Assembly: GCA_964593165.1 (NCBI GenBank)
Contig: CAZQGW010000052.1
Coordinates: 1-5,346, forward strand
Source of the DNA: an uncultured Candidatus Saccharimonas sp.
GTDB lineage: Bacteria > Patescibacteriota > Saccharimonadia > Saccharimonadales > Saccharimonadaceae
Length of the DNA: 5,346 nucleotides
Reading direction: 5' to 3'
Part shown: positions 1 through 5,346 of the stretch, one piece after another
How the letters are laid out: every line of letters starts with the position of its first letter
Position numbering within the stretch: the stretch's first letter is position 1
Translations under genes and position numbers: made by a program
The notes under the pieces: model-generated
Told to the model about the DNA's origin: nothing
Database searches by the model: none
Seen by the model: only the letters and a program-made list of their open reading frames with translations

Positions 1-64
1 CAACATTTGGAGAGATGGCTGGTTGGCCCTTCGCCCGGCCCTACTCCCACTCAATAATGTGACG

Positions 65-70
65 TATAAT
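65..70 (+). promoter_or_regulatory. Candidate -10 box (perfect TATAAT) upstream of the zinc-ribbon ORF
   Basis: TATAAT lies at 65-70, where GC-rich DNA (1-50) changes to AT-rich DNA. No convincing -35 is present 17 bp upstream (TACTCC). The nearest downstream plus-strand ORF starts at 158 or 191. Confidence 0.3.
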
Positions 71-190
71 ATTCATTTTGTTTTCAGTTATATGGATAAC
101 ACGTAATAGTTATGTGAATGTTTTGTGTAACTATCCAGCTCGTTTTACGATGCGCATTTGTCAGCTAACTCGTTTATTTTCAATAGGGCA

Positions 191-568
191 ATGTTTGGAA
201 CTTACACGCTGTGCAACACGCACTCCGTCCTCAATGCGATTCGGAGTATCCTATATGGCAATCGAAGGGGGTGCATAGTGGTATTCAACAGCGGCAAGGC
301 ATATCACGGTTCTGTGGAAGTCAGCAACGGCAAACTGCATGGGCGCACAGGAATGACTGATTATTTCTTCTTTATCTGCCCGAAATGCGAGAACAACCAA
401 GTGTTGCGAATTCTTGAATACGAATTCAGAAATGGTGTGAAAACTGAAAGAAACGAAAAGAAGAAACCCCAGGAATTCTTTACGCTGGCGTTCCATATCT
501 ATTGTCCGAATTGTCAGTTAGAAGATTTCATAAAAATAGACAACAGCCATCAGTCTGGCGCACTGTAA
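191..568 (+). CDS. Hypothetical protein with two CxxC motifs (probable zinc ribbon). The start is uncertain.
   Basis: The frame is open from 158 to 568 and ends with TAA at 566-568. Position 158 is a TTG with no SD sequence. The first ATG is at 191, with a weak AGGG only 2 nt upstream. Another ATG at 353 would give a 71-aa zinc-ribbon-only product. The CPKC and CPNC motifs are about 50 aa apart (FFFICPKCENN ... HIYCPNCQLED) and flank a K/E-rich linker. The antisense ORF at 251-496 looks like a shadow. Confidence 0.5.
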   Translation: MFGTYTLCNTHSVLNAIRSILYGNRRGCIVVFNSGKAYHGSVEVSNGKLHGRTGMTDYFFFICPKCENNQVLRILEYEFRNGVKTERNEKKKPQEFFTLAFHIYCPNCQLEDFIKIDNSHQSGAL

Positions 569-599
569 TCAGATTTAGTAACACTAATAGCAATGCTTT

Positions 600-896
600 T
601 CATTTGCGGCCTTTCCATTCGAATGCTGCTGCTGCTGCGAGCTGCATGAGATAAATCAACACCATTACGCCGATTAACCTCTCAAACATTGCCCAGTCTG
701 CATGGACCACCAAGAGAATCAATGCAACAGGGATAGCAGTAACGATACCAGTCAGGAAGCAAGCGATAACGCCAATCACGCCGAAGTAATCATGCACTGT
801 CTCGAAACATGCAGCTAGTACTCCTAACGCCCCAAGCCCAGCCGCAATATAAACGAGTACGGCGCAACCCAATAGAATAACCCTGAGTATTCTCAT
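600..896 (-). CDS. Small integral membrane protein (98 aa, about 3 predicted TM helices)
   Basis: The ORF runs from ATG (894-896) to TGA (600-602). The translation is dominated by three long hydrophobic stretches (ILLGCAVLVYIAAGLGALGVLAA; VIGVIACFLTGIVTAIPVALILLVV; LIGVMVLIYLMQLAAAAA) and has a short basic C-terminus (EWKGRK). The nearest SD sequence (GGAGAG, 912-917) is 15 nt from this ATG but is correctly spaced for a 4-codon mini-ORF that overlaps the start (see findings). Confidence 0.6.
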   Translation of the reverse strand: MRILRVILLGCAVLVYIAAGLGALGVLAACFETVHDYFGVIGVIACFLTGIVTAIPVALILLVVHADWAMFERLIGVMVLIYLMQLAAAAAFEWKGRK

Positions 897-919
897 GCGA
901 TAGTCATTTCACTCTCCGC

Positions 920-937
920 GAAACATGCTAGTGTTTC
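920..937. promoter_or_regulatory. Inverted repeat GAAACA-N6-TGTTTC in the leader or promoter region of the membrane-protein gene
   Basis: GAAACA at 920-925 and TGTTTC at 932-937 are exact reverse complements with a 6-nt spacer (tgctag). The repeat lies 24-41 nt upstream of the ATG at 896. A second short palindrome-like element, GTAGT-ca-ACTAC, lies at 946-957. Confidence 0.3.
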
Positions 938-1030
938 ACAAAGTTGTAGTCAACTACGGATTTTATTGAATCTAAAGTCGAGCAAGCAGCAACTCAGGCG
1001 CACCTGCTTGGCGGGTGCGTGGACGCGTGA

Positions 1031-1480
1031 CTACGCTGCTGTAGTCTTCCGCTTTCGCGCTGCCAGCGCAGCGTCGATTGCAGCGTCTAACTCGCCACCC
1101 GTCGCAGCCGCTTTGATAAGCTGCAACGTTGTCACTAGTTCCTTCATGTTGGCAACCTGCACGGCGTTTTTGCCTGTGCTCAACTCCAGCTTCATTGCTC
1201 CATACAGCACTTCAAAGTTGATTTTGCCTGCGCTGTCAGTCCAGTACCAGGCTTTGATTCGCTTTGCAGTCTCCTTCGTAATGCGTTCGCCAGTTTCTTT
1301 GTTAACAGTCGTTTTGGGCTGCATCACTTCGTACTCACGCCCTTCGATTTGCGCACTTGCAAGCGCAATCTGCTCGTCAATACGAGCCGCAAGTTTTGCG
1401 CGGCGCTGTGGCACAGTTGCTTTTCCGTACTTGCTTTCCCGCTTGCATACAACAAACTTCAGCTTCTGTAGTGCGTTCAT
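1031..1480 (-). CDS. Hypothetical protein (149 aa): basic N-terminus, central WYW segment, Ala-rich acidic and basic C-terminal helix
   Basis: The ATG at 1478-1480 is preceded on the minus strand by AAGGAG with a 7-nt spacer (aaggagaaacacaATG), which is the best RBS in the window. The stop is TAG at 1031-1033. The translation looks like a real globular protein (KRIKAWYWTDSAGKINFEVLYG ... GGELDAAIDAALAARKRK). I vaguely recall similar proteins from proteobacterial genomic islands but cannot name a family with confidence. The 196-aa antisense ORF at 966-1556 is a shadow. Confidence 0.8.
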   Translation of the reverse strand: MNALQKLKFVVCKRESKYGKATVPQRRAKLAARIDEQIALASAQIEGREYEVMQPKTTVNKETGERITKETAKRIKAWYWTDSAGKINFEVLYGAMKLELSTGKNAVQVANMKELVTTLQLIKAAATGGELDAAIDAALAARKRKTTAA

Positions 1481-1609
1481 TGTGTTTCTCCTTTACCGCC
1501 CCATCGTCCACTCGCGCACCAGCGCAAGGCAACCGAAAAACACTAATTATTGTTGAATTGCTAAAGTCCTGTATTGCAGAAAGATACGTGCTACATAGCG
1601 GCTTATCGG

Positions 1610-2167
1610 CTAAATCATTTCAGCAACAGCACGCAATATAGCGGGATTTGGCTGTACCGCTTTAGTAAGTCGCGTCTGCCCTGCCAAAACCTTAACTGCT
1701 TTAGTATTTGCACCGCGCACCAGCAATGTGTTAAGCCATGTTTGCCTTCCTGTTTTAGTTGTTCCTTCTATACCTGCGCGTTTATATATCGCTGTGAATA
1801 CCTGGGATAAGCTTGTTGGGCTAAATGCGTGCTGCTTTTGTGTGAAAAACAACGGCACACCTTTGTGCGTGTGTGCAACACAATTAAGGGTAGTTAACTC
1901 AAACTGTTCAGCAATATATGCTTGTAGTTCCTTCTGTAGTTGCTTCGGCAACACCAAAGTTCTATTTGGCAACTGAACTTCTGTTTTTACCTCTCCATTC
2001 ATATTCAATACATCTGGTATATCTAGTGCAGCTAGTTCACTTCTCCTAATGCCACTCATATGTGTCATTAACAGCAGCATCTTGTTTCTATTACCCCATT
2101 TGCCTTGATTGGAAGTACCATTTATTACTTTATCCAGCTCTATATCTGTTAGTACTTTACTTTTCAT
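1610..2167 (-). CDS. Tyrosine-recombinase-fold protein with only the catalytic domain and a degenerate active site (pseudo-recombinase). It is a paralog of the 3500-4075 product.
   Basis: The ATG at 2165-2167 has GAGGG 4 nt upstream, and the stop is TAG at 1610-1612. The product aligns along its whole length with the 191-aa recombinase (RNKMLLLMTHMSGIRRSELAALDIPDVL vs RNRMLVLATFYAGLRAIEVASLRYCDVL; QLQKELQAYI vs QLQKELAAYI; LFFTQK vs LFYTQK; TKTGRQT vs SHSGRRS; LAGQTRLTKAVQP vs CSGHKSLAAVQRY). Both conserved Arg residues are retained. The segment carrying the beta-hairpin Lys (KAWQTKGYE) is deleted. The first His is replaced by Lys and the second by Gln. There is no Tyr anywhere in the last 50 residues. 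Confidence 0.8.
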   Translation of the reverse strand: MKSKVLTDIELDKVINGTSNQGKWGNRNKMLLLMTHMSGIRRSELAALDIPDVLNMNGEVKTEVQLPNRTLVLPKQLQKELQAYIAEQFELTTLNCVAHTHKGVPLFFTQKQHAFSPTSLSQVFTAIYKRAGIEGTTKTGRQTWLNTLLVRGANTKAVKVLAGQTRLTKAVQPNPAILRAVAEMI

Positions 2168-2259
2168 ATATCCCTCACATTCTGATACTTATAGTTATCA
2201 TCTGTCTATTGTTATGTGTACGCTTTCAGTCACGCTCGTTCATTATGATGTTAATGTCT

Positions 2260-2280
2260 AGGTGCGTTTTAAGTGCACGG
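2260..2280. repeat. Left copy of an imperfect 20-21-nt direct repeat (AGGTGCGTTTTAAGTGCACGG)
   Basis: It matches 2381-2400 (AGGTGCGCTTAAGTTAACGG) at 17 of 21 positions with one 1-nt gap. The matching blocks AGGTGCG, TTAAGT and ACGG are collinear. The two copies start 121 bp apart. Confidence 0.6.
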
Positions 2281-2287
2281 AGCTGTT

Positions 2288-2306
2288 GCCACATTGGTAA
2301 TGTGGC
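2288..2306. other. Perfect stem-loop GCCACATT-ggt-AATGTGGC (8-bp stem, 3-nt loop)
   Basis: The complementarity was read directly from the sequence. The element lies in the 221-bp gap between the HUH-like gene and the pseudo-recombinase gene. Neither strand has an adjacent U-tract, so it is not a canonical intrinsic terminator. Confidence 0.6.
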
Positions 2307-2330
2307 TGCTATGTGACACTTTTGGTTGTG

Positions 2331-2376
2331 CTAGCCCGACTGCTTTATCGAACCTGCGAACAAGGTATCGGGCTGG
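2331..2376. other. Long-loop stem-loop CTAGCCCGA-N28-TCGGGCTGG with an internal ACCT/AGGT helix
   Basis: Seven perfect base pairs form between 2333-2339 and 2368-2374. A G-U pair and a C-G pair extend the stem to 9 bp in RNA. The loop contains tandem CGAAC (2349-2353 and 2357-2361), TATCG twice (2346-2350 and 2366-2370), and a 4-bp inner helix (2352-2355 with 2363-2366). The element starts 13 nt downstream of the stop of the HUH-like gene. Confidence 0.45.
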
Positions 2377-2380
2377 CTAA

Positions 2381-2400
2381 AGGTGCGCTTAAGTTAACGG
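2381..2400. repeat. Right copy of the imperfect direct repeat (AGGTGCGCTTAAGTTAACGG), overlapping the stop codon of the HUH-like gene
   Basis: See 2260-2280. This copy covers the last codons (S-P-L-T) and the TAA stop (2389-2391) of the 2389-2898 CDS. Confidence 0.6.
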
Positions 2401-2898
2401 CGAAATGTACATGTGTTGAAACATGATGTTCTCGTCAGTACTGCCGCTCAATTTTCTAGTAATGTAGTTCATCCAGGCTCCACCACATTTCGCTTGTCCA
2501 AAATCAACAGCAAGGCTGGGTTTTCCGTCCGTGCTTTTATTCACATGTGAGTAGTACTGAATACCATCTGTGTGCTTGGCAACATCCTCAAACCGGTTCT
2601 TAATCTCCGTATCGGTAAGTGTTGCAGGAAAGCCATAGAACGCAAAGTGTATGTGTAGGCTGTCAATATCACGTTCATTATGAACTATTGGTACTACGCT
2701 TAATGGCTCGCAACCCTTTCCGTACTTCCACGTGTTTTTGCCCCATATCTGTCCGTTAAACTTAAACAAGAAACGCCTTGTTAACTGTTCAACTGCTTCT
2801 GGCGCGCGGTGTGTCCACCTTGTGTTAATTGTTGCCTCGTGTGTTACTGGCAACTTGAATAGCCAGTCTCGCAGTAGTGTTTGTTGTTTACTCTTCAT
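2389..2898 (-). CDS. Compact HUH-motif protein (169 aa), a candidate single-domain Rep, relaxase or Y1-type ssDNA nuclease
   Basis: The ORF runs from ATG at 2896-2898 to TAA at 2389-2391, with GGGAGA 12 nt upstream of the ATG. The motif order matches HUH endonucleases. The motif-I-like strand is HEATINTRW. This is followed by the spacer RRFLFKFNGQIWGKN ... LSVVPIVHNE. Motif II is SLHIHFAFYG (His-Ile-His, codons at 2647-2655). About 60 residues later comes the motif-III-like GAWMNYITRKL (Tyr codon at 2464-2466, Lys four residues on). The size is similar to IS200/IS605 TnpA and RAYT enzymes. The layout also recalls the HYH ... YLAK arrangement of inovirus-Gp2/YfjJ-like island proteins, from memory. 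The functional call rests on motifs only. Confidence 0.55.
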   Translation of the reverse strand: MKSKQQTLLRDWLFKLPVTHEATINTRWTHRAPEAVEQLTRRFLFKFNGQIWGKNTWKYGKGCEPLSVVPIVHNERDIDSLHIHFAFYGFPATLTDTEIKNRFEDVAKHTDGIQYYSHVNKSTDGKPSLAVDFGQAKCGGAWMNYITRKLSGSTDENIMFQHMYISPLT

Positions 2899-2943
2899 TG
2901 TGTTTTTCTATCTCCCTTGCTTAGATCCGAATGAACTTGCACT

Positions 2944-2955
2944 GTTTAGCTAAAC
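2944..2955. promoter_or_regulatory. Perfect 12-bp palindrome GTTTAGCTAAAC, 46-57 nt upstream of the HUH-like gene start (operator-like)
   Basis: The sequence equals its own reverse complement. The half-site TTTAGC recurs at 3229-3234 and 3296-3301 in the neighbouring control region. Confidence 0.4.
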
Positions 2956-2984
2956 CGTAATGTTATGAAAGGCAGAATTACGCT

Positions 2985-3004
2985 ACGCGCAGTAAACTGC
3001 GCGT
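2985..3004 (-). terminator. GC-rich hairpin ACGCGCAG-taaa-CTGCGCGT immediately after the stop of the small ORF. It may be a weak terminator or attenuator, or a protein-binding palindrome.
   Basis: The stem is a perfect 8 bp (6 G-C pairs) with a 4-nt loop, and it begins 2 nt after the TAA (3007-3009) on the minus strand. No U-run follows it (agcgtaattctgcc), so canonical intrinsic termination is doubtful. Confidence 0.3.
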
Positions 3005-3006
3005 GC

Positions 3007-3219
3007 TTATGTGCCTAATTGTTTGTTGGTGTCCTTTTGCAGCTTTTGCTTTAACTCTTCATTACTTTTATTCGCGTTTGCAAGCTGCTCCTGCGCTTTG
3101 CGCACCCGCTGTGCGGCATTCTGCTGCTTTGCAGTGCTGCTAAGCAGCCTGGAGCTATTTAGAAGCTTTTGTGCTTGGGCTTTTAACGGGTTTTTGGGTA
3201 CTATTTGGCTTGCACGCAT
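3007..3219 (-). CDS. Small basic Q/K/A-rich protein (70 aa) with predicted coiled-coil character, possibly translated from a leaderless mRNA
   Basis: The ORF runs from ATG at 3217-3219 to TAA at 3007-3009. It has no SD sequence (aaatatatttatATG). The translation is low in complexity but protein-like (AQAQKLL ... QRVRKAQEQLANANKSNEELKQKLQK). The opposite strand is also open over the same span but translates to Cys/Phe-rich nonsense. The coding status is uncertain. Confidence 0.4.
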   Translation of the reverse strand: MRASQIVPKNPLKAQAQKLLNSSRLLSSTAKQQNAAQRVRKAQEQLANANKSNEELKQKLQKDTNKQLGT

Positions 3220-3226
3220 ATAAATA

Positions 3227-3254
3227 TATTTAGCTTAGAAAGTTAGATTTACAA
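3227..3254 (-). promoter_or_regulatory. Candidate sigma70-type promoter placed to start transcription at or next to the ATG of the small ORF (leaderless arrangement)
   Basis: On the minus strand, TTGTAA lies at 3254-3249 and TAAATA at 3232-3227, separated by a 16-nt spacer. Seven nucleotides then separate the -10 box from the A of the ATG at 3219. This geometry is consistent with the absence of an SD sequence. It is a by-eye match only. Confidence 0.3.
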
Positions 3255-3280
3255 GTCCTTTGTATATAAGGACATACAAA
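3255..3280. promoter_or_regulatory. Nested inverted repeats GTCCTT-tgtatat-AAGGAC and TTTGTAT-N8-ATACAAA (operator or recombinase-core-like site)
   Basis: GTCCTT (3255-3260) and AAGGAC (3268-3273) are exact complements around a 7-bp spacer. TTTGTAT (3259-3265) and ATACAAA (3274-3280) form an overlapping second pair. CATACAAA recurs at 3471-3478, just upstream of the mini-recombinase RBS. The site abuts the candidate -35 box of the leftward promoter. Confidence 0.35.
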
Positions 3281-3499
3281 CACGTAAATCATTCGTTTAG
3301 CGTAAATACACCCTATCCCAGCCGTGCAACAGCACCAAAATGTTCTATTTTGTCTCTTCTATTATGTTTTAGCCAAACGCATGTATCTTTCTGAATATGC
3401 GTGGGATAGCTGTGTCGAATAAACCGCTTGTATTGGTTGCCATTTTAAATCAAACAGTTGAGCATTAAGTCATACAAAAGGTTCGATTAGGAGTCCGAT

Positions 3500-4075
3500 A
3501 TGCTAAAGCAAGCTAAGACGTTATCTAAAGCGGAAGTAAGACGCGTTCTTGATTATGTTGCAACCCGCCGGCACGCTGCACGAAACAGGATGCTGGTGTT
3601 GGCTACTTTTTACGCTGGGCTGCGTGCAATCGAAGTTGCAAGCTTACGGTACTGCGATGTTCTGGACAGCATAGGCAAAGTAAAAACTGAGATATGGTTG
3701 AAAGCTTGGCAAACAAAAGGCTATGAAGGGCGAATGGTATACGTGAACACACAGCTCCAAAAAGAGCTTGCAGCGTACATACGCGCAGTTCCAAGTGTGG
3801 ATGTGAACGCCAGGTTGTTTTACACGCAGAAACGCGGCGCCGGCGGCTTTTCAGCAAACACGCTGGTGCAGTTTTATCACACACTGTATGGTAAGGTTGG
3901 GCTAGCTGGGGCAAGCTCGCATAGTGGTAGGCGTAGCTTCTGCACAAACCTTGCAGCGAATGGAGTTGGTGTGCGCGTACTAATGGCTTGTTCTGGACAC
4001 AAATCGCTTGCTGCTGTGCAGCGGTATTTGGATGTGAACTGTGATATGGTGCACGCGGCGGTTGAACTGGCGTAG
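3500..4075 (+). CDS. Tyrosine site-specific recombinase with only the catalytic domain (191 aa, FimB/FimE-like architecture) and an intact active site
   Basis: The ATG at 3500 is preceded by TAGGAG (3488-3493) with a 6-nt spacer, and the stop is TAG at 4073-4075. The full catalytic signature is readable: Arg in AGLRAIE, Lys in WQTKG, His-x-x-Arg in SSHSGRRSF, His in SGHKS, and Tyr in AVQRYL. There is no N-terminal core-binding domain. The N-terminal HAARN ... GLRAIEV block resembles what I recall of FimB/FimE-type invertases, which are about 200 aa. Confidence 0.9.
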   Translation: MLKQAKTLSKAEVRRVLDYVATRRHAARNRMLVLATFYAGLRAIEVASLRYCDVLDSIGKVKTEIWLKAWQTKGYEGRMVYVNTQLQKELAAYIRAVPSVDVNARLFYTQKRGAGGFSANTLVQFYHTLYGKVGLAGASSHSGRRSFCTNLAANGVGVRVLMACSGHKSLAAVQRYLDVNCDMVHAAVELA

Positions 4076-4110
4076 TGCTTACGCGATTCTAATTCAGTAT
4101 GCTGCTGATA

Positions 4111-5346
4111 TTAAAGCACTTCAATCGTGCCATCTGCATGTCTTCTAAAATCTGCAGCAGCACTCGTAATCATAATTGCATCGTTTAGGTGATAGTAAGT
4201 ATGCTCAATTTGCGAAACACTTGTGCCGCACATGTCTGCTATTTGCCGAAAGTTTAGTCCGCTCATAACGCGCTGCGTTACCATAAAATGACGCAGGCTG
4301 TATGGGACTAAATCGCGCGTTGCACTGTCTGGGATATGAGCCAGATTCACCATATTGTGGAAGTGGTATAAAAGCGCACGTTCAGTTAATGGCGCCTCTC
4401 CGTCAATGCTAAAAACCAAAGAGCTGTGTGTATCTGGTTTTGTTAATGCGCGTAGCCTTGTAAAATATTCTCCTCCACGGCATAAAAATACTCTGCTCTT
4501 TCTAACCTTACTTGTTTGTGCACGCACGTTTATTCTGGCTAAAATATGTTCTTCTCCGCCAACAGTTCTATTCTCAACAGTTACATCATTCCAGCGTAAT
4601 TGTCGTTGTTCTCCAACGCGTAAGCCGCTATTTGCTGCAACCAATACATAGTAACGGACAATTTCGCGAATCAGCTTTTCATCTTTATCAATTTGATTGA
4701 TACGCAATGAACAGTAGGTGCGCATTGCAGTGACTAGTTGTTTGTATTCATCGTTTGTAAATGTTGCACGTCTTATTGCTTCGTTATTCGAATCAAATTT
4801 TGGCAACCTCGAAAAATCAAAGCTGTCAATCAGCGTCTCGCCATTCCTAAACAAAAACTTCACACATGCATTAATTGTGCTTTGCTCGTTCTGAACAGTA
4901 ACGGGCTTTATGTTTGCATCTTCCTGTGTGCGACTAAAATAATAACTCTCACAATCTGTGCGCTCTAGCTCTTTTAATTTCGCATCTCTCCCAATAAAGT
5001 CTAACCAATGTTGCAAATGCGTATTTATTGTTGAGTATCGTCCACTTACTATTACACCAGTTACCACATCCTGCTTCCTGCGTTCTAAATACTTATCTAC
5101 TCCTTGTTTCGTTGTTAATGAAAAGTATGTCTTGCCATTCAACAAGTTACCGTAAAGTTCAAGATAAGCACTTTTCCCTTTATCAATCGCTGTTGCTTCA
5201 CTTCGAGTATGCAGACTCTTTCTTGCGTATTTGTTTTCTTTTGCAAGCCACATCCTAAAGTGCCAGTATTCACCGCGCTTATAAATAACAGCGTCATCAA
5301 AAATCGCTATTTCGTCTGCTTTAAAGTTCTTCTTCTTTAACGCCAT
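4111..5346 (-). CDS. int: Full-length tyrosine integrase (phage or island type, about 411 aa). Its ATG coincides with the window edge.
   Basis: The ORF runs from ATG at 5344-5346 to TAA at 4111-4113. The upstream region is not visible, so the true start could lie further out. The C-terminal catalytic domain shows Arg in NSGLRVGEQRQLRWNDV, Lys in TSKVRKSRVF, an R-H pair in VPYSLRHFMVT (the usual first His is Tyr here), and the Tyr nucleophile in SQIEHTYYH. The roughly 200 N-terminal residues (GEYWHFRMWLAKENKYARKSLHT ...) look like arm-binding and core-binding domains. Confidence 0.9.
   Translation of the reverse strand: MALKKKNFKADEIAIFDDAVIYKRGEYWHFRMWLAKENKYARKSLHTRSEATAIDKGKSAYLELYGNLLNGKTYFSLTTKQGVDKYLERRKQDVVTGVIVSGRYSTINTHLQHWLDFIGRDAKLKELERTDCESYYFSRTQEDANIKPVTVQNEQSTINACVKFLFRNGETLIDSFDFSRLPKFDSNNEAIRRATFTNDEYKQLVTAMRTYCSLRINQIDKDEKLIREIVRYYVLVAANSGLRVGEQRQLRWNDVTVENRTVGGEEHILARINVRAQTSKVRKSRVFLCRGGEYFTRLRALTKPDTHSSLVFSIDGEAPLTERALLYHFHNMVNLAHIPDSATRDLVPYSLRHFMVTQRVMSGLNFRQIADMCGTSVSQIEHTYYHLNDAIMITSAAADFRRHADGTIEVL

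Follow-up and report, generated by a model that had tools for sequence, protein, structure and literature searches.

The window analysed here, a stretch of 5,346 nucleotides, makes up nearly all of a 5,452-bp integrative element sitting in the 3′ end of guaA (Table 1). The element is delimited on both sides by a 15-bp direct repeat that duplicates the end of guaA, both copies of which were placed using L008, the window's own contig (offset +43), and its foreign origin follows from a GC content of 44% compared with 65% in the host guaA. The window holds a miniature integrative element. Its core comprises a full-length integrase, an HUH Rep-like endonuclease gene followed by conserved hairpins, a DUF6641 gene, and two catalytic-domain-only recombinases, one of active type (191 aa) and one catalytically dead (185 aa); a 70-aa protein, always encoded divergently from the 191-type gene, is present in addition. 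The initial annotation had treated the two small recombinases as a self-standing pair, a description that gives way to that of a 5.45-kb island shared with the integrase, HUH and DUF6641 genes. The order integrase, active recombinase (on the opposite strand), 70-aa gene, HUH gene and dead recombinase was identical across five lineages, and the DUF6641 gene lay 3′ of the dead gene in all three lineages with contigs long enough; at L097, cargo genes lie between the two. DUF6641 homologs adjoin a mini-recombinase in most of 80 genome loci, and the gene belongs to the conserved core of this island family. The 136-aa ORF, seen solely in the window's own contigs, and the 98-aa ORF are probably cargo, while the 411-aa integrase can carry out chromosomal integration.

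Table 1. Features of the guaA island in and next to the window.
Feature	Position	Strand	Basis or remarks
attR	41..55	.	15-bp direct repeat CTACTCCCACTCAAT; reverse complement encodes I-E-W-E-stop of guaA
136-aa Cys-rich (zinc-ribbon-like) ORF	158..568	+	sub-threshold zinc-ribbon matches only
98-aa hydrophobic ORF	600..896	-	no match in family searches
DUF6641 protein, 149 aa	1031..1480	-	PF20346, 36.6 bits; phrog_31551, E=1.8e-23
185-aa catalytically dead mini tyrosine recombinase	1610..2167	-	BLASTP, PF00589, alignment, model, tree
Conserved non-coding block, two hairpins	2250..2388	-	between HUH gene and dead gene
169-aa HUH Rep-like endonuclease	2389..2898	-	motifs H82-I-H84 and Y145-I-T-R-K
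70-aa Gln/Lys/Ala-rich ORF	3007..3219	-	kept in window-type elements only
Divergent intergenic region	3220..3499	.	conserved blocks TCAACTGTTTGATTT and TAATAGAAGAGACAAAATAG
191-aa active-type mini tyrosine recombinase	3500..4075	+	R42, K73, H141, R144, H167, Y176
411-aa full-length tyrosine integrase	4111..5346	-	adjoins guaA; start codon is the window's last three bases
attL	162 nt past window end		second 15-bp repeat copy, real guaA stop; located via L008

Both recombinase ORFs lie where they had been annotated, the 185-aa gene on the minus strand, a point absent from the initial annotation, and their proposed end-to-end homology was confirmed by BLASTP (29% identity over nearly the full length, E=6e-24) and by PF00589 scores of 66.9 bits for the 191-aa and 36.6 bits for the 185-aa protein, both above the gathering score of 27.1 bits. 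The 191-aa protein carries the complete R-K-H-R-H-Y set it had been credited with. Its K73 lies inside a QTKG motif found family-wide. In P. abyssi XerA, the residue aligned with it is the first Lys in GKGGKDR, the counterpart of XerD K172 and lambda Int K235. The 185-aa protein has R41 at the Arg-I position and R141 as Arg-II, but, as originally described, it lacks the other catalytic residues: the β2-β3 loop is eight residues shorter and without Lys, K138 and Q164 stand in place of His-I and His-II, and the last Tyr is Y128, leaving the final 57 residues without one. The statement that this protein keeps both Arg residues holds for the window copy and fails for its orthologs: at Arg-I these have K, K, K, D or R, and one of them has K at Arg-II. 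Loss of the active site therefore runs deeper than first stated. Across the dead family, 76 positions are invariant among six sequences, including R42 and the blocks T136-T-K-T-G140 and T143-W-L, and the R141 position is R in five of six (K in P0005). The dead recombinase of the window-type lineage retains R42, K138 and R141, basic residues that belonged to the phosphate pocket, and a C-terminal pattern, N..(L/M).R..(V/A)E, is common to the dead and active families.

A retained fold, assumed in the initial annotation, is likewise indicated by the AlphaFold model of the 185-aa protein (pLDDT 86.1, pTM 0.81), whose best Foldseek matches were XerA (E=8.5e-9, TM 0.76), Tn1549 Int and Cre. In this model, the would-be Tyr helix (residues 163-174) is coil and the C-terminal helix (175-184) is kept. 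The gene had also been judged not to be a decaying pseudogene, and this is what we observe: intact orthologs exist at 57-65% identity, and dN/dS is 0.13-0.15 in the least saturated pairs (dS 0.6-1.1), showing that the gene is under purifying selection. By comparison, the active gene gave 0.04-0.06 and the HUH gene 0.12-0.22. In the shared QLQKEL and AYI segments, all nine identical residues (eight by the earlier count) use different synonymous codons in the two recombinase genes. Both genes are preceded by Shine-Dalgarno-like sequences, as reported for the 185-aa gene, and a promoter-like site lies upstream of its start codon (2208-2179, minus strand).

The dead clade stems from a different source than its neighbour. 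Its closest active relative is P0128 (143-170 bits, versus 60-90 bits for the 191-aa protein), and dead copies group with P0128 at 86% bootstrap in a neighbour-joining tree with long branches. The dead clade is thus sister to the HUH-linked active P0128, whereas the 191-aa gene falls in a separate, very large lineage. On this grouping, the 191-aa and 185-aa genes are not a diverged local duplicate pair. The P0128 locus reads guaA, integrase, DUF6641, HUH and recombinase, with the second mini-recombinase absent, and related islands carry a single active mini-recombinase at the slot downstream of the HUH gene and hairpins. In the window-type lineage, the recombinase at this slot no longer has the Lys loop, either His residue or the Tyr, but it keeps the fold, family-specific motifs and the C-terminal helix.

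Consistent co-occurrence of the two recombinases, an expectation attached to the original claim, was found in one direction only. A 191-type gene accompanies the dead gene in all five assessable lineages, that is, those with upstream DNA present; this count leaves out five further dead-gene loci (L012/L013, L098, L099 and L107) with contigs that end too early. Conversely, no dead-type copy occurs in any of the 80 genome loci that carry active family members; active members elsewhere work without a dead partner, and L151, a 77%-identical 191-type locus, has kept its 191-type gene while having neither dead gene nor HUH gene. The tightest association of the dead gene is with the HUH gene and hairpins, which lie directly 5′ of it in every locus that carries it. 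The HUH protein belongs to a group of homologs of which 15 of 34 match PF23343. The first hairpin of the block has arms at 2330-2350 and 2357-2377; the second has an 8-bp stem, GCCACATT/AATGTGGC, at 2288-2306, followed by a conserved AACAGCT...TTAAAA. Four pairs show compensatory changes, a covariation signal drawn from four sequences, and the block gave z = -2.3 in a separate analysis. We regard this block as a candidate cis site, although its hairpins may be no more than a terminator for the HUH gene.

The initial annotation knew of no described system built in this manner; non-catalytic recombinase-fold partners beside active recombinases are already known, namely GinC in GInts and Tfp in SEs (PMC10214605). 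As in the island, these integrative elements combine active tyrosine recombinases with a conserved recombinase-fold protein without RHRY, thought to bind DNA and not to cut it (PMC10214605). Compared by description, Tfp exceeds 550 aa and the recombinase-like part of Tfp and GinC is central, whereas the protein here is a 185-aa catalytic domain only. In the gin and SE systems, four genes make up a single co-directional operon with translational coupling, and SEs are described as having no HUH enzyme; in the island, the active and dead genes run divergently and an HUH gene precedes the dead one. Further precedents are MpsA/MpsB and MobK (PMC6414798, PMC8152469). The MOB_M relaxases (MobK of pIGRK, MpsA/MpsB of SGI1 and TcpM of pCW3) are likewise catalytic-domain proteins without core-binding and arm-binding domains, and they use a conserved Tyr (Y179 in MobK; Y176 in the 191-aa protein). 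Of these recombinase-like relaxases, 96% adjoin an integrase in chromosomal islands (bioRxiv 10.64898/2026.01.13.699239). MpsA requires a separate non-catalytic partner derived from a recombinase domain, MpsB (PMC8152469, PMC6414798), which resembles a core-binding domain, whereas the partner here is a dead catalytic domain. MobK and MpsA were compared with the island proteins by description, and TcpM showed no specific similarity (hhalign probability 3%). The island also differs in that no oriT or helper element is known for it and its HUH protein could itself be the nickase.

FimB/FimE-type DNA invertases are similar: they are tyrosine recombinases some 190-200 aa long that lack a full N-terminal DNA-binding domain, and a weak NCBIfam match to PRK09870 was obtained (38.8 bits, far under the 221-bit cut-off). 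However, FimB and FimE are both catalytically active, no conserved inverted repeats around a switchable segment were found at the island, and no contig showed an inverted orientation. On the single-stranded attP of CTX phage, an HUH Rep (RstA) makes the single-stranded DNA and the heteromeric XerC/XerD pair acts on a folded hairpin, with XerC alone cleaving and XerD structural. The island is comparable in its HUH gene, two recombinase genes and hairpins. It differs in that no sign of single-stranded DNA substrates was seen; moreover, XerD is intrinsically active and host-encoded, whereas the silent partner here is permanently inactivated and element-encoded.

Several roles can be weighed for the dead protein. 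It might serve as an accessory or directionality factor of the 411-aa integrase, acting near attL, attR or attP to shape the excision or integration complex, much as proposed for GinC and Tfp. The absence of RHRY from both of those proteins fits this idea, as do a passage in PMC10214605, citing Bardaji et al. 2017, that recombination needs all four gin genes, the failure of family searches to recognise an Xis/AlpA-type gene within the 5.45-kb element, and L107, where the dead gene lies directly beside a 411-aa integrase gene. We nonetheless consider it unlikely: in position, the dead gene goes with the HUH gene and not with the integrase gene, relative to which its place differs among architectures; the island has no architectural similarity to gin and SE operons as described; and P0128, the active ortholog, is found together with a separate full-length integrase, as is the whole active family, which argues for a role of this recombinase family distinct from integration. 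We hold equally doubtful that the dead protein alone, without the 191-aa enzyme, is a sequence-specific repressor or copy-control factor on the hairpin/origin region or module promoters. Its own ribosome-binding site, the promoter-like site, the conserved non-coding block directly upstream, and purifying selection on a protein without catalytic residues would all suit such a factor. Against this, the promoter scan gave fewer sites than shuffled sequence, the active paralog is present in every assessable lineage, and the dead protein retains its C-terminal helix, an element with which tyrosine recombinases dock onto neighbouring protomers.

It is improbable that the protein is a decoy or dominant-negative that binds the cis site or subunits of rival P0128-type guaA islands and blocks their mobilisation or replication. 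Derivation of the dead clade from a P0128-like lineage, whose members also occupy guaA, would be compatible with this, and SGI1-like islands are reported to inhibit the transfer of helper plasmids through interference with assembly of the relaxosome (PMC13635750); yet the hairpins beside the dead gene stay conserved in the element that carries it, which suggests a role in cis. Least credible, and strongly disfavoured, is slow neutral decay of a redundant, functionless copy. A truncated copy does occur in a rearranged relic (L100), and the dead protein's rate of evolution is about double that of its active counterpart (57-65% versus 80-86% identity across the same loci), but full-length ORFs are intact in the lineages readable end to end, and the low dN/dS, the invariant positions and the confidently modelled fold all speak against decay.

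We tentatively favour a reading in which the 185-aa protein would bind DNA as a non-cleaving subunit and would still recognise the candidate cis site beside the HUH gene. The chemistry would be left to the 191-aa enzyme of the same element, which comes from another lineage of this recombinase family, and to the HUH protein. Both the heteromer and the cis site are inferred; against this reading, the two proteins are only 29% identical and their genes are transcribed divergently. In a mixed assembly of active and dead subunits, only one strand or one half-site would be cut. The DNA processed in this way may be an excised or replicating circle, through oriT-type or origin-type nicking or through resolution, rather than DNA undergoing chromosomal integration.

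The two mini tyrosine recombinases encoded in the window, an active 191-aa protein and a catalytically dead 185-aa copy, are homologous over almost their full length (29% identity, E = 6 × 10−24), in line with the end-to-end alignment reported in the initial annotation. Both pass the gathering score of 27.1 bits for the PF00589 catalytic domain, the 191-aa protein with 66.9 bits (residues 7-180) and the 185-aa protein with 36.6 bits (residues 6-166), and an N-terminal core-binding domain is absent from both. Reading catalytic positions from an alignment with solved XerA structures and 150 family representatives, we recovered the complete set R42, K73, H141, R144, H167 and Y176 in the 191-aa protein. 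Its K73 lies within a family-wide QTKG motif and is matched in P. abyssi XerA by the leading Lys of GKGGKDR, a position equivalent to K172 of XerD and K235 of lambda Int.

The losses previously listed for the 185-aa protein were borne out by the same alignment. Its β2-β3 loop is eight residues shorter and carries no Lys, K138 stands in for His-I and Q164 for His-II, and the last Tyr of the protein is Y128, leaving the pattern R, gap, K, R, Q, gap in place of the pentad and Tyr of an active enzyme. The claim that both Arg residues are kept holds for the window copy (R41 as Arg-I, R141 as Arg-II) but not for its orthologs, where K (three times), D or R stands at Arg-I and one sequence has K at Arg-II, so that degeneration of the active site goes beyond what had been thought. 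Ribosome-binding sites precede both genes, and the codon divergence described between them is exact, with a different codon at each identical residue of QLQKEL and AYI (9/9). The presence of an active and a dead recombinase is real and well characterized.

We then considered whether the dead copy is maintained. As stated earlier, it is not a pseudogene: orthologs at 57-65% identity are intact and carry the same losses, and dN/dS for the gene and its neighbors is given in the table below. An AlphaFold model built on a 73-sequence alignment reached a pLDDT of 86.1 and a pTM of 0.81 (a 6-sequence alignment gave an unusable model, pLDDT 52.8). It places a beta hairpin at 63-65/70-72 with a four-residue turn, renders the segment expected as the Tyr-bearing helix (163-174) as coil, and retains the C-terminal helix (175-184). 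In a Foldseek comparison the model grouped with XerA, Tn1549 Int, Cre, XerH and IntI (best match E = 8.5 × 10−9, TM 0.76), as expected of a retained recombinase fold.

Coordinates of features in the window and at related loci, with dN/dS by the Nei-Gojobori method; dead-gene pairs other than those named are saturated or near so (dS at least 1.7).
Feature	Sequence	Position	Strand	dN/dS	Pairs
Active 191-aa ORF	window	3500-4075	plus	0.04-0.06	
Dead 185-aa ORF	window	1610-2167	minus	0.13-0.15	L001-L098 (dS 0.60), L097-L098, L001-L097
HUH gene				0.12-0.22	
DUF6641 gene				0.06-0.10	
15-bp direct repeat, window copy	window	41-55			
15-bp direct repeat, guaA stop	L008 (contig of the window)	5551-5565			
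Inverted repeat, 14/15, around the 70aa-HUH-dead operon	window	1577-1591 / 3379-3393			
Locus with active gene and without HUH or dead gene	L151	4097-6874			
Rearranged relic	L100	1-3646			
Sister element between tRNA-Met repeats	L009	8801-12908			
97-nt direct repeat around cargo	L028	6351-6447 and 7960-8056			

The window is nearly the whole of an integrative element. The repeat copy at window 41-55, CTACTCCCACTCAAT, corresponds in reverse complement to the final four codons and stop of guaA; a second copy marks the true stop of that gene, 162 nt beyond the window end, which gives the element a length of 5,452 bp. Its integrase gene lies beside the target gene and target-end repeats mark both borders, the arrangement of a site-specific integrative element, and its GC content is 44% against 65% in the host guaA. 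We took the eight sizeable ORFs of the window as the genes of the element, which holds little besides core genes. Across lake and other metagenome contigs the order guaA, int (411 aa), 191-type gene (opposite strand), ~70 aa, ~169 aa, dead copy, DUF6641 recurs. GC3 is 0.35-0.36 in the dead and integrase genes and 0.50-0.57 in the 191-aa and DUF6641 genes, a mosaic composition that fits a mixed origin of the parts. Megablast of the window against plasmid and phage collections returned no match, and Rfam and tRNA scans of the window found nothing.

We next asked how regularly the dead gene, the active gene and the gene for the 169-aa HUH Rep-like protein travel together. In all five lineages with upstream DNA (the window, L001, L097, L149 and L150), a 191-type gene accompanies the dead gene; the contigs of five further dead-gene loci (L012/L013, L098, L099 and L107) end too early to enter this count. 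The 191-type partners in the five lineages carry the catalytic residues, with the L150 copy cut by the contig end ahead of His-II and Tyr; they are 80-86% identical to one another, and each dead partner shares 57-65% identity with the window copy. At every locus having a dead gene, it lies directly behind the HUH gene. Locus L151 has a 191-type gene (77% identity), a 70-aa gene and DUF6641 without either HUH or dead gene. In their place stands an unrelated 308-aa membrane protein, which resembles neither protein and was rejected as an HUH-recombinase fusion. A rearranged relic, L100, has a dead gene cut at about residue 48 and abutting a 65-residue N-terminal integrase fragment beside guaA, together with a 191-type gene that ends after 50 codons.

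The dead form is rare. An exhaustive search of 1.84 billion representatives with the dead-family profile gave only four proteins at E ≤ 1 × 10−30, one of which is the catalytically active P0128, and none of the 80 best genome loci of the wider family (0/80) holds a copy scoring higher with the dead-family than with the active profile. Pattern scans for the dead family found no relatives in GTDB genomes or viral contigs and five loci only in metagenomes. P0128 (198 aa, full RKHRHY) is the nearest active relative of the dead clade: it scores 143-170 bits against the dead proteins at 38-48% identity, compared with only 60-90 bits for the 191-aa protein of the window, and it shares with them a nine-residue insertion ahead of PLF(Y/F)TQK. 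In a neighbor-joining tree the dead clade has 100% support, its grouping with P0130 (another dead form) 80% and that with P0128 86%, apart from the 191 clade. The P0128 gene occupies the usual position in a guaA island of its own (guaA, int, 67 aa, DUF6641, HUH, recombinase), which lacks a second mini-recombinase, and the HUH protein of that island is the closer match to that of the window (E = 2 × 10−20). By both phylogeny and position, the dead gene corresponds to the HUH-linked mini-recombinase, and the 191-aa gene stems from another lineage within the family. The two genes are thus old paralogs, as had been suggested, but not products of a local duplication. The catalytic residues of P0130, P0132, P0145, P0148, P0160, P0165, P0168 and P0171 are also degenerate, in part or in full (KIMRHY and T-IKHY are examples), so catalysis may have been lost more than once in the family. 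The contigs encoding P0130 and P0132 are so short that they reveal no gene neighborhood.

The family of the active enzyme is far larger. With the 191-aa protein as query, a word-seeded search gave 3,921 proteins at E ≤ 0.001, and tblastn confirmed 553 stretches in species-representative genomes, the best loci falling mostly in Polynucleobacter, Burkholderia, Oxalobacteraceae and other Burkholderiales and also in Acetobacteraceae, Legionellaceae and Francisellaceae. The 80 best genome loci (L014-L093) usually read DUF6641 (minus), HUH (plus), 270 bp to several kb, and mini-recombinase (plus); guaA or a tRNA gene often lies close by, as does a full-length integrase. This backbone, made up of an integrase, DUF6641, an HUH Rep-like protein and a catalytic-domain-only recombinase, is widespread in Betaproteobacteria, Acetobacteraceae, Legionellaceae and Francisellaceae and apparently undescribed; a full-text literature search for DUF6641 found no paper. 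Besides its HUH Rep-like gene, active mini-recombinase and integrase, a complete sister element of 4.07 kb between tRNA-Met repeats (L009) has only a 58-aa ORF and an outer-membrane beta-barrel gene. More distant catalytic-domain-only recombinases were seen on 618 plasmids, notably of Acinetobacter, Piscirickettsia, Burkholderia and Legionella (~33-44% identity among the matches listed), and in phiCbK-like Caulobacter phages, the plasmid and phage copies being annotated solely as integrases.

The 169-aa protein is, by its motifs, an HUH Rep-like endonuclease. H82 (within H-I-H) and Y145 (within Y-I-T-R-K) are invariant in 34/34 homologs, with a T-x-T-L-T-like motif upstream of both, giving the HUH metal-binding and Y-x-x-K motifs in canonical order. 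PF23343 (REP_ORF2-G2P) is matched by 15 of the 34 homologs (best E = 1.1 × 10−7), while the protein of the window itself has no Pfam match; motifs II and III of the 169-aa profile align weakly with the solved Rep domain 6q1m (E = 0.1). A homolog search with the 169-aa protein returned four sequences only.

The 221-bp spacer between the HUH and dead genes holds two conserved hairpins followed by AACAGCT...TTAAAA, with compensatory changes at four base pairs among the four sequences compared and a folding z of −2.3. In other lineages, a hairpin lies within ~120 nt downstream of the HUH stop at 11 loci (L009, L017, L025, L027, L028, L059, L061, L066, L071, L083 and L090); the stems differ and an overlapping CTTTAAT is invariant, with MAFFT leaving the two groups out of structural register. 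The CTTTAAT hairpin may act in replication, as an origin or nick site, or may be a terminator. The interval from the HUH gene to the recombinase gene often contains inserted cargo, and the ORFs found there at other loci matched neither recombinase profile at E ≤ 1 × 10−3 in a coarse test and look like variable cargo. At one such locus, L028, a 97-nt direct repeat (82% identity) beginning in the HUH 3′ end surrounds 1.6 kb of cargo. The presence of cargo at many loci suggests a recombination hot spot between the two genes, and the hairpins, cargo and repeat on the HUH side are compatible with an origin, an oriT or a recombination site, with a terminator as an alternative.

We compared this arrangement with known systems. 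The initial annotation knew of none built this way; this did not survive the literature, since GInts (ginABCD) and SEs (intA-tfp-intB-srap) already pair active recombinases with an RHRY-less recombinase-fold protein, GinC or Tfp (PMC10214605), and its interpretation was right only in part. GInts and SEs form a single co-directional four-gene operon with a large dead member (Tfp is over 550 aa), and SEs lack an HUH enzyme (PMC10214605). Like them, our element has three recombinase-family genes, one of them non-catalytic (411, 191 and 185 aa), inside 15-bp direct repeats; going by the published descriptions, it is set apart by genes on both strands, a dead member of 185 aa and an HUH Rep-like gene.

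A second comparison is with recombinase-like relaxases. MobK, MpsA and TcpM lack core-binding and arm-binding domains (PMC8152469), MOB_M relaxases adjoin integrases in 96% of cases (bioRxiv 10.64898/2026.01.13.699239), and MpsA requires MpsB, which resembles a core-binding domain (PMC6414798). The 191-aa protein is likewise a catalytic domain only, with a conserved Tyr (Y176), and its gene sits beside an integrase in a chromosomal island; by description, MobK and MpsA look closest in layout. TcpM, the sole MOB_M member compared, showed no specific similarity to the mini-recombinase family profile (hhalign probability 3%; membership by the MOB_M profile is set at a score of at least 84) and itself matches nearly the whole XerA profile (NCBIfam). 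Two further candidates were rejected. A FimB/FimE-type invertase is contradicted by a score of 38.8 bits against a cut-off of 221 for PRK09870/PRK09871, by a single orientation in all contigs, and by the sole flanking inverted repeat, which is not at a conserved position in L001 or L097 and of whose kind we estimate ~0.1-0.6 to be expected by chance. A recombinase-in-trio (RIT) does not fit an element in which two of the three proteins are ~190 aa, one is inactive, the three are not in tandem, and direct rather than inverted repeats mark the borders.

Our analyses show that the dead protein is folded and under selection, that its gene is linked to the HUH gene, and that an active paralog accompanies it. 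The reading that we prefer, tentatively, is that it serves as a non-cleaving subunit at a site next to the HUH gene, where the cleavage chemistry would come from the 191-aa enzyme and the HUH protein. The dead protein would still bind DNA, partner subunits or both, because it retains four features: the basic pocket residues R42, K138 and R141, an invariant TTKTG.xTWL block, family motifs of the active enzymes, and the C-terminal helix. The analogy with GinC and Tfp would instead make it an accessory factor for the 411-aa integrase, which we consider rather doubtful, and we give similarly little weight to a stand-alone repressor or copy-control protein. A role as a decoy against competing P0128-type islands seems quite improbable, and neutral decay of the gene is scarcely credible, given orthologs that remain intact. 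A stronger form of the non-cleaving subunit is also unlikely: the 185-aa protein might be an obligate non-catalytic protomer of the active mini-recombinase that, on the HUH-side hairpin, would convert a symmetric dimer into an enzyme that makes a single, strand-specific cut. Such a natural 'half-dead' tyrosine recombinase would work within a family of tiny integrative elements that is widespread and as yet undescribed.

Tyrosine recombinases with pseudo-enzyme partners have already been described in GInts and SEs. This case adds a small dead subunit (185 aa) clearly derived from an active ortholog that is still extant (P0128), and its setting within an element that spans just 5.5 kb with eight ORFs; together, these make the element a convenient case for studying the role of a non-cleaving recombinase protomer. 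The case is a new variation on the theme of a non-catalytic recombinase-fold partner, set in a widespread and apparently undescribed island backbone. Should the mini-recombinase turn out to be a MobK/MpsA-like relaxase, or a resolvase tied to rolling-circle replication, many genes annotated as 'integrase' in these genomes would have to be relabeled.

Follow-up and report, generated by a model that had tools for sequence, protein, structure and literature searches.

The window, by which we mean the whole 5,346-nt stretch of DNA analysed here, belongs to a 5.5-kb contig (L001) whose assignment to a host is doubtful. Its genes and non-coding features are listed in Table 1. The ORFs and coordinates of the original prediction were confirmed, and active site, motifs and conservation bear out its active mini-recombinase (mini191), the dead paralogue of this enzyme (pseudo185), its HUH-like protein (u169) and its small basic ORF (small70).

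Table 1. Features of the guaA mini-island, in window coordinates unless indicated
Feature	Position	Strand	Remarks
attR core, CTACTCCCACTCAAT	41..55	.	direct repeat of last guaA codons and stop
Conserved block just inside attR, GTTACACAAAACATTCACATAACTA	104..130	-	candidate integrase arm or accessory site
Cargo, 136-aa protein	158..568	+	two CxxC zinc-ribbon motifs; zinc-ribbon Pfam matches all sub-threshold
Cargo, 98-aa hydrophobic protein	600..896	-	ORF call
DUF6641 protein	1031..1480	-	near-universal mini-recombinase partner in island family
pseudo185, 185 aa	1610..2167	-	catalytically dead mini-recombinase paralogue; Pfam Phage_integrase 4.9e-9
Conserved non-coding double hairpin	2255..2392	-	flanked by ACTTAA(A)CGCA-type direct repeats
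u169	2389..2898	-	predicted small Rep-class HUH nuclease; motif I THxATxN, HUH 82-84, Y145 in WMNYITRK
Intergenic region small70/u169	2899..3006	-	GC hairpin after small70 stop; GTTCG-rich block upstream of u169
small70, 70 aa	3007..3219	-	Q/K/A-rich basic protein; first gene of leftward operon
Divergent control region, 280 bp	3220..3499	.	aligned across three loci
mini191	3500..4075	+	Xer-like tyrosine recombinase, catalytic domain only; complete active site
int411	4111..5346	-	full-length guaA-targeting integrase; Pfam and PHROG integrase matches
attL, partner of attR	contig (L001) 5508-5522		just beyond window

A stretch of 15 nt from the guaA stop region is exactly repeated in direct orientation (by our own estimate, about 8e-4 such matches would be expected by chance), and its two copies bound an integrative mini-island that is complete, measures 5.47 kb and sits at the guaA 3' end. 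The contig end codes for the ...GTIEWE* terminus of guaA; from the start codon of int411 it is 165 nt outward to attL and the guaA stop codon. Each end of the contig is exactly 55 nt from the inner edge of the repeat, a spacing that a k=55 assembly graph would give had it been branched by reads covering the empty site. The repeat ATTGAGTGGGAGTAG also brackets the island at a related metagenome locus, L003 (at 7204 and 13807), and the GTTACACAAAACATTCACATAACTA block recurs there at 13727-13752, at an equal distance from attR. In both this island and that of L003, the integrase adjoins its target gene and the target end is directly repeated at both boundaries, the arrangement that defines a site-specific integrative island; six related loci share it, with repeats of 17-49 nt.

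All eight int411 relatives at 44-49% identity lie directly after guaA. In the plasmid collection only one gene, from Rhizobium and 28% identical, was found at E <= 1e-10. This collection presumably includes plasmids carrying GIsul2, and int411 is probably distinct from the integrase of that island. The likeness to GIsul2 is that a tyrosine integrase inserts that element too at the guaA 3' end (PMC9376610). At the other end of the mini-island, the slot of the 136-aa cargo gene is taken by other cargo in L003 (a BglII-like restriction-modification system) and in L004, whilst the 98-aa membrane ORF is not present in the related loci compared and gave no family match in Pfam, NCBIfam and PHROG searches. 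Defence-type cargo is seen in related islands, namely the restriction-modification system of L003 and CHAT and HEPN genes in Azospirillum.

The mini191 protein matches the Pfam Phage_integrase family (PF00589; 66.9 bits, cutoff 27.1, 2.4e-18) and possesses the full R-K-HxxR-H-Y set that, with such a match, marks a tyrosine recombinase: R42, K73, H141-x-x-R144, H167 and Y176, all invariant among 11 family members. Its best solved relatives are Xer recombinases, with the mini191 profile matching residues 93-274 only of XerA (4a8e; 6.2e-20) and XerD at 1e-9. There is no N-terminal core-binding domain, and NCBIfam Xer models align only from around position 93-105 onward. A catalytic domain that retains its tyrosine and lacks arm- and core-binding domains is one of the features that define MOB_M relaxases (PMC8152469), and mini191 has this composition. 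Two other assignments were rejected. As a XerC/XerD dimer resolvase, mini191 scores 53.1 bits against 329.6 for XerD and 50 against 335 for XerC and has the catalytic domain only; as for a recombinase-in-trio (RIT) element, the locus has only one full-length recombinase, and its three recombinase-type genes, with other genes in between, do not all share one strand. Homologues of mini191 number 3921 (105-335 aa), with 508 places in species-representative genomes.

The paralogue pseudo185 is still recognisable as a Phage_integrase protein (36.6 bits, cutoff 27.1), although its active site is gone: in this protein and its five orthologues the Lys hairpin is missing, the first His is replaced by K and the second by Q or R, and the Tyr is deleted. 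The six proteins share 57-65% identity and group together in a single clade (100/100 support), whose stem is long, at 1.76 substitutions per site. The pseudo185 gene directly follows the HUH gene, the slot filled by the active enzyme in the common form of the island.

In the case of u169, no Pfam, NCBIfam or PHROG match to the protein itself exceeded threshold, but four residues, H82, H84, G112 and Y145, do not vary among 24 relatives (20-73% identity), eight of which give weak matches to PF23343 REP_ORF2-G2P (best E 1.1e-4). Among 37 locus-encoded relatives, H82-I-H84 is kept in most, with one subgroup having H-Y-N, and the context of Y145, W-x-x-Y-I-T-K/R, is that of a Rep-class tyrosine. 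The AF2 model (pLDDT 89.6, pTM 0.86) places the HUH motif on strand 82-88 and the Tyr on helix 139-147. Foldseek gave no match to this model at E <= 0.001. VIA-align returned Z scores of 7.7 for SIRV1 Rep (2x3g), 7.5 for MVM NS1, 6.8 for RepB and 6.2 for AAV Rep, values that fall within the range the tool calls common and that are interleaved with ribosomal protein S6 folds. Motifs and model together suggest an HUH-like protein with a Rep-like predicted fold. The family is rare, with 27 clusters among 1.84 billion representatives.

The HUH Reps (pMV158 RepB, SIRV1 ORF119, parvovirus NS1, circovirus Rep and REP_ORF2-G2P) have in common with u169 the order of motif I, HUH and Tyr-x-x-Lys/Arg, and they are among the best fold matches of the model, in which, as in these proteins, HUH lies on a central strand and the Tyr on a helix. 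Unlike them, u169 has only 169 aa, lacks a helicase or oligomerisation domain and is below Pfam thresholds.

The small70 ORF is kept in four loci at 48-63% identity. Differences fall 130, 123 and 170 times at codon positions 1, 2 and 3, respectively, and the ORF on the opposite strand is interrupted by stops in L003 and L004; judged by this comparison, small70 is a real minus-strand gene. Three non-coding regions around the cassette genes are conserved. The 2255-2392 region lies in a 250-nt alignment of five loci with a mean column identity of 76%, the long runs of invariant columns falling in the first ~130 columns, which correspond to the hairpin part. Folded as single-stranded DNA it reaches -22.1 kcal/mol (z = -3.2), a stability that not one of 200 shuffles attained. 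Compensatory changes occur at four pairs of the double hairpin, and the region is a candidate for an origin, double- or single-strand, or for the place where the HUH protein nicks. Between small70 and u169, mean column identity is 74% over four loci, with the stem kept and the loop varying in length. The control region contains an invariant 20-mer, TAATAGAAGAGACAAAATAG, at 3345-3364 on the minus strand, exact in four loci, and a second block, TCAACTGTTTGATTTA, at 3446-3461 on the same strand; it is a candidate for both the site of action of mini191 and the promoter region.

The cassette had been flagged as a second module added beside the full-length integrase. Instead, positions 1610-4075, which make up about half of the complete island, form together with the DUF6641 gene and the integrase the fixed backbone of the island itself, with the 15-nt repeats as its ends. 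Comparison of homologue neighbourhoods upheld the prediction that the cassette is conserved: its genes co-occur outside this genome, in the same order, in four metagenome loci (L002-L005), a recurrence beyond what chance would give. A simpler form (integrase, DUF6641, HUH gene and mini-recombinase) is found in dozens of 6-11-kb islands, mostly from freshwater Betaproteobacteria, in which integrases and cargo are swappable. The related islands of 6-11 kb have their boundary repeats at tRNA genes or other sites. In the common form, the HUH gene is followed by a ~500-bp structured region and then by the mini-recombinase, co-oriented with the HUH gene. The DUF6641 gene lies upstream and divergent, within 6.5 kb of the mini-recombinase, at 50 of 58 loci, and the HUH gene is present at 28 of the 58. 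The integrase, DUF6641 and the mini-recombinase, with the HUH gene in about half of cases, are the recurrent core of the whole family. The DUF6641 protein itself matches PF20346 (36.6 bits, cutoff 27) and phrog_31551 (1.8e-23); its AF2 model has a pLDDT of 82.7, and fold comparison gave no informative match. No close relatives were found in viral contigs. The islands belong to a widespread family that we could not find described: no published account of it was found, and DUF6641 was found in no paper.

What might such a backbone do? Among the functions originally proposed, the best fit is that the excised element is resolved or replicates by rolling circle. The reading that we consider most likely is that the HUH protein copies the excised circle by a rolling-circle mechanism and that mini191 contributes strand nicking or resolution; for the guaA mini-island as a whole, we put a backbone combining rolling-circle copying with nicking and joining at about an even chance. 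In such a scheme, int411 would use the invariant ATTGAGTGGGAGTAG of guaA both to integrate and to excise the island, after which the HUH protein would start copying of the excised circle by nicking structured DNA next to the gene that encodes it. The targets of mini191, which has no core-binding domain, would be the conserved sites that precede its gene; most likely it would nick and join DNA there in a strand-specific way, like MobK or MpsA, and a conjugative helper could then mobilise the circle. The main alternative for this step would be the resolving of replication multimers. A conserved non-catalytic DNA-binding or partner subunit is the suggested part of pseudo185, and small70 may be an accessory protein or regulator. 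Since the HUH gene is not recognisable in about half of the related islands, replication by the HUH protein would not be universal. A bolder reading, which we regard as unlikely, is that these 5-11-kb islands are a widespread, undescribed family that replicates by rolling circle and is self-mobilised by a catalytic-domain-only tyrosine recombinase, with a heteromer of active enzyme and conserved dead paralogue, in the present branch, cutting only one strand. If true, a strand-exchange enzyme would have been made into a dedicated nickase by pairing with an inactive subunit.

Several known systems resemble parts of this arrangement. SGI1 is an island of about 43 kb. It shares with the guaA mini-island its integrative nature, a tyrosine-recombinase-like protein besides the integrase, a small helper and nearby structured DNA, here MpsA, MpsB and oriT (PMC6414798). 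It differs in inserting at trmE, in carrying transfer genes and in having neither an HUH gene nor DUF6641; moreover, the MpsA nucleophile is Y319, making this protein much longer than mini191, and MpsB resembles a core-binding domain. MobK, MpsA and TcpM are relaxases that resemble tyrosine recombinases and have no DNA-binding domains (PMC8152469; for MpsA, PMC6414798), and relaxases of this type are reported to be common near integrases in chromosomes (bioRxiv 10.64898/2026.01.13.699239). The MOB_M prototypes are reportedly dissimilar to one another (PMC8152469), and BLASTP produced no alignment between mini191 and TcpM of pCW3. Like the mini-island, pIGRK of Klebsiella pneumoniae (MobK and oriT1; PMC8152469, PMC6854812) combines a replication initiator, a structured non-coding region and a recombinase-like protein without DNA-binding domains, and its oriT lies directly upstream of mobK (PMC8152469). 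The nucleophile is near residue 180 in both recombinase-like proteins (Y179 in MobK, Y176 in mini191), a likeness by description and at superfamily level. However, pIGRK exists as a free plasmid of 2.3 kb and has no integrase, and in its winged-helix protein RepR, unlike in u169, HUH motifs are absent (PMC6854812). The PICMI satellites of Vibrionaceae (PMC10803314) are described as minimalist integrative islands of ~5-6 kb with a few core genes for excision and replication and swappable cargo; these integrate beside fis, are activated by AlpA and are packaged by helper phages, whereas no window protein matched an AlpA-like family in Pfam, NCBIfam or PHROG.

The strongest competitor keeps the island and its HUH replication but makes mini191 a classical site-specific resolvase, converting multimers of the excised circle, arisen by rolling-circle copying or recombination, to monomers at a site near its gene; the island would then lack a mobilisation function of its own. 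We consider this somewhat unlikely. It would suit the Xer proteins being the best solved relatives and the full catalytic set. Relatives on Legionella plasmids (34-39% identity) are in plasmids typed MOBF, and one of these, of 194 aa, adjoins ParA/ParB genes on a conjugative plasmid that already has its own MOBF relaxase, a position near partition genes that, in the one conjugative example examined, points to resolvase roles. The conserved blocks upstream of mini191, however, contain no dif-, cer- or lox-like site with inverted arms, the mini-recombinase is retained in islands without an HUH gene, and a conserved dead paralogue suits a one-strand nickase or regulator better than four-subunit strand exchange. 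A further suggestion, which we think quite unlikely, is that int411 is helped at att by mini191 (together with DUF6641 or pseudo185), which would supply a second recombinase subunit or determine directionality. Searches of the island against Pfam, NCBIfam and PHROG revealed no gene resembling an excisionase, and paired tyrosine recombinases are known elsewhere, but the mini-recombinase stays 53-62% identical across islands whose integrases and att sites (guaA or tRNA genes) have been exchanged, and a subunit that reads att should co-vary with them.

The two other functions originally offered, inversion or phase switching and interference with an incoming replicon, were not supported. A FimB/FimE-type invertase would flip a promoter segment within 3220-3499 and so switch the leftward operon; FimB does equal mini191 in size and domain content (28% identity over 174 residues), and the mini191 gene diverges from the operon across the 280-bp region. 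Such a role is nevertheless very improbable: no inverted repeats flank the region within 2100-4200, its blocks have a single orientation in the window, L002, L003 and L004, the branch leading to FimB and FimE is long, at 4.64 substitutions per site, the PRK09870 and PRK09871 models score 38.8 bits against a cutoff of 221 and 16 against 222, and the common form of the island has the gene pointing the same way as the HUH gene rather than lying beside a switchable promoter. We think it equally improbable that the cassette serves in defence against incoming replicons or in interference with them, as the defence-type cargo of related islands might suggest, for PADLOC gave no matches and it is the cassette genes that are the invariant part of these islands and the defence genes the variable part.

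The contig from which the window is taken is 5562 bp long, so that the window covers nearly all of it, and past the window it closes with the final 17 guaA codons, which share their strand with the 411-aa integrase (int411). The 15-nt sequence CTACTCCCACTCAAT, comprising the last guaA codons plus stop, is present in two copies, at contig positions 5508-5522 and at window positions 41-55 (by our own estimate, about 8e-4 such 15-nt matches would be expected by chance). A homologous island in a metagenome locus (L003) has the same ATTGAGTGGGAGTAG at both bounds, 7204 and 13807, and shares with the window island a conserved block just inside attR. Because guaA-end repeats bound both sides, here as in L003, the island is complete and 5.47 kb in length, with the stretch initially flagged as a self-contained cassette (1610-4075) making up nearly half of it. 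The distance between the inner edge of each repeat and the nearer contig end is exactly 55 nt (1-55 and 5508-5562), a geometry from which we infer assembly-graph branching at k=55 and the coexistence of occupied and empty guaA sites in the sample. A search of 60 related genomes with the 95-nt junction of an empty site matched the guaA half alone, so that the junction found no confirmation among relatives. The att core lies within the ...TIEWE* codons of guaA, which are invariant and whose DNA is near-identical across distant bacteria (3' ends compared from L003, L015, L058, L061, L072, L074, L083 and L127-L131); with a core of this kind, the integrase would be able to use a very wide range of hosts.

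The ORFs found in the window are those listed in the original prediction (see table). An NCBIfam search of their products returned Xer and invertase models only, far below threshold. No tRNA genes were found in the window, Rfam gave no match at E <= 1, and promoter and terminator scans showed no excess over shuffled sequence. PADLOC reported nothing meaningful, and no DNA near-identical to the window was seen in E. coli genomes, plasmids or phages.

Genes and conserved non-coding features of the window
Feature	Position	Strand	Basis
Zinc-ribbon protein, 136 aa, two CxxC	158-568	+	ORF
Hydrophobic protein, 98 aa, small membrane protein	600-896	-	ORF
DUF6641 protein, 149 aa	1031-1480	-	ORF; Pfam DUF6641
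Recombinase-like protein pseudo185, 185 aa	1610-2167	-	ORF; Pfam Phage_integrase
HUH-like protein u169, 169 aa	2389-2898	-	ORF; no family match
Basic protein small70, 70 aa	3007-3219	-	ORF
Recombinase mini191, 191 aa	3500-4075	+	ORF; Pfam Phage_integrase
Integrase int411, 411 aa	4111-5346	-	ORF; Pfam Phage_integrase
Double hairpin, 130 nt, directly after u169	2255-2392		ssDNA fold z = -3.2; four compensatory pairs
small70-u169 spacer	2899-3006		Conserved across loci
Invariant 20-mer and a 16-mer	Upstream of mini191		Conserved across loci

That the cassette is conserved outside this genome is borne out by four metagenome loci that keep the order small70, u169, pseudo185. Both long loci, L003 and L004, also encode a divergent mini191, with DUF6641 downstream. 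In L003 the same integrase lies beside guaA and the cargo is a BglII-like restriction-modification pair; in L004 an unrelated 447-aa ORF with no Pfam match stands where the integrase would be, a separate integrase fragment is found at the contig edge and cargo lies between pseudo185 and DUF6641.

We surveyed the wider family in 80 loci with mini191 relatives, taking counts from the 58 with at least 4 kb of upstream sequence. Loci are usually arranged as target gene, integrase (plus strand), DUF6641 (minus), HUH gene (plus), a structured spacer of ~500 bp, mini-recombinase (plus) and cargo, and the islands measure 6-11 kb, bounded by repeats of 17-49 nt. Every int411-type integrase is found after guaA; other integrases use tRNA genes. 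DUF6641 is encoded in 50 of the 58 loci, divergently every time, and the HUH gene in 28/58, with an unrelated 100-140-aa protein holding the HUH slot in ten loci. The idea that this protein is a diverged HUH protein was rejected (hhalign probability 15%). In L008, L009, L010, L013, L014, L017, L045 and L046 it is basic and helical, and divergent from DUF6641; it is predicted to begin with MLNTCM, similarly to some HUH genes, a likeness suggesting an upstream DNA block common to both. In the branch to which the window belongs, pseudo185 directly follows the HUH gene, in the slot normally held by the active enzyme, and the active copy, mini191, is oppositely oriented and adjoins the integrase. 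Fold searches with DUF6641 gave no useful lead (helical proteins at Z 6.0 at best; Foldseek E > 0.2).

The u169 family is rare, with 27 clusters at E <= 0.001 among 1.84 billion representatives, and H82, H84, G112 and Y145 are invariant across 24 relatives. Relatives from other islands possess a classical motif I (LTLTLK), HUH and W-x-x-Y-I-T-K-E, and a confident AlphaFold model of u169 (pLDDT 89.6) places HUH on a strand and the Tyr on a helix. HUH precedes the Tyr, as here, in replication initiators and Y1 transposases but not in classical relaxases. Among the best matches to the model in a structure search of representatives were SIRV1 Rep, parvovirus NS1, RepB, AAV Rep and circovirus Rep, with Z at most 7.7 and interspersed with S6-like folds. 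Pfam REP_ORF2-G2P was the sole family to recur, matched weakly by 8/24 u169 relatives, and a protein-atlas lead concurs. A second contig encoding u169 is 6521 bp long. No relatives were detected in species-representative genomes (pattern scan), in plasmids or phages (tblastn) or in viral contigs.

The catalytic-domain-only recombinase mini191 keeps its entire active site—R42, K73, H141-x-x-R144, H167 and Y176—which is invariant across the family. Its profile aligns with the catalytic half alone of XerA (residues 93-274; 6.2e-20) and, likewise, of XerD. Homologues of similar length number 3921, and relatives occupy 508 places in species-representative genomes, chiefly of Polynucleobacter, Limnohabitans and other freshwater Burkholderiales. 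The paralogue pseudo185 has five orthologues at 57-65% identity, and all 6/6 of these proteins have lost the Lys hairpin and the Tyr, with the first His replaced by Lys and the second by Gln or Arg. They form a single clade with a long stem and short internal branches, suggesting fast change once catalysis was lost, followed by constraint; judged by its sequence, pseudo185 is a retained, non-catalytic protein.

Three non-coding blocks (see table) are conserved among loci whose proteins are 48-83% identical; they are candidates for an origin, a nick site or a binding site. The perfect palindrome GTTTAGCTAAAC (2944-2955) was set aside, as other loci do not keep its palindromy. GTTCG-type motifs flank u169, with GTTCATTCGGAT upstream (in 2899-3006) and GTTCGCAGGTTCGATAAAG downstream (in 2255-2392). 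Also downstream, TTCGATAA resembles CTTGATA, the nick motif of pC194-type origins.

We are most confident that these genes form the backbone of an excisable mini-island, in which u169 would initiate rolling-circle copying of the excised circle. For mini191 we favour a nicking role like that of MobK and MpsA, relaxases of the tyrosine-recombinase type that serve as precedents (PMC8152469; PMC6414798; bioRxiv 10.64898/2026.01.13.699239). Four features lead us to favour it: the matching stripped-down architecture, the position of the gene downstream of a long structured region, the retention of the enzyme in islands without a HUH gene and the presence of a dead partner, which would restrict cutting to one strand. 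TcpM, another relaxase of this type, gave no alignment with mini191, whose membership of the MOB_M family is no more than putative.

The main rival is that mini191 resolves multimers, and here the Xer-like sequence of the protein, together with the location of relatives adjoining partition genes on a Legionella plasmid, speaks for resolution. An invertible switch, put forward originally on the strength of FimB/FimE-sized recombinases, found no support in a repeat search or in alignment of the conserved blocks across loci; FimB is 28% identical to mini191 and its branch in the tree is very long. Nor did a phage-satellite reading gain support, the mini-recombinase relatives in viral contigs being only distant (at most 35% identity).

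Small islands lacking transfer genes carry a large share of the defence and niche cargo of streamlined freshwater bacteria, and how such islands move is mostly unknown. We found no published description of this island family, and no paper in the literature searched mentions DUF6641. The core is compact and well bounded, occurs in 508 places and combines two DNA-cutting chemistries with DUF6641. Its active sites are clear, as are the candidate DNA sites, and this makes it tractable for asking whether stripped-down tyrosine recombinases commonly serve as relaxases in islands of the chromosome, what the role of DUF6641 is and why an inactive copy of the recombinase has been retained. Annotation of genes now labelled 'integrase/recombinase XerD' or 'hypothetical' would also improve.

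The host of the contig is uncertain. Its guaA fragment (L001 5508-5562) is identical to L003 guaA at 51/55 nt and to guaA from the bin's own genus (L127-L131) at just 42-45/55, about equal to the best-matching unrelated loci (43-44/55). There is no other guaA in the bin. Contigs of 5.5 kb are easily mis-binned, and this one may have been mis-binned into the 0.9-Mb genome (relatives' genomes are 0.5-1.2 Mb).

The sole cargo of the window island is the convergent zinc-ribbon and small membrane protein pair (158-896); the same position in related islands is occupied by restriction-modification or TPM/zinc-ribbon genes. The same core—integrase, divergent DUF6641 and mini-recombinase—is found on an alphaproteobacterial replicon, pAB510d of Azospirillum sp. 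B510 (L086, record 420339-435434), with CHAT and HEPN genes as cargo; between the core genes lies about 12 kb of cargo, which includes the CHAT-domain protein and two IS copies. In L082 (about 7030-7870) a 190-aa gene interrupts the structured spacer that separates the HUH and mini-recombinase genes, immediately past its first conserved hairpin block; this spacer is a second cargo hotspot, with cargo there in many other loci too.

Follow-up and report, generated by a model that had tools for sequence, protein, structure and literature searches.

A small HUH-type protein and its conserved 3' stem-loop element in a guaA-targeting island: a candidate minimal replication initiator

In replication (Rep) proteins of the HUH class the His motif precedes the catalytic tyrosine, whereas in HUH relaxases the tyrosine precedes the His motif. 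Replication initiators of integrative elements are known from the actinomycete element pSAM2 (RepSA) and from the relaxase-driven replication of ICEBs1. Both elements are mobilised by an integrase and have their excised circle copied by a rolling-circle-type nuclease, as may also hold for the guaA-associated island analysed here, but they are larger, encode transfer functions and use initiators of other families. The protein encoded in this island, here called HUH169, shares its motif set with the initiators of the Pfam family PF23343 (inovirus gene II protein, plectrovirus ORF2) and with microvirus protein A/VP4, i.e. a uuTu motif I, a central strand with the pattern HUHUUU and a helix with Yxx(K/R). 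These initiators are carried by ssDNA phages and have about 250-510 aa, so that HUH169 with its 169 aa is half to a third their size; it is encoded in an integrative island and has a single Tyr in place of the Y-x-x-x-Y pair of phiX174 A. Its size is closer to that of the IS200/IS605 TnpA and RAYT proteins, single-domain HUH enzymes of about 150-170 aa that act on DNA hairpins, but their nucleophile motif is of the transposase type and that of HUH169 is YxxK/R.

The island as a whole can be compared with two further systems. SEs and GInts also contain several genes of the tyrosine-recombinase fold, one of them without the catalytic Tyr. They are organised as a tandem intA-tfp-intB-srap operon with a Tfp of > 550 aa and no HUH gene, whereas the additional recombinases of the guaA island have about 190 residues and are arranged around the HUH gene, and the identification of the island as an SE or GInt was rejected on this architecture. 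In small plasmids of the pIGRK/pHW126 group the layout is repR - oriT - mobK, and MobK of pIGRK, a tyrosine recombinase without DNA-binding domains, nicks the oriT located between the replication gene and mobK (PMC8152469, PMC6854812). This group shares with the island a replication gene, a structured non-coding site and a tyrosine recombinase that consists of the catalytic domain only. MobK (Tyr179) and the island recombinase Int191 (Tyr176) are similar in size and domain make-up, a likeness without established specific homology. RepR of these plasmids is an iteron-binding winged-helix protein without HUH and Rep_trans motifs according to its authors (PMC8152469, PMC6854812) and is therefore no relative of HUH169; as a candidate relative it was rejected. 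No pIGRK-type small plasmid occurred among the matches listed for Int191 (85 of 618 matching plasmid records).

The window, i.e. the whole stretch of 5,346 nucleotides that was analysed, has nearly the same extent as the island, which is 5.47 kb long and lies between two copies of a 15-bp sequence from the guaA 3' end (Table 1). This repeat, CTACTCCCACTCAAT, is present in two copies only in the assembly, and the contig extends for 216 nt past the window into the last guaA codons. Integrase genes next to the guaA 3' end together with a distant direct repeat were found here and in L002-L004, L007 and L011; in L002-L004 and L007 copies of the same 15-bp repeat enclose an island of 6.6 kb that has different cargo, and this 6.6-kb relative has 72-82% DNA identity to the island in the window. 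The GC content of the island is 43.7%, compared to 63-65% in the flanks. Starting from guaA the gene order is Int411, Int191 on the other strand, p70, HUH169, Int185, DUF6641 and two cargo genes, and thus the location of the HUH gene between recombinase genes given in the preliminary description was verified.

Table 1. Coordinates of the features of the guaA island (window positions unless indicated otherwise).
Feature	Position	Strand	Description
attR core CTACTCCCACTCAAT	41..55	.	duplicate of last 15 nt of guaA
Zinc-ribbon cargo protein	158-568	plus	136 aa, variable cargo
Membrane cargo protein	600-896	minus	98 aa, three-helix, variable cargo
DUF6641 protein	1031..1480	minus	Pfam PF20346 at 5.3e-9; PHROG 31551 at 1.8e-23
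Int185	1610..2167	minus	Int191 paralog; catalytic Tyr and both His replaced (alignment)
Conserved non-coding element	2262..2388	minus	directly 3' of HUH gene; candidate nick/origin site
Stem-loop B	2288-2306	minus	within 2262-2388 element
Stem-loop A	2330-2377	minus	encloses TTCGATAAAGC; ATAAAGC at 2342-2348
HUH169	2389..2898	minus	intact ORF, ATG start, 169 aa
HUH169 motifs (by residue)	motif I T19-T26; HUH H82-I83-H84; nucleophile motif Y145-x-x-R148
p70	3007..3219	minus	small basic Q/K/A-rich ORF upstream of HUH gene
Int191	3500..4075	plus	catalytic-domain-only tyrosine recombinase; Pfam PF00589 at 2.4e-18
Int411	4111..5346	minus	full-length tyrosine integrase; PF00589 and PHROG 1; start codon at window edge
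attL copy of CTACTCCCACTCAAT	contig positions 5508-5522		just outside window

The open reading frame of HUH169 and its translation agreed with the preliminary description, with EATINT at residues 21-26, HIH at 82-84 within SLHIHFAFYG and NYITRK at 144-149. Conservation was evaluated using 97 distinct family members, many of which are just 22-30% identical to HUH169. H82 and H84 are present in 97/97 members each and Y145 in 96/97, the lone exception being a gap, so that the three residues singled out for this check are essentially invariant. The motif-I threonine T23 (94/97) and W142 (95/97) are also highly conserved, and a basic residue is found three positions after the tyrosine in 96/97 sequences (R148 in HUH169, K in most others). 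Of the tyrosine with a nearby lysine that had been described, the tyrosine was thus retained; its conserved basic partner is R148 and not K149, because K or R is kept at this distance in all but one of the sequences. The close subgroup has THxATLNL as its motif-I consensus, the larger subgroup ALTLTLKQ. Glu, His or Gln occupies position 73, on the strand that neighbours the one with the HUH motif, in 94/97 relatives, and H73 of HUH169 is a candidate third metal ligand. Given the conservation of these motifs across 97 distinct members, they are no chance matches.

The arrangement of the motifs is that of Rep proteins. The two histidines have hydrophobic residues between and after them (H82-I83-H84-F-A-F) on a predicted strand (81-88), the Yxx(K/R) motif lies on a predicted helix (141-149) C-terminal to the HUH motif, and the threonine of the uuTu motif I is located on the first strand (T23). 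In the classical relaxases (MOBF/Q/P/V) the tyrosine would be expected N-terminal to the histidines; Y145 is C-terminal to H82/H84, and a conserved N-terminal Tyr was absent from the alignments of the 97 distinct sequences. From the motif order that had been likened to Rep proteins, relaxases and Y1 transposases alike, the Rep order (motif I, HUH, Tyr) therefore holds, and relaxases have the reverse.

HUH169 itself had no match in Pfam, PHROG or NCBIfam at E <= 1, which includes PF23343, and none among PDB sequences at E <= 10, and in the absence of such a direct family match the case rests on its relatives. The indexed search with HUH169 identified three close homologs (61-74% identity), the exhaustive HMMER search of 1.84 billion representatives retrieved 21 relatives at E <= 1e-3, and the profile search yielded 182 relatives, most of them about 174 aa long. 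A metagenome scan identified 254 coding loci with relatives, 80 of which were fetched; the genome-collection scan with a narrower alignment recovered two species genomes only. PF23343 (REP_ORF2-G2P) was matched at E <= 0.01 by 38 of the 73 aligned relatives (best 6.2e-8) and no other family was, with scores of single relatives of 15-27 bits (most 25-27) compared to a curated gathering threshold of 27.8 bits. The Pfam link of HUH169 is thus transitive, since HUH169 is not itself a scored member. Aligned with phiX174 protein A, the family profile placed HIH opposite HFH at a non-significant E = 0.074, and the profile search against the PDB gave nothing beyond one spurious repeat match. DNA and protein searches of phage and plasmid collections with the window and the HUH protein gave no matches, neither HUH169 nor P0074 had a match among 72,556 plasmids, and across 50,697 phage and 72,556 plasmid records the family was absent except for one probably decayed copy on an Azospirillum megaplasmid. 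DUF6641 and PF23343 were not mentioned in the papers of the literature searched.

The AlphaFold model of HUH169, built on the family alignment (pLDDT 80.9, pTM 0.79), has the order beta1 (motif I), helix, beta2, beta3 (HUH), helix, beta4 and helix (Tyr), with motif I on strand 20-26 and the HUH motif on the central strand; the tyrosine is on the C-terminal helix. Searched against a library of predicted viral structures, the model gave 11 matches at E <= 1e-3 with a TM of about 0.5. All named proteins among those listed are rolling-circle initiators (microvirus Rep, gene A protein, ORF2/G2P-domain protein) except for one uncharacterised rudivirus protein. The fold search against the PDB produced nothing significant (best E = 0.04), and its weak matches comprised HUH domains (parvovirus NS1/Rep, RAYT, geminivirus Rep) amid generic ferredoxin-like folds; the RAYT structure 4er8 was matched at E = 0.057 and TM 0.31. 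The alpha+beta fold common to HUH proteins is therefore supported by the viral-library matches, those in the PDB being weak. As far as a predicted structure permits, the HUH fold proposed earlier is in accordance with the topology of the model, and those of its fold matches that reached significance were to Rep proteins of the rolling-circle type. The likeness to IS200/IS605 TnpA and RAYT proteins that had also been noted applies to size, whereas the sequence and fold links lead to the Rep class. There was no Y1_Tnp match, the gene is present in one copy in the assembly and the hairpin element is located on the 3' side only. Based on homology, conserved catalytic residues and predicted fold, HUH169 is very probably an HUH nuclease.

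Hairpins had been reported immediately downstream of the HUH gene, and the sense-strand ssDNA of 2262-2388 indeed folds into two stem-loops (-22.1 kcal/mol; z = -3.35, with 1/200 shuffles folding as well), neither of which fits the pattern of an intrinsic terminator. Of the three hairpin regions originally listed it is this one that is conserved across relatives; the other two are without such support. Between the window and L002 the element is more conserved than the coding DNA, and its homologous core TTyGC..TC(A/G)ATAAAGC has an identical spacing from the stop codon in loci where the protein identity is 25%. The subgroup of the window additionally has a small downstream hairpin, the stem of which is completely different between loci. 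A consensus fold with compensatory changes was obtained for this subgroup from four distinct sequences only. Only some loci also contain the CTCTTGCT motif in inverted orientation downstream.

For the larger subgroup, 63 distinct sequences show a conserved element that starts at the stop codon of the HUH gene. Its stem-loop 1 contains an internal loop, and its stem sequences vary freely while pairing is kept; hairpin 2 has invariant arms (TTAAAGC / GCTTTAA) and a variable centre, and is followed in most sequences by a third copy, AAGCTTT. Across the 63 sequences 99% of the cells are paired, and compensatory double changes occur in 85 cells compared to 26.8 in shuffles and 3-9 with partners slid. 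G.T pairs (19) outnumber A.C pairs (3), from which it follows that the importance of the structure is confined to the sense strand, as ssDNA or RNA. No Rfam family matches the larger-subgroup element. At one locus (L069, about 2430-2480) that part of the cis element which forms the third arm (AATTGGCGAAGCTTTATCTAAATTC) occurs as an iteron-like tandem duplication.

A 174-aa HUH gene was also found on a T4-like phage contig (L102, 6663-7594) that encodes a major head protein, prohead protease, scaffold, UvsY and helicase. There the HUH gene and its two-hairpin 3' element stand by themselves, with the major head gene on one side and a small endonuclease gene on the other, accompanied by neither recombinase nor DUF6641, and 17 nt of the element recur in inverted orientation 126 nt downstream. 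Since this locus has retained the element together with the HUH gene but has no recombinase, the element is tied to the HUH protein and not to the short recombinase. The borders of this insertion are undefined because no related phage without the insert was available.

Among the recombinases of the island, Int411 has homologs with 83% identity in L002 and 43% in L013, and guaA always adjoins them. No protein of the island core is better conserved than Int191, with 49-54% identity in distant islands, and in the alignment its active site is complete (R..HxxR..H..Y, Y176). The dead and active groups of short recombinases were connected by hhalign with a probability of 100% and E = 2e-57; the catalytic loss in Int185 is old and maintained, as it is common to the homologs in L002 and L021, and Int185 is probably a DNA-binding accessory protein. 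The small protein p70 is conserved in the close subgroup only (54% identity in L002, partial match in L017); its region (3007-3223) is open on both strands, and the conservation as a protein in L002 concerns the minus-strand reading. Wherever the flanking sequence is long enough, DUF6641 adjoins the HUH gene, the phage contig being the exception; its model (pLDDT 82) had no PDB fold match. The two cargo genes of the window (158..896) were found in no other island of those compared. At the cargo position L002 encodes an N6/N4 methyltransferase and a BglII-type endonuclease (11950-13555), and the cargo of L013 is a HindVP-type endonuclease (10718-11785). No circular junction was seen, the contigs checked for relatives all showing the integrated form, and a search for empty sites by exact match to the guaA protein next to the island found no record.

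The bin that contains the contig (912 kb) has a GC content of 43.6%, similar to that of the island, and holds no other guaA, and the host flanks including the L010 extension have 63-65%. The contig (1-5562) is probably mis-binned and is likely to come from a host of high GC content.

In the larger subgroup with 174-aa HUH proteins the gene order is guaA, integrase, proline-rich protein, divergent DUF6641, HUH, short recombinase, 70-aa protein and cargo. HUH, DUF6641 and the short recombinase represent the constant core, which recurs in the 80 metagenomic loci fetched, and the backbone that also includes the large integrase recurs in dozens of loci. The HUH gene thus belongs to the core of a family of small mobile islands that is widespread and undescribed. 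Some of the relatives adjoin tRNA genes instead of guaA and some are arranged in tandem. In comparisons with the window, the proline-rich protein f171 of the larger subgroup was unrelated to the dead recombinase, and f70 was unrelated to p70. In L026, L099 and L016 the end of one island is followed by a further large integrase or a further short recombinase, which suggests tandem accretion of islands at one attachment site. The genome-collection scan recovered a 40%-identical copy in an Acidobacteria MAG. A rearranged copy adjoining guaA in an Acidobacteria MAG (L017, 1-2002) has the first 62 codons of the large integrase abutting the first 48 of the dead recombinase, the rest being gone, and its short recombinase-p70-HUH block is inverted relative to guaA compared to the window. 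A copy from a cultured strain is located by tRNA-Phe on plasmid pAB510d of Azospirillum sp. B510 (420339-435434; L104, 5340-20435) and comprises an integrase, DUF6641, a 63-aa ORF, a 153-aa HUH relative (hhalign E = 2e-5) and an IS1380 insertion. In this relative NLH replaces HxH, and the island copy is probably decayed; the best plasmid homolog of Int191 (44% identity) is encoded 12 kb away.

With regard to function we consider it somewhat more probable than the opposite that HUH169 is a minimal single-domain Rep-class HUH enzyme, a very divergent relative of the REP_ORF2-G2P initiators, that replicates the excised island. From the data above we infer excision, nick position, replication and metal ligands as follows. 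Int411 would insert the island at the guaA 3' end and would excise it as a circle by recombination of the two 15-bp guaA-end repeats. H82 and H84, probably together with H73, would hold a divalent metal, and HUH169 would cut one strand at the structured element directly after its own stop codon, the candidate nick site being the conserved TTCGATAAAGC in stem-loop A. Y145 would thereby become linked to the 5' phosphate at the nick, and the free 3'-OH would prime rolling-circle copying by a host helicase and polymerase.

The HUH chemistry and the evidence for a site in cis would be the same if HUH169 were a mobilisation relaxase and the adjacent element its oriT, with a helper conjugative system exporting the strand. 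The islands lack transfer genes of their own and occur in very different hosts, and hence need some transfer route; moreover, rolling-circle-initiator-like relaxases exist in the MOBT family (cited in PMC8152469). The order of HUH and Tyr is nevertheless that of Rep proteins and not of classical relaxases, and 169 residues are too few for a domain that interacts with a coupling protein. The island also already encodes another candidate relaxase in Int191, which is MobK-like in its size, its lack of DNA-binding domains and the site upstream of its gene, and no HUH169 homolog was found among the plasmids searched. We therefore regard a relaxase function as unlikely. Even less credence is given to a selfish single-strand cassette, IS200/IS605- or IS91-like, that consists of the HUH gene and its 3' hairpins and rides in the islands. 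Such a cassette would account for the isolated gene and element on the phage contig and for the strand specificity of the structure, and it would agree with the size of HUH169, which is that of a Y1 transposase, and with the weak fold match to RAYT 4er8. Against it, neither HUH169 nor its relatives matched Y1_Tnp or any other transposase family in Pfam, the HUH gene is single-copy and in a fixed syntenic position in the islands, unlike an insertion sequence, and there is no matching hairpin on the 5' side, the borders of the phage insertion being undefined.

The element by itself could also be a structure at the 3' end of an mRNA, or it could serve as site for the short recombinase, the gene of which follows it in most islands. 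Combined with an HUH-like fold that is retained but non-catalytic or directed at another substrate, as in a regulator or RNA-binding protein, the hairpins would be an mRNA stabiliser or attenuator or that recombinase site. The excess of G.T over A.C pairs suits RNA as well as ssDNA, the invariant arms and variable centre of hairpin 2 resemble a recombinase core next to a recombinase gene, and the NLH in place of HxH in the Azospirillum relative, probably decayed, also speaks for it. Yet a non-catalytic protein would hardly be expected to keep both His, the Tyr and the basic residue nearly unchanged across 97 sequences with 22-30% identity, and the element accompanies the HUH gene where the recombinase is absent; we consider this explanation very unlikely. 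A more speculative combination, which we likewise rate as a long shot, is that two DNA-cutting chemistries act in series: HUH169 would peel a single strand off the excised island, and the strand-specific hairpins next to its gene would then fold, like integron attC sites or the CTX phage attachment site, into the substrate of Int191, assisted by the dead paralog; the gene-plus-hairpin unit might in that case also be mobile alone, as on the T4-like phage contig.

If the reading of HUH169 as a replication initiator is true, it would be among the smallest Rep-class HUH enzymes and would have a natural, compact and well-defined DNA target, which would make it attractive as a minimal model of specificity in HUH enzymes and as a small domain for covalent DNA tagging. 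The islands themselves represent an undescribed family of 5-10 kb that combines an integrase, a replication-type nuclease and a catalytic-domain-only recombinase. They are common in freshwater metagenomes and ferry restriction-modification systems into guaA and tRNA loci of unrelated bacteria.
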